Source: an uncultured Gammaproteobacteria bacterium
Lineage (GTDB): Bacteria; Patescibacteriota; Patescibacteriia; UBA1558; UBA10009
DNA length: 64,000 nucleotides
Reading direction: 5' to 3'
Assembly (NCBI GenBank): GCA_964588165.1
Contig: CAZPMS010000002.1
Coordinates: 15,951-79,950, forward strand
The notes beneath the pieces were generated by a model. The model saw only the letters and a program-made list of their open reading frames with translations. It had not been told where the DNA came from and ran no database searches. The translations under genes were made by a program, and so were the position numbers. Positions within the stretch are counted from its first letter, which is position 1; every line of letters starts with the position of its first letter. This document shows, piece by piece, positions 1-64,000 of the stretch.

Positions 1-587
1 TTAGCATATTTAATTAAAATCTCAGTATCTTTTTCATTAGGGTTGTTTTCTTGGTCTATATGAACATGGATTTTTTTATTCAAATTTTTAGCGATGGAAA
101 AGAGCAAATCATAATTCTCTTTATCATTTGGCCTATCTTTTGAAGGCAATCCGCCAACAATATCTGCTTTGGCAGTAATTTCTTCAAAAAGTTTTCTGGC
201 CTGCCCATCAATTAGTCCTCCTAATGGTTGGGTAATGGTTACCAGTTTTATTTTATCTTTGTACTCCTCTTTAACTTTATTGGCAGCATCAATGGCTTTG
301 TGGCCTACAGCGTCATAAGCATCTACAAAAGTGGCTGTAAGTTTGCAGCCTTGTTCAACTAAAAAATCTAAAGCTGTTTTAATTCGCTTCTCAATTTGTT
401 TTTGTGTGGAATTGCGTTTAATATCATCACTCATTAGCCATTTTTGTTCCATATCCACCATGGTTTTATCCAGACCTTCTTTAGTTATGTAGTAAGCTTT
501 GTCAAAATGGGCATGGCAACTTACAAAACCACCCTTAGCTTTTATGGCTTCCAGTATTTGTTGTTTAAGGTTCCAGGGATTAGTCAT
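1..587 (-). CDS. Metal-dependent amidohydrolase-family protein, partial. The N-terminal 195 aa are present and the C-terminus runs off the window edge. It is cytosine/adenine deaminase-like.
   Basis: Manual translation from the ATG at 587: MTNPWNLKQQILEAIKAKGGFVSCHAHFDKAYY...HVHIDQ. The HxH motif near the N-terminus and a later HVH..D are typical of the amidohydrolase superfamily. No in-frame stop occurs before position 1. Confidence 0.45.
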   Translation of the reverse strand, partial: MTNPWNLKQQILEAIKAKGGFVSCHAHFDKAYYITKEGLDKTMVDMEQKWLMSDDIKRNSTQKQIEKRIKTALDFLVEQGCKLTATFVDAYDAVGHKAIDAANKVKEEYKDKIKLVTITQPLGGLIDGQARKLFEEITAKADIVGGLPSKDRPNDKENYDLLFSIAKNLNKKIHVHIDQENNPNEKDTEILIKYA

Positions 588-598
588 ATGATTAAAAA

Positions 599-660
599 TT
601 AATGATTGCCGCGCCCCGCTTGTGAAGCGAAGCGGAGTCGGGCCGGGGATAATTAAAAAT
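599..660. repeat. GC-rich repeat family B, copy 1. Its core 'ccgcgccccgcttgtgaagcgaagcggagtcgggccgggg' lies about 20 bp upstream of the start of the minus-strand gene 1..587.
   Basis: It is near-identical (1 mismatch over about 55 bp including the 'taatgattg' leader) to 2448-2497. It is flanked by the direct repeat 'attaaaaatt' (591-600 and 652-661). Confidence 0.7.
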
Positions 661-812
661 TTGATATATAAAAAAACCGCCTACTTAGGCGATAAATTTT
701 GGGAAAATAGATACTACGGCCTGCCTTGGGCGACCTGAATTTTTTTGAATTTTTCCACATCGTCCGAACATCTATAATAGTATATATCTTTTATTTAGGC
801 GGGTCAAATAGT

Positions 813-1529
813 TTACCAACCTTTGTTTTCTATGGCTTTTTGAGCAGCATCTACCTGCGCTTCTTGCTTAGAAGTGCCTTCGCCTTCGGCAATTAGTTCA
901 TTCTCTAAATAAACACCAACCTTAAAGAATTTATTGTGGTCTGGTCCGTTTTCTTCCAAAACTTTATAAACCGGAGTAGTGCTAAAGAATTCCTGGGATT
1001 TTTCCTGAAATTTACTTTTAGGGTCTTGGTAGAGATGATTTTCTAAGATATGAGGCAGTTTTATTAAAATATTATCACTAATAAATTTATCAGCTGCTTT
1101 CATTCCTTGATCTAAATAAATAGCTCCAATAATAGCTTCCATGGCATTAGCCAAAATATAATTACGGGCCTTAGGATTGGCATCCTGTTTTTCGCCTTTG
1201 CTCATATACAAAAATTCTTCAATTTCCAGTGCGCTGGCAATTTCGGCCAACATCTTGGCGTTAACCAAGCTGGCACGCCAATTGGTTAGCTCGCCTTCTG
1301 GGTTAGGATAGTTTTTATAAAGGTATTCCGTGGTGACCATCTCTAAAACAGCATCGCCCAAAAATTCCAACCTTTCATTGTGGTCTAGGGGAAAATTTTT
1401 ATGTTCATTAATGTATGAACGATGGACGATAGATGATTTTAGGAAATCTTGATTTTTAAAAGATAAGCCAAGATTTTTTTCTAACTTTTTTAGTTCTTTC
1501 ATAAATTGTAGTTGTATAGCGTATAACAT
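813..1529 (-). CDS. rnc: Ribonuclease III
   Basis: The ERLEFLGDAVL RNase III signature is present, and a C-terminal dsRBD-like region (KFFKVGVYLENELIAEGEGTSKQEAQ). Confidence 0.9.
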   Translation of the reverse strand: MLYAIQLQFMKELKKLEKNLGLSFKNQDFLKSSIVHRSYINEHKNFPLDHNERLEFLGDAVLEMVTTEYLYKNYPNPEGELTNWRASLVNAKMLAEIASALEIEEFLYMSKGEKQDANPKARNYILANAMEAIIGAIYLDQGMKAADKFISDNILIKLPHILENHLYQDPKSKFQEKSQEFFSTTPVYKVLEENGPDHNKFFKVGVYLENELIAEGEGTSKQEAQVDAAQKAIENKGW

Positions 1530-1571
1530 GTAACGTGTATAGGATACACGATGCAGGCTATACGTTAAACG
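1521..1571. repeat. Repeat family D (TACACG / ACGT-rich, about 50 bp) in the spacer between the nusB-NUDIX stop and the rnc start.
   Basis: 'gctatacgttaaacgtta' and 'cgtgtataggatacacg' resemble 37841-37908, which sits upstream of the Nif3-like gene. The 'acgtcac' units are also found inside tsaD (15255-15285). Confidence 0.5.
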
Positions 1572-2435
1572 TTATTTAATATTTAATTTTTTAAAAGCTG
1601 CATTTAAAATCCCTAAAGCATTTTCGTAGCCGACTATTTTTTTAGCCTCATCTTTATTTACCCATTTAGCGTCTTTTACTTCTGGCTCATTGGTGATTTT
1701 TAATTTGTCATCAGTAGTTTCTATTAAAAAGTAGTAGACAGTTTTAGGAACAGGCCTTTTATTTGGCTCTTTTACTTTTATTTCAATACTATCTAAATAA
1801 CCTAAACTTTTTACATTGTTTACTCCGATTTCTTCTTTAATTTCCCTTAGGGCGGCATTTTCTTTGTCCTCATTTTCTTTTATGTGGCCTTTGGGGAAAG
1901 TCCATTTGTTATAGGCATCTAAAATTAAAGCGAATTTATAATTATTATCCTCTTTTTTAAAAACTACGCCACCGGCAGAAAATTCTTTTGGCGGTTCGGT
2001 TTCAAATTCTTTTTTTTCGCCGGTTTTTTGCATGTCTTTAAAAACACTGCCTAAAACTCCGTTAACAAATTTACCAGAAGATTCACCGCCATAAGTTTTT
2101 GCCAACTCAATAGCTTCATTAATAGCAACTTTTGGAGGAATTTCTTTAGAAAATTTTAATTCAAAAATTCCAATACGCAAAACATTTCTATCTACTGTGG
2201 TAATTTGTTCAATTGGCCACTCCGGAGCATATTTTTTTATCATTTTATCAATTTCGGGAACTTTTTCAGCGATACTTTTAATTAGATTTTTAGAAAAATC
2301 TTGATCATCAAAACCCTGTGCAAATTCATCTCGATTATTCTCTAAAAGTTTTTGTAGGTTTTCTTTTTTTTCATTAAAGTCCCATTGGAAAAGACTTTGT
2401 AAAACTAAAGTTCTGGCTAAATGTCTGTTGGACAT
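1572..2435 (-). CDS. nusB: NusB (transcription antitermination factor) N-terminal domain fused to a C-terminal NUDIX hydrolase domain.
   Basis: N-terminus: LARTLVLQSLFQWDF...DRNVLRIGIFEL...KVAINEAIELAKTYGGESSGKFVNGVLGSV, which is NusB-like. C-terminus: GGVVFKK...GHIKENEDKENAALREIKEEIGV, a Nudix box of the form Gx5Ex7REUxEExGU. Confidence 0.8.
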   Translation of the reverse strand: MSNRHLARTLVLQSLFQWDFNEKKENLQKLLENNRDEFAQGFDDQDFSKNLIKSIAEKVPEIDKMIKKYAPEWPIEQITTVDRNVLRIGIFELKFSKEIPPKVAINEAIELAKTYGGESSGKFVNGVLGSVFKDMQKTGEKKEFETEPPKEFSAGGVVFKKEDNNYKFALILDAYNKWTFPKGHIKENEDKENAALREIKEEIGVNNVKSLGYLDSIEIKVKEPNKRPVPKTVYYFLIETTDDKLKITNEPEVKDAKWVNKDEAKKIVGYENALGILNAAFKKLNIK

Positions 2436-2441
2436 AAATTG

Positions 2442-2509
2442 ATGATTAATGATTGCCGCGCCCCGCTTGCGAAGCGAAGCGGAGTCGGGCCGGGGATGAT
2501 TAATGATTG
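2442..2509. repeat. GC-rich repeat family B, copy 2. A 40-bp GC core (2456-2495) is flanked by a perfect 14-bp direct repeat 'atgattaatgattg' (2442-2455 and 2496-2509).
   Basis: The core differs from copy 1 at a single position. It lies 20 bp upstream of the nusB-NUDIX start codon. The flanking direct repeats look like a target-site duplication. Confidence 0.75.
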
Positions 2510-2540
2510 ATTAAGTTAGTTAAAAATCATCGTTTATAGT

Positions 2541-2744
2541 TTATTTCTTTTTCTTTTTATCTAAAGCAGATTTTATTTTAATTGCCTCTTTACCTTTGTA
2601 ATAACCGCATTTAGTGCAAGCTGTGTGCCCTAAAACAGGGTTTTGGCAATTAGAACAAAGTTTAGGCTTGGTTGCTTTTAGAGCGAATTGTGAAGCCCGT
2701 CTTTTTTTAGATGATTTAGTCCGTTTCTGTGTTGGTACACCCAT
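2541..2744 (-). CDS. rpmF: 50S ribosomal protein L32
   Basis: MGVPTQKRTKSSKKRRASQ...CSNCQNPVLGHTACTKCGYYKGKE. This is an L32-like N-terminus with a Cys4 zinc-ribbon, plus a K-rich tail. Confidence 0.8.
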   Translation of the reverse strand: MGVPTQKRTKSSKKRRASQFALKATKPKLCSNCQNPVLGHTACTKCGYYKGKEAIKIKSALDKKKKK

Positions 2745-2777
2745 AAAAAATAGATTAATTGTTAATTTGTTGGTAAT

Positions 2778-2806
2778 AGTATAGGTAAATGAGATCTTTT
2801 TGTCAA
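2778..2806 (-). promoter_or_regulatory. Sigma70-like promoter for rpmF: TTGACA, 17-bp spacer, TATACT.
   Basis: The reverse complement reads ttgacaaaaagatctcatttacctatact. Confidence 0.5.
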
Positions 2807-2865
2807 TTATGTTGATTTTTTTAAAGTTTCCTTTTTTTGCTTATTTAAGGCTTTTTTAAAGGCCT

Positions 2866-3120
2866 TGACAAACTATTTAATTTTTGCTAAGCTTAGAGGT
2901 CATTTTGAAGATTGCCAACTACTCTGGATTCTGCGTCCACGACAAGCATGGGGATTATTGTCAGCGCTTCTTATTTGGCGGCCATTGGTTTGCTCGATAT
3001 GTGCTAGCAATAATTTTCTTGGGCGCAGTATCTAGGGTAGTTTTTTTATTACCCCACGACTCGCTACTTTTAGTCGCCTGCTCTCGGGGACCCCGATATG
3101 AATATTGTTTATGTTAAATT
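2866..3120 (+). ncRNA. Candidate structured noncoding RNA, class unknown. It is a GC-rich, roughly 210-nt unit downstream of a TTGACA-17-TAAGCT promoter (2866-2894).
   Basis: This is a roughly 50% GC island in 35% GC surroundings. It has several stem-loops (gggta/taccc at 3036-3056, cgact/agtcg at 3061-3080, cgggg/ccccg) and a direct repeat 'ccacgac'. The only ORF here (2884..3117) is Cys-rich and not protein-like. Confidence 0.3.
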
Positions 3121-3144
3121 CGTTTATAATTATAGCGGATTTTA

Positions 3145-4998
3145 TTATTCTTCAATAATAATTTCTTCAGTTGAGGTGGCGGCATTAGGGTCCCTGCCTA
3201 TTAAGCATTTGGCTGGCCAAGGAATGTAGTGGCTGGTAAACCTTTCTTCTTCAATATTCCCATCTGGATAGGTAACTTTATAATCAAAATAAGCGTCTGC
3301 TCCGGCATGGGCGCTTTCGGTACAATTTTCTTCTCCCGGTTCCAGCTCATCAGTTTCTATATAAACTGTTTCTCCGGGAGATTTTATATTATAAATGGTT
3401 GGATCAGTTTGTTCGGCAATCCTGCCATCGCTGGTTCCCCAAAAATCAAAATATAAATTATCGCCTTCAATCCGGGCTTGTATTAAAATGTGCTTATCGG
3501 TATCATTTTTAAATTGATAATCCGGCCAGGGATCATAAATGGTAGCGTCTGTTCCGGCCGGTTCGTAATAAACAACTCTGTAAGAATGGTTGCGTCTTTC
3601 TATAACCGGCAGGCCCGAAGCCAAAGTGCTTCTAAAAACGGTAGTGCCAATTTGGCACAAGCCGCCTCCGTATTCAGGGATAGTTTCATCACCTTTAATA
3701 ACCAGCTCCTGCAGATAACCAGCCTCTTTATTTATATCACCAAGGGCCTCTATTAAAGAAAAGATTTCATCGGGTGAAATAAGAAGGCCGTTTAAGCTTT
3801 CAGCGCCTACGGCAATATTGTGCCGGCGGTTTTTAGGGCTGCCCCTAAAATTAGAATGGCCGGTACCTAAAATTTCATTTACACCTAAATCATTAATGCT
3901 GCCGGTAGTAACTTTAGCTTTTGTTTCTTCAATGGTCAGCTCAATTTTAAATGAATTTTCTTCCAGCAAATCATGCTCAATTTTTTCAAAAGATTTATCT
4001 ATATTTAAAGCCAGGCCATCTTGGCTGCCTTGGAATTCAGTTACCCGGCCGTTGGTAATATCAAATTTGGCATCTAAAGTGGGTATATAAATATCGGGTG
4101 CGATATTTTCAGCCAAATAGGCTTTGCTGGTGGAGGCGTCTAAACCTAAAATAATCCCATCTTCCGATTTTTTAAAAACAAACCAGTTTTTAAAAATATT
4201 ATTAGAGATTTCCCAGTTTTTATTTTTACCTATCAGAGTTAAGGTTGAAGTAGAGACCAAATCAGATAATCTGTTAACAGCTATGTCTGTTATTTTATTT
4301 TTTTTAATTAAGGGGTCATCAACTATTAGGTTTAAAACAATTGGCTCTAGTGAAAGATGCTGGACACTATTTAGGGAATCCGAAAGTAATTGTTGATAAT
4401 CAAAAGTGGTTCCGGCTTCTTCTGCCCGTATAGTTATATTTAATTGGCCATCAATAATTGGTACCGCTTCTATTTTAGGGGTGGAGAATTTTTCAAAGTT
4501 ATCCTTTAAAATGGTTAAAAATTCTTCTTGGTCTAATTGAAATTTTACGGGAAAGTTATGGCCGAAAATTAAGGCTTTTAGTTGCTGCCAAAAGTTTCGG
4601 CTGTAACCCTTTTTACGTCCAAATAAATAGGCTTGGTCTACTGTTTCAGCAACATCAAAATAAATAAGTTGGTAAGAAACATCCGGATCTGTAGCTGGCA
4701 GTGTGGGGAAGATAGTTATTTCTTCACCATTAAATTTATATTTTAAGCCATGCTTAATAAATTCATCCACCTGGCTTTGCCAATTTTCGGTGGCCTGAGC
4801 ATGGCTTAATTTTTTTAATTCCTGCTGGTTAATAGTAACGCCGGGAAAAAAGTTATATCTATTGGCTTTGGCATAGCTAAAGGCAAAAATTGCCAAAACC
4901 GTTAAAATAATTAAAAAAATGGTTACAAAAGTAAGTAGCCATTTCATTATTAAAGGAAGCGGGTATTTAGTGTTTATTGGAAGGTTCATCTTCAACAT
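3145..4998 (-). CDS. VanW-domain protein with an N-terminal membrane anchor.
   Basis: N-terminal TM segment (LLTFVTIFLIILTVLAIFAF). C-terminal VanW-like motif: GYLQELVIKGDETIPEYGGGLCQIGTTVFRSTLASGLPVIERRNHSYRV. Confidence 0.7.
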   Translation of the reverse strand: MLKMNLPINTKYPLPLIMKWLLTFVTIFLIILTVLAIFAFSYAKANRYNFFPGVTINQQELKKLSHAQATENWQSQVDEFIKHGLKYKFNGEEITIFPTLPATDPDVSYQLIYFDVAETVDQAYLFGRKKGYSRNFWQQLKALIFGHNFPVKFQLDQEEFLTILKDNFEKFSTPKIEAVPIIDGQLNITIRAEEAGTTFDYQQLLSDSLNSVQHLSLEPIVLNLIVDDPLIKKNKITDIAVNRLSDLVSTSTLTLIGKNKNWEISNNIFKNWFVFKKSEDGIILGLDASTSKAYLAENIAPDIYIPTLDAKFDITNGRVTEFQGSQDGLALNIDKSFEKIEHDLLEENSFKIELTIEETKAKVTTGSINDLGVNEILGTGHSNFRGSPKNRRHNIAVGAESLNGLLISPDEIFSLIEALGDINKEAGYLQELVIKGDETIPEYGGGLCQIGTTVFRSTLASGLPVIERRNHSYRVVYYEPAGTDATIYDPWPDYQFKNDTDKHILIQARIEGDNLYFDFWGTSDGRIAEQTDPTIYNIKSPGETVYIETDELEPGEENCTESAHAGADAYFDYKVTYPDGNIEEERFTSHYIPWPAKCLIGRDPNAATSTEEIIIEE

Positions 4999-5209
4999 TT
5001 AAAATTTCATTTAGCATATTTTTAGCCAAACCCTCTTTGGCAGAAGTTTTATCAATATTACTTGATATAGTTATGCTTAAACTGTTGCCGGCTGTAATTT
5101 CTTCAGGTAGTTTATTAGTTGGCCAAATTATTTCTTGGCCGTCTTCGGTTTTTATAACAGCCTTGCCGTCTTCAAACCTATCAAGTGTGGCCTTAATAAC
5201 CAAAGTCAT
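4967..5209 (-). CDS. Small DUF3006-like protein
   Basis: 80 aa, MTLVIKATLDRFEDGKAVIKTEDGQEI... It overlaps the VanW gene start by 32 bp, which is operon-like. Confidence 0.4.
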   Translation of the reverse strand: MTLVIKATLDRFEDGKAVIKTEDGQEIIWPTNKLPEEITAGNSLSITISSNIDKTSAKEGLAKNMLNEILNVEDEPSNKH

Positions 5210-5220
5210 AATAAATAAAA

Positions 5221-5739
5221 CTAATTGTTTTTTTCTTTTACTTTGATTGAAATAGAACGGGTTTTTCTAGCCTTGGGCAATTTAACGGTTAAGACGCCAT
5301 TTTTTAAAGAAGCATCAACTTTTTCGGGTGTGATTTCGGTTGGTAAAATAATTGAGCGGGAAAAACCTCCCCAATAGCATTCTTGATAAAAATAATCATC
5401 CTCTTTAATAGTTGTTTCAATTTCCCGTTTGCCCCTTATAGTTACCATATCATTATTAATGGAGATATCAATATCTTCTGGTTTAACGCCGGCAATGGTT
5501 GATTTAATAACAATGGCGTCTTTGGTTTGGAAAACATCAACCGAAAGCTGGCCTTCTTCGTAATCTTCATCCAGCCATTTTTCGTTTTCTTGAACTTCTT
5601 CCTGAGTAGCCACTCCTTGCTCTGCAGGCGATTCGTTATTCAAAAAAAAGTCATCATCATCTGCTTCCACTGTTTTTTTCTTAGACTTGGCTTTATTGCC
5701 AGGACTTTTTTTGATTAAATCTTTTTTAAATAGTTTCAT
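5221..5739 (-). CDS. Hsp20 / alpha-crystallin family small heat-shock protein.
   Basis: Alpha-crystallin domain: SVDVFQTKDAIVIKSTIAGVKPEDIDISINNDMVTIRGKRE...FSRSIILPTEITPEKVDASLKNGVLTVKLPK. Confidence 0.85.
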   Translation of the reverse strand: MKLFKKDLIKKSPGNKAKSKKKTVEADDDDFFLNNESPAEQGVATQEEVQENEKWLDEDYEEGQLSVDVFQTKDAIVIKSTIAGVKPEDIDISINNDMVTIRGKREIETTIKEDDYFYQECYWGGFSRSIILPTEITPEKVDASLKNGVLTVKLPKARKTRSISIKVKEKNN

Positions 5740-5919
5740 AAGTTTTACTTTAAAAAGTGTTTATATTATACAACTTTTTTATTCACAGGGCAAATTTTAA
5801 GTGGTGGGTAGGTGGCAGAGAGTAGTTTTTAAGTTGAATATTGACAATTAGAATATTAAATGATAGAGTGTAATATTAATTCTTTTAAAATCCAACAGTT
5901 AAACAGTGAAGGAGGCACC

Positions 5920-6258
5920 ATGTTTCTTTATTGGATGTTGAGGTATCCGGTACGTTTCTGGCTTGGATTTGGCTTATTTGTCTTTTTGACTTATTTGCCA
6001 ATGAACCACTTCGTTTATGAGCCAGAACGTCAGCATCAACTGGCACTTGAGCAGAAAGCAGACCTGGCAGTTAGGCATGTTTACATGGGCCAACCACAGG
6101 ACTTTGCTGATTTGTCAGCCGGTGATTATACAGTGGACATTGAAGTTCGCAACGGATTTTACGTGGTTCGGCAAATTGTTCCAACCGGTGATATTGATCA
6201 GTTCATTTCTAACATTCCGGAAAACATCCGGCCTGGCATGACCTTTACTGTTGGTTGA
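5920..6258 (+). CDS. Hypothetical membrane-anchored protein with elevated GC.
   Basis: A strong RBS (gaaggagg) sits 8 nt upstream of the ATG at 5920, so the ORF-track start at 5860 is probably too long. An N-terminal TM helix is present. GC is about 45%. Confidence 0.5.
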   Translation: MFLYWMLRYPVRFWLGFGLFVFLTYLPMNHFVYEPERQHQLALEQKADLAVRHVYMGQPQDFADLSAGDYTVDIEVRNGFYVVRQIVPTGDIDQFISNIPENIRPGMTFTVG

Positions 6259-6427
6259 TGACATTCATTTTTGCACGCAATAGCGTTAGAATTTTCTGGC
6301 GCTATTTTATTATTACAAAAAAAGATCTCCAATATTAGAAAGTTTTTTGCTCGCCCTGCGTCTGTTTACCGGCAAGGCAGTTAGTTTTTAATTTGAATAA
6401 AAGAGTAAAATACGTATAATATAATAT

Positions 6428-7435
6428 ATGGAAGTAATTGCTACATTATGGAAAGTGCCTTATCATCACGATCGCAATCGGCGAATGATTGAAGCTGGCG
6501 TAGATTGTTTTAGGATTAAGTGTTCTCATTGGGAAGTTAAAGGCATTTCTGGTGCACTGCAGGCTGCACGAAAGCAAATTGATGAATCAGGCAAACCAAT
6601 AAAACTGATAGCTGATCTGCCTGAAGCAAAATTACGGTTAGGTTTTTTCCCACAAGAACGTCTTATTTTGCCAAAGGGCAAGGGGTATTTATTTAAATTT
6701 GCCGAATCTTCTGATAATCCAGAAAGTTTTATTCCGGTAAAATTTAAAGGTATAACTAAACATCTTAAAGTAGGTGACGAATTTTATATAGGTGATGGCT
6801 GGCTGGCCTTTACTGTAACTGAAATTATTAATGAAGATAGCTTTAAAGCCATAACCAGTAACACCGGCCAATTAGTTTTTAGAACATCTTTAACCATTCC
6901 AAAATTAATGGATGAGTTAAATCATATTACTCCGGTTATAGACGAACTAATTGTTGAATTGCCAAAGTGTCGGCCGGAAATTGTGGCTTTTTCTTTTGTA
7001 AATTCAAAAGCGATGTTGCAGGAATTAAAGAATAAGCTTTTAAAAGTTGCAACTAAAAGCTGGCAGCCAAAAGTTATAGCAAAAATTGAGTCCAAGGAAG
7101 GCGTAAAAAATATTGATGAAATTCTTGAACTGGCTGACGGTATCATGGTAGCCAGGGGTGATTTAGCTTTAAATATACCTTACGCTGAGCTGGGCTTAAT
7201 TCAAAAAAAATTAGTTAAAAAGGCTAAAGAAAAAGATAAATATGTTATTGTGGCAACTCAAATTCTTCAATCACTTTTGGATAATTATTTACCAATGAGA
7301 TCAGATATTCTTGACCTAACTAATATCTGTCTTGATGGGGCATCAGCTATTATGCTATGTACAGAAACTGCCCATAGTGAAAATCCTGAGCGAGCGGTAA
7401 GAGTGGCCAAAGAAATTATTAAAGCTGTTAACTAG
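6428..7435 (+). CDS. pyk: Pyruvate kinase-like protein (barrel/catalytic domain only, 335 aa).
   Basis: IAKIESKEGVKNIDEILELADGIMVARGDLALNIPYAELGLIQKK...VIVATQILQSLL...DILDLTNICLDGASAIMLCTETA matches the PK active-site region. No C-terminal allosteric domain is present. Confidence 0.65.
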   Translation: MEVIATLWKVPYHHDRNRRMIEAGVDCFRIKCSHWEVKGISGALQAARKQIDESGKPIKLIADLPEAKLRLGFFPQERLILPKGKGYLFKFAESSDNPESFIPVKFKGITKHLKVGDEFYIGDGWLAFTVTEIINEDSFKAITSNTGQLVFRTSLTIPKLMDELNHITPVIDELIVELPKCRPEIVAFSFVNSKAMLQELKNKLLKVATKSWQPKVIAKIESKEGVKNIDEILELADGIMVARGDLALNIPYAELGLIQKKLVKKAKEKDKYVIVATQILQSLLDNYLPMRSDILDLTNICLDGASAIMLCTETAHSENPERAVRVAKEIIKAVN

Positions 7436-7486
7436 AGATAATAATAAATATTAAAAAAACGCCCATAAGCTTGATGAGTGTTTTTT

Positions 7487-7561
7487 TGGTGACCCCACGG
7501 GGAATCGAACCCCGGTTGCCAGGATGAAAACCTGGTGTCCTAACCACTAGACGATAGGGCC
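7487..7561 (-). tRNA. tRNA-Glu (anticodon UUC)
   Basis: Reverse complement: GGCCCTATCGTCTAGTGGTTAGGACACCAGGTTTTCATCCTGGCAACCGGGGTTCGATTCCCCGTGGGGTCACCA. It folds as a cloverleaf with TTC at anticodon positions 34-36 and an encoded CCA. A TTGACA-17-TATCAT promoter lies upstream at about 7585-7615. Confidence 0.85.
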
Positions 7562-7649
7562 ATTAAAACTAAGGCAAATGATAGCGAAAATTTAATTGAA
7601 TGTCAAGATGTAGGCTATAAAAAGGTTAAAATATATTATAATCTTATAT

Positions 7650-7715
7650 AAATTCAGGATGGCATCTATTTTAAAAATCCGCTTTTAATGCGGCTTTTTT
7701 GTTTTTTAAAATATT
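7650..7715 (-). terminator. Intrinsic terminator closing the surface-protein operon.
   Basis: The reverse complement reads aaaagccgcattaaaagcggatttttaaaa, a hairpin plus U-run. Confidence 0.45.
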
Positions 7716-7731
7716 TTAAACGTTAAAACTG

Positions 7732-8664
7732 TCATTTTTGGGGAAATTTTTGTTTTGGTTGGCGTTTATTTAATACAGCCAAAAATATCAGAACCACTAT
7801 GGCTATTGCAAATAACCAGAAGTTTTTATACCAAGCCTTAGGGTAAGTTGCCGGCAAAGTAATTAGTTTTTGGTTTCCGGCTTTATCCACGGCTTTTATT
7901 CTGATTGTCTTATCCAGACTTTGATACTTTAGCAGGTAGGGGCTAACAGCTCTAGTGTATGGCCTTAAGCCTTCACTGATTTCGTAATAATCAATACCGG
8001 AGTTTTTATCATGAGCCATAAAAACCAGAAAATATTTTCCATCAAAAATAGAATCATCTTTAGAGATATATGGATCAAATGATTCAGGGGGGTAGTCGTC
8101 TTCAACTGGGGTGTAAGATGGTAGCGTAGCTATATCTAAAATTTCAAAATCAAATGGGCTAAGGGCTAGCTGGGCTGGCGTACCAAGGCCATCATTAAGT
8201 AAAACTCTAGCTTGGTTAAGGCTAAGATTGGCTAAGCCTAAATTTTTTGCCTTAAAAATAATATCAAATACTTTACCAGGCCTATAACCTTGGTAGTAGG
8301 GGCTTAAAATTCCTTTAGAGCCACCAGGTGTAATGCCACTAAAATTTATTTGGCATATATCTTGGCATTGGTAAATAGGCTTTTGGATCCATAAAGCAAT
8401 AATAGAGCCTCCTTCATTTATTTCTATTAACTCCAATAAATTATTATCAAAAATAATTTTTCCTTCAACAGCATTAATTAATTCATTTTGAGTATCTAAC
8501 ATTAGACTAACTTTAAATAGCTGCTTTTTGGCTGGTTTACTATTTTCAGCCTCAAAAAACATAGTGGCCGCCAGTAATTTATTAGAAACAAAAAACAAGC
8601 CTGCTATTAAAATGACCAATAAAAGATATTTATTTATTTTAAATTGTGGTTTATTATTTTTCAT
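7732..8664 (-). CDS. Hypothetical surface protein with an N-terminal signal/anchor and a C-terminal TM anchor.
   Basis: N-terminus KYLLLVILIAGLFFVS. C-terminus WLFAIAIVVLIFLAVLNKRQPK. Last gene of the co-directional cluster. Confidence 0.45.
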   Translation of the reverse strand: MKNNKPQFKINKYLLLVILIAGLFFVSNKLLAATMFFEAENSKPAKKQLFKVSLMLDTQNELINAVEGKIIFDNNLLELIEINEGGSIIALWIQKPIYQCQDICQINFSGITPGGSKGILSPYYQGYRPGKVFDIIFKAKNLGLANLSLNQARVLLNDGLGTPAQLALSPFDFEILDIATLPSYTPVEDDYPPESFDPYISKDDSIFDGKYFLVFMAHDKNSGIDYYEISEGLRPYTRAVSPYLLKYQSLDKTIRIKAVDKAGNQKLITLPATYPKAWYKNFWLFAIAIVVLIFLAVLNKRQPKQKFPQK

Positions 8665-8676
8665 TTTTAAAATAAA

Positions 8677-9621
8677 TTAACTTGTCCAGTAATATGCCAT
8701 TATACTAAAATCCACCAGATCAATTTTACCGTCATTATTTAAGTACTCTGCTTCAATTTGGGCAAACTCTTCATTTAAAGGTTTATTGTACCAATAAGCC
8801 ACTATAGAAAAGTCAACTAAGTTAACTTGGCCGTCGTTATTAACATTGCCTCTTATAAACACATTCTCTTCCATTAAAATATTTTCGGTACCCACCTCAA
8901 AACCGATATTATAACTGTAACCGCTGACCATTTGGTTATTTATGGAAGCTCGGGATTTAGTGTTATGGTGCCCATAGTCTAAGATTGATGTATCAAAATT
9001 ACTTAAATAGATGCCATTGGTATCAGAACTGGTGTAGGCAAATTGTTCAATATCTGAATTAACAGCGATAGTAATATCAGCCAAGGGAGTAGTTTGGCCA
9101 AAGATAGCCAGATTATCACCTCTTTTTACTTGGCTTTTATCTATTGTAATGGTAGGAGAAATAAATACTCCGCTAACTGTAGTAATAATGCCTTGGGATA
9201 CAGTTATAGGGTAGGTTAAAATATTAGATCGCCGTTCTTCTTCATCATGGCTATAAAGAGAAAAGATATAGTTGCCAGAAGACAAGCCAGTTACATTTAT
9301 GGAAAAATTGGCGTCTGCTCCGGAAATGGTAGTGGCTATTACTTGGGTATCTTTTAATAGAGTTACTATGCTTTGAGGATAAGCTTTGCCAGTAAATATT
9401 ACACTGGTAGCCGGGGTGTTATAGCCTCCGCCACCGCCTCCTCCGCCACCGCCTCCTCCGCCACCGTTTTCTTCTTCCTCTTCTTCAGGCTCGGCTACTG
9501 TGGCGGAAACATTAACTGTTCCTTGTTCAGCTAAAACATAGTTTTGGGTAAAACCGAAAATAGTTAAAGAGATTACTAATAAAAAAATAGCAATTAATTT
9601 ATTTTTTTTGCTATTCTTCAT
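8677..9621 (-). CDS. Secreted protein with a Glu/Gly-rich linker and two C-terminal dockerin-type repeats.
   Basis: Signal peptide present. EPEEEEEENGGGGGGGGGGGGGG linker. C-terminus NVNNDGQVNLVDFSIVAYWYN...LNNDGKIDLVDFSIMAYYW, which fits the dockerin DxNxDGxIxxxD pattern. Confidence 0.6.
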   Translation of the reverse strand: MKNSKKNKLIAIFLLVISLTIFGFTQNYVLAEQGTVNVSATVAEPEEEEEENGGGGGGGGGGGGGGYNTPATSVIFTGKAYPQSIVTLLKDTQVIATTISGADANFSINVTGLSSGNYIFSLYSHDEEERRSNILTYPITVSQGIITTVSGVFISPTITIDKSQVKRGDNLAIFGQTTPLADITIAVNSDIEQFAYTSSDTNGIYLSNFDTSILDYGHHNTKSRASINNQMVSGYSYNIGFEVGTENILMEENVFIRGNVNNDGQVNLVDFSIVAYWYNKPLNEEFAQIEAEYLNNDGKIDLVDFSIMAYYWTS

Positions 9622-9633
9622 AAAATTAATTTA

Positions 9634-10647
9634 TTACTTTAAACCTCGGACTTTATTAATAATCCATTGATTATATTTTTTAAGCCCTTTTCTTAAAATA
9701 TAACCCGCTACCACTATTACTATAACCAATAAGCTTAAAAGTTGCCAAGGAAATACAAAGAAGTAATAACTATCTTGAGCCGTTTCTTTAACTTTTCTGC
9801 CATATTCCAAACTTAACTTAGCTTTGTAGATGCCAAAAGTAAAATCTTGCCATTGTTTTTTGGCAATTTGGAAAAAACCCTCAGCATTTTCTTTAAGTTC
9901 TTGATCTTCTATTTTAGGTTCCCAATCAACAGTGAACTTTCTTATGCTGCCGGGTAAAATATTGCCTTCAGAAGGATTGGCCAATAGTTCGGCAGCTGTT
10001 AAACCAATGGAGTTTTTTATTTTTAATTCACCGATCGGTTTTAACCTATCTCCGCCTTGGTTTTTAAAGCGGTAAATAAAAGAAATTGGCAGGCTAGTAA
10101 AAAATCTTTTATTATCTTTAGTACTAAATTCTAATAAGCCGCCGCCTTCGGAAATATTCTCGCCTACCCTTAGAAGGATTAAAATACCCACTTTGGCACC
10201 AACAGAAACTTGGGTTCCCCCTTGTTGTTGTGGCGGGGAAGTTCCCCAAAAAATGGCAGCAAAATAGCCGCCGTTTTCAGTATTATTTGGAACTCTAATT
10301 TTATATTTAATTTCTTTTTGTTCGCCGCCTTTTAAAGTAATTTGGCTGGGAGCCTCTATCCATGTAGCTAAACCTTCTGTAGCTATAGTAAAACTGGGTG
10401 TGCCTTCTTCGCCTTTAGATTCAAAATTTTCAAAAGTAGAATAGAAAGTTTTTTCTTCCAACTGTTCGTTTAGCAATAAGAATTTGCCTTCATATATTTT
10501 TCCGGCATCTGTAAACACTTCAATTCTAGGAGGAGAAACGGTTAATGCCTGAACAGGTCCTGCTAATAAAGATAACCCTAAAAATAGAATTAAAGTGAAG
10601 AGAAAATATTTCATTATGGTAATAAAAATATATTTATGTAATACCAA
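9634..10647 (-). CDS. Cell-surface protein with a signal peptide and C-terminal TM anchor (DUF916/DUF3324-like architecture).
   Basis: Signal peptide, roughly 300-aa beta-rich ectodomain, C-terminal TM LLSLLVIVIVVAGYIL followed by a basic tail. Confidence 0.45.
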   Translation of the reverse strand: MVLHKYIFITIMKYFLFTLILFLGLSLLAGPVQALTVSPPRIEVFTDAGKIYEGKFLLLNEQLEEKTFYSTFENFESKGEEGTPSFTIATEGLATWIEAPSQITLKGGEQKEIKYKIRVPNNTENGGYFAAIFWGTSPPQQQGGTQVSVGAKVGILILLRVGENISEGGGLLEFSTKDNKRFFTSLPISFIYRFKNQGGDRLKPIGELKIKNSIGLTAAELLANPSEGNILPGSIRKFTVDWEPKIEDQELKENAEGFFQIAKKQWQDFTFGIYKAKLSLEYGRKVKETAQDSYYFFVFPWQLLSLLVIVIVVAGYILRKGLKKYNQWIINKVRGLK

Positions 10648-10691
10648 GACTTACATTAATAAATTTTTGTTTTTTTAGCAAGTCTGTTGTT

Positions 10692-13223
10692 TTAGTAGTT
10701 GGCGGTGGCTACGAAAGTCAAGGCTGATGTATAAGTTCCGGAATCAGTATTGGAGGCAATATTGGCCAGGAAAAAGACATCATAATCTGTAGTAGCTGTA
10801 GCGCTGGAGGCTGAAGCAACTTGATCAGCAGCCGATTCTCCGTCGTAGGCATAATTGGCCGTATCATAAGGTGAAGAAGCTGTACCGCTACCGCCTGATG
10901 CAGATAATTTAATGCCAAACTGTTCAGAGCCAGCACTTGGAGCGGTTGCGCTTCCACCAATAGCCGTTATTGTATCACCATATGAATTTGTTAAAGTTGG
11001 CCCTTCTATAGTGATAGTATAACCATTGGTGGCGCTACTGGAAGCGGATAGAGTGTGAGCTACGGCCTCTGTGCCGCTGCCATCCAAGTCTCCTGTAGCA
11101 TATCTTGAATTACCGCTGTCTAAAGTTCCAAAACCAATAGTATTATCAGAAATGCTAAAAGTTAAAGTTTGAGGATTTTTTATGGTGGTAGTATTATTAA
11201 TGGCTACAGCAGTGCCAGGTGTTACAGAACCAGTAGCAGTAACTTCAGAAGAAGGGTCAGTTATTTCTATTAAGATAGTTTCATCAGCCGAAGCTCCAGA
11301 TTCAACATCCAAAACTATATAAGCACAAATTTGCGAGGTGCCAACGGTCATAGTGCCGGAAATGGTGGCGTCACTAGAGGAAAAAGAAGCAGCCGTGCCA
11401 AAAAGGCTTTCACCGCCATCGTAATTACACGATGCCGAAGTTTCATAATAAATGTCAACATTAGTTAAGTTTGAATCAGCATTAACCGTTCCGGTCTCAC
11501 TAATAATAATTTCTGTCACATCGGTACTGCCAGTATCTCTAATTAAGGTAAAAGCTCCTCCAATATATATATCTTCAGTAGGGTTTACGGCATAGCCGAT
11601 TTGGTTACCGGTAGTTCCGACAGTAATTTCTCCGCTAGCCTGTAGAGTGGTAGAACTGGGGATGGCTTCAGTTCCGGAATCGATGGTGCCAGTATTAACT
11701 GTTATTTCATTAGGCGGATCAGTAATTTCTATATCAATAACTTCACCAGCAGAAGCTCCGGCACCTACATCTAAAATAATATAAATACAATCTTGATTTG
11801 TGTCTACGTGTAGGTTGCCCGTTACCACAGCATCTTCTGAAGCATCAAAGGCGGCATCAGTGCCAAAAAGAGTTTCACCGCCACCGTAACTGCAAGAACC
11901 AGTTTGCTCATAACGAATATCCAAGTTAGCTAGATTATTTTGGGCGCTAACATCACCAGCTTCACTTACAGTAATTGATGTAATAGTTCCGCTACCGCCA
12001 TCAGCTACAATAGTAAACCAGCCGCCAATATAATTATCAGTAGAATCAACGTTAAGGTTAGCCACTTGATTATCAGCCGCTGTTAAAGTAAAAGAAGGCT
12101 CAGCTACAGTGGTTGAACCGGCAATAGCTACTGCTGTACCTGGAGTCACTGCATCAGTAGCTGTTACTTCTGAAGAAGGATCAGTAATTTCTAATTCAAT
12201 AGTTTGAGAGTCAGAAGCTCCAGGCCCTAAATTATATTCCACATAAGCACAAACTTGAGAAGTGCCTACGCTCATAGAACCGGTAACGGTGGCATTTTCT
12301 GAACCATCAAAAGCATTAGCTGTACCAAAAATCGTTTCATCTCCGTTATAAGTACAGGTAGCAGCCGTTTCATAACGAATTACAATGTCTTTTAAATTGG
12401 TTTGGGCGCTAAAAGTGCCATCAGTTTCGCTCAGAACTATTTGGGTTACAGTATCGCTGCCGGTATTTGTAACAAAAGTAAAAGCCCCGCCGGCGTTATT
12501 TACATTGGAACCGGTATAAACAGTGCCGGTTTGGGTGCCGGTGGTGCCAACAGTAATTTCGGGGCTTATAATATCTATTTGAGCACACCTGTTGGTTGAA
12601 TATTCGTGCACTCCGGTTAAGCTAATATAGTAAGTTGTGCCATATGCAGCATTGCTGGTAACTTGGAAACCCCATTCAAGTTCTGAAAATTCATAAGGGC
12701 TATTATCAATACTGATAGTTTGTGAATTGGCGCTGTTATCAATTTGTGAGCCAGCTACAAAAGAAGCAGTTGCCGGGTCGGTAATCCCGCCATCCAAGGA
12801 TACATTTGTGGTATCGCTGCCGCTGGCAAGTTGAGTATCGTACATACAAAAAGGATGGACACCGCAACTGCCACTAACTGGAATAGCCGTGAAGTCGGTG
12901 GTACAGTCTGAATTGGTGCCGTAAGTAACTCCAAAAGAAACACCATTGGCGTCTTTGGTGCCGGTATTGTGGACTAAATGCCTTACTCTAAGAACCTGCC
13001 CTCTATCTATACTGGTAGTAGCTGTATTTTCAGCAACGCCCCAACTGGCATTAACTTCATTTCCATCATCATTACGCCAACGATATGCTTCTAGATCTAA
13101 ATTTGCTACACCTGAGGCTAAAATAAATTCTAAATTTAAAATGGTAAAAAAACCAATAGCGATAACTATCACTAAAGTTGCTATAATAATTGTTTCTTTA
13201 TTTTTTTTATGATTTGTAAACAT
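10692..13223 (-). CDS. Large Thr/Gly/Ser-rich surface adhesin-like protein with an N-terminal TM anchor and three tandem domain repeats of about 140 aa.
   Basis: Repeats of the form ...DIRYE(T/Q)..(S/T)C.Y.GGE(T/S)(I/L)FGT..AF..SE....TG...V.T.Q.C.Y.....G.GAS......IEITDPSSEVTAT..VTPGTAVAI occur three times. A T8 tract lies at codons 5-8. Confidence 0.6.
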   Translation of the reverse strand: MFTNHKKNKETIIIATLVIVIAIGFFTILNLEFILASGVANLDLEAYRWRNDDGNEVNASWGVAENTATTSIDRGQVLRVRHLVHNTGTKDANGVSFGVTYGTNSDCTTDFTAIPVSGSCGVHPFCMYDTQLASGSDTTNVSLDGGITDPATASFVAGSQIDNSANSQTISIDNSPYEFSELEWGFQVTSNAAYGTTYYISLTGVHEYSTNRCAQIDIISPEITVGTTGTQTGTVYTGSNVNNAGGAFTFVTNTGSDTVTQIVLSETDGTFSAQTNLKDIVIRYETAATCTYNGDETIFGTANAFDGSENATVTGSMSVGTSQVCAYVEYNLGPGASDSQTIELEITDPSSEVTATDAVTPGTAVAIAGSTTVAEPSFTLTAADNQVANLNVDSTDNYIGGWFTIVADGGSGTITSITVSEAGDVSAQNNLANLDIRYEQTGSCSYGGGETLFGTDAAFDASEDAVVTGNLHVDTNQDCIYIILDVGAGASAGEVIDIEITDPPNEITVNTGTIDSGTEAIPSSTTLQASGEITVGTTGNQIGYAVNPTEDIYIGGAFTLIRDTGSTDVTEIIISETGTVNADSNLTNVDIYYETSASCNYDGGESLFGTAASFSSSDATISGTMTVGTSQICAYIVLDVESGASADETILIEITDPSSEVTATGSVTPGTAVAINNTTTIKNPQTLTFSISDNTIGFGTLDSGNSRYATGDLDGSGTEAVAHTLSASSSATNGYTITIEGPTLTNSYGDTITAIGGSATAPSAGSEQFGIKLSASGGSGTASSPYDTANYAYDGESAADQVASASSATATTDYDVFFLANIASNTDSGTYTSALTFVATANY

Positions 13224-13226
13224 AAA

Positions 13227-14750
13227 TTATGTCACAAATAAATAATATTCAAAATATTTATGGGCCCAATCTCTAAAAGCTTGGCCAGCTTGGATTTGCC
13301 AGAGCTGGGCTGGGTTATAATCATCGGTTAAAATTAAAGAAGTATTTGGGGGAGTAAGCTTAAATATGTCGGTTCTTAAAATTTCTTGGTATAGATTAAA
13401 ACATTCAGGAGTAGGGCAGTTATTTTCTATGGCTTCATCTAAATTATCCGGCAGATTAGAGCCGGCAAAGAAAATAATATTAGTCCAATTTTCCTGACTG
13501 TCTGCCATGGTGATTATTTTTGGAAAGGCTTGCTGTAAAGTTAAATAAAGTGATTGGCTAAATTGTGAATTTAAAAAACCAAGTGTATTAATGGCTAAAA
13601 TCCCTTGCGGCGTTAATTTATTTTTTATTTCTTTAAAGGCCTCCTGGCTTAATAGATGAATGGGAATTTGTTCACTGCCAAAGGCGTCAATTATAATTAA
13701 GTCATATTTTTTTTCTGTTTTATTTAAAAAATAACGGCCATCAGTAAAATATAGGTTAAATTCTTCTGAAGAAAAGCCAAAATAATCAGTGGCTACTTTT
13801 TCTACCTTAGGATCAATTTCTACAATATCACTAATAATTCCTTGCTTTTTAAGATCTCGGGGGATAATTCCAGCTGCTAACCCGATAACTAGGGCATTTT
13901 TGGGCTGTGGCATTAAATAAGCTGCCATCTGCATTTCATTAGTACAGGGTAAAGAACTTTGACCAGTGTTTTTAAAAATTCCGCTTTGATTAATACCATC
14001 AATTAAAAAATAACGTACCGGCCCTTTATCAACTACTTGGATTTCTCCGTAAAAACTGGGGGTTTTAAAAATTAATTTACTTTCTTGGGTGGCTGTTGAT
14101 TTATAGGTAGGTACCAGCATTAATATTGCCATTAAAATTAAACCGCCAGCCAGTTTTAGAAAACCTTTATTTATTAAGAGCCAAACAAAAGCGGTTATCA
14201 GCAAGACTAAAGCAGCAAGGCCGAATATTTTAGTTATGCCAAAATTGGGAATTAGTAAAAAACCGGTTACTATAGCTCCGGTAAGTGATCCTAAGGTAGA
14301 TATGGCATAAAGATTGCCAGCTGTTATGCCTAAGTAATCTAGGGCTTCGGTTTTTATTTTTACTGCCAAGGGGGTTACCATGGCCAGTAATAAAAGAGGC
14401 AAAGCAAATAAAATAAAGCTGGCAGCCAAAGGGCCTTGGATCATGCCAAAACGAGCCGACCAAAGTAAAATCCAGGCGTCTATTTTAGGGATTATTAAAA
14501 CAAATAAGCCGCTTAAGAAAATAATCAGGTAAAGATTTTTTAGATAAGGTTTTTTATCTGCAATGCGGCCACCCCAAAAATAACCTAAAGCCAAACAGGC
14601 CATGGTAATGGTTATTAAAGAACTCCAAACATAAATGGTAGTGCCGTAGAAAGGGGCTAAAATTCTGGTGCCGGCAATTTCTATTACCATGATTACGGCT
14701 CCGGTTATAAAGAGGGTAAGATATAAGAAATATTTATTAAATAGTTTCAT
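13227..14750 (-). CDS. Polyamine aminopropyltransferase (spermidine synthase)-like domain fused to an N-terminal multi-TM domain.
   Basis: Several N-terminal TM helices. C-terminus LVIGLAAGIIPRDLKKQGIISDIVEIDPKVEKVATDYFGF...KKYDLIIIDAF is a PABS/SpeE-like fold. Confidence 0.7.
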   Translation of the reverse strand: MKLFNKYFLYLTLFITGAVIMVIEIAGTRILAPFYGTTIYVWSSLITITMACLALGYFWGGRIADKKPYLKNLYLIIFLSGLFVLIIPKIDAWILLWSARFGMIQGPLAASFILFALPLLLLAMVTPLAVKIKTEALDYLGITAGNLYAISTLGSLTGAIVTGFLLIPNFGITKIFGLAALVLLITAFVWLLINKGFLKLAGGLILMAILMLVPTYKSTATQESKLIFKTPSFYGEIQVVDKGPVRYFLIDGINQSGIFKNTGQSSLPCTNEMQMAAYLMPQPKNALVIGLAAGIIPRDLKKQGIISDIVEIDPKVEKVATDYFGFSSEEFNLYFTDGRYFLNKTEKKYDLIIIDAFGSEQIPIHLLSQEAFKEIKNKLTPQGILAINTLGFLNSQFSQSLYLTLQQAFPKIITMADSQENWTNIIFFAGSNLPDNLDEAIENNCPTPECFNLYQEILRTDIFKLTPPNTSLILTDDYNPAQLWQIQAGQAFRDWAHKYFEYYLFVT

Positions 14751-14868
14751 AAAAAATAATTTGGCACTATAAAAACTGTGGAAAAATATTTTCGCTTATT
14801 TATAATAATATTTACTATATTATAACATAAAATTGACTTTTTTATTTTAGTTAAAATATGCTATTATT

Positions 14869-15975
14869 TTGAATATGAAAATATTAGGTATAGAAACATC
14901 ATGTGATGAAAGCGCAGCTGCGCTGCTTCACGTATCACATAACACATATCACTTATCCAGTAATATTGTTTTATCGCAGATAGATATTCATAAAAAATAT
15001 GGTGGCATTGTGCCAGAGGTGGCAGCACGGAAACATGTTGAGTCAATTATTCCTGTTATTGAAGAATCCATTGGTAAGCAAAAACCGGATTTAATTGCTG
15101 TAACCTATGGTCCTGGTTTAATTACTTCGTTACAGGTTGGTGTGCAAACAGCTAAGACCTTGGCTTACATTTGGCAGGTTCCTTTAGTTGGGGTAAATCA
15201 TTTGGAGGCTCATCTTTGGAGCTTTATTTTGAATGAAGAAAGACGAGTGAAGAATGACGTCACACGTCACACGTCACACGTCAAACAATTTCCGGCAGTT
15301 GGTCTAATCGTATCAGGCGGGCATACGGAAATGGTTTTAGTAAAGGGAATTGGCTCGCCTCGATTCCCGTCCCGACTCGGTCGATCCGAGGCAAACGACG
15401 AAGCGGGCAAGTATAAATTGATTGGCAGAACCAGAGACGATGCAGTAGGCGAAGCTTTTGATAAAGTGTCTAAGATGTTAGAAACTGGTTACCCGGGCGG
15501 ACCGATTATTAGCCACTTTGCCAAAAAAGGCGATCCAGCAAGTATAGATTTTCCTAGACCGATGATAGATAGTGACGATTTTGATTTTTCTTTTTCCGGT
15601 TTAAAAACAGCAGTTAAGTATCATCTTAAACAAATGCCTAAAACCGGCAATTTAAGCCAGGCTTTTATAAATAATGTTTGTGCCAGTTTCCAAAAAGCGG
15701 TAATTGATGTTTTAGTTAGTAAAACCATTAAAGCTACAGAAAAATATAAGGCCAAATCAATTATTTTGGGCGGGGGAGTTAGTGCCAATGAAAATTTAAT
15801 CCATAATCTATTATCCATAACCAAAAAAAGGGAGATAGACTTTTATTATCCAGAATTAAAATTTACCGGTGATAATGCGGCTATGGTGGCTTTGGTAGGC
15901 TTCTTAAATAAAAAATCTGCCAAGAAAAATAATTGGCAGAAGTTGGTGGCCGAAGCAAATCTTAAGTTGGTTTAG
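14869..15975 (+). CDS. tsaD: tRNA N6-adenosine threonylcarbamoyltransferase TsaD (Kae1/YgjD family) carrying two in-frame repeat-encoded insertions.
   Basis: MKILGIETSCDESAAAL...VNHLEAH...SGGHTEMV...DDAVGEAFDKV...GYPGGP. Extra segments ERRVKNDVTRHTSHVKQ and SPRFPSRLGRSEANDEAG are encoded by repeats at 15255-15285 and 15352-15412. Confidence 0.9.
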   Translation: MNMKILGIETSCDESAAALLHVSHNTYHLSSNIVLSQIDIHKKYGGIVPEVAARKHVESIIPVIEESIGKQKPDLIAVTYGPGLITSLQVGVQTAKTLAYIWQVPLVGVNHLEAHLWSFILNEERRVKNDVTRHTSHVKQFPAVGLIVSGGHTEMVLVKGIGSPRFPSRLGRSEANDEAGKYKLIGRTRDDAVGEAFDKVSKMLETGYPGGPIISHFAKKGDPASIDFPRPMIDSDDFDFSFSGLKTAVKYHLKQMPKTGNLSQAFINNVCASFQKAVIDVLVSKTIKATEKYKAKSIILGGGVSANENLIHNLLSITKKREIDFYYPELKFTGDNAAMVALVGFLNKKSAKKNNWQKLVAEANLKLV

Positions 15976-16367
15976 ATAACCCGCTTATCATCAACTTTTT
16001 TTACTGATTTACTTTTTTTAGAGGTAAGTTTTTTTATTAAATCAGAAAAAAGTAAGTTGTCTTTACTCTTATCAAGCAGAAACAGAATACCGATTAAAAA
16101 CAGCGGGCCGGTAATAATAAAATAAGCAATAAAGTCAGCATCACCTTTGGTTAGAATAATATAAAAGATGCCCAAGGCAATAAAACCAAGCTTGCCAACT
16201 ATTTGATTTTTCCAAGCCAGGATGGTTATCAGCAAAATAATTGCCCAAACTCCGCTTTCTATTAAGGTTTCCCAAGAAAGGCCATGTGAAAGGAAAACAA
16301 AGCTCATCCAAAAGAGAGTGATTAAAGCGGATAATATTCTTGGGATCCAATAAAGAAATTTTTTCAT
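15972..16367 (-). CDS. Hypothetical integral membrane protein
   Basis: Four hydrophobic helices with a K-rich C-terminus. Confidence 0.4.
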   Translation of the reverse strand: MKKFLYWIPRILSALITLFWMSFVFLSHGLSWETLIESGVWAIILLITILAWKNQIVGKLGFIALGIFYIILTKGDADFIAYFIITGPLFLIGILFLLDKSKDNLLFSDLIKKLTSKKSKSVKKVDDKRVI

Positions 16368-16369
16368 TA

Positions 16370-16738
16370 CTAATTAGCAGTTATAAAATAAACCACCAAA
16401 CCGGCTAAAACTAAAATTCCTAAAATAATTATTATGGATTTTTTTAGTTTTTTCTCCGGTTCTGTTAGGTCATTCCAAGTTCGGCGGTTTTGTTTCCATT
16501 TGCTTTTATTAGCTAGCCCAATAACCAAAAAAACTACTCCTAAATAAAATAAGCTATTTAAGCTGTATTCTTTGGTAAATAAGGAAGGCACACCAATTAA
16601 GGTCCAAATTAAACCAATTACAAACAGAGAATAATAGTCGGTTGGAGTTTTATATTTCCTTTTTATGAAAATAAATATTGCCAAAAATACCAATAGCACG
16701 ATACCGACCGAAATCATCAGCCAAGGGATTGTTTCCAT
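16370..16738 (-). CDS. Hypothetical integral membrane protein
   Basis: Several TM helices. It is tightly packed against its neighbours. Confidence 0.4.
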   Translation of the reverse strand: METIPWLMISVGIVLLVFLAIFIFIKRKYKTPTDYYSLFVIGLIWTLIGVPSLFTKEYSLNSLFYLGVVFLVIGLANKSKWKQNRRTWNDLTEPEKKLKKSIIIILGILVLAGLVVYFITAN

Positions 16739-16744
16739 ATTATT

Positions 16745-17062
16745 TTATTTTAAGTTAATTAATACTAAGCCAATTGCAATAACAATTATACCGGCAATTT
16801 GGATAGGGGCAATGGTTTCTTTAAAGCCAAAGTAGCCCACTATGGTAACTACAATTACCGAAATAGCAATCCATAAAATATTGGTAATGGCGGCGCCTTC
16901 GTATTTTAAAGAAAGGGCAAAAACAAAACCGGCGCCGCCAAACAGCAAAACTGTTAAAATAAGCAATAGTGGATTTTTGCTAACACTGTAGAATTTAGCA
17001 GATAAAACACCGCCTAAATCAAGTAGAGTAATTATAGAAATGTAATACCAAAAGGGGCTCAT
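16745..17062 (-). CDS. Small 4-TM membrane protein, SMR/DMT-like
   Basis: 105 aa. C-terminal segment GFKETIAPIQIAGIIVIAIGLVLINL resembles TM4 of EmrE-like transporters. Confidence 0.45.
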   Translation of the reverse strand: MSPFWYYISIITLLDLGGVLSAKFYSVSKNPLLLILTVLLFGGAGFVFALSLKYEGAAITNILWIAISVIVVTIVGYFGFKETIAPIQIAGIIVIAIGLVLINLK

Positions 17063-17092
17063 TAATGTATCTTAACATATTATTAACTTTTT

Positions 17093-17767
17093 TTAATCAT
17101 TTTGGGGCATAGATTCACAATTGCATGCACAAGGGAACTTGGATTGGCTTGGGTAATGAGCTTGTGCAAACATTTGCCTGGTGGCCTCTTTAAATTTTTG
17201 GTCCATATATTTTATTGGGCATTCAAAATTTCCATTGGTTGAAATACCCAAATGTAAATGATATTCGCCATAAGGAGTTATGGCGGCATCGCCCAAATAA
17301 TCCCCTTTGTTAATCTTATCGCCAATTTTAACTTGCACATTTGTGAGTCCTGCATAATCCATTTTAAAATTACCTCTTTTAACGTCGATAATATCTCCGG
17401 CGCCTTCATCCTCGCCTACTTTTACAAATAATATTTCTCCATCTGCCGCGGCGTAAATTTTAGAATCAGGTTTTAACTCAAAATCAATTGCATTATGGAG
17501 CCTTCCAATTTCCCATTGATCTGCACAAAAAGGTACTGCTCCCCAAAACTTTGATGAAAAATCATCCATATCAAAAGGCAATGTTAATACTGGTGTGTTT
17601 GAGCCTGCCATTTTTGGATATTCTTTATTTGTTAAGCAAACATCTTCCGGTGATTTTGTCTGAATTATATCATTAATATCTTTATTAGATGATTCCTTCT
17701 TTGAATCATTTAGCGCCGAACATCCAGCCAGAAAAATAAAAATTACTAGCAATATAACTTTTTTCAT
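17093..17767 (-). CDS. Lipoprotein M23-family metallopeptidase
   Basis: Lipobox LAGC. HNAIDF (HxxxD) and YHLHLGIS (HxH) M23 motifs. Cys-rich C-terminus. Confidence 0.8.
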   Translation of the reverse strand: MKKVILLVIFIFLAGCSALNDSKKESSNKDINDIIQTKSPEDVCLTNKEYPKMAGSNTPVLTLPFDMDDFSSKFWGAVPFCADQWEIGRLHNAIDFELKPDSKIYAAADGEILFVKVGEDEGAGDIIDVKRGNFKMDYAGLTNVQVKIGDKINKGDYLGDAAITPYGEYHLHLGISTNGNFECPIKYMDQKFKEATRQMFAQAHYPSQSKFPCACNCESMPQND

Positions 17768-17804
17768 AATATTTATTTAATAATCAATACTATATAATTT
17801 TTTT

Positions 17805-18089
17805 CTACTCATCGGATTTATCAATTACAAAATCAATATCAGTTAAAGCAACTACTTTATGATATACATTAGGGCCTACCTTAAACATTATAGGCGCTTT
17901 AACTACTTGAGTTTCGTCACTAATAGTTAATTCAATTTTTCCTTTGACTAAATAAATAATCTCGCGATCCTTATGAGTATGATTTGCGCCGATAGTCCCT
18001 TTTTTCCTGGTGATGAAACTTGATTTACCACAGTCATAGATAATGCCTCTTTCATCTGATTTGATAACTTTAATTTTGTGTAGTTCCAT
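17805..18089 (-). CDS. Small cupin-fold protein
   Basis: 94 aa with a GANHTHKDREIIYLVKGK cupin-like core. Confidence 0.45.
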   Translation of the reverse strand: MELHKIKVIKSDERGIIYDCGKSSFITRKKGTIGANHTHKDREIIYLVKGKIELTISDETQVVKAPIMFKVGPNVYHKVVALTDIDFVIDKSDE

Positions 18090-18238
18090 ATTATATGCTA
18101 TTTATTTAACCTATTTATTATATTTTAACATATTTTTTGCTCTTTTGTATTAATATCTTGACGTGGATTAATTAAACCGCTATAGTAAAATATAAAAAAA
18201 TTTGATCAACTGAACCTTGTAAGTAGGAGGATATCGAG

Positions 18239-19021
18239 ATGGATGCAACAAATCCAGTTGGATCTGACGGCCGCACGTATCATTTGCAGACGCGCAAAGG
18301 TGATCTTGCTGAACATTGTTTACTTGTGGGTTCGCCCGAGCGAGCGAAGATGGTCGCAGAGACTATGTTTGAGTCTGCTAAACTTGTTGGCGATCATCGA
18401 GGCCTTAAGACGTTCACCGGTATGGTGAATAATGTGCCAATATCGGTGGTTACAACTGGTATGGGTAGCGCGTCGATGGCCATTGTTCTGCCCGAAGCAT
18501 TCTACTCGGGTGCCAAACGTTTTATCCGTGTCGGTTCATGTTCAACGCTCTGGCAAGAGCCGAGTCCTGGCGATTCAGCTATCTGTTCCGGTGCGGTGCG
18601 CTTGGATGGTGCCAGCGAGAACTGGGCGCCGATTGAGTTCCCGGCTGTGCCTGATTTCCGGGTTGTGAGTGCCATGGTGGAGGCGGCAGAGTTGCTTTCT
18701 CTTCCATATCATGTCGGCATTGGCGCCACAACCACCTGCTTTAATGAGGGGCAGGCAAGGCCTGATAGCTCGGGCTACCTCCCACCTCGGCTTAAGATGA
18801 TGCATGATGAGCTCGTCCAGCGTGGTGTTCTTTTCTACTCAATGGAAGAGGCGACACTGTTCGTATGGTGTTCTACCCATGGCAGGGATTTGTGGGCCGG
18901 TGCAGTAGACGCTATCTTTGGAAACCGCCACACCAACGAACTCAAGGTCTGCGGTGAGGAGGAGGCAGCCAAGATTGCTATTCGCACCCTACTCATTATC
19001 AGCGAGCGCTACCCGTTGTAA
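18239..19021 (+). CDS. Nucleoside phosphorylase, PNP/UDP family (DeoD-type purine nucleoside or uridine phosphorylase-like). High-GC gene.
   Basis: LLVGSPERAKMVAETMFESAKLVGDHRGLKTFTGMVNNVPISVVTTGMGSASMAIVLPE and FIRVGSCSTL resemble DeoD GDPLRAKYIAE...RGMLGFTG and IIRVGSCG. RBS aggagg. GC is about 57%, against about 35% for the host. Confidence 0.8.
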   Translation: MDATNPVGSDGRTYHLQTRKGDLAEHCLLVGSPERAKMVAETMFESAKLVGDHRGLKTFTGMVNNVPISVVTTGMGSASMAIVLPEAFYSGAKRFIRVGSCSTLWQEPSPGDSAICSGAVRLDGASENWAPIEFPAVPDFRVVSAMVEAAELLSLPYHVGIGATTTCFNEGQARPDSSGYLPPRLKMMHDELVQRGVLFYSMEEATLFVWCSTHGRDLWAGAVDAIFGNRHTNELKVCGEEEAAKIAIRTLLIISERYPL

Positions 19022-19077
19022 CTCAGAGACGAGGGCGTCTGTTCATTCAACCAATATGTTTCATAATTGTTGCATGG

Positions 19078-19107
19078 AAGGCTCAATATTTTATTGAGTC
19101 TTTTTTA
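19078..19107 (+). terminator. Intrinsic terminator after the nucleoside phosphorylase gene.
   Basis: ggctcaatattttattgagtc hairpin plus tttttt. Confidence 0.6.
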
Positions 19108-19110
19108 TAC

Positions 19111-19161
19111 TTAAATAAAAAACCCGCTAATCTTGACAAAATTTAAAAAATGTGATATTTT
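19111..19161 (+). promoter_or_regulatory. Promoter cassette copy 1: 'cttaaataaaaaacc', 'ctaat', TTGACA (19133-19138), 17-bp spacer, TATTTT.
   Basis: The same module recurs at 19911-19963, and partly at 22065-22105. Confidence 0.5.
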
Positions 19162-19218
19162 ATGTAGTTATAAGTTTTAACACTAACGTTCTTTGCCATA
19201 AACCTAAGGGAGGTTCGC

Positions 19219-19872
19219 ATGCTTTGCAAGAAGAGAATGGTTGCGGACCTACTTTTTGCGGTCCAAATCATTTGTACGCTTGTCTTCGGCATAAAGCAAT
19301 TCATAAGAATGCTCACTGTTACTGAAGGGGTGAGTGTAAGTATGTTCTGGAGCTGGGAATTTTTCTTGGCTATCAATTTGATTTTAGTGCTTAAAGCACA
19401 CCGTAACCAACCGAGTAGGGCCACCCGCCAAACCATAATTAGTTATATCACCTGGATTGCCATGATCACTTTGGATTTAGGTGTTATGTATGTTAAGGAT
19501 GTGGGGGTGTGGAATGCTCGCGATAGTTGGTCAGCAATTTTGGTAGCAGTAGGCATTATAGCTACCTTGATAGTTGGCCGTTACAAGCACCTGTCCATTA
19601 CCGATCCAATGATAAAAACCTCTTTCGCAGTATTTTTTAAAGTTGTACCTCAAATCATTTGGGCTTACAATATAACTCTGATGGGCGGAGCAGGTTTGGC
19701 CGGGGCAGCTGTTATTGCCGGACATATAACTATTTTATCCCGAATCGGGCAAGTTTTGTTTATCATCGAGGAAGCAGGTTGGGATAGAAATAGAATTGGA
19801 GTTGCTATTAGTGAAATATCCAACGAGGTTAGTTGGCTGGTAGTAACTGTTGTTTGGGTTATTTACACATAA
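19219..19872 (+). CDS. 7-TM membrane protein, possibly a PnuC-like nucleoside transporter (low confidence). Elevated GC.
   Basis: RBS aagggagg. Seven hydrophobic segments. FWSWEF is an aromatic motif. Its position next to a nucleoside phosphorylase is the only other support. Confidence 0.4.
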   Translation: MLCKKRMVADLLFAVQIICTLVFGIKQFIRMLTVTEGVSVSMFWSWEFFLAINLILVLKAHRNQPSRATRQTIISYITWIAMITLDLGVMYVKDVGVWNARDSWSAILVAVGIIATLIVGRYKHLSITDPMIKTSFAVFFKVVPQIIWAYNITLMGGAGLAGAAVIAGHITILSRIGQVLFIIEEAGWDRNRIGVAISEISNEVSWLVVTVVWVIYT

Positions 19873-19910
19873 AAAGGCCCTTCTTCCATGAAGTTTGGGT
19901 CTTTTTTAAT

Positions 19911-19963
19911 TCTTAAATAAAAACCTACTAATACTTGACAAAATATTGAATATATGCTATCAT
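19911..19963 (+). promoter_or_regulatory. Promoter cassette copy 2: TTGACA 19935-19940, 17-bp spacer, TATCAT 19958-19963.
   Basis: 'cttaaataaaaacctactaatacttgacaaaat' parallels copy 1. Confidence 0.5.
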
Positions 19964-20055
19964 ATTATGATGCTTGAAATAGGTTCAAGTATCAAAGATG
20001 TCCCACTACCGACCACAGCCAAGATGCTGGGCGGAAAGAAGAAAGGGATACACCC

Positions 20056-20715
20056 ATGATCAGGATTTCGATTGATCCGAAAACGGTTGAGGGGCTTATA
20101 GGCTCCAACAAAGCCGAGATGAAGCGGTATGGTACGGAAGGTAATAATTATGTAGAGATTTGTGGGCTACATTTTTCCCGCGGATCGTGTGATGGATCTA
20201 TTGATCCCTGGACGAAGGATATTCATGAATCTCTGTCGGAAGTTTTGCCACTTCCTGAAGATCTTCCTGTACAACGCATCTCGGTGCATGTCCAGTTTAT
20301 CGCCCATCCCAGACGAGACAGGGGGGCTTATAAACTGGGAACGGCATCGGCAGAACTTGAAGTGAACACTCATCTCAATTCTAACGGCAATCATGAACTC
20401 AAGATGATTGCTGAAGGAGGCAAGCCAAATGAGATGCTCACCCATCTAAAGGAGCTGGAGCTGGCCATTAAGACTGGCAATCTGGATGAGGTAATCATGA
20501 CTCATTCTTTCGAGAATGATCAGGTTACGGAAGCCGATTTCAAGGCACCTCCGGGAATGTTCAGGATCATTCATGAACACAAGGACGGCGAACTGGAAAT
20601 CGTGGCCGATTTCGAAAGGCTCAATTTCGCCAAAACTTCATTAAGTGCTCTTCGTGAGCAGAATGAAGATGACTTTTTCACCCTTTGTGATAACAAAGGA
20701 AAAATAGAGGAGTAA
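20056..20715 (+). CDS. Hypothetical protein with elevated GC
   Basis: 219 aa with no recognisable motifs. GC is about 48%. It has its own promoter and an 85-nt leader, and a terminator at about 20748-20785. Confidence 0.5.
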   Translation: MIRISIDPKTVEGLIGSNKAEMKRYGTEGNNYVEICGLHFSRGSCDGSIDPWTKDIHESLSEVLPLPEDLPVQRISVHVQFIAHPRRDRGAYKLGTASAELEVNTHLNSNGNHELKMIAEGGKPNEMLTHLKELELAIKTGNLDEVIMTHSFENDQVTEADFKAPPGMFRIIHEHKDGELEIVADFERLNFAKTSLSALREQNEDDFFTLCDNKGKIEE

Positions 20716-20826
20716 TCCTCACATTCAAATTTATAAACATGGGTCACCAGCAACACCGGTGGCCCTTTTCTTTTTTAATAATTTACTCACTTGATTAATT
20801 TATAGTTATTAAGTATTATCGAATTT

Positions 20827-21264
20827 ATGAAGGAATATACAACCAACAGTCCTAAAGAAACTAAAAAATTGGCTACAGAAATTGCCAGCCAATTTAAAGG
20901 CGTAAGAGTCATTGGTTTAGTAGGTGAACTTGGTGCTGGGAAAACGGTTTTTGTTCAAGGCTTGGCAGAGGCTATGGGAATCACTGAAGTGGTTAATAGC
21001 CCCACTTTTGTTTTAATGAAGAATTACGAAGTCCATGAGCCAGAATCCACAGTCCATAATCTTGTTCATGTTGATGCTTATCGTTTGAATGATAGCCAGG
21101 AACTTAATGATATTGGTTTAGAAGAATATTTAAATAAAAAAAATACCATTGTAGTAATTGAATGGGCAGATAAAGTTAAAGATTTATTGCCAGTAGATTC
21201 AGTGATGATTGAATTTAAGGAAGAGACAGAAAATAAAAGGGTAATTCAAGTAAAAAAAGCTTGA
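20827..21264 (+). CDS. tsaE: tRNA threonylcarbamoyladenosine biosynthesis ATPase TsaE (YjeE)
   Basis: P-loop GELGAGKT. SPTF motif. VHVDAYRL. Confidence 0.85.
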   Translation: MKEYTTNSPKETKKLATEIASQFKGVRVIGLVGELGAGKTVFVQGLAEAMGITEVVNSPTFVLMKNYEVHEPESTVHNLVHVDAYRLNDSQELNDIGLEEYLNKKNTIVVIEWADKVKDLLPVDSVMIEFKEETENKRVIQVKKA

Positions 21265-21388
21265 CTTTTTTAAAAAAGTGTGCTATCATGTAATTAGAGC
21301 GTAGGAAAGCAGTCCTATGTTTTTTGTTTGCCCAAATAAGCGAAAAATAAAAGTTTATATATAAAAAAATAAAATAAAAACAAAAACT

Positions 21389-21817
21389 ATGAAGAAAAAA
21401 ACATGTTGTAGCTGTCAGTGTGGCAAGCCTGACAAACTGACAAAATTTCAGGATTATTTTTTAAGAGGAACCTATGTCTTTTGTTCCTGTTTGATCGTTT
21501 ATTCTCTATTGATGATAAACGGCCTGGTGGCAAGCGATCCCAATTTGAAAAGTGAAAATTTATTAGCGATTTCTTATAAACAAAAGGCAACGGCTGAAAG
21601 TAAGTTAAGTATGTTGCCTAATCCTAAAGAGGTTTGGATGGATACAGTATTTTTTATGGACAGAGTAGGCTATAATATGGGAGAACCTTTAAATGACTCT
21701 ATCCACCTTTATTCCAAAACTTTAACAAGGACATTTGTGGCCACCGGCAATGCCTTGGCAGGAGTAACCAATGTTTTAACCGGATCGCCGCCATACGTAT
21801 CTGCCCAGGGGTATTAG
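21389..21817 (+). CDS. Hypothetical protein with a Cys-rich N-terminus
   Basis: 142 aa. A terminator hairpin lies at 21849-21884. Confidence 0.3.
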   Translation: MKKKTCCSCQCGKPDKLTKFQDYFLRGTYVFCSCLIVYSLLMINGLVASDPNLKSENLLAISYKQKATAESKLSMLPNPKEVWMDTVFFMDRVGYNMGEPLNDSIHLYSKTLTRTFVATGNALAGVTNVLTGSPPYVSAQGY

Positions 21818-21897
21818 CGTTGACTAACTACAATCTTTAACATAAAATGAGGATACAATTTATAAAAGCGTATCCTCTTTTTGTTTAGAGGATAAAT

Positions 21898-22050
21898 CCG
21901 GGAGTAATGTCGCCTGGAGAGCTGCTAGCAGAAACCCGCCTTGAGCGAAGTCGAGAGGCAGGAAATAGAGTTAGCCGGGGTAAGCCCGTTACAGCTTATA
22001 AATGAAGTATAAATTAAGGTGGTACCGCCCTGAGCGCAGTCGAAGGGCCC
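21898..22050. repeat. Two tandem units of about 70 nt each (21898-21962 and 21975-22050). Each starts 'ccggg(r)gtaa' and ends with the family C core 'ccgccYtgagcgMagtcgaRRgg'.
   Basis: Direct comparison of the two halves. The same core occurs in frame inside the Elp3 gene at 60556-60582. The pair lies between two intrinsic terminators (21849-21884 and 22045-22070). Confidence 0.55.
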
Positions 22051-22111
22051 TTATGCATAGGGGTCTTTTTATTTTTAAATAAAAAACCATAATTAATGAT
22101 ATAATATAAAT

Positions 22112-23101
22112 ATGTCAAAAGTGAAAATGCCAAAAAGAGTAGAGCTCCATAACCATTTAGGAGCAGCCGTGGATCCGCCACTTATGTGGTCTATTGCCCA
22201 CGGACAGGGAATTAAACTGCCTTCTAAAGATTATTGGGATTTTGAGGATTTAATTACCATTGATGTTGATGAAGACTACAACAGTGTAGCCCAGGTTGAT
22301 AAAGAACTTTTTTATTGGACAGAATTGGTCCAGTCTTCGCCGTATGCTGTAGAAGCCTCAGTTAAATCAGTTATTGGCGGGGGTTATAGGAAATGTAATA
22401 TTGTAATCCATGAACTAAGGTTTAATCCAATGAACCGGAACCGAGGCGGTGAGCAGGATCTGGATCATATTATTATGGCGGCTGTAAGGGGTATGGATAG
22501 AGCTATTCTAGAATACCCCCAAGTTAAAGCCGGATTGATATTAATGTTAGACAGAAAGTTTTCGTATGAACAAAATGAAATTATCTTTAAAAAAGCTTTA
22601 AAGTATCAAAACAGGGGAATTGTAGGGCTGGATATTGCTGGCCCACAGGTAAAGAGTTTTAAAATGAAAAATTATGTCGGCTTATTTAAAGAAGCTAAGC
22701 GCCGAGGTCTGGGTGTTACCATTCATACCGGTGAAGAAGGTAATTTGGCAGAACTTAAAATGGTGGTTAAGGAAATTAAACCCAATCGGATCGGCCACGG
22801 CTTTTTAGCTTGGCAGGATAAGGAACTTATGAAAGAAATTAAAAGGAAAGGTATTGTTTTAGAACTTTGCCCAACTTCAAACTTAAGATGTGGAGTTATT
22901 AATTCAATGGAAAAATTAAAGAAAATTTATCAAACCTTAAATAATAATGGAGTTAAGCTAACCATTAATACAGACGGCCCGGAAATGTATAAAACCAATT
23001 TGTATAAAGAGCTGGAAGTTTTGAGAACTAATGGCGTTTTTAGCCAAAAACAAATAAACCAATTTATGATCAATTCACGTAAAGCTACTTTTATTAAGTA
23101 A
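22112..23101 (+). CDS. add: Adenosine/adenine deaminase family protein
   Basis: PKRVELHNHLGAAVDP (compare ADA PKVELHxHLDG). HTGEEGNLAELKMVVKEIKPNRIGHGF. TINTDGP. Confidence 0.75.
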   Translation: MSKVKMPKRVELHNHLGAAVDPPLMWSIAHGQGIKLPSKDYWDFEDLITIDVDEDYNSVAQVDKELFYWTELVQSSPYAVEASVKSVIGGGYRKCNIVIHELRFNPMNRNRGGEQDLDHIIMAAVRGMDRAILEYPQVKAGLILMLDRKFSYEQNEIIFKKALKYQNRGIVGLDIAGPQVKSFKMKNYVGLFKEAKRRGLGVTIHTGEEGNLAELKMVVKEIKPNRIGHGFLAWQDKELMKEIKRKGIVLELCPTSNLRCGVINSMEKLKKIYQTLNNNGVKLTINTDGPEMYKTNLYKELEVLRTNGVFSQKQINQFMINSRKATFIK

Positions 23102-23199
23102 TATCACGGATAATGCTGATTGTATACGCAGATGAACACTGACAATCCGCGGATATCAGCAAAGATCGGTGTCATTAATCAGCGTTATCAGCGTAAAGT

Positions 23200-26100
23200 A
23201 TGAAAGAATTATCTAAATCATATCAGCCAGATAAACACGAAAGCTCAATTTACCAAAAATGGGAAGAGTCCGGGTTTTTTAATCCCGATAATTTGCCAGG
23301 CAAGCGCAAGAAAGTTTTTTCTGTTAGCCTGCCGCCGCCCAATGCTACCGGCATTTTGCATATTGGCCATGCTTCGATGCTGGCTTACCAAGATATTATG
23401 GTCCGGTACCATAGGCTAAAAGGTGATAAAACTTTGTGGTTGCCCGGAACAGACCACGCAGCCATTGCCACTCAAACGGTGGTAGAAAAAAAATTAATCA
23501 AGGAAGAAAAAAAGCGCAAAGAAGATATTGGCCGAGAAGAGTTCAGAAAAAGAATAGATAAATATGTAGAAGAATCCCGTGGCACCATCCGTAAACAGCT
23601 CCGGGCCATGGGCTCATCTTTAGATTGGTCTAGAGAAAGATTTACCTTAGATAAAGATTTATCATTAGCAGTTAGAACAGCTTTTGCGAAAATGTATAAT
23701 GATGGACTAATTTATAGAGGTTATCGGATTGTTAATTGGTGCCCGCACTGTAAATCCACTTTAGCTGATGACGAAGTTGAGTATAAGGAACAAAAGGCCC
23801 CGTTTTATTATTTTAAATACGGTCCGGTGGTTATTGGTACAGCCAGACCAGAAACTAAATTTTCTGATAAAGTAATTATTGTTCATCCTAAAGATAAGCG
23901 TTTTAAAGATATCGCAGGTAAGGAATTTGAAGTGGAATGGATTAACGGCAAGATTAAAGCAAAAGTTATTACCGATGAAGCAGCTGATATGGAAATGGGA
24001 ACCGGGGCCATGACCATTACTCCGGCCCATAGTTTTGTAGATTTTGATTTGGCTCAAAAATATAAATTAAAGGTAGAAGAAATAATTGATAAAGATGGAA
24101 ATTTAACAGAAGTTGCTGGTGAATTTGCTGGTCAACCAGCTGCTAAAGCCAGAGAGAAAATTGTTAATAAGCTGGCCAAGAAAGGCTTAGTTGATAAAAT
24201 TGATGAAGATTACGTCCATAATTTATCTCTTTGTTACCGGTGTAAAACGCCTATTGAACCGTTGCCTTCTAAGCAGTGGTTTGTTGATGTAAATAAAAAG
24301 ATTCCAAAAAAAGGCAAGTCATTAAAGCAACTGGCCTCCGATGTAGTCAAAAATGGTGATATAAAAATAATTCCTGATAAATTCAACAAAACTTATTTCC
24401 AGTGGATGGATAATTTAAGAGATTGGTGTATTAGCCGCCAAATTTGGTATGGACATCAAATTCCGGTTTGGTATAGGGACGCAAAAGCGCAAAAGCGCAA
24501 AAGCGCAAAAAAGGAGCAAGATATTATTGTACCTAAAGAAATAACTGAAATCAATCTAATGCGCCACGGTTTAACTGATTGGAACAAAGACCAAAAAATT
24601 CAGGGCAGAACTAACGTGCCTCTAGATGAATCCAGCGTAGATAAAATTAATAAAATAATGCCTCAGTTAAGGTCAGAAAATTTTGATATAATTATTAGCT
24701 CACCCTTAATGAGAGCCAAACAAACGGCTGAAATTGTAAATAAACAATTAAATCTGCCTTTAATAGAAGATGAATTATTGGTTGAAAGAAATTATGGTAA
24801 ATTTGAAGGGAAAAAAGTAAATGATATAAAAAATGACCATCCTGATTATGCCAAGGATAAAATTAATTATGATATCCCAGGAGATGATGAAGAAACCTAC
24901 CAGGAGATTGCTCAAAGGCTGAAGAAGTTCATTAAACAAGTAAGTAAAGAATATCCTAACAAGAAAATTTTAGTTATATGCCACAATGCAGTTATCAGGA
25001 CTTTCAAGATGATAATAAAGGATTCCTCACCTAAGGAACTTTCTGGCTATAAACCTAGTTTTGACAAGTTGGTTAAATATCAAATTTTAGATGGTAACTA
25101 TAACCTAAAAGGTGTTGAGCAAGATCCTGACACTTTAGATACCTGGTTTTCATCTTCACTTTGGACATTTAGTACTCTTGGCTGGCCAGATAAAACTGAC
25201 GATCTTAAGGCTTATCATCCAACCAGTGTTATGGAAACCGGTTATGACATTTTATTTTTTTGGGTGGCCAGAATGATACTTATGTCCGAATACCTTTTAG
25301 GCCAGAAACCTTTTGAAACAGTTTACCTCCACGGCTTGGTTAAAGATAAAGAAGGCAGGAAGATGTCAAAGTCGCTTGGCAATGGCATTGATCCAATAGC
25401 CATGATTGATAAGTTTGGCACTGATGCTTTGCGGTTGGCTATGATTGTAGGAGCCAGTGCCGGTAATGACATCAGGCTTTACGAAGAAAAGATAGCCGGC
25501 TATAGGAACTTTGTTAATAAACTTTGGAACATCAGCCGCTACATATTATCTACTGTTGGACAAGTTAAACCAATTGAAAAATTGCCAGAAGCAAAAACTT
25601 TAGCTGATAAATGGATTCTTTTAGAATTTAATCAAATCGTAGAATCAACCACTGGTAATATTGAACAGTTTAAGTTCTCTCAAGCCGGTGAAGAGCTTTA
25701 TGAATTTACTTGGTCTAAACTGGCCGATTGGTATTTGGAAATCGCCAAGGTTGAAGAGGGAAAAGATGAGATCCTTTTATACATTTTAGAAAAGCTACTT
25801 ATTTTATGGCATCCCTTTTGTCCGTTTATTACAGAAGTTATTTGGGAGATATTTAAGACAGATAAGCTATTGATGATTAAAGAATGGCCGGAAATAAAGA
25901 AACAAGATATAAAAAACAAGATACAAGATGAATTTGAAAAAGTTCAAGAGATTGTTTCAGCTATCAGGAACACCAGGGCAGAACATCTGGCTAATCCCAA
26001 AAAAGTTTATGGTTGTTCTATAAAAACTTCAAAGAAAAAAGTGATTGAAGAGAATAAAAATATAATTGAAGCTTTGGCCAAAATTAAAATTATTCCTAAG

Positions 26101-26334
26101 GCCACTGGCGTTGCTATTAATCTTGCTTGGGCTGACATGATTTTAGATATTAAGGAAAATAGGGAAGTGGCCAAAAATAAAGCTAAAGAAACTGTAAATT
26201 TAGAACGTTATATCCAAATCCAAGAAGCAAAATTAAGGAATAAAGATTTTACTAAAAAGGCTCCACCTAAAGTGGTGGAGGAAGAAAAGGAGAAATTATC
26301 GCAAGCAAAAGAAAAGTTAGCCAAATTAAAATAG
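23200..26334 (+). CDS. valS: Valyl-tRNA synthetase carrying an inserted histidine-phosphatase (PGAM-like) domain.
   Basis: HIGH motif (PPPNATGILHIGHA). WCISRQIWYGHQIPVWY. KMSKS. C-terminal coiled coil. About 213 extra aa lie between PVWY and DPDTLDTWFSS. They contain LMRHGLTDWN (RHG), GKFEG and ICHNAVIR, the catalytic motifs of the histidine phosphatase superfamily. Confidence 0.9.
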   Translation: MKELSKSYQPDKHESSIYQKWEESGFFNPDNLPGKRKKVFSVSLPPPNATGILHIGHASMLAYQDIMVRYHRLKGDKTLWLPGTDHAAIATQTVVEKKLIKEEKKRKEDIGREEFRKRIDKYVEESRGTIRKQLRAMGSSLDWSRERFTLDKDLSLAVRTAFAKMYNDGLIYRGYRIVNWCPHCKSTLADDEVEYKEQKAPFYYFKYGPVVIGTARPETKFSDKVIIVHPKDKRFKDIAGKEFEVEWINGKIKAKVITDEAADMEMGTGAMTITPAHSFVDFDLAQKYKLKVEEIIDKDGNLTEVAGEFAGQPAAKAREKIVNKLAKKGLVDKIDEDYVHNLSLCYRCKTPIEPLPSKQWFVDVNKKIPKKGKSLKQLASDVVKNGDIKIIPDKFNKTYFQWMDNLRDWCISRQIWYGHQIPVWYRDAKAQKRKSAKKEQDIIVPKEITEINLMRHGLTDWNKDQKIQGRTNVPLDESSVDKINKIMPQLRSENFDIIISSPLMRAKQTAEIVNKQLNLPLIEDELLVERNYGKFEGKKVNDIKNDHPDYAKDKINYDIPGDDEETYQEIAQRLKKFIKQVSKEYPNKKILVICHNAVIRTFKMIIKDSSPKELSGYKPSFDKLVKYQILDGNYNLKGVEQDPDTLDTWFSSSLWTFSTLGWPDKTDDLKAYHPTSVMETGYDILFFWVARMILMSEYLLGQKPFETVYLHGLVKDKEGRKMSKSLGNGIDPIAMIDKFGTDALRLAMIVGASAGNDIRLYEEKIAGYRNFVNKLWNISRYILSTVGQVKPIEKLPEAKTLADKWILLEFNQIVESTTGNIEQFKFSQAGEELYEFTWSKLADWYLEIAKVEEGKDEILLYILEKLLILWHPFCPFITEVIWEIFKTDKLLMIKEWPEIKKQDIKNKIQDEFEKVQEIVSAIRNTRAEHLANPKKVYGCSIKTSKKKVIEENKNIIEALAKIKIIPKATGVAINLAWADMILDIKENREVAKNKAKETVNLERYIQIQEAKLRNKDFTKKAPPKVVEEEKEKLSQAKEKLAKLK

Positions 26335-26343
26335 TTAGATAAA

Positions 26344-26392
26344 ACAAAACCCTGAAGTTAAGCTTGCGCATACTTCAGGGTTTGCTATTAAA
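26344..26392 (-). terminator. Bidirectional intrinsic terminator. It is strongest on the minus strand.
   Basis: aaccctgaagt...acttcagggtt 11-bp stem, followed on the minus strand by ttttgtttt. Confidence 0.6.
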
Positions 26393-26403
26393 ACTTTAGA
26401 AGT

Positions 26404-26555
26404 TTTATTCTGAAGCTTCTTCAGTACTACCTTCTTCAGCAGCAGGAGCTTCTTCAGCAGGAGCTTCAACTGGAGTTTCTTCAGTAGTAGCTTCTTCAGT
26501 AGCAGGAGCATCAGTAGTTTCGTCTGCTACTGGGTTTGTTGTTTCGTCTTGCATG
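26404..26555 (-). CDS. Small acidic, low-complexity protein (50 aa: MQDETTNPVADETTDAPATEEATTEETPVEAPAEEAPAAEEGSTEEASE).
   Basis: It has its own TTGACA-17-TATCAT promoter (reverse complement of about 26600-26640). The terminator sits directly after its stop. It is below the 60-aa ORF-track cut-off. Confidence 0.35.
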
Positions 26556-26699
26556 TTATTACAAGCTTTCTTTTGCCAAAAAACCCGAAAGTTTTAAGGC
26601 AATTACTCATTTTTTAACTTGATTAGTATGATATCAAAAAGTCAATTTTATGTCAAGGCCTTATGTTAATTAAATGTTGACAACAAAAAGTTGGCTATT

Positions 26700-28433
26700 T
26701 TATTCGGCAACTCTAAAAACTTCTTCTATACTGGTAATGCCGTCTTTGGCTTTTAATAAACCATCTTGGACCATGGTTACCATGCCATTTTTTACGGCAA
26801 TTTCTTGGATAGTTGATTCAGAAACCTTCCCCGAGAGAATAATTTTTTCTATTTCAGCAGACATGGACATAATTTCATAAATGCCGATTCGCCCTTTGTA
26901 GCCTAATTTATGGCAGAATGTACAGCCAGTTGATTTATAAAATTTAAGATTATTTAGATCTCCTTCATCTAGGCGTTCGGCTGATTTAATTGGAATTTTA
27001 GAAAGTATATTTAAAATTTTGGTCATTGTATCATTATCAATCTTATCTTCCACTTTGCATTTGGCACATAATTTTCTAACCAGCCTTTGGCCAACAATGG
27101 CATTTAAAGCTGGAGCTAATAAAAAAGGTTTTACACCCATAGATAAAAATCGGGGGATAGCTCCAGAAGCGCTATTGGTATGAATAGTTGAAATAACCAG
27201 ATGCCCGGTTAAAGCGGCATTAATGGTAACGTCGGCAGTTTCTAGGTCCCTAATTTCTCCTACCATTACTATATCCGGATCTTGCCTTAAAACAGACCTT
27301 AGGCCTTTAGCAAAATTATAATCTTTATGATGATCAATCTGGCTTTGATTAATGCCTTCTAATTTATATTCTATAGGATCTTCCAAGGTTATAATTTTTG
27401 TTTCAGGATCATTAAGTTTATTTAAAATAGCGTATAGGGTTGTGGTTTTGCCACTGCCAGTAGGGCCGGTGGTGACAATCATTCCGTTGGGCCTATCTAT
27501 TTCGTGTTTTAAATCTACAAAAGATTTTCCCCTTAAGCCTAACTGGTCAAACTGCAAGCCCATGTTGGAAAATCTTAAAAGCCTCATTACTACACTTTCA
27601 CCATAGGCCGTAGGAATGGTAGAAACCCTGACATCAATCCTATCCTTAGAAAGGAAAATGGTAAATCGGCCGTCTTGGGGCTTAGCGGTAATGTTAAGCT
27701 TTAAACCGGAAATTAGTTTAACTCTGGAAATAATTTTATTCCATCTTTCGGGTGATATTTTAGCAACCGTATGCAAAACTCCGTCTACCCTAAAACGGAT
27801 CTTGATATCTTTTTCTTCAGCCTCAATATGAATATCAGAAGATTCGGTTTTTAGGGCAGCGGCAATAACTAAAGTTACCAGGCCGCTGATATTTACTCTG
27901 TCTATTTGTTCTTGGAGTTGTTCAAACGAATCTATTTCTACTTGGTATTTATTTATATCATCTTCATTTATTTCCACTCCCTTAACAACTTCTTTTATTT
28001 TAGGGATTTTTTCGTAAAGCTTAAAGGCCTGATTAAAGCTATTTTGTGAAATTAGATAAGTATTAACATTAGCCTTAAATTTTTTGGCCAACTCCGAAGC
28101 CAAAGTTTTTACTAATGGAGTTTGGGGATTAGTTGAGCCTAATCTTAATTCGGAGCTGGAATAAAAAAAGCAGACAGCTTTTAAATCTTCAGATTTTTTT
28201 TGATCAACTAAACCAATAGCTTCGGTAGAAACCGGAAAACCATCAAGATTAATATAAGGAATGCCTAATTGAGTAGCTTTGTTTTCAGTAACCCTTTCTA
28301 GGTTATTAAGATTAATTTCTGCCATTTTATCCTCCAGCTTTTGTGCTGTTTCGTCAGAGGCTACCTGGGGAGTTTTCCCGCCAGGACCGGCTGAATTTTT
28401 TCCTAGGAGATCATTTATATTTTGGTCAGTCAT
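26700..28433 (-). CDS. pilB: Type IV pilus / type II secretion assembly ATPase (PilB/GspE family).
   Basis: Walker A GPTGSGKTTTLYA. Asp box and His box regions. N-terminal GSPII_E-like domain. C-terminal Cys4 (CAKCK...CTFCHKLGYKGR). Confidence 0.85.
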   Translation of the reverse strand: MTDQNINDLLGKNSAGPGGKTPQVASDETAQKLEDKMAEINLNNLERVTENKATQLGIPYINLDGFPVSTEAIGLVDQKKSEDLKAVCFFYSSSELRLGSTNPQTPLVKTLASELAKKFKANVNTYLISQNSFNQAFKLYEKIPKIKEVVKGVEINEDDINKYQVEIDSFEQLQEQIDRVNISGLVTLVIAAALKTESSDIHIEAEEKDIKIRFRVDGVLHTVAKISPERWNKIISRVKLISGLKLNITAKPQDGRFTIFLSKDRIDVRVSTIPTAYGESVVMRLLRFSNMGLQFDQLGLRGKSFVDLKHEIDRPNGMIVTTGPTGSGKTTTLYAILNKLNDPETKIITLEDPIEYKLEGINQSQIDHHKDYNFAKGLRSVLRQDPDIVMVGEIRDLETADVTINAALTGHLVISTIHTNSASGAIPRFLSMGVKPFLLAPALNAIVGQRLVRKLCAKCKVEDKIDNDTMTKILNILSKIPIKSAERLDEGDLNNLKFYKSTGCTFCHKLGYKGRIGIYEIMSMSAEIEKIILSGKVSESTIQEIAVKNGMVTMVQDGLLKAKDGITSIEEVFRVAE

Positions 28434-28586
28434 ATATTAGATATTGTACCCCGCACTACTTATAAATTCAAGTGAAATAATGTTTTAGAATAAAGTTAAC
28501 AGATGCGGGGCATGTTTTATTATCAATAAAAAAAATAAAAACGAGACTATTGGAGCCACGTTTTTTTAAATAAGAATTTTATTCAA

Positions 28587-29576
28587 CTAAATATTTTTTT
28601 TCTTAAATTTTTCCGGCATGGTGGCTACCCACCTGACAATTTTACTGTAAACTTTAGCGCCACTTGTTAATTTTAGGTATAAAAGCGTCCAGGAGCTAAT
28701 TTGGAAAGTGGCTAGCAGGGCGCCAACAAATACAGAAGCTATTAACAGAAGGGTTAAGCTAATATATATAAGGCTGTTAAACAGAGAAGGCGAGGAGATA
28801 GTATAAACAATTCCAAAAAAGAAGAAAGGAGCAAATAAAATTAGCGAAAATAAAACAAAGCCTAGGCCAATTACAATATTAATAACAAAAATAACAAAAG
28901 CCATCTCTAAACTAATCAGCCAGTTATTTGAGAATAAGCGCCAGCCTTTTTTAAATGAAGCCCATAGCTGTTCATTTTTTAAAACAACTTCGGCGCTAGC
29001 ATATTTGGTAATTAATGAAACAATAATAGTAAGAGGAATAAAAATAAGGAATGTAAGTAAGATTACTAAAAAGTTTCCAGCACTGTTATTTTGGGCAAAG
29101 GTGGCCAGCATCAGTGGAGCTAAAATTAAAATTAAAATTCCGTAAACAATTACTTTGGCAATAATATTCAAGCCTAAGATAGGCCAGAATTTTTTACTTC
29201 CTTCTTTAATAAGTATTCTAGCTTTAAACCTTTCTTCCTTGTCAGCGGCGGCTGCTCCTTTAATTAAGCCGGCCAACGATGAAATTACCAGCCATAAAAA
29301 AGCAATCAGAATTATTAATGAAATAAGCAGAGATAGAGATACCAATAAAACTTTACCACTATTTAGATCCAGAGTTGGCAAGAAAGCATTTAAATTATTT
29401 TTCCAAACTAAAATAGTGTCAGACTGGTAGCTGACATCATTCATTTGTTTAAATAGGACTTGGTATTCTCCGCCATTGCCTAAAAAGGCAGCAAAAATTC
29501 CCAGTGGCCAGAGATAACGGAATTTTCTGGTTATAAGCCAGGCTTTTTTTAGAATTTGGCGATATAAACTAGTCAT
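28587..29576 (-). CDS. Polytopic membrane protein (GPDPase_memb/DUF975-like architecture).
   Basis: About 7 TM helices. No GspF/PilC motifs. Confidence 0.45.
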   Translation of the reverse strand: MTSLYRQILKKAWLITRKFRYLWPLGIFAAFLGNGGEYQVLFKQMNDVSYQSDTILVWKNNLNAFLPTLDLNSGKVLLVSLSLLISLIILIAFLWLVISSLAGLIKGAAAADKEERFKARILIKEGSKKFWPILGLNIIAKVIVYGILILILAPLMLATFAQNNSAGNFLVILLTFLIFIPLTIIVSLITKYASAEVVLKNEQLWASFKKGWRLFSNNWLISLEMAFVIFVINIVIGLGFVLFSLILFAPFFFFGIVYTISSPSLFNSLIYISLTLLLIASVFVGALLATFQISSWTLLYLKLTSGAKVYSKIVRWVATMPEKFKKKNI

Positions 29577-29678
29577 GGGGGTAGCTAGTTAATTTTAAAT
29601 TTCGAATTTTAAATTTCGAAAGAATTTCAAATTATTTTAAAATTTGTAATTTATAATTAAAAATTCATCTATATTATA

Positions 29679-31496
29679 CTATTTTTTGAATAGAGCAGCA
29701 AACTCTTCCTTTTCAATAGTTTCTTTTTCTAAAAGTTCGTTAGCAATAGTATCTAAGGTATTTTTATTTTTTGTTATGAGTTCTTTAGCAGTTTTTACAG
29801 CTCCATCTATTAATTTAGATATTTCTTTATCTATAGTTTCGGCAGTTTTTTCGCTATAGTCTCTGCGTTCATGAATTTCTTTGCCCAAAAAGATCATTTC
29901 TTCTTTATCACCAAATGTTCTGGGGCCTAGGGTTTCGTTCATGCCATATTGAGTGATTAGCTGTTTGGTTAGCTGGGTAGCATGTTTAAGGTCATTGCCA
30001 GCTCCGGTGGTAATATCTGAAAAAATTTCTTTTTCTGCTGTTAGACCGGCCAAAAGAACTGCAAGTTCATCTATGAATTCACTTTTAGTTTTAAAATGCT
30101 TATCTTCCGAAGGAAGCTTCATGGTGTAACCGGCTGCCCTGCCTCTGGAAATAATAGAAATTTTATGGACCGGGTCAGCGTGGGGCAAAAGGTGGGCTAC
30201 CAAAGCATGGCCGGCTTCGTGATAGGCCGTGATTTTCTTTTCTTTTTCAGAGAAAATTCGGCTTTTTCTTTCCGGCCCTAACATTACTTTTTCTACACTT
30301 TCTGTAAGCTCGGCCTGGCCGATTTTTTTCTTGTTGCGCCTAGCTGTTAAAATGGCAGCTTCGTTTAAAACATTGGCCAGATCTGCTCCAGAAAAGCCCG
30401 GGGTTCTTTGGGCAACAATTTTTAAGGATATATCTGCTTCAAGAGGTTTATTTTTTACATGGATTTTTAAAATTTCTTCCCGCTCGCTAATATCTGGCAG
30501 GTCAATTATTACTTGCCTATCAAACCTGCCTGGCCTTCTAAGGGCCGGATCTAAAACATCAGGCCTATTAGTAGCAGCCATAACAATCACATTGGTATCA
30601 GTTTCAAAGCCGTCCATTTCTACCAGGATTTGATTTAAAGTTTGCTCCCTTTCATCATGGGAACCGCCCAAGCCGGCGCCTCTTTGCCTGCCTACGGCAT
30701 CAATTTCATCTATAAAAACAATACAAGGAGCGGCCTTTTTAGCTTTTTTAAATAAGTCCCTTACTCTGGAAGCGCCGACACCCACAAACATTTCTACAAA
30801 TTCCGAACCGGAAATATGGAAGAAAGGAACCTTGGCTTCACCGGCAACGGCCCTAGCCATTAAGGTTTTACCAGTTCCAGGAGCGCCAAGCAGTAAAACA
30901 CCTTTAGGGATTTTAGCTCCAATACTTAAGAATTTTTGAGGGCTCTTTAAAAATTCCACCACCTCGGTAAGCTCCTCCTTGGCTTCTTTGGCGCCGGCCA
31001 CATCAACAAAAGTGGTTTTATTTTTAGGATCAGAAGTAAACATTTTAGCTGAAGACTGGCCAAATGACATAGCCCGGCTATTGGCTCCTTGCACCTGCCT
31101 CATCATAATCCATATAAAAACTCCAATTAAAAGCAGGGGAATTAAAAAAGGCAAAAGAGTCGTCATCCAAACACTTAAGGAAGAGTCTTCTTTAATATTA
31201 ATATCCAACTGCTGTAATTTTTCAGCTTCAATACTATAGTTAGCCAAAAGTTCTGATAAAGATTCTGCAGGTTCCTTTAGGGTAGTTTTTTGGCTGTCGT
31301 CATTTAAAGTTAGATTTATTTTTTCACCTTCAACTTCCAGTAATTTAACTTGGTTATCGTTAATCAGCTGGACCATTTTGCCTAAACTTATTTTTTCCGG
31401 CTGGTTAACATTAGAGTTATATAAGCTAAAAATACTGGCAATGGCAATAAAAATAATGAAGAAAATTAGAAAGTTTTTAAATAGTGAGTTTTTCAT
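29679..31496 (-). CDS. ftsH: ATP-dependent zinc metalloprotease FtsH
   Basis: AAA Walker [19 protein letters not shown] zinc motif. N-terminal TMs. Confidence 0.9.
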
Positions 31497-31716
31497 TTTT
31501 AGGTAGTTAGTTAATTTTTTTTACTACTAATTACGAATAAATACGAATATACTAATCTACAAATATAAATTATTCAGATTAACAAAGTTTAATTATTTGT
31601 ATATTAGTACAAATTCGTAATTCGTAGAATTTAAAGTAGTGTTGATTATAAAAGATTAAGCTAATTTTGACAAGTATCAAAAAAGACCTACATTCAGCAG
31701 GCCTTTTTATATAAAA

Positions 31717-32922
31717 TTATTTTTCTTCTTTTTTTTCTTCGGCTGGTTTTTCTTCTTTAACTTCAGCAGGTTTTTCTTCGGGTTTATCTTTTTTTTCTTC
31801 TGCTTCTTCCTTTTTATCATCAGCAGGTTTTTCCTTAGCCGGTTTTTCTAAAGATAGGCCTAAGCGGTGGTTTTTTGATTCAATAGAGATGATATAGAAA
31901 TCATGGTCTTCACCTTCTTTTATTTTATCTTTATTGCCTTTTTCAGCAAGTTCGGAAATATGGATTAAGCCATGGATATCTTTATCCAGCTCTACAAAAG
32001 CGCCAAACGGATTTAATTTTAAAACCTTACCGTTAACCTTTTGTCCGAGTTTATATTTTTTGGCTACATTTTTCCAAGGGTCTTCTATTAACTTTTTCAT
32101 AGAAAGAGAGACTCGGGAATCATCAATGGAAATAATTTCAGCTTTTATTTTATCACCTACTTTTACTATCTGTTTAGGATTATCAATTCTTTGCCAGGCA
32201 AGTTCGGAAATATGAATTAAGCCTTCCAGATTATCATCAAATTCTACAAAAGCGCCAAAATCTACTACACCGGTAATCTTGCCTTCAATTACATTACCTA
32301 TTTTATATTTAGACAGGGATTTATTTTGTTTTTCTTCCCAAGCGGCTTTTTCTGAAACAATTAGTTTTTCCTCATTTTCATTAATATCTATTATTTTAAC
32401 TTTAAAGGTTGTTCCGATAAATTTTTTTAAGGCAACTAAAATCTTGCTTTTATCACCGCCTTCAACTCGGGGATAATTTTCGGTAGCCAGCTGGGAAACT
32501 GGCAAAAAGCCGATTACATTGCCAACTTTAACCATTAAGCCGCCTTTGTTTGCATCCATAATAACAGCTCCGGTGATTTCTTTAGATTTAAGTAATTGTT
32601 CAAGCCTGTCCCAAGCTTTTTGGTGGCCGGCATATCTAAAAGAAAGTTCCATCTGGCCGTTTTCGTTTTCTAGCTCCAAAGCGGTGGCTGAAACTTTATC
32701 ACCAACCTTAACATCGGAATATTCTCCGGATTCGTCATAAATTTCTTTGCCTCTTACAACACCGGTAGTTAAACCGTCTATATCTAAAGCAACTTCATTT
32801 TTAGAAACCGAAATAACTTTCCCTTCGATAAGTTCACCTATTTTAGGCACGGCCCTGGCTTCGCCATTAAGCAGAAGTTCATCCATGGGGCTTTTGCCTT
32901 TAGTTTTAACTATAGTTTTCAT
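31717..32922 (-). CDS. rpsA: 30S ribosomal protein S1-like protein (4 S1 domains) with a C-terminal K/E/P-rich tail.
   Basis: Repeated S1 motifs (GxV..i...GaFVel..gi.GLiHiSEl). Tail KPAKEKPADDKKEEAEEKKDKPEEK. Confidence 0.75.
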   Translation of the reverse strand: MKTIVKTKGKSPMDELLLNGEARAVPKIGELIEGKVISVSKNEVALDIDGLTTGVVRGKEIYDESGEYSDVKVGDKVSATALELENENGQMELSFRYAGHQKAWDRLEQLLKSKEITGAVIMDANKGGLMVKVGNVIGFLPVSQLATENYPRVEGGDKSKILVALKKFIGTTFKVKIIDINENEEKLIVSEKAAWEEKQNKSLSKYKIGNVIEGKITGVVDFGAFVEFDDNLEGLIHISELAWQRIDNPKQIVKVGDKIKAEIISIDDSRVSLSMKKLIEDPWKNVAKKYKLGQKVNGKVLKLNPFGAFVELDKDIHGLIHISELAEKGNKDKIKEGEDHDFYIISIESKNHRLGLSLEKPAKEKPADDKKEEAEEKKDKPEEKPAEVKEEKPAEEKKEEK

Positions 32923-32940
32923 AAAATATAATTTTATATT

Positions 32941-32998
32941 AGCTCCTCGGCTCGTAAATATAAAAGTAAATTTTCATATTTACTCGCTTTACGTCGCA
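32941..32998. repeat. Repeat family E copy, about 55 bp: 'cctcggctcg.aaata.aaagtaaa...ctcgct.tacgtc', just upstream of the S1 gene start.
   Basis: A second copy lies at 44576-44631, immediately upstream of the queA start codon. Confidence 0.6.
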
Positions 32999-33254
32999 AA
33001 TAAAAAAAATCTTCTAGCCTTCTCGAGCCGTGCTCGACATGAAAGCCCTCCCGGACCCTCTAAATTACGGGAGGTTAGCTTATGAGGGTCGCTTGGGATT
33101 ATAGTTTATTGCTTTATTTTTGTCAATATTACTAATTTCACTAAGGCTCATAGATGTTACACTAATAACGCACTAATATTTGTGCGTTATCTGCGGGTAA
33201 TTAGTGAGCATTAGCGCATTTGTGAACTATCAGTGATTATCATATAATTAAAAT

Positions 33255-33884
33255 ATGCCCGATAAAGTAAATATTAAAAGATTAGTTGGCAATATAGCTA
33301 AGCGGTCTAGAACCAGAGGTTTAACTACTTTAGCTTTTAAAAATAAGGTAAAAAGTGCCTTGCAAGAAGGCGGTTTTAGCCAAAAAAAGGCTGGTCGGAT
33401 TGCTACCAGCTTAAAAAGCGGCAGTACTGAATTAACGGCCAAGGAGTCGGCAAAGGTCATTAAAGTCTTAAAAAAAGCCAAAGTGTTAAAAGGCCAAATT
33501 AAAGATATCAGAGGCGAAGTGAGTGATTTTTTAAAGGCTGATAGAGGGAGGTCTGGAGAAAGCCAGCAAAGCGAAAGGGCAAAAAAGGCTGAAATTAGAA
33601 GAAGGCTACGAGAAAGATCCAGAGAAGACGAAGAAAATATTAAAGCCTCAAGGGGGCCCAAAGGAGCTAAGCCCAGCAAAAATAATAAAAGCTCTAATGG
33701 GCAAAGTTCGGCAGCCTTATCTTCTGGGTATATTGGGGCTGAAACTGAAGTTATAAAATCTTCACCACGCCAGATGTTTGAACCAAGAATTGATGAACCA
33801 AAAGAGGCTTTTTTGCCCCAAAAAGACAAGGAAATAGAGTCATTGGTAAGCGAGGCCGAAGAACAAGATTTGCCCTTGGATTAA
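33255..33884 (+). CDS. Lys/Ser/Glu-rich low-complexity basic protein
   Basis: 209 aa. Basic N-terminal half and acidic C-terminus. The overlapping minus-strand ORF 33248..33829 is L/S-rich, typical of an antisense artefact. Confidence 0.4.
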   Translation: MPDKVNIKRLVGNIAKRSRTRGLTTLAFKNKVKSALQEGGFSQKKAGRIATSLKSGSTELTAKESAKVIKVLKKAKVLKGQIKDIRGEVSDFLKADRGRSGESQQSERAKKAEIRRRLRERSREDEENIKASRGPKGAKPSKNNKSSNGQSSAALSSGYIGAETEVIKSSPRQMFEPRIDEPKEAFLPQKDKEIESLVSEAEEQDLPLD

Positions 33885-33960
33885 GGCAAATTTTGCCTTT
33901 ACAGGAAAGCTATTTTATGATATTCTAATGGGGAATTTAACCCCTACTTTAGTATAAATT

Positions 33961-34572
33961 ATGATAATAAATTGGTTTGGCTTAACTACTTTTAGAATTC
34001 AGGAAAACGGCACTTCTTTACTTTTTGATCCGCCAGCAGAGAATGTCGGTTTAAAATTACCCCGGATGCAAAATGATGTTATTTTATATACCCACCCAGA
34101 AAATATTAAAAAAAAGGATAACAGTTTTATCATTGCAAATCCTGGTGAGTATGAAATAAAAGGAGTTTTTGTTTACGGAATTCCTGCAAATGGAGAAGTG
34201 GGAACCCAGAAATCCATTTATTTAATTGAGATAGATGGAGTGAGATTGGCTCATTTAGGCACACTAAAGCAGGCTAAACTAAGCCAGTCGCAATTAGAAA
34301 GGCTGGAAGGAATAGATATTTTGCTTTTGCCAGTTGGTGGTGGAGATGCTTTAGGCGCCAAGCAGGCAGCTGAAGTAATTAGCCAGCTTGAACCCAGAGT
34401 AGTTGTTCCGATGAATTATAAAACCCCCGGTGTTAAAATAAAATTAGATATTTTGGATGTATTTAAAAAGGAAGTTAGTGCTAAATTTGAAACTGTAGAT
34501 AAATTAAGGATAAGCCGTAAAGATTTACCCGAAGAAGAAACCCGATTTATTGTTTTGGAGCCGACTAAATAA
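33961..34572 (+). CDS. MBL-fold metal-dependent hydrolase (UPF0173/Lactamase_B_3-like).
   Basis: MIINWFGLTTFRIQENGTSLLFDP...ILYTHPE...HLGTL...GGGDALGAKQAAEV. Confidence 0.55.
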   Translation: MIINWFGLTTFRIQENGTSLLFDPPAENVGLKLPRMQNDVILYTHPENIKKKDNSFIIANPGEYEIKGVFVYGIPANGEVGTQKSIYLIEIDGVRLAHLGTLKQAKLSQSQLERLEGIDILLLPVGGGDALGAKQAAEVISQLEPRVVVPMNYKTPGVKIKLDILDVFKKEVSAKFETVDKLRISRKDLPEEETRFIVLEPTK

Positions 34573-34575
34573 AGT

Positions 34576-34941
34576 TTGGATATGAAACAGCCAGAGCAAA
34601 AGAAAATTATGTGGGTTTATATTGCTGTTCTTTTTATAACCATTATGGTTATCTGGAGCTTCTTTTTTTCTCAGGAACTAAAAAAGGCAACCAAAAATAA
34701 CGTTTTAAATACTAAAGAAGGTTTAGGGTCAATATTGTCGAATTTTAAGAATTCTATTTCCCAAGGAAGCTATTTAATTGATCAGATAAATAAAGATATA
34801 CAGAGTGTAGATTTAAATAAAGAAGAAATTCAAGAAATCCCGGCAGAAGAAGTAACTGCCGACCAAAAAGAAGCCCTTTTAGATAAAGCCAAAGAAAAAA
34901 TAGAGGCTAGCCTCGATTTTTACGAGTCGGAGCTGGAGTAA
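34576..34941 (+). CDS. Hypothetical membrane-anchored coiled-coil protein
   Basis: N-terminal TM segment and an acidic coiled-coil C-terminus. Confidence 0.4.
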   Translation: MDMKQPEQKKIMWVYIAVLFITIMVIWSFFFSQELKKATKNNVLNTKEGLGSILSNFKNSISQGSYLIDQINKDIQSVDLNKEEIQEIPAEEVTADQKEALLDKAKEKIEASLDFYESELE

Positions 34942-35135
34942 AAAGTGGTTGAATAATATAATTATTTAAATAAAATTATGAAGTCAAAACATGTAAGTCC
35001 ATTAGTTATCATCGCTTTAACTGTGTGTACTTTTGCAGTTTTAGTGACTGTTTTAACTTTAGCTTATTAGACTGAAAATTTAAAATTAACCTTTAAGTTG
35101 TACAACTTAGATATTTTTAAGTCTACATTTTTTAT

Positions 35136-37727
35136 ATGCCGAAAAAGAAAGAGAATAAAAAAACGAATAAAAAGTCAGTCAAGAAGCCAGTTAAAAAAAC
35201 TCAGCCCAAAGCTGAAAAATCTAAAGCTGAAATTAAGAAGACAGATACTAAAAAAGAGCCTAAACAGCTTTCTGTTTTAGAAAACAATCAGGGCAAAATT
35301 GAAATCCAACCAATCGTAGACGAGATGAAGGTTTCTTATCTTGATTATGCAATGTCTGTAATAGTTTCTAGGGCCCTGCCGGATGTTAGAGACGGCCTAA
35401 AACCTGTTCACAGAAGAATTTTATATGCCATGTGGAGCTTGGGTTTAAAAGCCGGAGCAAAATTCCGCAAGTCAGCTACAGTTGTTGGTGAAGTTTTGGG
35501 CAAATACCACCCCCATGGAGATACGGCGGTTTATGATTCTATGGTTAGAATGGCCCAGGATTTTGCTATGCGCTATCCTTTGGTTAACGGCCAGGGAAAT
35601 TTTGGATCCATGGATGGTGATGGCGCTGCAGCTATGCGTTATACCGAGGCTAAACTAACCCATCTTTCTGAAGAATTAATATACGATTTAGAAAAAGATA
35701 CGGTAGATTTTGTTCCTAATTATGATGGTTCCCAATCTGAACCAACAGTATTACCTGCTAAGCTGCCAAATCTTTTATTAAACGGCTCTGTGGGCATTGC
35801 TGTTGGCATGGCAACCAATATTCCGCCCCATAATTTAACTGAATTAATAAACGGCATCAGCCATTTAATAGATAAGCCAAATGCTTCTACAGAGGATTTA
35901 ATGCAGTTTATTACCGGTCCCGATTTCCCAACAGGAGCTACTATCTATAATATAGAAGATATTAAAACAGCTTACGCTACAGGCAAGGGATCGATTGTTA
36001 TGCGGGCCAACGCGGAAATCACCGAAGGCAAAGGCAGCAGCTTTAGGGTTATAGTTTCGGAAATTCCTTATCAAGTTAATAAGGCCAATTTATTGGAAAA
36101 AATAGCTGATCTGGTTAAAACTAAAAAAATTGACGGCATTAGGGATTTAAGGGATGAATCAGATAAAGATGGCGTAAGGATTGTTATTGATCTTAAAAAA
36201 GAAGCTTATCCTAAAAAAGTTTTAAATGCTTTGTACAAGCATACCCAACTTCAGGATACTTTCCATGTAAATTTATTGGCCTTAGTAGATGGAATTCAGC
36301 CAAAAGTTTTAAGCTTAAAGACCGTTTTGGAAGAATATATAAAACATAGAAAAGATGTGGTTACCCGTCGGACCCAATTCGAGTTGAATAAAGCCAAAGA
36401 TAGGGCCCATATTTTGGAAGGCTTGGTAATGGCCTTGGAAGATATTGATAAAATCATCACTACCATTAAAAAGTCTAAAGATAAAGAAGACGCTAAAGCT
36501 AATTTAATCAAAAAGTTTAAACTGTCAGAGCGTCAGGCCGTAGCTATTCTAGAAATGAAGCTGCAGCAGCTGGCTAATCTGGAAAGGTTAAGGGTAGAAG
36601 AGGAATTAAAGGAAAAGAAAAAACTTATAAAAGAACTTACTGCTATATTAAAAGACCCTAAAAAGGTTTTAGGAATTATTAAAGATGAGCTGGCTGAAAT
36701 TAAAGAAAAATACGGCGACGGCCGAAGAACCAAGGTAGTTAAAGGAGCCATCGGCCAGTTTACCACCGAAGATTTAATTCCTAACGAACCGGCAGTGGTT
36801 ATGGTTACCAATGATGGCTATATTAAACGTTTACCACCAGATACCTTTAAGGTCCAATCCAGAGGCGGCAAAGGCGTTATTGGCGCTACTACCAAAGAAG
36901 AAGATATTATAGAACATTTATTTACTACCAATACCCATGCCGATTTAATGTTTTTTACTTCCAGGGGCCGCTTGTTCCAATTAAAGGCTTATGAAATTCC
37001 GCAAACCACCAGAACCGCCAAAGGCCAGGCCATTGTAAACTTTTTGCAACTGGCGCCAGAAGAAAAAGTTTCGGCTGTTTTATCTACAGAAGATATATCC
37101 GCCTTTAAACATTTGGTGATGGTTACTAAAAAAGGCTTAATTAAAAAAGTTGATATAGAAAAATTTAAAAATGTAAGGCGTTCCGGTTTAATCGCCATTA
37201 AATTAAAAGAAGACGATTTATTAGAATGGGTTAAACCTTCAAGCGGTAAGGATAATATAATTTTAGTTACGGCCCAGGGGCAAGCTATAAGATTTAAAGA
37301 AAAAGACGTTAGAGAAATGGGCAGGGGCGCTGCCGGTGTAAGGGGCATTAAAATTAAAAAATCGGGTGACGAAGTAGTAGGTATGGATATTTTATATGAT
37401 GGCAAGGCCGGTCCGGATGAACAGCTACTTGTGGTAATGAGGAACGGTTTTGGCAAACGAACAGCCCTTAAGGAATATAAAGTCCAGGGCAGGGGCGGTA
37501 CAGGCGTTAAAACGGCTTCCGTTACAGAAAAAACCGGCCGGATAGAATCTGCCTTTATTGTTAACGCCAAGCTCACCAACGAAGATATTATTGTAATTTC
37601 TGATAAGGGCCAGGTTATTAGATTGCCTTTAAAGTCAGTTTCAAAAATTGGCCGGGCTACCCAAGGTGTTAGGTTAATGAAGTTTAAGGAAAAAGGCGAT
37701 AAGGTTGCTTCGGTAACGTTTGTTTAA
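35136..37727 (+). CDS. gyrA: DNA gyrase subunit A with an N-terminal Lys-rich extension of about 45 aa.
   Basis: [33 protein letters not shown]. Active-site Tyr region. C-terminal beta-pinwheel repeats. The N-terminus is [21 protein letters not shown]. Confidence 0.9.
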
Positions 37728-37749
37728 ATTTATATTTTGATTTATCGGT

Positions 37750-37782
37750 AGCCCGCCGAATCGGCGGGCTACTTTTGTCTAC
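37750..37782 (+). terminator. Intrinsic terminator after gyrA
   Basis: gtagcccgccgaatcggcgggctac followed by ttttgtc. Confidence 0.7.
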
Positions 37783-37840
37783 ATTAGTCTTGTCAATAAA
37801 TAAAGAATATGGTAGTTTTTTAAAACGATTACAATTAATC

Positions 37841-37908
37841 GTGTATCGTATATCGCGTGTCTTATATCAGGTTACACGCTATACGTCACACGTTACACGA
37901 CCAAAAAT
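37841..37908. repeat. Repeat family D copy. It includes the perfect palindrome acgattacaattaatcgt and 'gctatacgtcacacgttacacg', directly upstream of the Nif3-like gene.
   Basis: See 1521-1571. Confidence 0.5.
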
Positions 37909-38919
37909 ATGTTAACTTTAAAACAAATTTACAAATTAGCCATAGAATTAGGCATAAAAAATGACCTTAGGGGCCAAAAAATGGTTAAAGATAAATTAAC
38001 CAGAGTTAAAGTAAAATATAATAAACTTTCTGATGAACAAAAGAAGAATTTTGATGAAGAAAAATTGTTCAACCCTTTTTCTGATACCAGAATTTTTGGT
38101 GATGAGGGCAGGAAAGTTAAGAGAGTTTTAGCCGGAATAGATATGGAAACAGGTGAAGTAATGCTAGCCAATAAACTTAGTGAATCTAAACCAATTGATT
38201 TAATAATAGGCCACCACCCAATTGGCAAAGCTTTAGCCGGTTTGGATGAAGTAATGGCCTTGCAGGCCGAAGTTTTAGCCGGTTATGGCGTGCCTATAAA
38301 CATCGGAGAAAGTTTAACAGAAAAGAGAATGAGTGAAGTTTCCCGTGGAGTTTCTTCGGCTAACCATTATCAAGCAATTGATGCAGCCAAGCTTTTAGAT
38401 ATAGATATGATGTGCGTACATACTCCGGCCGATAATATGGTGGCTAATTTTTTAGCTAAAGAAATTAAAAAGAATAGATCAAAACTGGTTTATGTAGAAG
38501 ATATTTTAAATTTATTAAAGAAGATTCCGGAATATAAGGAAGGTTTAAAAAACGGCGCCGGCCCCAGATTGTTTACCGGCAAGCCTAATAGGTATTGTGG
38601 CAAAATAGCCGTAACTGAAATTACCGGCGGAACAAGCGGGCATAAAGATATTTATAAACATATGGCAGATGCCGGCATCGGTACTATTGTAGCTATGCAT
38701 ATGAGAGAAGAACATAGGGAAGAGGCGGAAAAAGCCCACTTAAATATTGTTATTGCCGGCCATATGGCTTCTGATTCCTTAGGCATGAATTTATTTTTGG
38801 ATGAACTAACCAAGAAGGGAATTGAGGTAGTAACATGTTCCGGATTAATCAGGTATTCTCGAGTTAAAAAATCAGTTTCCAAAAAGAAAAAAGTTTCTAA
38901 GAAAAGAAAAAAGAAATAG
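37909..38919 (+). CDS. Nif3 family (YqfO/YbgI-like) dinuclear metal-centre protein with a K-rich tail.
   Basis: LIIGHHPIG...VHTPADN...IAGHMASDSLG. C-terminus KKSVSKKKKVSKKRKKK. Confidence 0.75.
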   Translation: MLTLKQIYKLAIELGIKNDLRGQKMVKDKLTRVKVKYNKLSDEQKKNFDEEKLFNPFSDTRIFGDEGRKVKRVLAGIDMETGEVMLANKLSESKPIDLIIGHHPIGKALAGLDEVMALQAEVLAGYGVPINIGESLTEKRMSEVSRGVSSANHYQAIDAAKLLDIDMMCVHTPADNMVANFLAKEIKKNRSKLVYVEDILNLLKKIPEYKEGLKNGAGPRLFTGKPNRYCGKIAVTEITGGTSGHKDIYKHMADAGIGTIVAMHMREEHREEAEKAHLNIVIAGHMASDSLGMNLFLDELTKKGIEVVTCSGLIRYSRVKKSVSKKKKVSKKRKKK

Positions 38920-38997
38920 TATTTAAAATTTAAGATAAGAAAAGCCGTTCTATTTTAGAACGGTTTTTTGAATAGTGAAGATAATCGTGGCTTGAGG

Positions 38998-39255
38998 CTA
39001 TGTGGCAAAACCACGTTTTTTTCTGGATTTTTCAAGCCGCGATGATTGGAGGGTTAAGCGACAGTGGTTAAAGAAACAGATTAGAATCCCAAAGAAAAGG
39101 ATAAGGAAGAAGTTTTTCCAGTTAGTTTTTCCTCTCATTTTTTTAGCTAAACGTTTGTCTGGCCAAACCGAATAAATAGCTGAGCCAAGCTGGAATGAAA
39201 AAATCAAAATCGCTATGGCAATTAACACTGGGGTCCAATCCATTCCTTCCTCCAA
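38998..39255 (-). CDS. Small hypothetical membrane protein
   Basis: 85 aa with two hydrophobic helices. Confidence 0.3.
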   Translation of the reverse strand: MEEGMDWTPVLIAIAILIFSFQLGSAIYSVWPDKRLAKKMRGKTNWKNFFLILFFGILICFFNHCRLTLQSSRLEKSRKKRGFAT

Positions 39256-39479
39256 TCTATATTAATGAGCGTACGTTTATTTAATTTTATTATTTGCCAA
39301 ACCATTGGTCAATGGGGATAAATAAAAAGGACCTTAAATTAAAGGTCCTGGAGTTTTGGGTCGTATTGCTTTCTCACTGGCTTTAATATTCAACATCGAA
39401 GTAAGCCTTGAATATTTTCTGGCCAGCCAGTAGCAAAGGCGAAGAAAGCTGGAAAGAGTAGGTATAGCCAATCTTGAGA

Positions 39480-39686
39480 TCATGATGCACCCCTTGCTAA
39501 TGGCCGTTTTAGTTTCCTGTCTAAAGCGTCAAAACAAATCATGATGGGAAACATCGGCCAAGCTACTGAAGAAAAAGAGATTTCTGAAATGCTTGATTTG
39601 TATTTTTTTCTATCCTTAAGGCCAGAAATAAAAAGCAATGAGCCAATAAGGGTATAGATGGCAAATACAAATCTGCGCCAATTCAT
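39480..39686 (-). CDS. Small hypothetical membrane protein
   Basis: 68 aa, N-terminal TM. Confidence 0.3.
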   Translation of the reverse strand: MNWRRFVFAIYTLIGSLLFISGLKDRKKYKSSISEISFSSVAWPMFPIMICFDALDRKLKRPLARGAS

Positions 39687-39791
39687 TTTTAAACCTCCTG
39701 ATGTAAAATGGCTATTTTAATCACTTTATTACTAGTTAGGCTATTAGTCAAGTGGGATAAAATTGATTTTTAAGATTAAAAATGATAATCT

Positions 39792-40820
39792 TTGATTATG
39801 CCAGATGAACGACTTATAACGGCTAAAGAAAAGCCGGACGATAAAAATTTAGATTTAACCTTAAGGCCCAGAGAACTGGTGGAGTATTTTGGCCAGCAAA
39901 AAATAAAGGACAATCTGGAAATTTTTATGAAAGCGGCCAAACAAAGAAAAGAGCCAATTGAACACGTTTTATTATATGGCCCGCCAGGTTTAGGAAAAAC
40001 AACCTTAGCCCACATTATTGCCAAAGAAATGAATGGTAATATAAGGGTGACTTCTGGCCCGGCCATAGAGCGGGCCGGAGATTTAGCTGCTATTTTAACC
40101 AATTTAGAAGATGGCGATGTTTTATTTATTGATGAAATCCACCGGTTGAATAAAGTAATAGAGGAGGTTTTATATCCGGCAATGGAAGATTATGCTTTAG
40201 ATATTATTATTGGTAAAGGCCCTTCGGCCAGAACCCTGCGGTTGGATTTGCCAAAGTTTACCATTATTGGAGCCACCACCCGCTATAATCTATTATCTTC
40301 ACCCCTAAGAGATAGGTTCGGCTCAACTTATAGATTGGATTATTATAATCATGATGAAATTGAGCAGATTATTGAGCGCAGTTCAAAAATACTTTCGGTA
40401 GAGGTTATTAATGAAGCTGCCAAACTAATTGCTGAACGTTCCAGGTTAACCCCCAGAATTGCTAATCGCTTGTTAAAAAGAGTTAGAGATTACGTTCAAG
40501 TTAAAGGTGATGGTAAAATTACCCCAGAACTGGCTAAAGAAGCTTTGGAGCTTATGGATGTTGATCATCAGGGCCTTGATGCTTTGGATAGAAGGATATT
40601 AGAAAATATAATTGAAAAATTTAATGGCGGTCCAGTTGGGGTAAGTTCAATAGCTGCCGCGGTTCAGGAAGAAGAGGGCACTATTGAAGAAATTTATGAG
40701 CCTTATTTAATGCAGTTGGGCTTTATAGTCCGTACGCCTCGTGGCCGTGTAGTAACTGAAGCTGGCTATAAACATCTTGGATTAGAAGTACCGAGTGAGT
40801 TGCAGTCGAAATTAATATAA
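39792..40820 (+). CDS. ruvB: Holliday junction branch-migration helicase RuvB
   Basis: [20 protein letters not shown]. Sensor motifs and a winged-helix C-terminus. Confidence 0.9.
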
Positions 40821-40974
40821 TTCTTTTTATGTACTTTTTGGCGGCAAAAAGTACCAAAAACCGCTGGGGACGCCAAATAGCTCTCAGCTCTATTAAACTA
40901 TAACTATTTTGTCTTGGCGCTATGCGTCGCCCCCAGACCCCCAGCCCTCTATTTATTTTTAGATATTTTAAATT

Positions 40975-41508
40975 ATGGGAAAATTATTATTACATGTTTG
41001 CTGCGGACCTTGTGCTATATATGTAGCTAAAAAATTGTCACAAGATTATCGGGTGACCTTGTTTTTTTATAACCCTAATATTCATCCCAAAGAAGAATAT
41101 GATAGACGCTTAGCTACGGTTAAAAAATGGGCAGTCAAAGAAGGTTATAATCTAATTGAGGGCCGGTTTAACAAAGATGATTGGTTTAAAAAAGTTGAAG
41201 GCTTAGAAAATGAACCAGAAGGCGGTGCCAGATGCCCAGTTTGTTTCCAGATGCGTTTAAATGAAGCGGCTAAGCATGCTAAAGAAAAAGATTTTGAAAT
41301 TTTAGCTTCTACCTTAACTATTGGCCGTAATAAAAAAGCGGATATTATTAATCCGATAGGAGCTAATATTGCCAAACAATATGGTTTGGAATTTATAGAA
41401 GAAGACTGGAAAAAGAAAGGCGGCCAACAAGAGGCTTGCCGGCTATCAAATGAGGAAGATTTCTACCGGCAAAATTATTGCGGCTGTAAATTTTCTATTA
41501 GAAAATAA
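40975..41508 (+). CDS. queH: Epoxyqueuosine reductase QueH (DUF208)
   Basis: LLLHVCCGPCA N-terminal motif. C-terminal YCGC. Confidence 0.75.
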   Translation: MGKLLLHVCCGPCAIYVAKKLSQDYRVTLFFYNPNIHPKEEYDRRLATVKKWAVKEGYNLIEGRFNKDDWFKKVEGLENEPEGGARCPVCFQMRLNEAAKHAKEKDFEILASTLTIGRNKKADIINPIGANIAKQYGLEFIEEDWKKKGGQQEACRLSNEEDFYRQNYCGCKFSIRK

Positions 41509-41513
41509 AAGTT

Positions 41514-43490
41514 TTAATTACTAAACCTATTTAGAAATTCTAACATCATGCTACCAAGTGGTTGATAGAAAACATGTTCACCATCTTCCAATTTATAGAA
41601 TTCAGTGGGCACCAAACAACTTTGATGAACCCAATAATCAACACTGGTAACAGGAGAGCTATTAATAAGTGCCTGGACTGATGGAGTGCTAATATCAAGA
41701 TTTTTTTCTACGGACGTGCATTGATGGGCATCGGCGTAATAATTGGAAGCTACTTCTGCTGTAGGCATTTCACCAGGTGCTGGAGATTCTCCTTCGTAAA
41801 GATATATTGAAGTTTGGTCATTAGTGGAATGAAACCGGATAATTGGAATAGCATCTTTTTGGCCGGCAGCTATTGCCGTATCATAAGCCAAGAAATCGCT
41901 ACCTGGTCCGCCACAACCGCCAACGGCCATGGCTATAATATCATTTCTGGTTAAAGCCATATGTTGGGCTTGGGCACAGCCATAAGAAAAGCCGCCAGCA
42001 AAAATTTTATCAATATAAAAGCTGCTTTCTAAATTATTTACTATTATATCTATAAAACTGTCATCATCAGGCATTCTCATTTGGGCATAACAGCCCCTAT
42101 CATCAATCGGTTCTTGCCCTGGGCGGGTATTCCAACAGGTTAAGCCAATTTGAGCATCATTGGTAAAACGATTATCAACCAGTTGGTTATTAGACCGTCC
42201 CATGCCTTGAGGGTAAACAACTATAAAGTTACCTTGCTGGTCAGCAATTTCATCAAATTGATGGCTTAATTGTTGTTGGGCCGTGCCTCCCTTGCCATGA
42301 TACCAGAAAAGAACATCATAATGTAAATTAGGATTAAAGTTTGTTGGTAGGTGAATATAATAAGACCTTTCTACAGTAGTATTGCCTGTAAAATTAGTCA
42401 TTTGGTCGTCAAACTCTATGGTAATAAGGTGGGTACCGGCACTTAAAAGGTTACATTGTCCTTGGTTGCATTCAAAATGTTCTTGGCAGCTTTGAGTTTC
42501 GCCCCATTCCGTACAGCCATCGCCATTATAATCGCCACAGGCTTGATAACCTTCACCAGAGCATTGGGTTTCATTTATACTACATTCATCAAAACATTGT
42601 GGGGGGTCTAAAGTACAGTTGCCATCTTGGCAGCTATATAAACAATTAGATATCTCACCCCATTCCGTACATCCATTACCGTCATAATCGCCACAGGTTT
42701 GATAACCTTCGCCTGAACATTGAGTATCATACAAATTACATTCATTAGTGCAATCAAATCCACCATCTCCCATTGGGTAAGCGATTTCATTTTCTAAAAC
42801 AGTGATAGGCACACCATCAGTATAGATGGAAAGATCAGGAACAACTATAGTGCTACTGAAAAGTCTGTTGGCAATCATGCCAGCATTAGTAACAAGACGT
42901 TTTGTTGAACCTTCAATATAATAGATCTGTGGGCTATGATAACCTTCTTGAACCAGGGTGCCCGTTGGATAGGTAGAAGAACTGGTTAAAGGAGCGCTGG
43001 ATGAATAGTTGGCAGCTAAATAGTTTGGCAATGGAATAATCATGCTTTCCCAGTTGGCACCATATAATAATGCTGCAGTATCTGCTGAATCAATGGCATG
43101 GGTTGCGCCATTGGGGCCGACAGCATAAACTTCCGGAGTGTTAGAAACATTCCAGGTGCCATCGCCTAAAACTTCAACATATTGAATAAGTTTTGTACCT
43201 TGTCTTACAACCACGGTAGAACCCAGGGTATAGCTGACCATTTCATCGGTTGGGACAGTTTTTAAACTATTAAAGTCTGGATACCATGTAACATATTCTC
43301 TCTCATGGTGGAATGGATGTTTAACTAAATTTGAATCCAAATAATAAACTGCCGGAGAGGAATCGGATTTAATTAAATCACCGGCTGTGGCAACATTAGC
43401 TTTAGCTATATTAATGGCAACCATAGTGCCCCAAACAGCAGCAGATGCCACTATTGAGATTAAGAACGATTTTTTTATGAAGTTACTCAT
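41514..43490 (-). CDS. Secreted esterase of the PHB-depolymerase family (alpha/beta hydrolase) with duplicated Cys-rich modules.
   Basis: Signal/anchor present. Two copies of C..EC...(D/E)TQCSGEGYQ(T/A)CGDY(D/N)G(N/D)GCTEWGE. C-terminal FWYHGKGG...GFSYGC (GxSxG). Confidence 0.6.
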   Translation of the reverse strand: MSNFIKKSFLISIVASAAVWGTMVAINIAKANVATAGDLIKSDSSPAVYYLDSNLVKHPFHHEREYVTWYPDFNSLKTVPTDEMVSYTLGSTVVVRQGTKLIQYVEVLGDGTWNVSNTPEVYAVGPNGATHAIDSADTAALLYGANWESMIIPLPNYLAANYSSSAPLTSSSTYPTGTLVQEGYHSPQIYYIEGSTKRLVTNAGMIANRLFSSTIVVPDLSIYTDGVPITVLENEIAYPMGDGGFDCTNECNLYDTQCSGEGYQTCGDYDGNGCTEWGEISNCLYSCQDGNCTLDPPQCFDECSINETQCSGEGYQACGDYNGDGCTEWGETQSCQEHFECNQGQCNLLSAGTHLITIEFDDQMTNFTGNTTVERSYYIHLPTNFNPNLHYDVLFWYHGKGGTAQQQLSHQFDEIADQQGNFIVVYPQGMGRSNNQLVDNRFTNDAQIGLTCWNTRPGQEPIDDRGCYAQMRMPDDDSFIDIIVNNLESSFYIDKIFAGGFSYGCAQAQHMALTRNDIIAMAVGGCGGPGSDFLAYDTAIAAGQKDAIPIIRFHSTNDQTSIYLYEGESPAPGEMPTAEVASNYYADAHQCTSVEKNLDISTPSVQALINSSPVTSVDYWVHQSCLVPTEFYKLEDGEHVFYQPLGSMMLEFLNRFSN

Positions 43491-43673
43491 ATTTTTTTAA
43501 AAAATTGTTTTAATATTTAAAATAGAGAATAAAATAAAAATGGCTCGTCTGGCATCCTCCTAAATAAAGCCATTAGTTATTAAATTATAAAATTATTGGT
43601 CTTTTATGTCAAAGAGTTATTGTATTAAATGAAAGCAAAAATAAAAAAACCTGCATCTTTTTAGAAGCAGGTT

Positions 43674-44462
43674 TTATGGTTGGTACAGTTTGTTAGCTCG
43701 GTGGCAATCTTCTAGGTTACCAAGGTCAAAGCGGTTTTTAATTTCAAAACCCTGGATCGGATGTTTCTGTTCTACCAGCCATTGGATAAAGTGGGCGTAG
43801 CCAGTTTTTGGATTTTCTCGGGTAAACTTTGCAAACAAAGGCAAAGTGGATTTTTTGAGAATAAAGATTGAAGGAAAAGCCTTAAGAGTTTTGGGCTCAA
43901 CGGGTTTTTCTTGAAAATCAATCAAATATCCACCTTCAAAAATCAGATTGCCACGTTTGCGCATCATTTCCAATGAAGATTCCTGATAAAAGGCGACAAT
44001 GTCATGTTCAGTCTGGCTGTTTAGAGCCAAGAGCCCGGAAATATCGCCATTAAACAAAGTGTCGCCGGCAATTACCAAGATATCATCATCAATTTCGGTC
44101 TGGCTAATGGCCAAATTTATAGCTGCGCAGCTTTCCAAGCGGGTTTCGTTGGTTAGTTTTCCATCACAAATCAAATTGCTTAAAGGGAAACCGAATTGTT
44201 TGGCCCATTGCTGGAAGAATTCCAAAAAAGCTTGATTGGTTACTACATAGATGTTGTTTACCTCAACACCAAGTTTGGTAAGTTTGTTGATGGAATGTTC
44301 AAGCGCCGGCGTTCCTTTAATGGGAACCAAGGCTTTGGCCACGCCAATGTTTGGTTTACTTACTTTGATTATTTCTCCAGCAAGTCGATTACTGGAATTG
44401 CTGGAAAAAATATCATCATGTATCCTGGTTCCAAAACCGCCTACTGGGAAGATTATCCTCAT
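43674..44462 (-). CDS. Sugar-phosphate nucleotidyltransferase (NTP_transferase family).
   Basis: MRIIFPVGGFGTRI (compare G-G-x-G-T-R). ...VIAGDTLF. Confidence 0.65.
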   Translation of the reverse strand: MRIIFPVGGFGTRIHDDIFSSNSSNRLAGEIIKVSKPNIGVAKALVPIKGTPALEHSINKLTKLGVEVNNIYVVTNQAFLEFFQQWAKQFGFPLSNLICDGKLTNETRLESCAAINLAISQTEIDDDILVIAGDTLFNGDISGLLALNSQTEHDIVAFYQESSLEMMRKRGNLIFEGGYLIDFQEKPVEPKTLKAFPSIFILKKSTLPLFAKFTRENPKTGYAHFIQWLVEQKHPIQGFEIKNRFDLGNLEDCHRANKLYQP

Positions 44463-44575
44463 ATCGCACTCCTAGTGTTAATGATCTTTTAGCTAATATT
44501 ACTTATTTTGAAAAATCTGTCAATTGCTAATAAATTTTAAAAAATGCTATAATTGGATTTATATAATAATATAAA

Positions 44576-44631
44576 TTCCTCGGCTCGAAATAATAAAGTA
44601 AACTTATATTATTTCTCGCTCTACGTCATTT
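44576..44631. repeat. Repeat family E copy, immediately upstream of queA
   Basis: aattcctcggctcgaaataataaagtaaacttatattatttctcgctctacgtc, compared with 32941-32998. Confidence 0.6.
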
Positions 44632-45669
44632 ATGAAGCTTTCAGATTTTGATTACAAATTACCCAAACAGCTTATTGCTCATAAACCGGCCAGCCCGCGT
44701 GATAATTCCAGGCTGATGGTTTTAGATCGCCAATCAAAAAAGATTGAACATAAGCATTTTTTTGATATTGTAGATTATTTAAATAAAGGCGATGTTTTGG
44801 TTTTGAATAATACTAAGGTATTTCCGGCTCGTCTTATCGGCCAGCGTTATAAAACCGGCGGTAAAGTGGAAGTTTTCCTTTTGAAAAAAGTTGGATCGAG
44901 CTCAGCTCGATGGGAAGTGTTAATTGGGAACAGAAGAAAAAAAATTGGTCAAATAATTGAATTTGGCAAAGGTTTGGAATGTGAAATTGTAAAGCAAATT
45001 GATGAATCAGTCTGGCAGGTTAAGTTTAATAAATCGGGCAGTCAACTAGAAAAAGTTATTGATCAAATCGGTGAAGTTCCTACTCCACCTTATATTAAAA
45101 TTAAAGATAAAAAGACTAAAAGATTGAAAGATTTATATCAAACAGTTTATGCAGAGCATCGTGGGTCAGTAGCGGCGCCTACGGCTGGGTTTCATTTTAC
45201 AAAACCTTTAATCAACAAATTAAAAAAGAAGGGCGTTCAATTTGAATATGTTACGCTCCATGTTGGTTTTGGAACTTTTGAAGAAGTTAGAGTGAATAAT
45301 ATTAAAAAGCACAAAATGCATTCAGAATTCGCAAAAATAGACGCAAAGACCACAAAAAATTTAAATAATGCAAAAAAAGAAAGTAGGCGGGTAATATCAG
45401 TCGGCACAACCTCAACCAGAGTTCTTGAAGCTTTTAGTAGTAAAGGAAAAATTAAAGCTCAAAGCAAGTGGGTAGATATTTTTATTTACCCAGGCTATAA
45501 GTTTAAATTTATTGATGGGTTGATAACAAATTTTCATTTGCCCAAATCAAGTTTAATAATGTTAGTAAGTGCTTTAGCTGGTCGTCAACTTATTCTCAAG
45601 GCTTACAAGACTGCTGTCAGTAAAAAGTACCGTTTTTATTCTTTTGGCGACAGTATGTTTATTTTTTAA
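44632..45669 (+). CDS. queA: S-adenosylmethionine:tRNA ribosyltransferase-isomerase QueA. It carries an in-frame family F palindrome at 44895-44913.
   Basis: MKLSDFDYKLPKQLIAHKP...RLMVL. VLNNTKVFPARL. C-terminal TNFHLPKSSL. Confidence 0.85.
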   Translation: MKLSDFDYKLPKQLIAHKPASPRDNSRLMVLDRQSKKIEHKHFFDIVDYLNKGDVLVLNNTKVFPARLIGQRYKTGGKVEVFLLKKVGSSSARWEVLIGNRRKKIGQIIEFGKGLECEIVKQIDESVWQVKFNKSGSQLEKVIDQIGEVPTPPYIKIKDKKTKRLKDLYQTVYAEHRGSVAAPTAGFHFTKPLINKLKKKGVQFEYVTLHVGFGTFEEVRVNNIKKHKMHSEFAKIDAKTTKNLNNAKKESRRVISVGTTSTRVLEAFSSKGKIKAQSKWVDIFIYPGYKFKFIDGLITNFHLPKSSLIMLVSALAGRQLILKAYKTAVSKKYRFYSFGDSMFIF

Positions 45670-45764
45670 GATAACAAAAACCCCGCAATAATGCGAAGGC
45701 TTTTGTTTTTATTTTTATTTCAATTCCGTTGACGTTTTTTAAATGTACATATTAATCGAAAAGT

Positions 45765-45795
45765 GGACCCCGCTGCTCGCGAGCGGCAGGGGTGG
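45765..45795. repeat. Palindrome family A copy 1 (ccccgctgctcgcgagcggcagggg), intergenic.
   Basis: The core gctcgcgagc is perfectly palindromic. Other copies are at 46275-46304 and 47723-47747. Confidence 0.7.
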
Positions 45796-45872
45796 ATAGC
45801 CGATTAACAGTCCCTTTTTATTTAGTCAACGATTTTGATTATTAATTTTTTAAAGTGCTGCAAGTTTTCTTT

Positions 45873-46100
45873 CTATTTGGCCGAATAAAAAGGGTTATCT
45901 TTAAGATAACCGTCATTTATGATTTCACTAATTTGATTTTGATTTATGGTATCAGGCAGAACTGGTAAGTTTTCAGCGGCAACTTTGTTATTTTTTTCAA
46001 AGTTATTTTTTAAAATATTCATTCCGTAAGAAGCTCCGCCAACAATCAGCAGGCAGATAACCAGAGCTAAAACAATATTAATTTCTTTTTTCTTTTTCAT
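45873..46100 (-). CDS. Small secreted or membrane-anchored hypothetical protein
   Basis: 75 aa with an N-terminal signal/TM. Confidence 0.35.
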   Translation of the reverse strand: MKKKKEINIVLALVICLLIVGGASYGMNILKNNFEKNNKVAAENLPVLPDTINQNQISEIINDGYLKDNPFYSAK

Positions 46101-46274
46101 TTTTGTTTTGGAAATTAGACATTAAAAAATGCCTTGAACAAAAACCAAGACATCGCACGAATCAATATTAAATTGGTTTTTGTTTTATTTTGGCCCACCT
46201 TTGCTAAAGCTTCGGCGGATAAATAAGCTATTTTGGCTTACATAAGTAATGATAGCATAAATTTTTAAAAAAGT

Positions 46275-46304
46275 CAACCCAGCTGCTCGCGAGCGGCTGG
46301 GTTG
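46275..46304. repeat. Palindrome family A copy 2 (caacccagctgctcgcgagcggctgggttg).
   Basis: Near-perfect 30-bp palindrome in intergenic DNA. Confidence 0.7.
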
Positions 46305-46688
46305 TTATAAGACGGGGCAAGCTTGTACACACCGTCATACCATACAAAGTGTTGGAATTAATCCAAGTGCTTTGCAGGGTGAAGTCGTTTACCATATGTT
46401 CAAGCAGACCGTTAGCTTGTCTGGAGATTTCAAAATCATTAGCCTGTCTTAGAACATTAAAGAAGTGGCAGCTCCTAGATATTATCACCTCCTATCAGCT
46501 AGTTAGCAGGAAGTAATTCACTTCGGGAGCCTCCTTTGTTAAGTGATCGTTTATTGAGTAGATTAATGGGTAGTCGCGAGGCACCTTCCATTGCCCGTTT
46601 AAGAAATCTACGAAAACCAGAAGAACTTCTACGATTGACACAAATTGAACTTCTGCCGATTGCCATCAAACCTCCATTTGTTAAAAAA

Positions 46689-46712
46689 AAGAGGGATCTA
46701 GCCCCTCCATTT
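46689..46712 (-). terminator. Intrinsic terminator on the minus strand
   Basis: The reverse complement reads gagggGCTAGATccctc followed by tttttttt. Confidence 0.55.
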
Positions 46713-46919
46713 TGTTGTTAAAAGTTCTCTTTATTTAATTATAGAAATTATTCCAATTTTAGGATAGTGGAAAACTAATTAAACAGAAAATAGGCTACAT
46801 CTCCATCTTTTAATTGGTAATTTTTTGTTTTTAATAGATTTTAAACTTTTGTAGTGCTTGACTTTAATCTAATAATAGGTTAATTTAGGTTTATTACGTT
46901 CAATATACAAGGGGGTACC

Positions 46920-47102
46920 ATGATTGGTCCGCATCCTGATGACTATGTCAGATATACGGCGAAAGAGCTTCGAGATGAAGAAAGACTTTGCGAGAGAATA
47001 GTCAGAGGGTATGGCTTTGATGGGCATGGAAGGATTTGGTGGGCATGGAAGGATTTTCAAGCATTTATGTTTAATCTTTTCAGGCTCAAGCGTCTGTTTT
47101 AA
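46920..47102 (+). CDS. Small hypothetical protein (60 aa) with a strong RBS. It contains a tandem 17-bp duplication.
   Basis: aagggggt sits 6 nt upstream of the ATG. The sequence gggcatggaaggattt occurs twice in tandem (47021-47056). Confidence 0.35.
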   Translation: MIGPHPDDYVRYTAKELRDEERLCERIVRGYGFDGHGRIWWAWKDFQAFMFNLFRLKRLF

Positions 47103-47114
47103 GTGGGCGCTTTT

Positions 47115-48215
47115 TTATTTGTTAAATAAAAAGTAAACAGTATCACCGTCTTTTATTGGGTAGTTTTTACCTTCAGTTTTAATTAGGCCCTGTTCTTTAG
47201 CTTGAATTTCTCCGCCAGCTTCAATTAAACTTTGCCAATTTACAATTTCGGCTCTAATAAAGCCCTGTTCAAAATCGGTATGGATAACTCCGGCTGCCTG
47301 CGGTGCCTGCGTGCCACTTTCAACAGTCCAGGCATGGGCTTCTTTTGGGCCGGCAGTGAAGAAGGTTATGAGATTTAAAAGATTGTAAGATTGTAAGATT
47401 AATTTATCTAAACCACTTTGGCTTATGCCGAGTGTTTCTAAATATTGTTTAGCCTCAACGGCTGGCATAGAGGCCAGTTCAGATTCTAACTTGGCAGATA
47501 TGGTTAAGTAAGGTTTTTTATAATGATCCTTGGATTTAGTTAGTTCATTTTCAGAAACATTATAAACATAAAGGATTGGTTTATAAGTTAGAAGATTTAA
47601 TTCTTTAATAAATTTAATATCTTCATCAGCTACTTCTAAATTAATAGCAAATTTTTCTTCTTCCAGAATCTTTTTTAAGTTTTTTAAAATTTCAATGTTT
47701 TTTAAAAGAATTTTGTCTTTTGACCCAGCTGCTCGCGAGCGGCTGGGAGAACCTTTAGCTTGCTTGGTTAGTTTTTCTAAAAGACCATTAACCGTTTCTA
47801 AGTCGGCCAGGATTAATTCTAAATTAATAGTTTTTACATCATCTTCCGGATCAATTTTGCCGTTTACATGAATTATATCGTCATTAGCAAAATCTCTAAC
47901 CACCTCAGCAATCGCATCAACCTCTCTTATATGAGAAAGGAATTTATTGCCTAAGCCTTCACCATCGGCTGCGCCCTTTACTAGGCCTGCAATATCTACA
48001 AATTCAATAGCGGTTGGTACTACTTTGGGAGAATTATAAAGCTGGGCAAGCTTGTCTAACCTATTATCAGGAACGGCCACCACACCTACATTAGGCTCAA
48101 TAGTGCAAAATGGATAATTAGAAGCATCCACCTGATTTTTAGTTAGGGCAGTAAATAAAGTTGATTTGCCTACATTAGGCAAGCCCACAATGCCGATTGA
48201 AAAACTCATAAACAA
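47115..48215 (-). CDS. ychF: Ribosome-binding ATPase YchF (Obg-like). It carries an in-frame family A palindrome insertion (SPSRSRAAGS).
   Basis: GIVGLPNVGKSTLF. TGS domain. C-terminal ...LNLITFFTAGPKEAHAWT. Confidence 0.85.
   Translation of the reverse strand: MFMSFSIGIVGLPNVGKSTLFTALTKNQVDASNYPFCTIEPNVGVVAVPDNRLDKLAQLYNSPKVVPTAIEFVDIAGLVKGAADGEGLGNKFLSHIREVDAIAEVVRDFANDDIIHVNGKIDPEDDVKTINLELILADLETVNGLLEKLTKQAKGSPSRSRAAGSKDKILLKNIEILKNLKKILEEEKFAINLEVADEDIKFIKELNLLTYKPILYVYNVSENELTKSKDHYKKPYLTISAKLESELASMPAVEAKQYLETLGISQSGLDKLILQSYNLLNLITFFTAGPKEAHAWTVESGTQAPQAAGVIHTDFEQGFIRAEIVNWQSLIEAGGEIQAKEQGLIKTEGKNYPIKDGDTVYFLFNK
47723..47747. repeat. Palindrome family A copy 3, inside the ychF coding sequence and in frame.
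   Basis: acccagctgctcgcgagcggctggg. Confidence 0.7.
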
Positions 48216-48354
48216 AAGTGTAGTTCATTTTTACCTTTTTGGCAACAATTGATTTGTTAGATGATTTTCATATGAATCAGCTTTTAATACTAATTGTTAC
48301 TTTTTTATAAAAATACCGTCTTTATTTTTCAACAAAGACGGTATTATAGCTGAT

Positions 48355-49233
48355 CTAGGAACGACGACGGCAAAAAACAAATTTAGAGTAAGGGAGAAAA
48401 TAACTTTCTTCCTCAGATGATGATTGATAACAATCAAAATAAGCTGAGCCACCGTACTTATTGGAAATACCAAACTGCCAAAAGCGACCTTGGCCATCCT
48501 TAAATAGTTCCATGGCTAGTGTCAAGCTAAGCTCTCCGTCCTCCTTGGGGATTAATGTTCGCAACCTTAGAGCAACTTCCGGTGGACAAGGATCCAAATC
48601 AAACTTTTTTTTGGCTGCTGACAGAATTTTTACCAGGGGAAATGTACTACCATCAGGAAAGCCAAGCTCTTCAAACCTAACAACGTACAAATTCAAGCTT
48701 TCACGTTCATTTTGAATCGGCAGGTTGAGAGCATCAAACTCCATTGGCTTTAGAAGGGTGTTTAGATTATAACCCTTAGCCCTAATGGCTTTAAGCAAGC
48801 CCTTGGTGGTTCTTGGGCCCTGGCCCAACTCTACTGTTTTGTAAACCGGAAAAGGGTTAGGCACATCAAGTCCATGTCTTTGAATAAACTGTCGGAAACG
48901 GTGGGCGGCTTCTTTTGGATGCATATGAAGCCAATGTTGAATCCCAAAATCTTTTTCATCAAGGAAGCTCCAATCTGTGTTTGACATCAATTTCGTCATT
49001 GCCCAGAAAGGAAAGCAATCATGACCCACAGCACTACTCATATTCTGTAAAAATATTGTAAATAAAATTCCAGCAGTTTCAGGGCTACTGATTATATTTG
49101 TTTGTAAGGGTGGGAAATTCACCTTTTTCCAATCAACATTGTTGATTAGGGCAGAAATAATTGCGGCTAGCTGATCAGCTGTGGGGGGCTGCAAAGATTG
49201 GTCGCCATTGGCGATTGGTCTTTGTGCACTCAT
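48355..49233 (-). CDS. Hypothetical protein with elevated GC (about 47%)
   Basis: RBS aaaggagt. No recognisable motifs. Confidence 0.5.
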   Translation of the reverse strand: MSAQRPIANGDQSLQPPTADQLAAIISALINNVDWKKVNFPPLQTNIISSPETAGILFTIFLQNMSSAVGHDCFPFWAMTKLMSNTDWSFLDEKDFGIQHWLHMHPKEAAHRFRQFIQRHGLDVPNPFPVYKTVELGQGPRTTKGLLKAIRAKGYNLNTLLKPMEFDALNLPIQNERESLNLYVVRFEELGFPDGSTFPLVKILSAAKKKFDLDPCPPEVALRLRTLIPKEDGELSLTLAMELFKDGQGRFWQFGISNKYGGSAYFDCYQSSSEEESYFLPYSKFVFCRRRS

Positions 49234-49307
49234 CTTTTTACTCCTTTGTGAAATGTTCTTTTGCTAGAGGACCACCCTTGGCTTATCCATTTGTGGAGGC
49301 CGTAGTC

Positions 49308-49347
49308 ATAGCCAAAAGACATCAATTTTTTAATAGCTTTTGGCTAT
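49308..49347. promoter_or_regulatory. Inverted repeat atagccaaaag-N18-cttttggctat between the TrmB-family regulator gene and the downstream gene. Candidate operator.
   Basis: 11-bp perfect arms. It lies in the 5' leader of 48355..49233. Confidence 0.35.
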
Positions 49348-49432
49348 AACCATTTTTTGGAGTTTATTATATTTAGCTTTTTTTGTAAAGCATTAGCATA
49401 TATCTTATATATTTTACGTGCTGTGGCGTAGT

Positions 49433-50218
49433 TTAATCAATTTTTTTAGCAACTTTGGTAACCTGCCAGGTGATTTCAAATAAATTAAGAAGAGTTTTGT
49501 AAAATTCTTCTGATTCAATAATCATGCCGAAATTTTCTTTTTCCGTGCCAATAAGAGCCACTTTGTCGTCATAAATATATGTTGTCATAGGGAAAACAAA
49601 ATCATCTGAGGCATAATGAAGCTCCCGATTTTCTTTAGTGCTGGCATTCCAGGTTTCTTCAACTTCTTTTTGTTTTGATCTTATAACTTTTAGCTTTATA
49701 CCGGCTTTAATTCTTTTATCTACATAATCATTCATAAAATCTTTGCCTGGAATTTGATATAGATCTTCCATGGAAAGAATACCTCTAAGCAGTTTATCGG
49801 ATGTTGTCAAAGTATCTTCAAAAATAGTCTTTATACCTTCGATACCTTCATAAAGACGCGCTTTTGGTAGTAATCCCTTAGTATTTAATAGGGAAGTTAG
49901 TTCTGGTAACGCTTTTTCTAATTTAATTTGTTTTGCTTTTAAAATATTTAGTAGTTTATTAGGTTTTTCCGCAATATAAATTTTACCCCTGCCTTTAGCA
50001 ATATAACTAACCAAACCCATTTTATTTAGGGTTTGTAGAATTTCATGAACGGTAGTTCGGGGGAGATTGGCTTTTTTAGCTATTTCTATAACGCTTCCTC
50101 GGCCGGTTTCTAGGGCAGCTAAGTAAACATCACCTTTGCTTTTATTTAGGCCTATTTCATTTAAAATAGTTTGAATTGACATATTTTTAAATTTAATGAC
50201 GATTATTTTTGACAACAT
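49433..50218 (-). CDS. TrmB-family transcriptional regulator
   Basis: N-terminal wHTH IQTILNEIGLNKSKGDVYLAALETGRGSVIEIAKKANLPRTTVHEILQTLNKMGLV. Confidence 0.65.
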   Translation of the reverse strand: MLSKIIVIKFKNMSIQTILNEIGLNKSKGDVYLAALETGRGSVIEIAKKANLPRTTVHEILQTLNKMGLVSYIAKGRGKIYIAEKPNKLLNILKAKQIKLEKALPELTSLLNTKGLLPKARLYEGIEGIKTIFEDTLTTSDKLLRGILSMEDLYQIPGKDFMNDYVDKRIKAGIKLKVIRSKQKEVEETWNASTKENRELHYASDDFVFPMTTYIYDDKVALIGTEKENFGMIIESEEFYKTLLNLFEITWQVTKVAKKID

Positions 50219-50369
50219 TAATATTATATATTATTGGCTAATTTTAGTCAAATTAAATTTATTATTGCTAAATATTGATAACTATAGTCGGAATATATTG
50301 ACATAAATTAATATTTAATTTACAATAACTTGATTTGTACATTGGAAAACTTTCAAAAAGGAGGATAAT

Positions 50370-50855
50370 ATGAGCAATAAGGCTCAGTTTGATTCTAATT
50401 CTTTAGTGCAGTTTGAATTCAGCCGTCAAGTTGAGGTAGACCGAAGTCGTGATCCCTGGTTCATTATTGATCGTTTAGACATGGACGTGTCTGTTGAACA
50501 TTTTGATGACTGTGCGGACCAAAATGATCTTGTTTTATCTATGAAACGTAATAAAGAAAATAGCGTAGAAGTTTTTTACTTCAGTTTAGATCGTTTTGTT
50601 TCCGGAAATGAACTGGAGCAGGAATATAAAAATCGCGGCCTTATTTCGGATCCCTATGCTCATATCCAAGCCGTCATTGATGATCCTAACTTCTTCAGTA
50701 GGCTTCTAACTGCTTCGCAGTGGCGTGACCCTAAAGGCAAGTTATGTCGCTGCACTATCACTCCTAGACATGACATGCCTGGATTTAAATTATGTATAAA
50801 TACATATAATACTGGCTGGCTTTGGACTTTTTTATTTGCTGGCATCCGTCCTTAG
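50370..50855 (+). CDS. Hypothetical protein
   Basis: RBS aaaaggagg. A TTGACA-17-TACAAT promoter lies upstream. Divergent from the TrmB-like gene. Confidence 0.5.
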   Translation: MSNKAQFDSNSLVQFEFSRQVEVDRSRDPWFIIDRLDMDVSVEHFDDCADQNDLVLSMKRNKENSVEVFYFSLDRFVSGNELEQEYKNRGLISDPYAHIQAVIDDPNFFSRLLTASQWRDPKGKLCRCTITPRHDMPGFKLCINTYNTGWLWTFLFAGIRP

Positions 50856-50986
50856 GATCGAGTCTAACCCCCGCTTTAATTTATAGATCATCTGAAATGA
50901 AGCGGGTTTTTTTCTTTTTAGCAATGATTGACAAATTTTCAGAGACCTATAAAGTTAAATTAGAGCTATAAATTATTAATAAATTT

Positions 50987-51244
50987 ATGCCAGAAGAATT
51001 AATAGGAAAAGTTACCCACTATTTTAATAAAATCGGGGTGGCAGTGGTAAAGGCTGAAAAAGGGGAATTGGCTGTAGGTGATACCATCCACTTTAAACAT
51101 GGTGAAAGAGATTTTGAGCAACAGATCGTATCAATGCAGGTGGACAAGGAACCGGTAGAAAAAATAAAAAAGGGTGAAGAAGCAGGAATGAAAGTCGATG
51201 AACCGGTTAAAGAAGGCGATGAGGTTTACAAGGTAACGGAATAA
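50987..51244 (+). CDS. Small hypothetical protein (possible beta-barrel, TRAM/EF-Tu-domain-2-like).
   Basis: 85 aa, GKVTHYFNKIGVAVVKAEKGELAVGDTIHF. Confidence 0.35.
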   Translation: MPEELIGKVTHYFNKIGVAVVKAEKGELAVGDTIHFKHGERDFEQQIVSMQVDKEPVEKIKKGEEAGMKVDEPVKEGDEVYKVTE

Positions 51245-51338
51245 CTTTTTCAAAAAATTTAAGAGGTCAGTTATTGGCTTAGGCCAGGCTGGCTTTTATT
51301 ATTGATTTTTAGGAATAAGACAGCTATAATACCCAAAC

Positions 51339-51764
51339 ATGAAATTACTATCAAAGCTAATTCCTTTGTTCATTATAATTCCGCTTATTGAGTTGGCACT
51401 TTTAATTCAGATTGGTAAATTGATAGGTGCTTGGCAAACAATCGGCTTAGTTATTATTACCGGAATTTTAGGGGCGGTACTGGCACAAATGGAAGGCCTT
51501 AGAACTTGGACAAATTTACAGTCAGATTTAGTGCAGGCTAAAATGCCAACGGATAGAATTATTGACGGCGTGATGATTTTAGTTGGTGGAATTTTACTTT
51601 TAACTCCAGGTGTTTTAACTGATATTTTCGGTTTTAGTTTAATACTGCCATTTACCAGACCGGCTTACCGTCATTTTTTAAAGAAGAAGTTTAAGGGAAG
51701 ATTTAATCAACCATATCAAAGAGATAACGTAAAAGTAGTTGAAATATTAGAAAATAAAAAATAA
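51339..51764 (+). CDS. fxsA: FxsA family membrane protein
   Basis: LFIIIPLIELALLIQIGKLIG...ILLLTPGVLTDIFGFSLILPFTRP. Confidence 0.7.
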   Translation: MKLLSKLIPLFIIIPLIELALLIQIGKLIGAWQTIGLVIITGILGAVLAQMEGLRTWTNLQSDLVQAKMPTDRIIDGVMILVGGILLLTPGVLTDIFGFSLILPFTRPAYRHFLKKKFKGRFNQPYQRDNVKVVEILENKK

Positions 51765-51785
51765 TTATTTATAATTTATAAATCT

Positions 51786-52358
51786 ATGATCAATAAAACA
51801 CTCCTGGCCAACATTAAGAAAAAAATGGAAACTTATCAAAAAGAACGGAACCAAATTATTGGCGATTCCCGAAGAATCCTGCAGGCTTCTAAAAAAGCTA
51901 TTTTTGCTCTGCATAGAGCAGACAAAAAATCGGCTAAGCAGTTTATGGCCGATGCGGAGAAAGGTTTAGCCCAGCTTAATAAAACCTACAACAAAGGCAA
52001 CCGCTTAAGATTTGAAGGTAGTTTTAAGGCGGCGGTAGAGGAATATGTAGAAGCTAAAATGTTTGCCACTGTTTTAGAAAAAAAGAGTTTATCTGAACTT
52101 AAAATAGAAAATATTGGTCCAGAGGAATATATTGGTGGTTTAGCTGATACAACAGGTGAATTAGTAAGGCAAGCTGTTTTACAGGCAACCAATGGAAATA
52201 CCAAAGAACTCAAACGTTATAAAGAAATAACTGAAGAAATTGTAGGTTTTCTACTTACTTTATATTTAACCGGCCACATGCGTCAGAAATTTGATGAAAC
52301 CAAACGCAATTTGAAACGCCTTGAACAAATTATATACGATATACAGATTAGAAAATAA
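51786..52358 (+). CDS. Translin-family protein
   Basis: EEYIGGLADTTGELVRQAV matches the translin motif (Y.GLAD.TGEL.R). All-helical, about 190 aa. Confidence 0.55.
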   Translation: MINKTLLANIKKKMETYQKERNQIIGDSRRILQASKKAIFALHRADKKSAKQFMADAEKGLAQLNKTYNKGNRLRFEGSFKAAVEEYVEAKMFATVLEKKSLSELKIENIGPEEYIGGLADTTGELVRQAVLQATNGNTKELKRYKEITEEIVGFLLTLYLTGHMRQKFDETKRNLKRLEQIIYDIQIRK

Positions 52359-52438
52359 TACGCCCGCCCGCCATGGCTCCGCCGAAGGCGAGTCGGGCGG
52401 GGAGCAGATAATTTATGAAGTTTCAATCAGGGATTAAT

Positions 52439-52585
52439 ATGGATATGACTAAGTCAAAACTGTCAAAATCAATAAGAAAATATATTAGAGGCGAGAAAGC
52501 TAAAATTCGCAAAACTTTTTCTAATCCCGAAGAAGCTGAAAGAAAAGTAAAAGAATTAATTCAAAAATTCATAACCAATGACTAA
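52439..52585 (+). CDS. Small basic hypothetical protein (48 aa), overlapping the uvrD start by 8 nt.
   Basis: MDMTKSKLSKSIRKYIRGEKAKIRKTF... An agggatt RBS-like sequence is present. It is below the ORF-track cut-off. Confidence 0.3.
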   Translation: MDMTKSKLSKSIRKYIRGEKAKIRKTFSNPEEAERKVKELIQKFITND

Positions 52586-54662
52586 AACTTTTGTTTTAAA
52601 AGACCAGGAGATTCCTAAAGATTTAAAGGTAGATTACCAGTCAGAATTAAATAAGGAACAATACCAAGTGGTAACCGGGGCCGAGGGGCCTTGTTTAGTC
52701 TTAGCCGGTGCTGGTAGTGGTAAAACCAGAACTATTGTTTATAGAGTAGCTTATCTTATAGAAAGAGGAGTAAGCCCTGAAAATATTTTATTAGTAACTT
52801 TTACCAATAAAGCAGCCAAAGAAATGTTAAAAAGGGTAGAAATGCTTTTAGGTAAATTCCCCGAAAAGTTATGGGGTGGCACTTTTCATCATATTGGTAA
52901 TCGAATTTTAAGAAAATACGCCAAGCTTTTGGGTTATCAATCCAATTTTACTATCTTAGACGAAGAAGATGCTAAAAGTTTAATAAAAGTTTGTATTAAA
53001 GAAGAGGGCGTGGATATAAAGGCACGTCGTTTTCCTTCAGCTGCTGTTTTAAAAGATGTAATAAGCTATTCAAAAAATTCTCAAACCAAACTTAAAGAAG
53101 TAATAGAAGCCAGGCATCCAAAATGGCTGGAATTGGAGCCTCAAATTAAAAATATAAGCCATCGGTATCAGCTAAAAAAGCAGGATAACAATAGCATGGA
53201 TTTTGATGATCTACTGGTTAACTGGTTAAAATTATTAAAACAAGAACCAAAAGTTAAAGAAAGGCTGGCCTCTCAATTCCAATATGTTTTAGTGGATGAA
53301 TACCAAGATACCAATTATATTCAAGCTTCCATTATTAAAGAACTATCTTCTGTCCATAAAAATATTTTGGTAGTGGGTGATGATGCCCAAAGTATCTACT
53401 CGTTTAGGGCGGCAGATATTGGTAATATTTTAAATTTCCAAAAAAACTTTCCCGGCGCCAAATTATTTAAATTAGAAACCAATTATCGTTCCACTCCAGA
53501 AATTTTAAATGTAGCTAACGAAGTTATTAAACAAAATGTGGCCCAGTACCCTAAAGTACTTCAGCCTAAATTAAAGAATTTTGTAAAACCCAGCTTGGTT
53601 CCATCTACTTCCGCCGGTCAAGAAGCTGATTTTATTAGCCAACAGATTTTGCAGTTAAGAGAAGAGGGCGTACCTTTAAAAAAGATGGCTGTTTTATTTA
53701 GAGCGGCCCACCATTCACAAGAACTGGAGTTCCAGCTAACTAAAAGAGATATCCCTTATGATTATCGGGGCGGGGTTAGGTTTTTTGAACGAGCTCATAT
53801 AAAAGATATTTTGGCTTTTTTAAAAGTGATGTCTAATCCTAAAGATGAAGTTTCTTGGATGAGAATTCTAACTTTGCAGGTAGGTATTGGTGACGTCATG
53901 GCCAGTAGAATTTATGCCAAGGTAAAAGATTTAGATTGTCCGATTGCTTGTGTTGAAGCAGATTTAACTGATGTTTTAACATCCAAGGCTCAAATTGGCT
54001 GGCAAGCGGTGGTAAATATTTTTAAAAAAGATTTAAAGATAGAAAGATTGAAAGATTTAAATGATCCGGCTGAATTTATCAGGTCATTGGCAAAATCGGA
54101 TTATCGTAATTATTTAGAGGCTAGTCATCCAAATTGGCAGGAACGTTTAGAGGATTTGGAACAGTTGGCTAAGTTTTCGGAAAATTATGAAGACACCAAT
54201 TCATTTTTAGCAGAGATAACTTTACAAGAGGCCTTTGCTGTTAGTCGAGCTGAGCTCGATGAGCGAATCCAAACAGATGTCAGCGACGATGAAAGATTAA
54301 TTTTATCAACCATTCATCAAGCTAAAGGTTTGGAGTGGGAAGTGGTTTTTGTTATCAATTTGGTAGATATGGCTTTTCCAAATCGCAGAGCCCAAACAGA
54401 AAAAGGAGGCTTAGAAGAAGAGAGAAGATTATTTTATGTGGCCGTTACCAGGGCCAAAAGGCAGTTGTTTATGTCTTATCCAATAACGGGCAGTTATTCA
54501 TCAATGTTTTTGAATACGCCCTCCCAGTTTTTGCAAGAAATTCCCGAAGAATTAATGGAAGAGATGAAATTATTAAGCAGTAGCAATTGGATAAAGAATG
54601 ATGATTTAGATGATCGAGCTAAGCTCGATGATGGCGATGTTCAATATCTGCCGGAAGTTTAA
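52578..54662 (+). CDS. uvrD: ATP-dependent DNA helicase of the UvrD/PcrA/Rep family. It carries two in-frame family F palindromes.
   Basis: GPCLVLAGAGSGKT. DEYQDTN. Motifs IV-VI. VTRAKRQL. Confidence 0.85.
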   Translation: MTKTFVLKDQEIPKDLKVDYQSELNKEQYQVVTGAEGPCLVLAGAGSGKTRTIVYRVAYLIERGVSPENILLVTFTNKAAKEMLKRVEMLLGKFPEKLWGGTFHHIGNRILRKYAKLLGYQSNFTILDEEDAKSLIKVCIKEEGVDIKARRFPSAAVLKDVISYSKNSQTKLKEVIEARHPKWLELEPQIKNISHRYQLKKQDNNSMDFDDLLVNWLKLLKQEPKVKERLASQFQYVLVDEYQDTNYIQASIIKELSSVHKNILVVGDDAQSIYSFRAADIGNILNFQKNFPGAKLFKLETNYRSTPEILNVANEVIKQNVAQYPKVLQPKLKNFVKPSLVPSTSAGQEADFISQQILQLREEGVPLKKMAVLFRAAHHSQELEFQLTKRDIPYDYRGGVRFFERAHIKDILAFLKVMSNPKDEVSWMRILTLQVGIGDVMASRIYAKVKDLDCPIACVEADLTDVLTSKAQIGWQAVVNIFKKDLKIERLKDLNDPAEFIRSLAKSDYRNYLEASHPNWQERLEDLEQLAKFSENYEDTNSFLAEITLQEAFAVSRAELDERIQTDVSDDERLILSTIHQAKGLEWEVVFVINLVDMAFPNRRAQTEKGGLEEERRLFYVAVTRAKRQLFMSYPITGSYSSMFLNTPSQFLQEIPEELMEEMKLLSSSNWIKNDDLDDRAKLDDGDVQYLPEV

Positions 54663-54704
54663 GTGCCAAACAAAATATGGTAAAATACTTTAGCAAGTGT
54701 TTTT

Positions 54705-55043
54705 ATGAAAATTTTAGGAAAAGTTATTAAAGGTAAGGGCTTAGGCTATAAAACTGCTAATTTAAAAATAGAAAGCAGGAATTTACTTAATGATTTGGCA
54801 GACGGAGTTTATTTAGCCAAAGTTTTTTATAAAGATATAAAATATCCGGCCATAGCCATTAAAGGCGTTCGGCAAGATTTAGAAGTTAGGCTTTTAGATT
54901 TTGAAGGAGATTTATACAGCCAATTTTTAGAAGTAGAGATTTTAGAAAAAATGAGGAATCTAGCAGAATTTAATGATAAAGAAAAGCTTTTTAAAAAAAT
55001 TGATGAGGACATAAAAAGGGCTAAGGAGCTTTTTCACAGATGA
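54705..55043 (+). CDS. Riboflavin kinase domain protein
   Basis: GKGLGYKTANL...DGVY...NIG (compare the RibF C-terminal domain, GFPTANL). Confidence 0.65.
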   Translation: MKILGKVIKGKGLGYKTANLKIESRNLLNDLADGVYLAKVFYKDIKYPAIAIKGVRQDLEVRLLDFEGDLYSQFLEVEILEKMRNLAEFNDKEKLFKKIDEDIKRAKELFHR

Positions 55044-55125
55044 ATCGCAGATATGCCCGCAGATAACCCACAGATATCTCGCAGATAGATTATTATTAAC
55101 TTTTATTCATTAATCATTAATATAA

Positions 55126-55902
55126 ATGGGTGATAAATTAGTTTTAGATTTAGAAACAAAAAAATCTTTTGAAGAAGTAGGCGGCGACCATAATAAAGAC
55201 AAGCTGGAAGTTTCGGTTTGTGGAATTTATTCTTATGATAAAGATCAATTCAGGTGTTTTAGAGAAGAGGAGTTTAAAGAAATGGGCGAATGGTTAAAGA
55301 ACGCTTCGTTGATAATTGGTTTTAACAGTAAATATTTTGATTTTGCGGTCCTGCAGCCTTATTATAAATTTAAGCTTTCCAAACTGCCTCATTTGGATAT
55401 TTTAGAGGAAGTCACCCACGCTCTAGGGCACAGGCTTAAACTTGAGTCCATTGCCCAGGCAACTTTAGGTGAAGGCAAATCCGGTAGCGGTTTAGATGCT
55501 CTTAAGTATTATAAAAATGGTGATTGGAATACTTTAGAAAAATATTGTTTAGACGATGTTAGAATTACCCGTGATGTTTATGAATACGGTAAAAAACATG
55601 GCCATCTGTGGTACGAAAACAGAGGCAGAAGAGAAACAATACCGGTTAGGTGGAACGGTGATCAGACAATTAAACATCAAATAGTGGATGCTTACAGAAA
55701 CGGCGAACAGGTAGAGATTGAATATTTAAAAACAGAAACCGAAGATAGAACTATAAGAAAAATTGATATTAGGACTATAAAAAATAATCAAGTTCAAGCT
55801 TATTGCCATTTAAAGCAAGCTATTAGAATTTTCAATATAGATAAGGTTATGGATGTTAAATCTGTGGGTCAAGCAGAAAATTGGCAGACAAAGTTGTTTT
55901 AG
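55126..55902 (+). CDS. DEDD-family 3'-5' exonuclease (YprB/RNase_H_2-like)
   Basis: LVLDLETKK Exo I motif. YCLDDV. Confidence 0.55.
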   Translation: MGDKLVLDLETKKSFEEVGGDHNKDKLEVSVCGIYSYDKDQFRCFREEEFKEMGEWLKNASLIIGFNSKYFDFAVLQPYYKFKLSKLPHLDILEEVTHALGHRLKLESIAQATLGEGKSGSGLDALKYYKNGDWNTLEKYCLDDVRITRDVYEYGKKHGHLWYENRGRRETIPVRWNGDQTIKHQIVDAYRNGEQVEIEYLKTETEDRTIRKIDIRTIKNNQVQAYCHLKQAIRIFNIDKVMDVKSVGQAENWQTKLF

Positions 55903-55937
55903 GCTCTAGTAATCGGTAACTAGTAACTAGGGATTAT

Positions 55938-56327
55938 ATGAAAAAAATATTATTACTATTTATTATCACAGTCGTATTATCAGGTTGTGAGGTTGAAAGA
56001 CCCAAGCCGGAAATTAATCCTGCTAAATTAAATTGGGGCATGGAATCCAATATAGCTTTTAGTAAATCTCAAGAGATATATAATGAAGCTGTAAAACAAG
56101 GTTTAGATTTATCATCCGGGCCGTGCCTTTCCAATTCTCTACACGGTAACCAAGACTATCCGGAAACTATGTGGGTTTTAGATATTGCCCATAATCCCAG
56201 GCAGGATATTGATAACTTGCCAGAGAACCAATGTTCGGCTTTTAAAGAAGGCAGAGCAGTTAATTTTATTGAACTAGATGAGAATGGTAATGTCATTGCT
56301 ATTTTTTCGCCCTATTTTGATGAATAA
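55938..56327 (+). CDS. Hypothetical lipoprotein
   Basis: Lipobox LSGC. Confidence 0.45.
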   Translation: MKKILLLFIITVVLSGCEVERPKPEINPAKLNWGMESNIAFSKSQEIYNEAVKQGLDLSSGPCLSNSLHGNQDYPETMWVLDIAHNPRQDIDNLPENQCSAFKEGRAVNFIELDENGNVIAIFSPYFDE

Positions 56328-56389
56328 AAACTAATAATTAATGATTGATATATAATTTATTAATTTTCAATCATCATTTGTCAATTATC

Positions 56390-56701
56390 ATGATATTAAT
56401 CTATACAGTTTGTAAGAATAAAACAGAGGCAAAAAAAATTGCCAATATGTTGTTGAAGTTGAAATTAATTGCTTGCGCCAACTGGTGGCAGGTGGAATCA
56501 TGCTATAAGTGGAAAAATAAAATAATGAATGGCAATGAGGCAGTTTTGATTTTAAAAACCAGAAAAAATTATTATAAAAAAATAGAATCAGTAATAAAAA
56601 AAGTGCACAGTTATGATACTCCGTGCATTATTAAATTAAAACCGGATAAAGTAGAAGGTGATTACCAGAAGTGGCTGTTAAAAGAAACTAAAATTATATA
56701 A
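56390..56701 (+). CDS. cutA: Divalent-cation tolerance protein CutA. The start is taken at MILIYTV, internal to the ORF-track call 56345..56701.
   Basis: MILIYTVCKNKTEAKKIANMLLKLKLIACAN...ILKTRK...YDTPCII, compared with E. coli CutA. Confidence 0.6.
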   Translation: MILIYTVCKNKTEAKKIANMLLKLKLIACANWWQVESCYKWKNKIMNGNEAVLILKTRKNYYKKIESVIKKVHSYDTPCIIKLKPDKVEGDYQKWLLKETKII

Positions 56702-56707
56702 AAAGAA

Positions 56708-56734
56708 AAACCGACTTTCAAGAAGAAAGTCGGT
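56708..56734. terminator. Bidirectional terminator between cutA and the convergent GC-rich gene.
   Basis: aaccgactttcaagaagaaagtcggtt with T-runs on both strands. Confidence 0.6.
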
Positions 56735-56757
56735 TGGGAATATCGTGGTGTTCTGGC

Positions 56758-57000
56758 TCATGTAAAGAAGCCATGTTCGCCCTTGCCGTGTCCTTCACAG
56801 CTGCCATCACACCTTCCAATAATGGTGGTGCCCTGTAGGATGTCAGCGTGATAAACTATGTTGCCAGTGTTATACCAGACCGCAAACTTCATAGCGGCAT
56901 GGTTAACCCCGTCACAGCCTATGGCGATCTCCTCATGAATAGCTCTGTGGCCTTCATGCCTGACCGGAATGCCGGCGCTGTTGAAGATCCGGTAACCCAT
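56758..57000 (-). CDS. Small His/Gly/Cys-rich hypothetical protein with high GC (about 55%).
   Basis: RBS ggagg 7 nt upstream. 80 aa containing CDGSCEGHGKGEHG, a possible metal-binding segment. Confidence 0.5.
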   Translation of the reverse strand: MGYRIFNSAGIPVRHEGHRAIHEEIAIGCDGVNHAAMKFAVWYNTGNIVYHADILQGTTIIGRCDGSCEGHGKGEHGFFT

Positions 57001-57365
57001 GATCCTGCCTCCTCGTTTGGCTCACTCTGGAGCCGATTCACGAAACAAACCTATTGACTTCATCCTGTCTTGCTAGTACAACCTTTAGACCAGTTTTTTA
57101 CTTTTTTTACTTTAACTAGGCTAACTTGCTTCTAGCTTTAGGTTTGCTCCATAAATATGGAGACTGGCACATCTAAGTTAATTAAAGGGTAAATGGGTTG
57201 ACTTTTTGAAGTTTTTTTTAACTTTTTACTAATGAATTTAGTACAAATAGTTAAGCACAACTAAGGCTAACAATGAACAGGATTTAGTATAATAGCATAT
57301 ATTTAATATTTTGTCAATACAAAAAACAGCTTATTTTAGGCTGTTTTTAGATTATTTAATGATTT

Positions 57366-58652
57366 TTAGTTATATTTCAAGCCAGGATATAATGGATACT
57401 TATCAGTCAGATCTTTGACTGATTTTTTGATATCATCTTTTATGGAATTGTCATTAACATTTTTTAGGGTTTTGGCAATCAAGCTTCCTATCAATTTCAT
57501 GTCGTCTTCCTTAAAACCTCTGGAAGTTAAAGCAGGCGTGCCCAATCTAATACCGGAAGGATCAAATGGGCTCCTGGTATCAAACGGAACTGTATTTTTA
57601 TTGGCTGTTATTCCAACTGCATCTAAAGCCTTTTCACCGTCTTTACCACCTACGCCTAAATTGGTTAGGTTAATTATCATTAAGTGGTTATCAGTACCGC
57701 CGGTAACTAAATTCAAGCCTTCGTTCATTAAGCTGGCAGCCAAAGCTTTAGCATTTAATACAATTTGTTTGGCATAATCTTTAAATTCCGGTTTGTTGGC
57801 CTCCTCAAGAGCTACAGCAATAGCGGCGGTGGTATGGTTATGCGGACCGCCTTGCAAACCAGGTATAATGGCTCTATCTATTAAGGTAGGAATATTTTCT
57901 TTGGTTCGTTTTACCTTTTTAGTTGGGTTAGAAACTTTACCATGGGAAAGAATCATAGCGCCCCTGGGTCCGCGCAGGGTTTTATGAGTGGTGGTAGTTA
58001 TTACATCAGCAATTTTAGTTGGCGTTGGATGTTGCCCGCCAATTATCAAACCTGCAATATGGGCAATGTCGGCCATAAAAAAGGCACCTACTTCATCAGC
58101 AATAGCCTTAAACTTTTGCCAATCAATAATTCTGGGGTAAGCAGTATAGCCGGCAATAATCATTTTTGGTTTATGTTCTTTAGCTAGAGTTCTTATTTCA
58201 TCGAAATCCAAATAACCGTTTTTATCAGCTGTGTAATTTATGGCATTATACAAAGTTCCGGAAAAGTTTACTTTTAGGCCATGGGTCATATGTCCGCCAA
58301 AAGCCAGGTTAGCGCCCATTACAGTATCGCCAACATCAAGCAGGGCATAATAAACTGCCAGGTTGGCAGGGGAGCCGGAATAAGGCTGCACATTGGCATG
58401 GTCTACGCCGAAAAGTTTTTTAGCCCTATCAATAGCCAGCTGTTCAATATCATCAACAAATTCACAACCTCCATAGTAACGTCTGCCCGGGTAGCCTTCG
58501 GAATATTTATTAGTACCTACACTGCCTAAAGCCTCAAGAACTGCAGAGGAAACAAAATTTTCTGAAGGTATCATTTCCAGACCGTTTTGGCTGCGTTCCA
58601 ATTCTTTTTGCAATAATTCAGCTATTTTTTTGTCAGTTGTAGAAAGTTTCAT
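57366..58652 (-). CDS. glyA: Serine hydroxymethyltransferase
   Basis: PLP-Lys motif TTTTHKTLRGPRGAMIL. The rest is typical SHMT sequence. Confidence 0.9.
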   Translation of the reverse strand: MKLSTTDKKIAELLQKELERSQNGLEMIPSENFVSSAVLEALGSVGTNKYSEGYPGRRYYGGCEFVDDIEQLAIDRAKKLFGVDHANVQPYSGSPANLAVYYALLDVGDTVMGANLAFGGHMTHGLKVNFSGTLYNAINYTADKNGYLDFDEIRTLAKEHKPKMIIAGYTAYPRIIDWQKFKAIADEVGAFFMADIAHIAGLIIGGQHPTPTKIADVITTTTHKTLRGPRGAMILSHGKVSNPTKKVKRTKENIPTLIDRAIIPGLQGGPHNHTTAAIAVALEEANKPEFKDYAKQIVLNAKALAASLMNEGLNLVTGGTDNHLMIINLTNLGVGGKDGEKALDAVGITANKNTVPFDTRSPFDPSGIRLGTPALTSRGFKEDDMKLIGSLIAKTLKNVNDNSIKDDIKKSVKDLTDKYPLYPGLKYN

Positions 58653-58964
58653 AGAATTATATTTTACCCTTTACTATTTTTAAAATCAAGTTTAAAATTT
58701 TTTGTAAAAAAAGAGAGCCAACACTGTGTAGTGTCGGCCCAATACTTCAGTACTTCCGTCGTTGGATCCCCGTATCAGCCATTATTGTTCAACATTTGGG
58801 CTTAATACGGGATCGCACCGGCGATCGATCAGCACGTCAAAAGTGTACTCGTTTTCAAGATGGAGCGTATCAGCACAAGCATAGTCTTCCCTCCATTTGG
58901 GACGAATTTGGCGTTTAAGGAGAAGCTTTTTCTCCTATTTAATTAGCATTATACATTATTTTAA
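58653..58964 (-). promoter_or_regulatory. glyA leader: a TTGACA-16-TATAAT promoter (58937-58964), a structured leader of about 190 nt, and an intrinsic terminator (58703-58738) upstream of the start codon. Candidate riboswitch or attenuator of unknown class.
   Basis: Promoter and terminator were read directly from the sequence. The stem gccgacact/agtgttggc plus a U-run lies about 50 nt upstream of the ATG. The leader has internal direct repeats ('ctgatacg' twice, 'cccaaatg' twice) that could pair alternatively. Confidence 0.45.
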
Positions 58965-59065
58965 AATATTGTCAAGAGCTAGAAAAGGGGCAAGTTTATA
59001 TTAAAATTTAGCTCATCAAACTAAAAGTAGAAGCTAAAATTTTTGTTAAATGGTTGGGTAATAAT

Positions 59066-59476
59066 TTATTTCACCTTATCTAAAACCGGTTTTATGTTTG
59101 GAGCCAAATCATCCGGCAGTTCATCAACCGGAAACCAGTTCCATTCTTCAATATCTTCTGCCGGTTTTATCTCACCGATTCGTTTAGCTAAATAGTGGAC
59201 TAAGATTATGTAACCGCCATCTTCTTTTTTATGCAAAAATATATCAATTAGTTTGGCAATTTCAATATCTATGCCCATTTCTTCTTTACATTCCCGTTTG
59301 GCAGTATCTTCTAAAGAAGCGTCAAAATCTTCCATTTCTCCGCCACAAAATTGCCATTTAGGATTAGGCTTTTTATCTGTTTTTTTGTGTTTGTTTAATA
59401 AAGTTTGGAGTTTCCCATCACGCTCTTCTATAATAACCGGTCCGGCTGCAATCAGGGAATTTGGTGGTAAGTTCAT
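59066..59476 (-). CDS. NUDIX hydrolase
   Basis: GGEMEDFDASLEDTAKRECKEEMGI Nudix box. Confidence 0.7.
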   Translation of the reverse strand: MNLPPNSLIAAGPVIIEERDGKLQTLLNKHKKTDKKPNPKWQFCGGEMEDFDASLEDTAKRECKEEMGIDIEIAKLIDIFLHKKEDGGYIILVHYLAKRIGEIKPAEDIEEWNWFPVDELPDDLAPNIKPVLDKVK

Positions 59477-59487
59477 ATATTTATTAG

Positions 59488-61119
59488 TTAATCATTTTTA
59501 TTTAATGATTTTACCATATAAGTTTCTTGTAATCTATATCCCAATTTGCGGTAGTAGCCTCTTACGCCAATGCCAGAAATCACAGCTACTTTATTTAATC
59601 CATGTTTTAAAGTTAAGTCTTCAGCAATTTTCATCATGCGTTTGCCAAAACCGGTGTGCTGGACTTTAGCCTGTTTGGATTTAACCGGCACCAACTGCCC
59701 GTAAGTATGGACTTCTCTAACTAAAGAGGCATTTTTTAATTCCGGTAGAGCCGCGGCTAAACCCGCGTCTAAACGGTCGGGGTCGTTTATTCTGAATCTT
59801 AAAAAGGAATAAAGTTTATCACGTTTGGGTGATTCATAAGAAATAAAATATTCTATACCATCAGAAGCTTGATATTTTTCAGTAAACAGTTTGGCTTTTT
59901 TTATATCGTCTAAACTTTCTCTGGTTTCCCGGCAGCGCATGCACTTACATTTTAACTTTTGTTTTTTAAGTTCAGCTTGCAAGTACTGTCGTAAGTTTGT
60001 AATCTTATTTCCAGCTTCTATACTTTCTTTAGGGATATCACGAATTAGTCTGTTTATTCTAACGTAATATGGTACAGCCTGTTTTATTTTTAAAAGTAAG
60101 TTTAAAAGTTGTTTTTCTGAATAAGGTTTATATTTATCCGATTTATACCATTTGTAGAGTGGGGCGAATTTATTAACCACCGTAGGATAGATTTTTATTT
60201 GGTCGGGCTGGAATCGTTGATCAGAAAAAACAGTTTTAAACATTTTTAAATCCTTGGCTGGGGTGGAGCCTGGCAGGTCGGGCATTAAATGGTAGTCAAC
60301 CTTAAAACCGGCTGACTTTAATAGTTTAGTAGCTTTAGCTGTCTGTTCAACGGTATGTCCGCGTTTAACATATTTTAAAATTTTATCATCCAAATGTTGG
60401 ACGCCCATCTGAATTCTGGTACATCCCAGTTCCCTTAGCCTTTTTACTTCAGCTTCATTAATTAAATCTGGCCGGGTTTCTAAAGTCATGCCGATAATTC
60501 TATACTTGGCAGTCTCATTTATTTTTTGAGCCTCTTTTAAAGTTTTAGAAGTTTTGCCTGTCCTGAGCGAAGTCGAAGGGCGATTACATACATCAAAACA
60601 CTTTTTTATAAACCACTCTTGGTATTTATTGTCATAAGCAGACCAAGAACCGCCCAGTACCAACAGCTCAATTTTATCAACTGTATGGCCGTTAGCCTCC
60701 AAGGCTTTAATTCTCATTTTAGTTTGTTTGGCGGGGTCAAAATCCAAGGCTTTGGCCCGCTGGGCGGCCGGTTCATTAGAAAGGTAGCTTTTAGGCATGC
60801 CTGGCTCTAAAGGGCAGTAAACACAGTTGCCGGGGCAGAAAAACGGCTTAGTAAGCACTGTAACGGGAGTTACTCCAGAAAGAGTCCGGGTAATCCTTTT
60901 AATTAAGTACTGCCTTAACTTTTCTACTGTTTTATGGTTAAATTGGTTTAAGGTCTTTTTATCAAGTTTTTTAAAAGCTTCGATTAATTCAGAGTTAGGT
61001 GCTGGCGGAAGCTTATGCTGACCTGATAGCTTTTTCTTTAAGTACAAAAACTCGGCATAATTTTTGGGATCTGCCTTTAAAAGAGATAAAACGATTTCTT
61101 TATTGATAATTTTAGTCAT
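59488..61119 (-). CDS. elp3: Elp3-family radical SAM / GNAT protein (tRNA U34 carboxymethyl-uridine synthase homolog).
   Basis: FFCPGNCVYCP radical-SAM Cys motif. C-terminal GNAT GFGKRMMKIAEDL...VISGIGVRGYYRKLGY. An in-frame family C repeat encodes PSTSLRTG. Confidence 0.8.
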   Translation of the reverse strand: MTKIINKEIVLSLLKADPKNYAEFLYLKKKLSGQHKLPPAPNSELIEAFKKLDKKTLNQFNHKTVEKLRQYLIKRITRTLSGVTPVTVLTKPFFCPGNCVYCPLEPGMPKSYLSNEPAAQRAKALDFDPAKQTKMRIKALEANGHTVDKIELLVLGGSWSAYDNKYQEWFIKKCFDVCNRPSTSLRTGKTSKTLKEAQKINETAKYRIIGMTLETRPDLINEAEVKRLRELGCTRIQMGVQHLDDKILKYVKRGHTVEQTAKATKLLKSAGFKVDYHLMPDLPGSTPAKDLKMFKTVFSDQRFQPDQIKIYPTVVNKFAPLYKWYKSDKYKPYSEKQLLNLLLKIKQAVPYYVRINRLIRDIPKESIEAGNKITNLRQYLQAELKKQKLKCKCMRCRETRESLDDIKKAKLFTEKYQASDGIEYFISYESPKRDKLYSFLRFRINDPDRLDAGLAAALPELKNASLVREVHTYGQLVPVKSKQAKVQHTGFGKRMMKIAEDLTLKHGLNKVAVISGIGVRGYYRKLGYRLQETYMVKSLNKND

Positions 61120-61828
61120 GAATAAATCAGAAAAAGTATTAAATCAGGTTAAAGATGGTTACAATAAAATTGCTGACCATTTTTCCAGCACCCGCCACGC
61201 TCCTTGGCAGGAATTTGAGCTGTTTGCTGATTATATCAAACCTGGCCAAAAAATTCTAGATCTGGCTTGTGGCAACGGTCGGTTGCATAAATATTTTAAG
61301 GATAAGAAACTGGAAGTTGATTATTCTGGTTTGGATAATTCAGAAAATTTAATTGATATCTGCCGTCAAAAATATCCAGAAATATCAGATAAGTTTAAAG
61401 TTGGTGGAATGACTAAGCTGCCGTATCAGGAAAATCAATTTGACGCAGTTATCTGCATTGGCAGTTTTCATCATTTACCAAGCAAGAAATTAAGACTCAA
61501 AACTTTATCAGAAGCTCGTAGGGTTTTAAAACCGGGCGGATATTTGCTTATGACCAATTGGCATTGGCAGCATTGGCCTTTTTGGAAACATTTTTTTAAT
61601 AATTTTTGGCAAAAAAACTCACCATTGGATTTCTTTTTTCCTTGGAAATCTGCTGATGGCCAAAAACAGTGCTTAAGATATTATCATGTATTTACTAAAA
61701 AGGAGTTAAAAAGTTTGCATAAAAAATCAGGTTTAAAAATAATTAAGCTTTTTCCTGATTTGGATACTCATAACAAAAAAGTTTACAAAAGAGGGGTTAA
61801 CATTGTGAGTATTGCTAAAAAAATATAA
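61118..61828 (+). CDS. Trm9-like class I SAM-dependent methyltransferase. The start is probably MNKSEK, internal to the ORF-track call 61064..61828.
   Basis: YNKIADHFSSTRHAPWQEFE (compare Trm9 Y..IA.HFS.TR...W). ILDLACGNGR SAM motif I. DAVICIGSFHHL. Confidence 0.65.
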   Translation: MNKSEKVLNQVKDGYNKIADHFSSTRHAPWQEFELFADYIKPGQKILDLACGNGRLHKYFKDKKLEVDYSGLDNSENLIDICRQKYPEISDKFKVGGMTKLPYQENQFDAVICIGSFHHLPSKKLRLKTLSEARRVLKPGGYLLMTNWHWQHWPFWKHFFNNFWQKNSPLDFFFPWKSADGQKQCLRYYHVFTKKELKSLHKKSGLKIIKLFPDLDTHNKKVYKRGVNIVSIAKKI

Positions 61829-61967
61829 TAAAAAAAGGCGCAAAAAAATTTGCGCCCTTAGTTTGACTGGTAAATATATTTCGGATATAGTTAAACCCGC
61901 AGAACGGAAAATGGAGCCTTGTATCTGGTGTGCAAATTAGATATTTTGGTTTCCAGCCGTTCTGCTT

Positions 61968-63341
61968 TTAGTTAAAGCAGACAGAGTTAAAGTAAGCGTC
62001 TCGTGCGCCGTGTACTACCGGCGATTTGCGAGCATGGAATTCCGCTCCTGCGAGTTTGCTTCCGAAAATATAGATACCGTATTTTGAAAATAGTTTGATG
62101 GTTTTTGTTCCGACCTCTGCATCAGCCACCAGCCGTTCTTCTACCACTTTGTAGACTTGCTGGACTATGCTGCCGGAGCTAATGGTTTCCATGGCATCTT
62201 GCCATTTTTTTTTGCCCATGGTTAAGCCAAGATACATCCGGCGGGCAGAAGAGCTGGCCGGATCTTTTATAACCCACTGTTTGCGTTCAAGTTCAGATAA
62301 GGCAATGTTGCCCTGACCATTTGGGAAATTAACAAAGCCGCTTTCAACCAAGCCAATGGGCACAAAGACATCATCCAATACCTGATAATCGTCTTGCAGA
62401 TACTCCCGGAAGATGGGCGAAAACTGTTCAAGACGGTAGAGGTACATCCAGACCTTGTTACCCAAAAACCTTCTAAAAAGGGGAGAAAGCACGCAGCGGT
62501 TTTGTGGGTAATTTTCTTTGAGAATGTTAAAGGCAGGGTCTCCTTCCTTGATCCTGCTTCTTAAAACTGCGGAAGGTTCACAGTTAAGCTGATCTGGCCC
62601 GATCATTTCGGCATTAAAACCACTGCCGAGCAAACACTTGTAAAGTGTTTGGAAGTTGTGCCAATCACCGTCAGTTGGGCGGGTAACCACTTTAAATGGC
62701 GTGGATTCACCGGGTAGGTTTTTGTCAGAGCACCATTCGTCAACACATTGTTTGATGATACTGGCAAAACTGCTGCCAATATCTGGACATAGTCCAAAGT
62801 CGTCGCCACAAGCGGCCTGGAAATTCATTAAGTCGCCAGCTCCAGCCGGCCGAGTGGAATTGATATCCATAACTTTAAAGCAGTCGCCGACCAATACAGC
62901 ATCTAGCCGGATAAAGGGATGAATAGTTTGGTAGCCGGGATCAGTTAATCCTTTGTCCCACTCTTCCTCAGTACACAGGCTTTTTATCAGCTCTGTATCT
63001 GGTGGATTAAGTTGCCCGGTTTTAGCCAGCCTAAATATTTCCAGTTGGGCGGCTAAAAGTTTGGGCCAGGCCCTGGCAACGGCCTTTAGCTGGCTCAGCT
63101 GTTCAGGGGTAAACTTTACCGGTTCAAGTACTGGTTGAATAACTTCTTCAACCATCTGGCCGGCGCTGGTTTCAATGATCCTAGTTGGTGAAGGATAGGG
63201 ATATCCTTTTCCGGTTAAGGCTTTAAACCTTTCCGGATGGTAGCGATACACCAAGTTGTTTTGCAGCAACTGCTGCAGCATTTCGTTAACCTGACTGTTC
63301 TTCATGGCCGATCTCCTTTTGTTTACTTGGCCTTTTTTCAA
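61968..63341 (-). CDS. Glutathionylspermidine-synthetase-like ATP-grasp protein (YgiC/YjfC family) with elevated GC (about 50%).
   Basis: IHPFIRLDAVLVGDCFKVMDINSTRPAG (compare R.D....G.K.lE.NaDTP). 457 aa. Confidence 0.55.
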   Translation of the reverse strand: MKKGQVNKRRSAMKNSQVNEMLQQLLQNNLVYRYHPERFKALTGKGYPYPSPTRIIETSAGQMVEEVIQPVLEPVKFTPEQLSQLKAVARAWPKLLAAQLEIFRLAKTGQLNPPDTELIKSLCTEEEWDKGLTDPGYQTIHPFIRLDAVLVGDCFKVMDINSTRPAGAGDLMNFQAACGDDFGLCPDIGSSFASIIKQCVDEWCSDKNLPGESTPFKVVTRPTDGDWHNFQTLYKCLLGSGFNAEMIGPDQLNCEPSAVLRSRIKEGDPAFNILKENYPQNRCVLSPLFRRFLGNKVWMYLYRLEQFSPIFREYLQDDYQVLDDVFVPIGLVESGFVNFPNGQGNIALSELERKQWVIKDPASSSARRMYLGLTMGKKKWQDAMETISSGSIVQQVYKVVEERLVADAEVGTKTIKLFSKYGIYIFGSKLAGAEFHARKSPVVHGARDAYFNSVCFN

Positions 63342-63376
63342 AATACTTGTTGTAGTTGTAAATGAGCGAACTTTAT

Positions 63377-64000
63377 TTAAACGCCAAGACTGGCGATTTT
63401 GCTTCCGGTTCTTACCACTCCTTTTTCTAAGATAGTCATAATTATTCCGTTAGCAGGCGCCGTAATTTCTATTGGTTTAAAATCAGGCAATTGATAAATT
63501 ATACCTATGGGCTGGCCTGTTTTAATTTGATCCATAACTTTTACTTTGGCTTCAAATAATCCGGCAAAATTAGAATAGATAAATTTGGCTGAATATTGCT
63601 GGCAGATAATTTTATCACTAACTAAATCAGGATAGCTTTTAAAAATATTAATTATACCGTTGGTTACATCATCAACAGCTTTATTTTTAATCAGCTGGTA
63701 GTTAGGCATTTCAATAAAAACAGAGGGAATATTTATTTTATTTAATTGGCCATTTAAAGAACCTTTAAACTTAGAATCATTTTTTGAACCTTCATCGGTT
63801 TTCCAGACAATTTCCGGATTAAGCCCATTTAGTAATTTGTTAGTTTTTTTCTGAACAGGATCTTGGCTGGCGGAATAGCCTGCAATAAAAGGCGATTGCC
63901 TATTGGAAAATGTGTGCAGATCAATAACAAAATCTTGTTTTTGGCAAATTTCAAAAATATTATTAGCAAGTTTGGAGGTGAAGTCACCTTGTTGGCTACC
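63377..64000 (-). CDS. AstE/AspA (succinylglutamate desuccinylase / aspartoacylase) family protein, partial. The N-terminus lies beyond the window end, and the ORF-track ATG at 63709 is internal.
   Basis: The frame stays open upstream of 63709: ...DFVIDLHTFSNRQSPFIAGYS...IPSVFIEMPNYQL... Confidence 0.45.
   Translation of the reverse strand, partial: GSQQGDFTSKLANNIFEICQKQDFVIDLHTFSNRQSPFIAGYSASQDPVQKKTNKLLNGLNPEIVWKTDEGSKNDSKFKGSLNGQLNKINIPSVFIEMPNYQLIKNKAVDDVTNGIINIFKSYPDLVSDKIICQQYSAKFIYSNFAGLFEAKVKVMDQIKTGQPIGIIYQLPDFKPIEITAPANGIIMTILEKGVVRTGSKIASLGV

Follow-up and report, generated by a model that had tools for sequence, protein, structure and literature searches.

Two copies of a GC-rich core, CCGCGCCCCGCTTGYGAAGCGAAGCGGAGTCGGGCCGGGG, lie in AT-rich leaders of a Patescibacteria (Komeilibacteria-like) genome. 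We favor, with moderate confidence, an explanation in which the core and its short AT-rich arms constitute a small non-coding, non-autonomous insertion element, representing a new REP-like or GC-cluster-like family in the AT-rich leaders of this one lineage. The core had been described in a sequence-only reading of the window (the whole 64-kb stretch of DNA analyzed) as a 40-bp sequence of 80% GC, located about 20 bp 5′ of two minus-strand start codons, and we confirmed both its presence and its placement (Table 1). The two copies differ at a single position, Y (T/C), and no match was obtained in 100 dinucleotide shuffles, in agreement with a chance expectation of none. They are the two richest GC islands in the first 7 kb of the window, which has a GC content of 36.7% as a whole. 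The genes 3′ of the cores encode an Amidohydro_1 protein and a NusB+NUDIX fusion (Pfam entries). Since the element sequence is identical among contigs from at least 8 independent samples or assemblies, an assembly artefact is ruled out. The core contains no stop codon in any of the six frames; a small + strand peptide (22 aa at copy 2) was considered and dropped, for lack of conservation at copy 1. A possible role of GAGTC as a restriction site was also dropped, since the count of this pentamer is low (27; the median for pentamers of equal composition is 56) without being an outlier.

Table 1. Positions of the two core copies, their surroundings and two further GC-rich hairpins in the window.
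Feature	Position	Strand	Remarks
Terminator of the pyr leader to amidohydrolase ATG	588..668	-	~53 nt longer than in relatives; holds copy 1
10-bp direct repeat ATTAAAAATT, left member	591..600	+	Copy 1; 8 nt from core
AT-rich arm ATTAATGATTG	598..608	+	Adjoins copy 1 on the low-coordinate side; identical to 2445-2455
Core copy 1 (E1)	609..648	+	T at variable position; 21 nt 5′ of amidohydrolase ATG (585-587, minus strand)
AT-rich arm ATAATTAA	649..656	+	Copy 1, high-coordinate side; counterpart at copy 2 is ATGATTAA
10-bp direct repeat ATTAAAAATT, right member	652..661	+	Copy 1; 3 nt from core
Intrinsic terminator of conserved ~100-nt leader	669..693	-	Stem 693-676 and T run; copy 1 just downstream
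Promoter-like TTGACC-17-TATACT	779..807	-	Predicted to drive leader and amidohydrolase/pyr operon
Expanded rpmF(L32)-nusB intercistronic spacer	2436..2540	-	105 nt, vs 10-13 nt in five relatives; holds copy 2
14-bp direct repeat ATGATTAATGATTG, left member	2442..2455	+	Copy 2; unit of (Y)AATCAT array with 7/14-nt period
AT-rich arm ATTAATGATTG	2445..2455	+	Adjoins copy 2 on the low-coordinate side
Core copy 2 (E2)	2456..2495	+	C at variable position; 20 nt 5′ of nusB-NUDIX ATG (2433-2435, minus strand)
AT-rich arm ATGATTAA	2496..2503	+	Copy 2, high-coordinate side
14-bp direct repeat ATGATTAATGATTG, right member	2496..2509	+	Copy 2
Promoter-like TTGACA-17-TATACT	2778..2806	-	Upstream of rpmF
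GC hairpin E4, possibly related	3052..3094	-	Ends in GCGAGTCGTGGGG; within ~85-nt insertion absent from four relatives
GC hairpin E3, possibly related	52361..52402	+	Shares GAAG..GAGTCGGGC(C)GGGG with core; absent from relatives

Both sites are empty in related genomes. Five relatives (L005/L006, L007/L008, L009, L034 and L036), with 72–78% protein identity, carry no core at either orthologous site, where the sequence-only reading had proposed to look for empty sites; its own alternative, a leader conserved among orthologs, can thus be dismissed. Given these empty sites and the short rpmF–nusB spacer of the five relatives, both copies are, by sequence comparison, lineage-specific insertions and not parts of a conserved leader. 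A conserved leader or riboswitch is ruled out by the empty sites in combination with the Rfam results: between positions 560 and 2900, nothing matched at the gathering score or with E ≤ 10, except for a chance-level snoZ188 match (E = 7.1). This match (638–724) overlaps the end of copy 1. The flanked genes, nusB-NUDIX and rnc, are ancestral and keep the same synteny in every relative, which rules out att sites of an integrated island around nusB–rnc.

The likeness between E1 and E2 extends past the core, over 59 nt at 96.6% identity or 71 nt at 90% (repeat family D7). The unit common to both consists of ATTAATGATTG, the core and ATRATTAA. In gene orientation, both cores split one AT-rich sequence at the identical nucleotide, TTAATYAT^CAATCATTAAT. 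A core-less form of an occupied site would join TTAATCAT straight onto CAATCATTAAT.

The direct repeats reported to flank the two copies, of 14 and 10 bp, are both present and perfect. The 14-bp repeat directly abuts copy 2 on both sides; the 10-bp repeat is not adjacent to copy 1, with offsets of 8 nt and 3 nt. Their interpretation as target-site duplications is ambiguous. Such repeats are longer than expected by chance, as flanking repeats of at least 10 bp were found at 0.3%, and of at least 14 bp at 0%, of ∼1,500 random intergenic positions in the window. However, the two repeats differ in length and position, and the 14-mer also occurs without a core, as a perfect tandem array of 2.1 copies (L003 12865-12893) before the lyase gene, the next gene but one, just beyond the window. 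This lyase leader corresponds to the flanks of copy 2 minus exactly the 40-bp core, with 27 nt identical. In view of this core-less array, the 14-bp “duplication” of copy 2 may have been an array already in place, or else the footprint of an excision. If the element is taken as 40 bp with a 14-bp duplication, copy 2 fits perfectly and copy 1 at only 10 of 14 positions. If it is instead taken as 51 bp with a 10-bp duplication, the matches are 10/10 and 9/10, but the core-less lyase array is left unexplained. The ends of the element are thus ambiguous. AATCAT arrays were found in only three neighboring leaders in 72 kb of this genome and in none of the 85 kb from relatives, which argues that the arrays and the core belong together.

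The clustering of these sites could also be explained by local copying, an account that we regard as possible but less probable. A GC-rich fragment, perhaps foreign filler DNA, would have been captured once in one AT-rich leader and then transferred to the similar leader next to it, through ectopic gene conversion, template switching or repair mediated by microhomology; no mobile element would be involved and the AATCAT arrays would be slippage products of these low-complexity leaders. Several observations are consistent with this account. The copies are in the same orientation only 1.85 kb apart, the three array-bearing leaders all lie within 3.4 kb, and no other core was found in 72 kb or in the database scans. 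The flanks of copy 1 match those of copy 2 over 11 nt on the right and 8 nt on the left, as would be the case for a copied patch that took in the flanks, the exact 7/14-nt periodicity of the arrays is typical of slippage, and no transposase gene is nearby. However, gene conversion would have had very short homology arms (8–11 nt) to work with, and simple conversion does not predict that copy 1 has a 10-bp flanking duplication of its own. In addition, the genome contains other, unrelated GC-rich hairpin insertions, including one in ychF, which points to a general insertion process.

Two further hairpins (E3 and E4) are possibly related to the core, judging from a motif of 13–14 nt. The motif GAGTCG(N0-5)GGG was observed five times compared to 0.6 expected, and four of the five occurrences are in the GC hairpins E1, E2, E3 and E4. 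BLAST revealed no link between E3 and E1/E2, the only common element being the 13–14-nt arm GAGTCGGGC(C)GGGG. A separate hairpin family, D9, has three copies; one of them lies within ychF as an in-frame insertion of 27 nt not present in relatives. The spacers of the pyr operon contain further palindromic insertions seen in this genome only. The orientation of the hairpins with respect to neighboring genes varies, suggesting an element that acts at the level of DNA rather than RNA.

The MITE classification proposed in the sequence-only reading is supported by the insertions, with their flanking repeats and empty sites, but not by other features expected of such elements. The search for further copies, with tabulation of their flanks, covered ∼72 kb of this genome and recovered only the same two, each with a flanking repeat, of 10 bp in one case and 14 bp in the other. 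The core was not detected in 185,579 representative genomes (GTDB), except for two chance matches in GC-rich Acidobacteria, nor in IMG/VR or a JGI metagenome set, from which the source sample is absent. No MITE-type terminal inverted repeats were found, since the core ends CCGCGCCCCG and CGGGCCGGGG pair at only 7 of 10 positions; the only inverted feature of the arms is the self-complementary ATTAAT. Among the ORFs of the window, no transposase, integrase, RAYT or HUH gene was found.

An insertion element of the kind we favor would move as DNA, or be copied as DNA, with a quasi-palindromic AT-rich sequence as the target that it enters or leaves. This may have occurred by target-specific insertion, or by insertion with a 10–14-bp duplication followed by excision that left a footprint. 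The responsible enzyme would act in trans and be encoded elsewhere than nearby. The copies may persist because they are located at least 20 nt 5′ of start codons without a Shine-Dalgarno sequence, such that the AU-rich initiation region would stay unpaired.

The promoter-like site upstream of rpmF would place copy 2 inside an rpmF–nusB–rnc transcript and, according to these promoter models, both copies are in transcribed leader or intercistronic RNA, downstream of predicted promoters. On the mRNA strand, the core alone is predicted to form a hairpin with an 8-bp stem, CUCCGCUU/AAGCGGGG (−15.3 and −17.0 kcal/mol). The hairpin anticipated by the earlier reading is, thus, predicted, but it is no more stable than those of same-composition shuffles (z = −0.6 and −0.4), so its supposed strength mostly reflects the 80% GC content. 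Considered as a palindrome, the core is weak (z about −0.5). A role as an intrinsic terminator was rejected, as neither strand has a T run after the core and the terminator scan lists only the stem at 693-676. A promoter created by the insertion was likewise rejected, since the promoter scan found no sigma-70-like site beside either copy. Intercistronic REPs act as an exonuclease barrier in the malEFG operon of E. coli. A transcribed copy of the core would form a moderate hairpin, which may uncouple nusB from rpmF or block exonucleases; any such effect would probably be small and secondary, and the modulation of translation suggested by the earlier reading is hypothetical.

We consider it rather unlikely that the GC hairpin and AT-rich arm were recruited as a cis-regulatory module, fixed ∼20 nt from the start, that co-regulates nusB and the pyr-type operon through RNA (stability, processing or ribosome standby) or as a protein operator. 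The near-equal spacing from the ATG (21 and 20 nt) might suggest such a module, but is explained by the core occupying the same place in a common AT-rich sequence that abuts the ATG. Transcription of both copies from predicted promoters, a start region that is unpaired in predicted folds, and an element that is fixed and invariant across samples would also be compatible with regulation. However, the core is absent from every relative examined and is therefore not needed to regulate these genes. Furthermore, there is no Rfam family match, the hairpin stability is as composition predicts, and two copies with a single loop difference offer no covariation to read. The possibly related E3 and E4 are also found in other orientations and contexts.

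In combination with their arms, E1 and E2 form a long imperfect hairpin on the + strand only (DNA fold of −15.6 kcal/mol, z = −3.7), a property reminiscent of integron attC sites. The core might then be a recombination site, derived from or recognized like a family of palindromes of ∼68 nt that have RYYYAAC...GTTRRRY at their ends and a 22-nt apex in common with the core; we rate this as very improbable. The scan pattern CGCTTGNGAAGCGAAGCGGAG matched 15 metagenome loci, 11 of which represent one attC-like palindrome family, present in at least 8 contexts, whose arms covary around an invariant apex, CCGCTTGYGAAGCGAAGCGGAGCAAG. E1 and E2 plus arms also span 58 nt, from TTAAT to ATTAA. However, a 20-nt exact match is close to chance for a collection of this size, four unrelated singletons matched as well, and there is no clear likeness past the seed. 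The AAC/GTT triplets are missing from E1 and E2, and the window contains neither an integrase nor a cassette array. No integrase was seen beside the metagenomic palindromes, and neither these nor the copy 2 region match a plasmid record, except for one chance-level match of 25 nt (E = 0.2) between the copy 2 region and a Rhizobium plasmid; the identity of the metagenomic palindromes as attC sites is, as a result, itself only putative.

A bolder form of the insertion-element explanation, which we consider unlikely, is that this lineage harbors very small GC-rich hairpin insertions of a class not described before (candidate families E1/E2, E3, E4 and D9), which colonize AT-rich leaders and even coding sequence, much as GC clusters do in yeast mitochondrial DNA. 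These would insert site-specifically at the centers of AT-rich quasi-palindromes, and their excision would leave 14-bp tandem footprints. The enzyme acting in trans would perhaps read the 22-nt apex that is also conserved in the widespread attC-like palindromes.

Patescibacteria (CPR) genomes are small and streamlined, and we found no description in the literature of short interspersed palindromic repeats in them. Operon spacers of 5–13 bp in the relatives are enlarged here by several unrelated mini-insertions, and one insertion lies in an essential GTPase gene. These observations bear on how reduced genomes tolerate and spread selfish DNA. The presence or absence of the core provides a concrete marker for strain tracking. 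Our results also caution that, unless related genomes have been compared, a GC-rich hairpin in an AT-rich leader should not be taken for a regulator. Were the elements truly mobile with no transposase nearby, they would lend themselves well to a search for the enzyme responsible.

Among known systems, the REP/BIME elements of Proteobacteria are palindromes bearing an unpaired GTAG or CGTC tag at one of their ends, thought to be mobilized by RAYT transposases (PMC3733652). The core resembles them as a GC-rich, non-coding, imperfect palindrome of 20–40 bp between operon genes, with a predicted hairpin in the transcript. Some REP/BIME families are located inside genes, as is the D9 copy in ychF. 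However, the core and its arms contain none of GTAG, CTAC, CGTC or GACG, only two copies are present here (in 72 kb) compared to tens to hundreds, and no RAYT gene was seen in the 64-kb window. The palindrome is also weak here, and the copies are upstream of genes, whereas REPs are mainly downstream. We found no description of REPs in Patescibacteria in the literature, and a 2025 survey of REPs omits the phylum (PMC12306157).

Integron attC sites resemble E1 and E2 in having ∼58 nt and an imperfect hairpin on one strand only, and the metagenomic attC-like palindromes have the 22-nt apex in common with the core, possibly by chance. In contrast, attC sites contain R″ (RYYYAAC) and R′ (GTTRRRY) boxes where the ends here are TTAAT and ATTAA. 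They are located at cassette 3′ ends, in arrays beside intI/attI, whereas the genes here are ancestral and syntenic.

MITEs include the Correia/NEMIS elements of Neisseria and RUP of Streptococcus. Like the core, these non-autonomous insertions are short, are flanked by direct repeats, have empty counterparts in close relatives and can be located in 5′ untranslated regions. The core differs in being shorter (40–71 bp), in lacking terminal inverted repeats apart from the ATTAAT of its arms, in its repeats of 10 and 14 bp, which may come from a pre-existing array, and in having no known parent IS element. Rickettsia palindromic elements (RPEs) are 100–150 bp in length and are not GC-rich islands. 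The hairpins described here are, like them, small palindromic repeats of a reduced AT-rich genome; RPEs can also be inserted in frame within protein-coding genes, as is the D9 copy of ychF. The GC clusters of yeast mitochondria are GC-rich palindromic islands of 30–50 bp in very AT-rich spacers, with no known dedicated transposase. They belong to an organelle rather than a bacterium, and have no sequence similarity to the core, of which the copy number seen here so far is tiny. Nevertheless, both systems consist of GC islands in AT-rich spacers, with lineage-specific presence or absence and several families per genome.

Within the window, the 40-bp core CCGCGCCCCGCTTGYGAAGCGAAGCGGAGTCGGGCCGGGG has exactly two copies, which are identical except at the Y position; no match was found in 100 shuffled sequences. 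The GC content of the window is 36.7%, and both copies form the two richest GC islands in its first 7 kb. The likeness between them runs past the core (59 nt at 96.6%, 71 nt at 90%), and the unit common to both consists of ATTAATGATTG, the core and ATRATTAA. As the sequence-only reading had proposed, each copy is flanked by a direct repeat (14 bp at copy 2, 10 bp at copy 1) and lies just 5′ of a minus-strand start codon, at a distance of 21 nt for the Amidohydro_1 gene and 20 nt for the gene of the NusB-NUDIX fusion. When the 25 nt on each side of ~1,500 sampled random intergenic positions were compared, 0.3% of positions had a repeat of 10 bp or longer and none had one of 14 bp or longer, so the repeats beside the core stand out from background.

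Core copies, hairpins, repeats and neighbouring features (window positions unless a locus is named; L003 is from the same genome and extends left of the window)
Feature	Position	Strand	Remarks
Core, copy 1	609-648	+
Core, copy 2	2456-2495	+
14-bp direct repeat ATGATTAATGATTG	2442-2455 and 2496-2509		Perfect; adjoins copy 2 on both sides
10-bp direct repeat ATTAAAAATT	591-600 and 652-661		Perfect; 8 and 3 nt off copy 1
14-nt tandem array ATTAATCATCAATC, 2.1 copies	L003 12865-12893		Perfect; directly before lyase start codon (Tandem Repeats Finder)
Promoter-like TTGACC-17-TATACT	807-779	-	Followed by ~100-nt leader and intrinsic terminator
Intrinsic terminator	693-676 plus T run	-	Followed by copy 1, then amidohydrolase gene
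Candidate attenuator or riboswitch	669-807	-	Promoter, ~100-nt leader and terminator
Promoter-like TTGACA-17-TATACT	2806-2778	-	Near-consensus; precedes rpmF (ribosomal protein L32)
Promoter-like TTGACA	2867-2872		With RNA candidate
Non-coding RNA candidate	2895-3045	+	VanW-rpmF spacer
E4 hairpin	3052-3094	-	In ~85-nt insertion absent from four relatives
E3 hairpin	52361-52402	+	Absent from two relatives
GC-rich hairpin CCCAGCTGCTCGCGAGCGGCTGGG, three copies	45767-45790, 46277-46300, 47723-47746		Separate; unrelated to core
Larger palindromic MITE-like insertions (two)	L003 14182-14354, 16757-16907		~130-170 bp, long inverted arms; pyr-operon spacers
Extended NusB-NUDIX 3′ end in a relative	L007 5849-5902		GC-rich
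Valyl-tRNA synthetase ORF	23200-26334	+	Inserted domain at residues 452-616
attC-like palindromes	L011-L013, L015-L017, L020-L024		At least 8 genomic contexts; metagenome contigs of 50-63% GC

For comparison, orthologous loci were taken from the closest relatives available (P0002, P0003, P0007 and P0010; NusB-NUDIX identity 72–78%), and the core is absent from every one. The L32 stop is separated from the nusB start by 10–13 bp in all relatives compared, versus 105 bp here. At the other site, the promoter, leader and terminator before the amidohydrolase (or first pyr) gene are conserved in the relatives, where ~25–30 AT-rich nt lie between terminator and ATG, and the alignment reveals a clean insertion here with the core inside. 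A conserved leader common to orthologs, the alternative that the sequence-only reading had set against itself, is ruled out since these sites are empty. At both sites, the core is an insertion specific to this lineage.

Judged from the NusB-NUDIX protein and its homologues, the window belongs to the Patescibacteria, near Candidatus Komeilibacteria. A 165-kb JGI contig carries the same sequence, as do contigs of several other samples and assemblies; their identity is 99% or higher overall, with no variation in the copy-2 region. The core element is genuine, and this population is fixed for it.

The amidohydrolase-lyase spacer of the same genome, left of the window, measures 75 bp compared to 12 bp in relatives and ends in TAATCATCAATCATTAATCATCAATCACT-ATG. 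It carries a tandem array, ~430 bp outside the left end of the window, that is identical over 27 nt (18 nt + 9 nt) to the copy-2 flanks once exactly the 40-bp core is subtracted. In gene orientation, both cores break TTAATYAT^CAATCATTAAT at the same nucleotide, and the same 19-mer is unbroken in the lyase leader. In 72 kb of this genome, (Y)AATCAT arrays are confined to three neighbouring leaders (nusB, amidohydrolase and lyase), and none was found in 85 kb from relatives; we therefore regard the arrays and the core as one phenomenon. The 14-bp repeat can be read as a true duplication made on insertion or as two units of an earlier array that a target-specific insertion separated, and also in a way that makes the lyase array an excision footprint. 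If the element is 40 bp long and duplicates 14 bp, copy 2 fits at 14/14 positions and copy 1 at only 10/14. If it is 51 bp long (AATGATTG-core-ATR) and duplicates 10 bp, both copies fit (10/10 and 9/10), but the lyase array is left unexplained. The element boundaries cannot be fixed from two copies.

The element had been described as MITE-like. The empty sites in relatives support insertion, but other hallmarks of such elements are absent or ambiguous: there are two copies, and a search of the window ORFs for transposase, integrase, RAYT or TnpB-like domains found none. Sensitive BLAST detected no further core copies in the window or the 8.4 kb to its left. Among 185,579 GTDB representative genomes, a core 20-mer gave two matches only, both in GC-rich Acidobacteria and neither extending past the 20-mer, and three core sub-patterns had zero matches in IMG/VR. 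The best-supported account, to which we give an even chance, is that a small insertion element, non-autonomous and of the REP, MITE or GC-cluster kind, invaded AT-rich leaders in a single lineage. A trans-acting enzyme would move or copy the core, which may be tolerated because the ~20-nt initiation region is left free. The tight clustering of the copies, and the finding of no other copy in the data searched, support the main rival, a one-time capture that was then copied locally from one leader to a similar one nearby, which we consider possible but doubtful.

The central 21-mer of the core matched 15 loci, none of them Patescibacteria-like, in a metagenome collection that evidently lacks the source sample. 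Four are unrelated singletons, and 11 belong to a single family of ~68-nt attC-like palindromes with RYYYAAC...GTTRRRY ends, in which the arms covary and the 26-nt apex CCGCTTGYGAAGCGAAGCGGAGCAAG is invariant. The core has 22 nt in common with this apex and no clear likeness past the seed; the AAC/GTT triplets are absent from both core copies. No integrase was seen near the palindromes in two loci checked, and the palindrome gave no plasmid match. Chance matches to a 20-nt pattern in a collection this large are expected to be of order one. The apex match is probably due to chance.

Other GC-rich hairpins have entered this genome. E3 and E4 both end in GCGAGTCG..GGGG, which resembles GCGGAGTCGGGCCGGGG of the core, and the motif GAGTCG(N0-5)GGG occurs 5 times versus 0.6 expected. 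The third CCCAGCTGCTCGCGAGCGGCTGGG copy adds 27 nt in frame (SPSRSRAAG) to the ychF GTPase gene; the relatives' loci L037 and L039 lack this insertion. The pyr-operon spacers expanded here by palindromic insertions are 5–13 bp in relatives (first site compared), with only ~5 bp at the lyase-pyrD site (the first L003 insertion) in L005 and L006. These short hairpins are lineage-specific and vary in orientation relative to neighbouring genes; some process at the DNA level has therefore built up small palindromic insertions in this lineage. Separately, the NusB-NUDIX gene of one relative has 13 additional codons at its 3′ end, and the extra stretch contains TCCGCCGAAGGCG, a 13-mer of the E3 inner hairpin.

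Several further features were observed in the window. The leader upstream of the pyrimidine-type operon may act as a riboswitch or transcription attenuator, whose promoter and terminator are kept in four relatives and which has no Rfam match. The VanW-rpmF spacer holds a conserved, rod-shaped non-coding RNA candidate with long invariant stretches across five genomes and compensatory changes in 10 of 49 predicted pairs; it has no Rfam match and might be a 6S-like RNA. The valyl-tRNA synthetase ORF contains an inserted histidine-phosphatase (His_Phos_1) domain.

On the mRNA strand, the core is predicted to form an 8-bp stem (CUCCGCUU/AAGCGGGG) with a few outer pairs. Predicted energies in context are -20.7 and -21.6 kcal/mol; the z of about -3 arises from the dispersal of GC by shuffling. 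The strong hairpin proposed earlier stands as a predicted stem, but the stability of the core alone (-15.3 and -17.0 kcal/mol) does not exceed that of shuffled sequences with the same composition (z -0.6 and -0.4). The sole difference between the copies falls in the loop. When folded as single-stranded DNA, the plus strand alone gives a long imperfect hairpin of arms and core (-15.6 kcal/mol, z -3.7, copy 2). Rfam gave no match at gathering score and, at E <= 10, just a chance-level snoRNA overlapping the end of copy 1.

Given the promoter-like site upstream of rpmF, copy 2 would lie inside the rpmF-nusB-rnc transcript, between two cistrons. The amidohydrolase gene behind copy 1 heads a pyrimidine-type operon (lyase, PyrD, PyrK, phosphoribosyltransferase and OMP decarboxylase). 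On neither strand is the core followed by a terminator-like T run, and a promoter scan found no promoter-like site created beside it. AT-rich leaders without a Shine-Dalgarno sequence precede most genes here, and the start-codon region is mostly unpaired in predicted 150-nt folds. A recruited regulatory role of the core is improbable: no observation requires one, and the equal spacing to the ATG arises because shared AT-rich sequence abuts the start codon. We regard the core as a new family within a general kind that is already known, of modest importance unless genome-wide data reveal true mobility. Its hairpin may affect the RNA, possibly by uncoupling nusB from rpmF or as a barrier to exonucleases, like the intercistronic REPs in E. 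coli.

Follow-up and report, generated by a model that had tools for sequence, protein, structure and literature searches.

Two blocks of TACACG-type repeats at gene starts in the DNA analyzed here (the window, a stretch of 64,000 nucleotides, the positions of which are used throughout) are best explained as two members of one lineage-specific family, itself part of a class found across Patescibacteria that we call repeat-armed hairpins. Both intergenic blocks pair two degenerate heptamer arrays in inverted orientation (CGTGTAT.../...TACACG), and each is predicted to fold into an imperfect hairpin of ~20 bp that ends 11 to 16 nt 5' of a start codon. Because similar stem-loops lie mostly before rnc and inside 23S rRNA, the blocks are probably RNA hairpins on which RNase III acts rather than transcription factor sites. 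With moderate confidence, we propose that they are transcribed double-stranded RNA (dsRNA) modules that are bound or cut by RNase III, are autoregulatory at rnc, and arise and spread by heptamer slippage or copying. The features of the window that bear on this proposal are as follows.

1514 to 1570, minus strand: site 1 hairpin in the nusB-NUDIX/rnc intercistronic spacer (1503-1571), from sequence, fold, lag-7 autocorrelation, and MFE z score
1557 to 1574, plus strand: 18-mer GCTATACGTTAAACGTTA, sharing 16 of 18 positions with site 2, from a pattern match
14928 to 14957, plus strand: degenerate period-7 stretch in tsaD, TCACATA-like, 4.3 copies with 82% matches, from TRF
15257 to 15283, plus strand: perfect tandem array of ACGTCAC in tsaD, 3.9 copies, in frame, from TRF (period 7)
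29591 to 29665, minus strand: class member in the spacer between ftsH and the next gene, AATTTTAAATTTCG / TTTAAAA units, from TRF, the detector, and fold
31524 to 31627, minus strand: class member in the S1/ftsH spacer, unit TACGAAT/ATTCGTA, from inverted repeat, TRF, and fold
37790 to 37818, plus strand: promoter-like element of the NIF3-like gene, conserved in relative L081
37825 to 37842, plus strand: small hairpin ACGATTA-CAAT-TAATCGT (7-bp stem, 4-nt loop) at the predicted 5' end of the NIF3 leader
37838 to 37902, plus strand: site 2 repeat-armed hairpin, from TRF, the inverted-array detector, fold, lag-7 autocorrelation, and MFE z score

ACG and CGT trinucleotides occur at a mean of 0.51 per 50 nt in the window, and at least 6 per 50 nt are found only at 15230-15279 (9), 1529-1578 (7), and 37851-37900 (7). 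The sole extreme clusters (1503-1576, 37838-37902, and 15257-15283) reach 14 to 18 times the mean density. An 18-mer pattern, GCTATACGTYAMACGTTA, has exactly two matches (1557-1574 and 37878-37895; 0.10 expected), a count that is weak taken alone because the pattern was defined post hoc from its two copies. Aligned in gene sense, sites 1 and 2 are ~73% alike and score 33 over 51 columns (500 shuffles, 15.0 ± 2.3; maximum, 24); shuffling breaks up the common repeat units, so this alignment speaks for the same units in the same layout and not necessarily for descent from one ancestor. Autocorrelation at lag 7 was 0.56 for site 1 and 0.53 to 0.60 for site 2, with other lags at ~0.2 (P < 0.0005), and the MFE z scores were −4.8 and −3.65, respectively. 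The TACACG hexamer alone is not enriched (10 matches versus 7.7 expected): the signal is a clustered, periodic, dyad arrangement and not the single hexamer.

The motif block was confirmed at both of the gene starts named in a preliminary description of this DNA, and a motif search over the 64-kb window and 16 kb of flanks placed the word at only these two intergenic sites, with no further copy in the 16 kb flanking the window ends. The site 1 block is not an assembly artifact, since it is identical in five other assemblies; all five are of the same strain, and among them there is no polymorphism in unit number. TsaD and NIF3 are each the sole member of their 90% protein cluster. Restriction site avoidance was considered and rejected, since ACGT is not underrepresented in the window (64 observed versus 63.6 expected).

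At site 1, the 5' arm in gene sense lies at 1544-1570 and the 3' arm at 1514-1540. The predicted fold has 21 pairs, with a core stem CGUGUAU (1550-1544)/AUACACG (1540-1534) around a loop at 1543-1541; it begins 1 nt past the nusB-NUDIX stop codon (1572-1574), and 11 nt separate its end from the rnc ATG. The 18-mer GCTATACGTTAAACGTTA, overlapping that stop codon, is the outer portion of the 5' arm as read antisense. By homology, rnc starts at the ATG at 1502-1500, conserved as ATGAAAGA in relatives. The mechanically called rnc open reading frame (start, 1529) is thus 9 codons too long, and the spacer, in which the block had rightly been placed, measures 69 nt (1503-1571) and not the 42 originally given; the block occupies it wholly. 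Such blocks extend mechanical gene calls and inflate rRNA gene lengths, a warning for annotation. In 1.2 Mb of relatives' loci, the only other TACACG-type block is in the rnc leader of L001, a 78%-identical relative. The window RNase III, encoded at 813-1502, has both catalytic and dsRNA-binding domains, and the same genome encodes RNase J 7 kb beyond the window. A promoter within the block was rejected: the only sigma-70-like match in site 1 (GTTACA-18-TACAAT, 9/12, ending 2 nt before the ATG) is of a kind no commoner than in shuffles, and inspection of the rnc 3' arms of relatives revealed no consistent −10 hexamer.

At site 2, the NIF3-like gene is preceded by a promoter-like element comprising a −35 TTGTCA (37790-37795), a 17-nt spacer, and TGgTAGTTT (37810-37818). 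In the alignment with L081, the run TCTTGTCAA...AATATGGTAGTTTTTTA...ACAATTAATC is invariant. Judged by this sequence, the element probably works as a promoter, with transcription starting near 37825; the TACACG block would then be transcribed as a 5' untranslated region (UTR). The small hairpin at the predicted start, initially taken for a perfect palindrome (acgattacaattaatcgt, 37825-37842), is actually a 7-bp inverted repeat around a 4-nt center, and it shares part of its 3' half with the main block's first unit. That block consists of a left array (CGTGTAT, CGTATAT, CGCGTGT, CTTATAT) and a right array (TTACACG, CTATACG, TCACACG, TTACACG), in which TRF reported period-14 and period-7 arrays (period 7 at 37871-37899). 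Predicted pairing spans 37840-37892 (~20 pairs), and the right array ends at 37899, before the ATG at 37909. In both window blocks, the stems are short (20 to 21 pairs) and broken by internal loops. The gyrA terminator is separate, at 37747-37773.

Approximately 61 nt of this leader (about 37841-37901), located after the conserved CAATTAATC and before an A-rich run that precedes the ATG, are missing from the orthologous leader of L081, the NIF3 of which is 79% identical in amino acids. By this alignment, the NIF3 copy is a lineage-specific insertion of ~61 nt downstream of a conserved putative promoter. No duplicated flank was visible at the insertion relative to L081, a distant relative against which the borders are not placeable to the base.

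To survey relatives, an inverted heptamer-array detector was run on 1.15 Mb from 80 Patescibacteria, with block shuffles as a control. The strict version (+1/−2 scoring) found nothing in the window; the relaxed version, used here, finds site 2 but not site 1, whose units are too degenerate to be called as arrays; site 1 rests instead on the autocorrelation. Inverted pairs numbered 56, versus 3 in the shuffles; by period, there were 46 for period 7, 8 for period 8, 15 for period 14, and at most 11 for any other (shuffles, 0 to 3). Unit words were common to 11.5% of array pairs within genomes versus 4.2% between genomes (2.9-fold; P = 2e−10). Several words coexist in one genome (TACACG, TACGAAT, ATTAATG/AATCATC, CTAAATC, and others). 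Of the further class members in the window, the S1/ftsH hairpin has 39 pairs and ends 27 nt before the ftsH ATG (31496), its unit words recurring at other genes in L033, L040, L073, L006, and L017, and the hairpin at 29591-29665 fills its spacer, 13 to 14 nt from either flanking gene. Our literature search found nothing relevant on such hairpins in Patescibacteria (candidate phyla radiation [CPR]).

The class is absent from all 79 convergent spacers. In roomy spacers, 12 hairpins were closer to the start and 8 closer to the stop (not significant), and both gene boundaries were overpopulated, with 7 within 15 nt of the start versus 1.3 expected, a placement that rests on crude gene calls (ATG only, ≥90 amino acids); some members abut the upstream stop codon or lie tens of nucleotides from the start. 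At genes other than rnc, the median distance from hairpin end to start codon was 10 nt. Shine-Dalgarno-like motifs are generally rare in these leaders (10 to 16%), and their depletion before hairpin-bearing genes (10% versus 16%) was not significant. As a separate observation, the hairpins recur before genes for translation and RNA metabolism. A terminator reading was rejected, as the intrinsic terminator scan called neither window block and no convergent spacer held a member.

Among usable spacers of the relatives, a periodic hairpin lies upstream of rnc in 20 of 45 (44%), compared with 7 of 57 for nusB (12%) and 34 of 553 for other genes (6.1%); the rnc enrichment has a Fisher odds ratio of 12.2 (P = 2e−11). 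The 20 rnc hairpins have stems of 18 to 32 pairs (median, 24.5), and their 3' ends lie 1 to 14 nt from the ATG (median, 8; interquartile range [IQR], 8 to 10), even in spacers of 336 to 455 nt. Across the rnc leaders of relatives, hairpin architecture and position are the same and the unit sequences are wholly different, both arms changing together; such turnover points to conserved base pairing and not to a conserved protein recognition sequence. The rnc hairpin is absent in two Komeilibacteria-like relatives, L002 and L004; this and the missing NIF3 copy in the nearest relative mean that the element is dispensable.

Repeat-armed hairpins also occur at 23S rRNA helix tips in L006 and L017, and in one genome same-word hairpins are present in several different 23S helices. 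One such site, where the hairpin precedes the conserved CCUUUUGUAUAAUGG segment, we take to be helix 25, an intervening sequence (IVS) site. Since 23S helix tips tolerate only a self-contained hairpin, these members support a hairpin acting at the RNA level over a DNA site, as do the joint turnover of both arms at rnc, the position of the site 2 block past the putative promoter, and the empty convergent spacers. Sense and antisense stabilities were compared as a G.U test for selection on the RNA; among strong rnc hairpins, neither strand was consistently favored, and hence no G.U signature of selection on the sense RNA was seen. The comparison is uninformative rather than negative because the rRNA-embedded members have few G.U pairs too.

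In the mechanism that we propose, the blocks would be transcribed within mRNA, site 1 in the nusB-NUDIX/rnc intercistronic spacer and site 2 in the NIF3-like 5' UTR, and the RNA would fold into an imperfect stem of ~20 to 25 bp with its 3' end ~8 to 16 nt upstream of the start codon. This stem would be a dsRNA substrate or binding site of RNase III, the classical substrate of which is a stem of about two helical turns. At rnc, the enzyme may cut or occupy the stem beside its own ribosome-binding region, giving negative autoregulation; rnc would thereby be parted from nusB and RNase J offered a 5'-monophosphate end, and/or initiation would be hindered. At the NIF3-like gene, the same module would have been inserted recently, and it either brings that gene under such control or is simply tolerated there. 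Heptamer arms may arise by slippage of 7-nt units in both half-stems together with copying between loci, and the in-frame ACGTCAC array in a tolerant tsaD loop may be a coding-region by-product of the same process. RNase III function leaves the 7-nt periodicity and the regular per-unit mismatches unexplained, and the tight ~8-nt spacing from the ATG hints at an involvement in translation initiation, for which simple cleavage would have no need.

Autoregulation of this kind has a precedent in Escherichia coli, where, as summarized in a later source, the 5' UTR of the RNase III transcript contains a hairpin that the enzyme cleaves (rncO; Bardwell et al. 1989, via PMC8708148). Site 1 likewise is a stable stem-loop directly upstream of the rnc coding region, and the proposed negative-feedback logic is the same. 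Unlike rncO, which lies at the 5' end of its operon, the Patescibacteria element is usually intercistronic (nusB/rnc), its arms are made of heptamer repeats, and its stem is anchored ~8 nt from the ATG; cleavage is only proposed here. The window block has no sequence or structure homology to rncO, and no Rfam family matches it, either at the gathering score or at an E value of ≤1.

Classical IVS are extra stems of 100 to 200 nt at the tips of 23S rRNA helices 25 and 45, where RNase III cuts them out (PMC8708148, PMC2801512), and insertions in CPR rRNA have been discussed mostly as introns (PMC9297842). The hairpins at 23S helix tips in L006 and L017 resemble IVS in being long, self-contained, and sporadic, and their excision is only putative. 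The window has no rRNA gene, and both of its blocks differ from 23S IVS in lying in mRNA leaders. We know of no description of heptamer-periodic arms in classical IVS.

The Neisseria CREE/NEMIS are small non-autonomous inverted-repeat elements that are cotranscribed with their neighbors and bound or cleaved by RNase III (PMC2649163). The hairpins described here are similar in being short insertions by gene starts with presence/absence polymorphism between relatives; cotranscription and an RNase III effect on the adjacent gene would be further likenesses, both of them proposals in our case. CREE have fixed terminal inverted repeats, a TA target duplication, and hundreds of near-identical copies, whereas the NIF3 insertion shows no visible target duplication and there are two ~73%-alike copies in ~80 kb, few per unit word, with modest word sharing within genomes. 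The suggestion of a mobile repeat in the preliminary description is supported in part: the NIF3 insertion, within-genome word sharing, and same-word hairpins in several 23S helices agree with it, and a target site duplication, fixed terminal sequence, and high copy number were not found.

Like intergenic heptameric repeats, among which the cyanobacterial STRR heptamers are a further example, the window blocks have tandem 7-nt units in at least two copies in intergenic DNA. Described examples are TAACTGA in Beggiatoaceae and Cyanobacteria (PMC4679880) and GGGAATC in Xanthomonas and GGGGAYT in Nostoc (PMC4692102). The TAACTGA arrays likewise lie a few nucleotides from start codons in leaders lacking Shine-Dalgarno motifs, as well as in ribosomal protein operons and occasionally in open reading frames, and some Xanthomonas arrays are also inverted pairs. 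Those families have one dominant unit in direct orientation at up to hundreds of loci, whereas here many AT-rich units coexist; the inverted pair that forms a hairpin is the defining feature, and rnc is the preferred gene.

A somewhat unlikely alternative is that the blocks are selfish or neutral hairpin insertions, generated by heptamer slippage plus fold-back or ectopic copying, that have no function at rnc or the NIF3-like gene. On that account, blocks would persist where they are harmless (leaders, intercistronic spacers, and rRNA helix tips), with plain arrays in tolerant protein loops. The tsaD gene offers such an array. Its ACGTCAC repeat, also recorded in the preliminary description as a tandem within tsaD, encodes ..DVTRHTSHV.. 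in a hypervariable surface loop that is 5 to 8 amino acids longer than in L001 and L004 and that in L003 holds an unrelated 42-amino-acid insert. It has the 11-mer ACGTCACACGT in common with the site 2 right arm and, being without an inverted partner, is an array and not a hairpin. The second tsaD stretch (14928-14957), which encodes ..HVSHNTYHL.. with no length change versus relatives, may belong to the heptamer family. Heptamer repeats are overrepresented in bacteria, with polymerase slippage proposed as the cause (PMC4692102), and this bias, together with the missing block in L081, the missing rnc hairpins in L002 and L004, the words shared within genomes, the same-word copies in several 23S helices, and the lack of a sense/antisense stability bias, is in keeping with neutrality. 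Neutral insertion does not predict the 12-fold enrichment before the gene of a dsRNA nuclease, the anchoring of stems 8 nt (IQR, 8 to 10) from the rnc start codon even when spacers reach 455 nt, the persistence of the hairpin at rnc across deeply diverged lineages despite sequence turnover, or its absence from 79 convergent spacers.

The near-fixed stem end, 8 to 10 nt from the rnc ATG with a median of 10 nt at other genes, would also fit a start-proximal RNA hairpin that works independently of RNase III, either as a 5' stabilizer against decay by RNase J, which the genome encodes, or as a boundary or standby element for initiation without a Shine-Dalgarno sequence. We regard this as decidedly unlikely. 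The rarity of Shine-Dalgarno-like motifs in these leaders (10 to 16%) is in line with it, as is the translation role proposed for Beggiatoaceae TAACTGA heptamers a few nucleotides from start codons (PMC4679880), but it leaves unexplained both the preference for rnc and the same hairpins inside 23S rRNA, and several members abut an upstream stop codon or lie tens of nucleotides from a start.

The preliminary description had also raised the possibility of a transcription factor binding motif. On this reading, one factor would bind an operator of ACGT-core half-sites and coregulate rnc with the NIF3-like gene and perhaps tsaD. The dyad symmetry and the repetition of half-sites do look like operator arrays, and the two gene starts share an 18-mer identical at 16 of 18 positions. 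Even so, this reading is highly improbable: there are only two intergenic sites in ~80 kb, the NIF3 block lies downstream of the putative promoter and has no counterpart in L081, which keeps the promoter, and site 1 leaves no space for a promoter, its hairpin beginning 1 nt after the upstream stop codon. Position and architecture, not sequence, are conserved at rnc, several unrelated unit words occur in one genome, and the same architecture is found within rRNA genes. Finally, chance low-complexity sequence or an assembly artifact, for which the unenriched hexamer and the post hoc 18-mer might speak, is refuted by the ACG/CGT density at exactly three spots, the lag-7 periodicity, an alignment score beyond all 500 shuffles, the identity of five independent assemblies, and the occurrence of the class in metagenome-assembled genomes (MAGs) from many separate studies.

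RNase III handling of the hairpins, our preferred reading, has a broader form that we consider tentative and unlikely as it stands: phylum-wide, previously undescribed, non-autonomous dsRNA modules would spread by heptamer-based copying, colonize leaders and rRNA tips, and form a global posttranscriptional circuit with RNase III. If so, the amount of RNase III would be set by, and would set, the fate of hairpin-bearing transcripts and 23S rRNA fragmentation. Patescibacteria, the CPR, are a large uncultured share of bacterial diversity in which the control of gene expression is barely understood. If confirmed, a simple, recognizable RNA element would mark the rnc leader in close to half of usable cases throughout the phylum, giving a functional context for the long-noted excess of heptamer repeats in bacterial intergenic DNA and a first handle on posttranscriptional control and rRNA processing in these organisms.

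The genome that carries the window belongs to the Patescibacteria, close to Komeilibacteria, and none of 185,579 species representatives has an RNase III more than 80% identical to its own; the GC content of the window is 36.7%. The gene identities guessed in the preliminary description agree with our annotation of the window proteins, and the sequences it quoted are present where it placed them. The genes concerned are as follows (window positions).

813-1529, minus strand: RNase III (rnc), catalytic and dsRNA-binding domains, mechanical ORF bounds
1572-2435, minus strand: NusB-NUDIX fusion
14869-15975, plus strand: TsaD
35136-37727, plus strand: GyrA
37909-38919, plus strand: NIF3-like protein

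The rnc start kept in relatives is ATGAAAGA at 1502, the mechanical start at 1529 being wrong, and the non-coding nusB-NUDIX/rnc spacer is therefore 1503-1571. A TACACG block had been correctly noted there (site 1), in a spacer given as 42 nt; the spacer is 69 nt, and the block, unchanged in five other assemblies of the same strain, fills it completely. The fusion of a NUDIX hydrolase domain to NusB is common to the closest relatives, and in L002 and L004 (L numbers denote loci fetched from Patescibacteria relatives) NUDIX-like C-terminal coding sequence abuts rnc.

The window averages 0.51 ACG/CGT trinucleotides per 50 nt, and only 15230-15279 (9), 1529-1578 (7), and 37851-37900 (7) reach 6 or more. 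An 18-mer common to site 1 and the block upstream of the NIF3-like gene (site 2) occurs twice versus 0.1 expected, for a pattern chosen post hoc, and the TACACG hexamer by itself is not enriched in the window. As a fairer test, the sites were locally aligned in gene-sense orientation (score, 33; 51 columns; ~73% identity; 500 shuffles, 15.0 ± 2.3, maximum 24).

Both blocks are built alike, with a left half of CGTGTAT-like units and a right half of their reverse complements, ATACACG/TTACACG-like. Site 2 reads CGTGTAT CGTATAT CGCGTGT CTTATAT cagg TTACACG CTATACG TCACACG TTACACG (plus strand), and site 1 reads TAACGTT TAACGTA TAGCCTG CATCGTG TAT-cct-ATACACG TTACATG TTATACG CTATACA (rnc sense); the ACGT cores remarked on earlier are unit junctions (..CACG followed by TTAC..). 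Lag-7 autocorrelation was 0.56 (site 1) and 0.53-0.60 (site 2), versus ~0.2 at neighboring lags (P < 0.0005 against shuffles), and Tandem Repeats Finder independently reported period-7 and period-14 arrays at site 2. For both sites, the predicted fold is an imperfect hairpin with 20-21 pairs (folding-energy z, −4.8 at site 1 and −3.65 at site 2, against shuffles of the exact block). The predicted stem of site 1 starts 1 nt past the stop codon of NusB-NUDIX and stops 11 nt short of the rnc ATG; that of site 2 pairs bases across 37840-37892, in front of an ATG at 37909, and the right array extends as far as 37899.

Eighty loci around rnc homologues were taken from Patescibacteria genomes, and the 130 nt upstream of every rnc were inspected. 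A large fraction of these leaders carry two inverted arms of tandem 7-nt, at times 8-nt, units, which we call repeat-armed hairpins. Unit words were as follows.

ATTGTTAC/TTAACAAT: L016, L035, L020, L032, L050
GCTTTGG/CCCAAAGC: L009, L028
AATTCGT/ACAAATT: L006, L017
GGAGTTT/AACCTCC: L070
CTAATTT/ATTAGAA: L076, L077

Units of different lineages are unrelated, and among relatives a change in one arm is always matched by a change in the other; architecture and position at rnc are thus conserved and sequence is not. CGTGTA/TACACG units like those of the window were found in the rnc leader of L001 only (RNase III 78% identical). Hairpins are gained and lost between relatives: of the near relatives of the window genome, L001 carries a TACACG-type hairpin, L003 carries one that is not periodic (z, −6), and neither L002 nor L004 has any.

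Searching for paired tandem arrays with mutually reverse-complementary consensus units, our detector returned 56 pairs in 1.15 Mb, versus 3 in block-shuffled sequence. When periods 4-14 were scanned, inverted pairs numbered 46 for period 7, 8 for period 8, 15 for period 14, and 0-11 for the others (shuffles, 0-3). The 7-nt periodicity, the inverted architecture, and the predicted folding are shown directly; period-7 arrays of all kinds were ~3 times commoner than in shuffles. Inverted pairs lay in co-directional (42) and divergent (6) spacers, and convergent spacers of 60 nt or more (n = 79) carried none (~4-5 expected by chance), which rules out terminators. For leader scoring, every upstream spacer in the fetched loci that measured 50 nt or more was used, and the 90 nt next to the start were scored for fold z against shuffles and lag-7/8 periodicity. 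Periodic hairpins preceded 20/45 rnc genes (44%), 7/57 nusB genes (12%), and 34/553 other genes (6.1%), a strong preference for rnc (versus other genes, Fisher odds ratio, 12.2; P = 2e-11). The class sits beside start codons: the 20 rnc stems (18-32 pairs; median, 24.5) end 1-14 nt before the ATG (median, 8; interquartile range, 8-10), even in spacers of 336 and 455 nt, and at other genes the median distance between stem end and start is 10 nt. The latter genes are mostly housekeeping (infC, rplT, rplL, rplI, rpsD, the S1 gene, groES, parB, dnaE, pilT, thrS, and glmS). Near-identical hairpin words (TTACTAAT..TACGAATATACTAAT / ..ATTCGTATATTCGTAA..AATTCGTAATTCGTA) were seen in distant genomes before different genes (rplL, ftsH, and smc), at L033 6845-6944, L040 14882-14957, window 31524-31627, and L073 1898-1997; the arms in L033 and L040 retain one U.C mismatch per unit.

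Several detector matches in L006 and L017, both Falkowbacteria-like MAGs, fell in an ORF-free region that is the 23S rRNA gene (L006 6447-10448; L017 3853-7964), 4.0-4.1 kb long versus a 2.9-kb model (~1.1 kb longer). Alignment to the model placed three 160- to 175-nt insertions in L006, each at a hairpin tip.

Insertion 1: model 283-289, hairpin tip
Insertion 2: model 583/584, stem-loop preceding CCUUUUGUAUAAUGG, which we take to be helix 25, the classical site of intervening sequences (IVS)
Insertion 3: model 2168-2175, L1-stalk region

At least three L006 insertions are repeat-armed hairpins at helix tips, and 23S-inserted hairpins have predicted stems of 24-47 pairs with 1x1 or 2x2 loops about once per unit. 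Since rRNA tolerates only a self-contained RNA hairpin, dyad symmetry in these copies is an RNA-level property. The L017 gene also holds a LAGLIDADG homing-endonuclease ORF (6624-7142), so intron-type and hairpin-type insertions coexist in it. Insertions of at least 100 nt occur in 77% of CPR 23S genes (PMC9297842).

At the NIF3-like gene, L081 (protein 79% identical) retains TCTTGTCAA..AATATGGTAGTTTTTTA..ACAATTAATC, a good −35/extended −10 pair, with 14 nt from ACAATTAATC to the ATG versus ~75 nt in the window. Because L081 has this pair without the block, site 2 is a lineage-specific insertion of ~61 nt; alignment with L081 showed no target duplication. The block presumably lies in the 5' UTR, downstream of a conserved putative promoter, so regarded from conservation and consensus only. 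In L082 (~120-181), the leader of the NIF3-like gene is a direct heptamer-like array, GTTAAAT TGCTAAA GTTAAAC ATTAACT, which follows a TTGTCA promoter-like box and has no inverted partner. The transcription-factor motif offered in the preliminary description fails on several points: how far the motif recurs, whether orthologous leaders keep it, where it lies relative to the promoter, and the copies within rRNA. The 16 kb beyond the window ends hold no further TACACG block but do hold more heptamer blocks with other words.

The ACGTCAC repeat reported inside tsaD is a perfect, in-frame array of 3.9 copies (15257-15283) with no inverted partner. It falls within a hypervariable loop that is 5-8 residues longer than in L001 and L004 (TsaD alignment), where L003 has an unrelated 42-residue insert. 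The 11-mer ACGTCACACGT is found both in the array and in the right arm of site 2 (chance roughly estimated at 1e-3 to 1e-4), and we read the array as the same heptamer family as the TACACG blocks, expanded in coding DNA; a tolerant loop, and a reading frame preserved by every three units, would let it persist there. A second, degenerate period-7 stretch (14928-14957) shows no length change. At 15352-15410, a GC-rich in-frame insertion of 18 codons, SPRFPSRLGRSEANDEAG, which none of the five aligned TsaD relatives has, resembles GC-rich intergenic islands in composition (e.g., cccgactcgg versus gagtcgggc). The gene appears leaderless (14869-14877), with TTGACT, a 17- to 18-nt spacer, TGCTATTAT, and the ATG (14875) 7 nt on; the form TTGAC(A/T)-N17-TGCTAT(C/T)AT is common to several other window promoters.

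Other repeats were seen in the window. Two 71-nt copies (591-661 and 2438-2508; 90% identical) of a GC-rich hairpin, GCCGCGCCCCGCTTG.GAAGCGAAGCGGAGTCGGGCCGGGG, each with direct ATTAATG/ATGATTA heptamer-like repeats on both sides, lie, respectively, past the 3' end of rnc and upstream of where nusB-NUDIX starts, and are probably the "other mobile repeat" alluded to earlier. GC-rich palindromic islands (ACCC.GCTGCTCGCGAGCGGC.GGG and similar) interrupt AT-rich background at 45759-45794, 46269-46304, 47715-47750, and 52359-52410. Look-alike stretches (..CCTCGGCTCG.AAATA..AAAGTAAA..TATT.CTCGCT.TACGTC..) at ~32940-33000 and ~44565-44631, the second directly upstream of a gene starting at 44632, may represent a leader or small RNA motif that they share, with no Rfam match at gathering score. 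Direct, non-inverted short tandem arrays (CGCAGATAnCC x3.7, period 11, then TTAATCA units; also CTAGTAA/TCGGTAA heptamers) immediately precede start codons at 55044-55125 and 55903-55937, with related CGCAGAT/CGCGGAT words present at 23102-23199.

In E. coli, RNase III cuts a hairpin within the 5' UTR of its own mRNA, and RNase III also removes IVS, which are additional 23S rRNA stems of 100-200 nt (PMC8708148); repeat-armed hairpins would work like the rncO leader and these IVS. The TACACG blocks would be transcribed, their ~2-turn stems would be bound or cut by RNase III, and at rnc this could provide negative feedback by analogy with E. coli. The gap to the ATG, nearly constant at 8 nt, points to a direct effect of such binding or cleavage on the initiation region or on the newly formed 5' end; the window genome encodes RNase J close by. 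RNase III action does not explain the periodic mismatches and exact spacing. What best explains the heptamer construction is how the stems arise, through slippage of 7-nt units, a known bias in bacteria (PMC4692102); duplication of a half-stem unit on both arms would lengthen the stem by 7 bp in two steps. Unit words were shared by 11.5% of array pairs at different loci of one genome versus 4.2% between genomes (P = 2e-10), which suggests additional copying between loci, and hairpins with the same word occupy different helices within one 23S gene. Selfish or neutral hairpin insertion, the main rival, accounts well for the turnover between relatives but leaves the rnc preference and the anchoring near the ATG unexplained.

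Similar building blocks are the heptameric intergenic repeats of Beggiatoaceae, Cyanobacteria, and Xanthomonas, some just upstream of start codons and some as inverted pairs (PMC4679880, PMC4692102), and similar dynamics are those of Correia elements, which are bound or cleaved by RNase III (PMC2649163). No curated RNA family includes these hairpins, and no description of them in Patescibacteria was found in the searchable literature, whose coverage is incomplete, so that an earlier one may exist. The TACACG family itself is a minor local instance; the interest lies in the hairpin class and its link to rnc.

Follow-up and report, generated by a model that had tools for sequence, protein, structure and literature searches.

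In the 64-kb window, by which we mean the whole stretch of DNA analysed, a nusB gene lies between rpmF and rnc, and its reading frame encodes a Nudix domain in addition to NusB. The features of this unit are as follows, with coordinates counted along the window.

2778..2806, minus strand: promoter-like site TTGACA-17-TATACT upstream of rpmF (11/12 consensus positions; pattern match only)
2541..2744, minus strand: rpmF, ribosomal protein L32, first gene of the unit (PF01783)
2438..2508, minus strand: GC-rich hairpin element of 71 nt, located between rpmF and nusB in what is the 5' leader of nusB::nudix (90% identity with the copy at 591..661)
1572..2435, minus strand: nusB::nudix gene, 287 aa plus stop codon (single ORF; Pfam NusB and NUDIX; identical protein in public assemblies)
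2022..2435, minus strand: NusB domain, residues 1-138, seven helices (TIGR01951; phmmer against PDB; Foldseek; AF2)
1986..2021, minus strand: flexible inter-domain linker, residues about 139-150, ~12 residues (AF2 pLDDT ~61, the only block this low)
1575..1985, minus strand: Nudix domain, residues 151-287, Ap4A-hydrolase type (PF00293; PDB sequence search; Foldseek)
1821..1889, minus strand: Nudix box GHIKENEDKENAALREIKEEIGV, residues 183-205 (read from the sequence and matched by regular expression)
813..1529, minus strand: rnc, RNase III, the next gene (TIGR02191, 230 bits)
676..693, minus strand: intrinsic-terminator-like hairpin, then a T7 run, after rnc (pattern match only)
591..661, minus strand: the other copy of this 71-nt GC-rich element, a little past the terminator of rnc (sequence comparison)

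The translated nusB::nudix frame has an ATG start and zero internal stops, and a gap of 42 nt separates it from rnc on the same strand. An earlier note on this DNA had reported a single 287-aa ORF, directly upstream of rnc, that joins a full NusB to a canonical Nudix box, and this description holds in each part. Profile searches confirm both domains: Pfam places NusB at residues 7-131 (E 7.9e-36) and NUDIX at residues 174-265 (E 3.4e-18), with scores well over the gathering scores (123.8 bits against 23.1 for PF01029 in the NusB half, and 66.4 against 21.1 for PF00293 in the Nudix half). With the NCBIfam nusB equivalog model TIGR01951 the score is 138.3 bits, where the cutoff is 88.35.

Characterised NusB proteins consist of one domain of about 140 aa. 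Residues 1-138 of the fused protein constitute a full NusB resembling those of E. coli, T. maritima and A. aeolicus, where NusB pairs with S10/NusE and binds boxA in the antitermination complexes of rRNA and lambda N; the difference is the addition of a 137-residue C-terminal Nudix domain. In a phmmer search of PDB, the NusB half matched T. maritima NusB (E 9e-28, 40% identity), Aquifex NusB (E 4e-19) and E. coli NusB of the rrnTAC/lambda-N complexes (E 3e-17). Foldseek aligned it to NusB structures, including the NusB-NusE-BoxA complex, with TM scores of 0.84 (1tzv) and 0.88-0.89 (3r2d, 3r2c), and the conserved NusB motifs IPPKVAINEAIELAK and GKFVNGVLG are present. The AF2 model of this half is all-helical, with seven helices at pLDDT >90. 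The Nudix domain likewise exceeds 90, whereas the linker falls to ~61; overall pTM is 0.54 and the model contains no defined geometry between the domains. Among fused relatives the linker is weakly conserved except for G139-E140-K141. As modelled, the product is a canonical NusB domain carrying an independently folded Nudix domain on a flexible tether of ~12 residues.

No second NusB homologue was found within the 64-kb window. The rpmF-nusB-rnc slot is common to the plain, unfused nusB of Berkelbacteria-like genomes (loci L092-L094) and to genomes in which nusB and nudix are separate genes (L086, L089), and the host gene is the orthologous nusB of an ultra-small, Komeilibacteria-like Patescibacterium in this conserved slot.

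The GC-rich element in the nusB::nudix leader folds as RNA at -26.2 kcal/mol (z -3.8, copy at 2438..2508). It is absent from 93 other loci, and its 27-nt core gave 0 metagenome matches; 24 matches to a 20-nt core were rejected because they lie in unrelated GC-rich genomes with different flanks. The 64-kb window contains no rRNA operon, and a search of it for boxA (GCTCTTTAACAA, up to 2 mismatches) returned 13 matches against 13.4 expected, with 0 in the operon leader.

Conservation of the fusion and three states of the operon

Both domains are present in all 120 best database protein clusters, and NusB and Nudix share one stop-free ORF in 84/84 related loci, which include the 80 best GTDB species representatives (38-71% identity; all 80 fused). 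The identical protein recurs on 5 contigs, which come from assemblies of NCBI, JGI, ENA and Logan built with several assemblers, and a 64% identical relative (P0043) has 142 recorded blocks, with contigs up to 963 kb. This recurrence across independent assemblies excludes the missed stop or sequencing error that the earlier note had considered; with the only separate-gene versions forming a clade apart that has sequences of its own, it is practically impossible that a frameshift, missed stop codon or chimeric assembly joined two genes here. An apparent nusB-nudix-rnc triple fusion in one relative (L016) was discarded, as its 391-aa ORF is due to a masked run of N.

The fusion is kept down to about 25% Nudix-domain identity, the divergence of the NusB and Nudix halves of fused proteins is correlated (r = 0.78), and loss of the Nudix domain was seen in 0 of 84 fused-family loci. 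The fusion looks lineage-wide, the standard nusB gene of Parcubacteria/Komeilibacteria-type Patescibacteria: an architecture that is unusual, as had been proposed, by comparison with model bacteria, but ordinary in these lineages. To our knowledge NusB is a universal single-domain factor, and we know of no report of an enzymatic or ligand-sensing appendage. In the literature on NusB, Nudix, CPR and antitermination fusions we found no published description of a NusB-Nudix fusion, and a review of the Nudix clan (PMC5389931) does not mention NusB. Genes of this kind are annotated solely as 'transcription antitermination factor NusB', leaving the second domain invisible in current annotation.

The operon occurs in three states, all with rpmF upstream of nusB. 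Berkelbacteria-like genomes (L092-L094) have the nudix-less form rpmF-nusB-rnc; three loci (L086, L087, L089) have the split form rpmF-nusB-nudix-rnc, with separate, overlapping genes; and the window and L001-L085, from Parcubacteria and Komeilibacteria, have the fused form rpmF-nusB::nudix-rnc. A same-strand rnc follows in 83/84 fused loci, within 400 nt of the fused stop-free frame or overlapping it in about 80 and at 552-1033 nt in 5, and rnc is also directly 3' in the split and nudix-less forms. In the split form, the stop and start codons overlap beside an A-rich run, caaaaATGAaaag. The split Nudix proteins are 61-100% identical to one another and monophyletic in 88/100 bootstraps, and stand-alone Nudix relatives (L088, L090, L091) occur in unrelated gene contexts.

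A single origin of the fused domains was not recovered: in neighbour-joining of 310 Nudix domains, the fused set was monophyletic in 0/100 bootstraps, with a mean fused-to-fused distance of 1.2, which is saturation for this short domain. The nearest neighbour of 109/110 fused domains was another fused domain. In the fused state nusB is joined with a neighbouring Ap4A-hydrolase-type Nudix gene, and the split state may either precede this fusion or derive from it by secondary fission.

The Nudix domain and its catalytic residues

The Nudix box GHIKENEDKENAALREIKEEIGV fits the pattern GX5EX7REUXEEXGU exactly, and E189, R197, E198, E201 and E202 are all intact in the window protein. Foldseek aligned the Nudix half to Nudix structures with TM scores of 0.73-0.90, and the top 7 PDB sequence matches and the top Foldseek matches are Ap4A/Ap6A hydrolases. 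The best solved relative is the Aquifex Ap4A hydrolase aq_158 (3i7u; E 1.4e-13, TM 0.90, 38% identity); human NUDT2 (3u53), Thermus Ndx1 (1vc8), the C. elegans Ap4A hydrolase (1ktg) and Chlamydia CT771 (4mpo) are also close, and the fused domain has in common with all of these a WxFPKGH motif and a canonical Nudix box. Models of other Nudix families score far lower than their cutoffs: 38.8 bits against 118 for RppH (NF001936), 26.8 against 154.4 for YtkD (TIGR02705), 20 against 158 for NAD+ diphosphatase (NudC, NF001299), 24.6 against 97.9 for MutT (TIGR00586) and 39 against 475 for MutT1 (NF052459). BsRppH appears in the PDB search with E 3e-5 at best. The 287-aa sequence has zero cysteines and hence no NudC-type zinc site, and the SQPWPFP motif of the NudC signature (SQPWPFPxS) is likewise absent. 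By sequence and predicted fold, the domain belongs with the Ap4A/Ap6A-hydrolase group and not with RppH, NudC or MutT. A two-domain resemblance to Dcp2 proved superficial, with 236-258 columns aligned by Foldseek but at an rmsd of 11-16 Å. The window also holds a second Nudix gene, stand-alone and MutT/BdRppH-like, at 59066-59476.

The earlier note had assumed an enzymatic role for the domain, and the full box in the window's clade fits that assumption: the box is canonical in 34/34 fused relatives whose Nudix-domain identity is 41% or higher. Across the family the assumption fares less well. The four glutamates of the Nudix box are complete in only 34/80 fused GTDB species representatives; one or more of the catalytic glutamates have been replaced in 46/80, and E198 is replaced in 36/80 (by K in 17, S in 6, V in 5, I in 3, A in 3 and R in 2). 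By contrast, 199/200 unfused relatives keep all four (Fisher p about 1e-29, a value that ignores phylogeny and is inflated by shared ancestry). E198 aligns with E58 of NUDT2, whose E58A mutant we take to be catalytically dead. This mutant is the form crystallised in 4ijx, one of the Foldseek matches, and it has been assayed beside the wild type (PMC8616924).

Other positions do not erode. G155, W178, T179, K182, W258 and Y270 are invariant in 80/80 fused species representatives, and residue 231 is K in 76 and R in 4. In alignment with NUDT2, K182, K231 and Y270 correspond to K42, K89 and F128, which are presumably two phosphate-binding lysines and a base-stacking aromatic, and would thus be putative phosphate- and base-binding residues of the fused domain; NUDT2 Y82 has no aligned counterpart. 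The invariance of G155, W178 and W258 could be purely structural. As the glutamates are often lost while K182, K231 and Y270 are invariant or nearly so, the conserved role of the fused domain, judged from these alignments, is probably binding rather than hydrolysis, with hydrolysis optional. Fused Nudix domains are also acidic, with a mean net charge of -5.8 against +0.3 in stand-alone relatives, which argues against extensive binding to an RNA backbone.

A proposed polyphosphate-binding role for the tethered domain, and its parallels

We propose that the NusB half would act as NusB does elsewhere, with S10/NusE on a boxA-type element of nascent pre-rRNA, staying with RNA polymerase and assisting the hand-over of the helix that flanks the 16S rRNA to RNase III, the product of the next gene, rnc. 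The tethered Nudix domain would bring to this complex a site that binds nucleoside polyphosphates, and would function either as a sensor or by anchoring the 5' end. The likeliest ligands would be Ap4A, a related Np(n)N or, chemically similar to these, a 5'-ppp or Np4 cap at the end of the nascent leader. In the host genome and its clade, where the full catalytic set is kept, the ligand would for that reason probably also be hydrolysed (Ap4A to ATP and AMP, or a 5'-PPP or cap to 5'-P); in many other lineages the domain may be kept as a non-catalytic reader. Several precedents are consistent with these steps. PPP-RNA is a substrate of the Ap4A hydrolase NUDT2, which converts it to P-RNA as RppH does (PMC8616924); Np4N RNA caps occur in bacteria, and in E. 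coli Np4N-RNA is decapped by RppH and ApaH (PMC7044304); the non-catalytic Nudix protein CF Im25, part of an RNA-processing factor, binds Ap4A (PMC2425470); and nusB and rnc are genetically linked, and one subunit of the complex for rRNA antitermination, SuhB, has an enzyme fold (PMC4807359; bioRxiv 10.64898/2026.03.17.712431). The model as a whole, a NusB role plus a tethered polyphosphate-binding Nudix domain for which hydrolysis is optional, is the explanation we favour, although tentatively. A more specific form of it is possible but doubtful: that the NusB-linked Nudix domain of Parcubacteria-type bacteria reads a nucleoside-polyphosphate signal (the alarmone Ap4A/Np4N, or a 5'-ppp or Np4-capped pre-rRNA end) inside the rRNA transcription-processing complex, taking the bridging and stabilising role of SuhB, so that antitermination and the hand-over to RNase III would respond to nucleotide stress or 5'-end status, with hydrolysis an optional, clade-dependent reset of the signal, kept in the host's clade.

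Catalysis could instead be central, a more specific form of what the earlier note had suggested. The Nudix domain would then be an RppH-like RNA 5' pyrophosphohydrolase or an Np4N-decapping enzyme that NusB brings to the nascent rRNA leader, and the resulting 5'-monophosphate end would license RNases that depend on such an end to remove or shorten the leader while RNase III acts too. The intact Nudix box throughout the window's clade, the conserved operon with rnc and the activities of NUDT2, RppH and ApaH cited above fit such a role; RppH and BsRppH (YtkD) share the superfamily and, by analogy, the polyphosphate-bridge chemistry, and an RNA-linked context is plausible for the fused domain. 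But because glutamates are lost while the domain is kept, hydrolysis cannot be what preserves the fusion family-wide, and the fused domain is far under the RppH and YtkD cutoffs, has an acidic surface and coexists with the separate MutT/BdRppH-like gene in the window. We consider this account rather unlikely.

That the two halves are functionally independent, a housekeeping Ap4A/Np(n)N hydrolase between nusB and rnc having become continuous with nusB when a streamlined genome lost a stop codon, is unlikely. A small change at the overlapping stop and start codons of the split form could fuse the genes, AF2 predicts no fixed contact between the domains, and stand-alone relatives live in unrelated contexts. 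A housekeeping hydrolase would, however, be expected to keep its catalytic residues, as unfused relatives do and fused ones often do not, and the domain is never lost in 84 loci, with the fusion outlasting extensive and correlated divergence of its halves.

The same erosion of catalytic residues in many lineages would suit a Nudix fold that serves as a protein-protein bridge in the rRNA antitermination complex, without a relevant ligand. SuhB offers the precedent, its recruitment being NusB-dependent and its catalysis thought not to be primary (PMC4807359; see also PMC6614801 and PMC6614797). We regard such a purely structural module as quite improbable, as the strict conservation of K182, K231 and Y270 (apart from the four arginines at 231) is the pattern expected of a retained ligand pocket, at least in alignment, and the window's clade has a complete active site.

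Action on NAD-capped RNA, in the manner of NudC, or on (p)ppGpp is highly improbable: the joining of a Nudix hydrolase to a transcription factor, along with weak sub-threshold NCBIfam matches, speaks for it in generic terms, but the NAD+ diphosphatase score, the missing zinc site and the Ap(n)A hydrolases as closest solved structures speak against it. Of the ligands named in the earlier note, NAD caps and (p)ppGpp therefore find no specific support; action on an RNA 5' end stays plausible.

Under the tethered-binding model, the fusion may link the binding of nucleotide polyphosphates to the making and processing of rRNA. In a large, poorly understood bacterial radiation, NusB is permanently coupled to a nucleotide-binding domain of Ap4A-hydrolase type, and the operon that they share with RNase III is fixed. 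Were the Nudix domain to read or cleave Ap4A, or the 5' ends of RNA, at the rRNA transcription complex, it would give Ap4A's long-debated signalling role a molecular target and, in organisms with minimal regulatory repertoires, would newly couple rRNA synthesis and processing to nucleotide status. The nudix-less, split, fused-active and fused-degenerate forms make up a natural comparative series.

Among known systems, the Ap4A/Ap6A hydrolases are stand-alone proteins of about 125-155 aa, whereas the fused domain is tethered to a transcription factor; unlike them, many fused orthologues have replaced catalytic glutamates, and activity of the fused domain is a prediction from sequence. The 16S rRNA methyltransferase RsmB/Sun combines a NusB-like N-terminal domain with a catalytic domain and acts in rRNA biogenesis. 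It shares with the fused protein a NusB-fold RNA-binding domain N-terminal to an enzyme domain, and the N-terminus of RsmB is matched weakly by the NusB half; but the partner in RsmB is a SAM methyltransferase rather than Nudix, and its NusB-like domain is a paralogue, whereas the fused NusB half is a true NusB orthologue.

Nudix domains that bind without hydrolysing have parallels in two other settings. The Nudix sensor domain of NrtR, part of a transcription factor, has replaced glutamates and binds ADP-ribose without hydrolysis, and an NrtR structure (3gz8) is among the Foldseek matches. CF Im25/NUDT21, in pre-mRNA 3' processing, likewise has replaced glutamates and binds Ap4A/ATP without hydrolysing it (PMC2425470). 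Both parallel the NusB::Nudix orthologues with degenerate boxes; they differ in partner and lineage, and the window copy keeps a complete catalytic box. E. coli SuhB, in the rrnTAC, bridges NusB/E-boxA and RNA polymerase, and its recruitment needs NusB (PMC4807359); like the fused domain it has an enzyme fold (in its case a phosphatase), and it joins the NusB/E-boxA complex and promotes rRNA maturation and RNase III processing (PMC4807359; bioRxiv 10.64898/2026.03.17.712431). SuhB, however, has an unrelated fold, that of inositol monophosphatase, and is a separate polypeptide, whereas the fused Nudix domain, whose contacts with RNA polymerase or other Nus factors would be hypothetical, is part of NusB itself.

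An orthologous NusB with a tethered Nudix domain

The gene nusB::nudix, flagged in an earlier note as a single reading frame joining NusB to a Nudix hydrolase next to rnc, runs uninterrupted from an ATG through 287 codons with no internal stops. Profile searches recovered both proposed domains: Pfam NusB spans residues 7-131 (E 7.9e-36), NUDIX spans residues 174-265 (E 3.4e-18), and the score for the NCBIfam nusB equivalog TIGR01951 is 138 bits, well above its curated cutoff of 88. The canonical Nudix box quoted there lies at residues 183-205 and fits GX5EX7REUXEEXGU exactly.

Window features
1572..2435, minus strand: nusB::nudix; rpmF (L32) lies upstream
42 nt downstream of nusB::nudix, minus strand: rnc (TIGR02191, 230 bits)
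5' of rpmF: promoter-like site, near-consensus (pattern match only)
3' of rnc: terminator-like hairpin + T7 (pattern match only)
591-661: 71-nt element, copy 1, just beyond the rnc terminator
2438-2508: 71-nt element, copy 2, in the rpmF-nusB spacer
10692-13223, 9634-10647, 8677-9621 and 7732-8664, minus strand: four large ORFs in a row (843, 337, 314 and 310 aa)
23200-26334, plus strand: valine--tRNA ligase, 1044 aa (NF004349, 963 bits)
51786-52358, plus strand: Translin family protein, 190 aa (PF01997, E 4e-26)
59066-59476, minus strand: second, stand-alone Nudix gene, 136 aa, slightly non-canonical box

Because of the promoter-like and terminator-like sites, rpmF-nusB::nudix-rnc looks like one transcription unit. 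The 71-nt copies bracketing nusB::nudix-rnc are 90% identical, with a GC-rich hairpin core (predicted RNA fold -26 kcal/mol, z -3.8), whereas the genome has about 35% GC. A short direct repeat, different for each copy, flanks it on both sides in the manner of a target-site duplication. The element was absent from 93 other loci and from the metagenome contigs searched, and the rpmF-nusB spacer in relatives is merely 3-20 nt; a miniature mobile element and an RNase III/regulatory hairpin are both conceivable. The element's 20-nt core, CCGCTTCGCTTCRCAAGCGG, is repeated in unrelated GC-rich metagenome contigs (L096-L118) within a longer, conserved context (...cagccgacttgyt-core-ctga...), and there belongs to a different repeated or structured element with no relation to the window. 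Elsewhere in the window, the Translin family is uncommon in bacteria, and the four-ORF run, without a Pfam match at E <= 1e-5, adjoins a spermine-synthase-domain protein.

An AlphaFold2 model built with a 61-sequence alignment (mean pLDDT 91) has seven helices within residues 2-138 and, within 151-283, a Nudix alpha/beta/alpha domain; the lone weak block is residues 139-150 (pLDDT about 61). A pTM of 0.54 points to rigid domains, two in number, joined by a flexible tether, with their mutual orientation predicted at low confidence. Matches to the NusB half include T. maritima NusB (E 9e-28, 40% identity, TM 0.84), the Aquifex protein of the NusB-NusE-BoxA complex (TM 0.89) and, from E. coli, NusB of the rrnTAC (rRNA antitermination) and lambda-N complexes. 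By sequence and fold, the best matches of the Nudix half are Ap(n)A hydrolases: Aquifex aq_158 (E 1.4e-13, 38% identity, TM 0.90), Thermus Ndx1, human NUDT2, a C. elegans enzyme and Chlamydia CT771. The protein is shown to be an orthologous NusB with a tethered Ap4A-hydrolase-type Nudix domain.

Spread of the fusion and three states of the operon

The identical protein is on record on five contigs (NCBI, JGI, ENA and Logan assemblies), and a 64%-identical homologue occurs in 142 index blocks (largest contig 963 kb). Both Pfam domains were present in 120/120 of the best 90%-identity clusters (identity 51-100%; 277-303 aa, bar two truncated entries), whose named entries, from Patescibacteria, Komeilibacteria, Nomurabacteria or Parcubacteria, are labelled solely 'transcription antitermination factor NusB'. 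Among GTDB species-representative genomes, we kept the best 80 loci (identity 38-71%), labelled Komeili-, Paceibacteria/Parcubacteria, Niyogi-, Giovannoni-, Taga-, Lloyd-, Ryan-, Taylor- and Nomurabacteria. The related genomes thus carry the same fusion: the two domains shared one stop-free frame in all 84 loci examined, so the missed stop or sequencing error named in the earlier note as a refutation was not borne out, and the several assemblies and 120 clusters likewise rule out an assembly or frameshift artefact. Downstream, rnc follows on the same strand in 83/84 fused loci (within 400 nt, or overlapping the fusion's stop-free frame, in about 80; at 552-1033 nt in 5), showing a conserved operon with the RNase III gene. 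The more the NusB half has diverged, the more the Nudix half tends to have done so too (r = 0.78).

When the Nudix half was run by phmmer against 1.8 billion cluster representatives, the hits were chiefly stand-alone Nudix proteins of 135-160 aa, plus six more NusB::Nudix representatives. One stand-alone relative, P0131 (45% identical), revealed a split state, rpmF-nusB(153 aa)-nudix(149 aa)-rnc, its genes overlapping by 4 nt (ATGA) in two independent assemblies; a second, 61%-identical member of this clade has the same gene order with a 14-nt overlap.

Split nusB/nudix pairs
L086 7543-8450: overlap 4 nt (ATGA within caaaaATGAaaag)
L089 2396-3260: overlap 14 nt

Such overlaps suggest that the two genes are translationally coupled and that a minor sequence change at their junction could produce the fusion. 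The split clade (14 clusters) was monophyletic in 88/100 NJ bootstraps, and its nearest NusB relatives are plain NusBs of Berkelbacteria-like Patescibacteria, where the order is leuS-yceD-rpmF-nusB-rnc with no Nudix gene. The fused state comprises the window and loci L001-L085. All three gene orders contain both genes, so the nusB-rnc pairing is common to them; in the slot between the two, one clade has Nudix as a gene of its own and a far larger group has it fused. The surroundings of more distant stand-alone relatives are unrelated. NJ on this short, saturated domain resolved neither monophyly of the fused set nor the first state.

Aminoacyl-tRNA synthetases are one source of Ap4A, which makes it noteworthy that the LeuRS directly 5' of the plain rpmF-nusB-rnc operon at L093 (1-2284; GCA_030647355.1, JAUSIS010000006.1) contains a Nudix domain as an insertion (box GGMEKDETPMQAVEREVFEETGY) together with a Ser_hydrolase match, one more Patescibacteria class I synthetase with an inserted hydrolase domain. 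The window's valine--tRNA ligase carries a histidine-phosphatase insert (His_Phos_1, cobC/PspA-like; residues about 450-616) within its catalytic domain.

Catalytic and putative pocket residues after fusion

The active site is intact in the window genome as read from its sequence, and G183, E189, R197, E198, E201, E202 and G204 are canonical in 34/34 members of the window clade (fused, Nudix-domain identity at least 41%), whose domain probably also cleaves its ligand. All four box glutamates are nevertheless kept in only 34/80 fused GTDB representatives, against 199/200 unfused relatives, among them every one of the 14 split-form proteins (Fisher p about 1e-29, counting sequences as if independent of phylogeny). 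E198 is replaced in 36 of the 80 (K17, S6, V5, I3, A3, R2), and clade-specific variants recur (RKIKEE, RSIKEK, REIKEK). It aligns with NUDT2 E58, whose E58A mutant, the form crystallised in 4ijx, we take to be catalytically dead. By contrast with the glutamates, G155, W178, T179, K182, W258 and Y270 are invariant in 80/80 fused proteins, and K231 is retained in 76, with R in the other 4. K182, K231 and Y270 align with NUDT2 K42, K89 and F128, which presumably contact polyphosphate and stack adenine in Ap4A-hydrolase structures. Because box glutamates are often lost after fusion while these residues stay, the domain looks like one kept for binding, with hydrolysis optional; catalysis appears dispensable after fusion, an unexpected result.

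A structural bridge without ligand would accommodate the lost glutamates and leave the invariant putative pocket residues to be explained. An uncoupled housekeeping hydrolase sits less easily with the loss of box glutamates in many fused relatives, and a purely catalytic, RppH-like role shares that difficulty. The genome's second Nudix gene, nearest to CTP pyrophosphohydrolase/MutT and Bdellovibrio RppH (3ees), is a candidate source of MutT or RppH function, so the fused domain is not the sole Nudix candidate there. The fused protein scores far below every cutoff of the curated RppH, YtkD, NudC, MutT and MutT1 models and, having no cysteine, lacks a NudC-type zinc site.

A possible nucleotide reader in rRNA antitermination

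NusB/NusE bind boxA of nascent pre-rRNA. On the binding reading, the Nudix domain would place a nucleoside-polyphosphate site at the NusB-boxA-polymerase complex, where it might read free Ap4A/Np4N or the leader 5' end; the acidic mean net charge of fused Nudix domains (-5.8) counts against RNA-backbone binding. Searches of the literature on NusB with Nudix, NusB in CPR and Nudix-antitermination fusions found no relevant report, and a Nudix-clan review (PMC5389931) leaves NusB unmentioned. The novelty is a lineage-wide two-domain NusB, its sequences already public but named NusB only, and with it a proposal, open to test, that would tie Ap4A or 5'-end chemistry to how rRNA is transcribed and processed.

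Known systems offer precedents. There is genetic interaction between nus and rnc mutations, the rrnTAC, once assembled, brings the leader to RNA polymerase in a loop and raises co-transcriptional RNase III cleavage, and SuhB is an enzyme-fold member of that complex whose recruitment is NusB-dependent (PMC4807359; bioRxiv 10.64898/2026.03.17.712431). Bacterial RNA carries Np4N caps (PMC7044304), and NUDT2, assayed beside its E58A mutant, converts PPP-RNA to P-RNA (PMC8616924). Within an RNA-processing factor, the non-catalytic Nudix protein CF Im25 binds Ap4A with micromolar affinity (PMC2425470).
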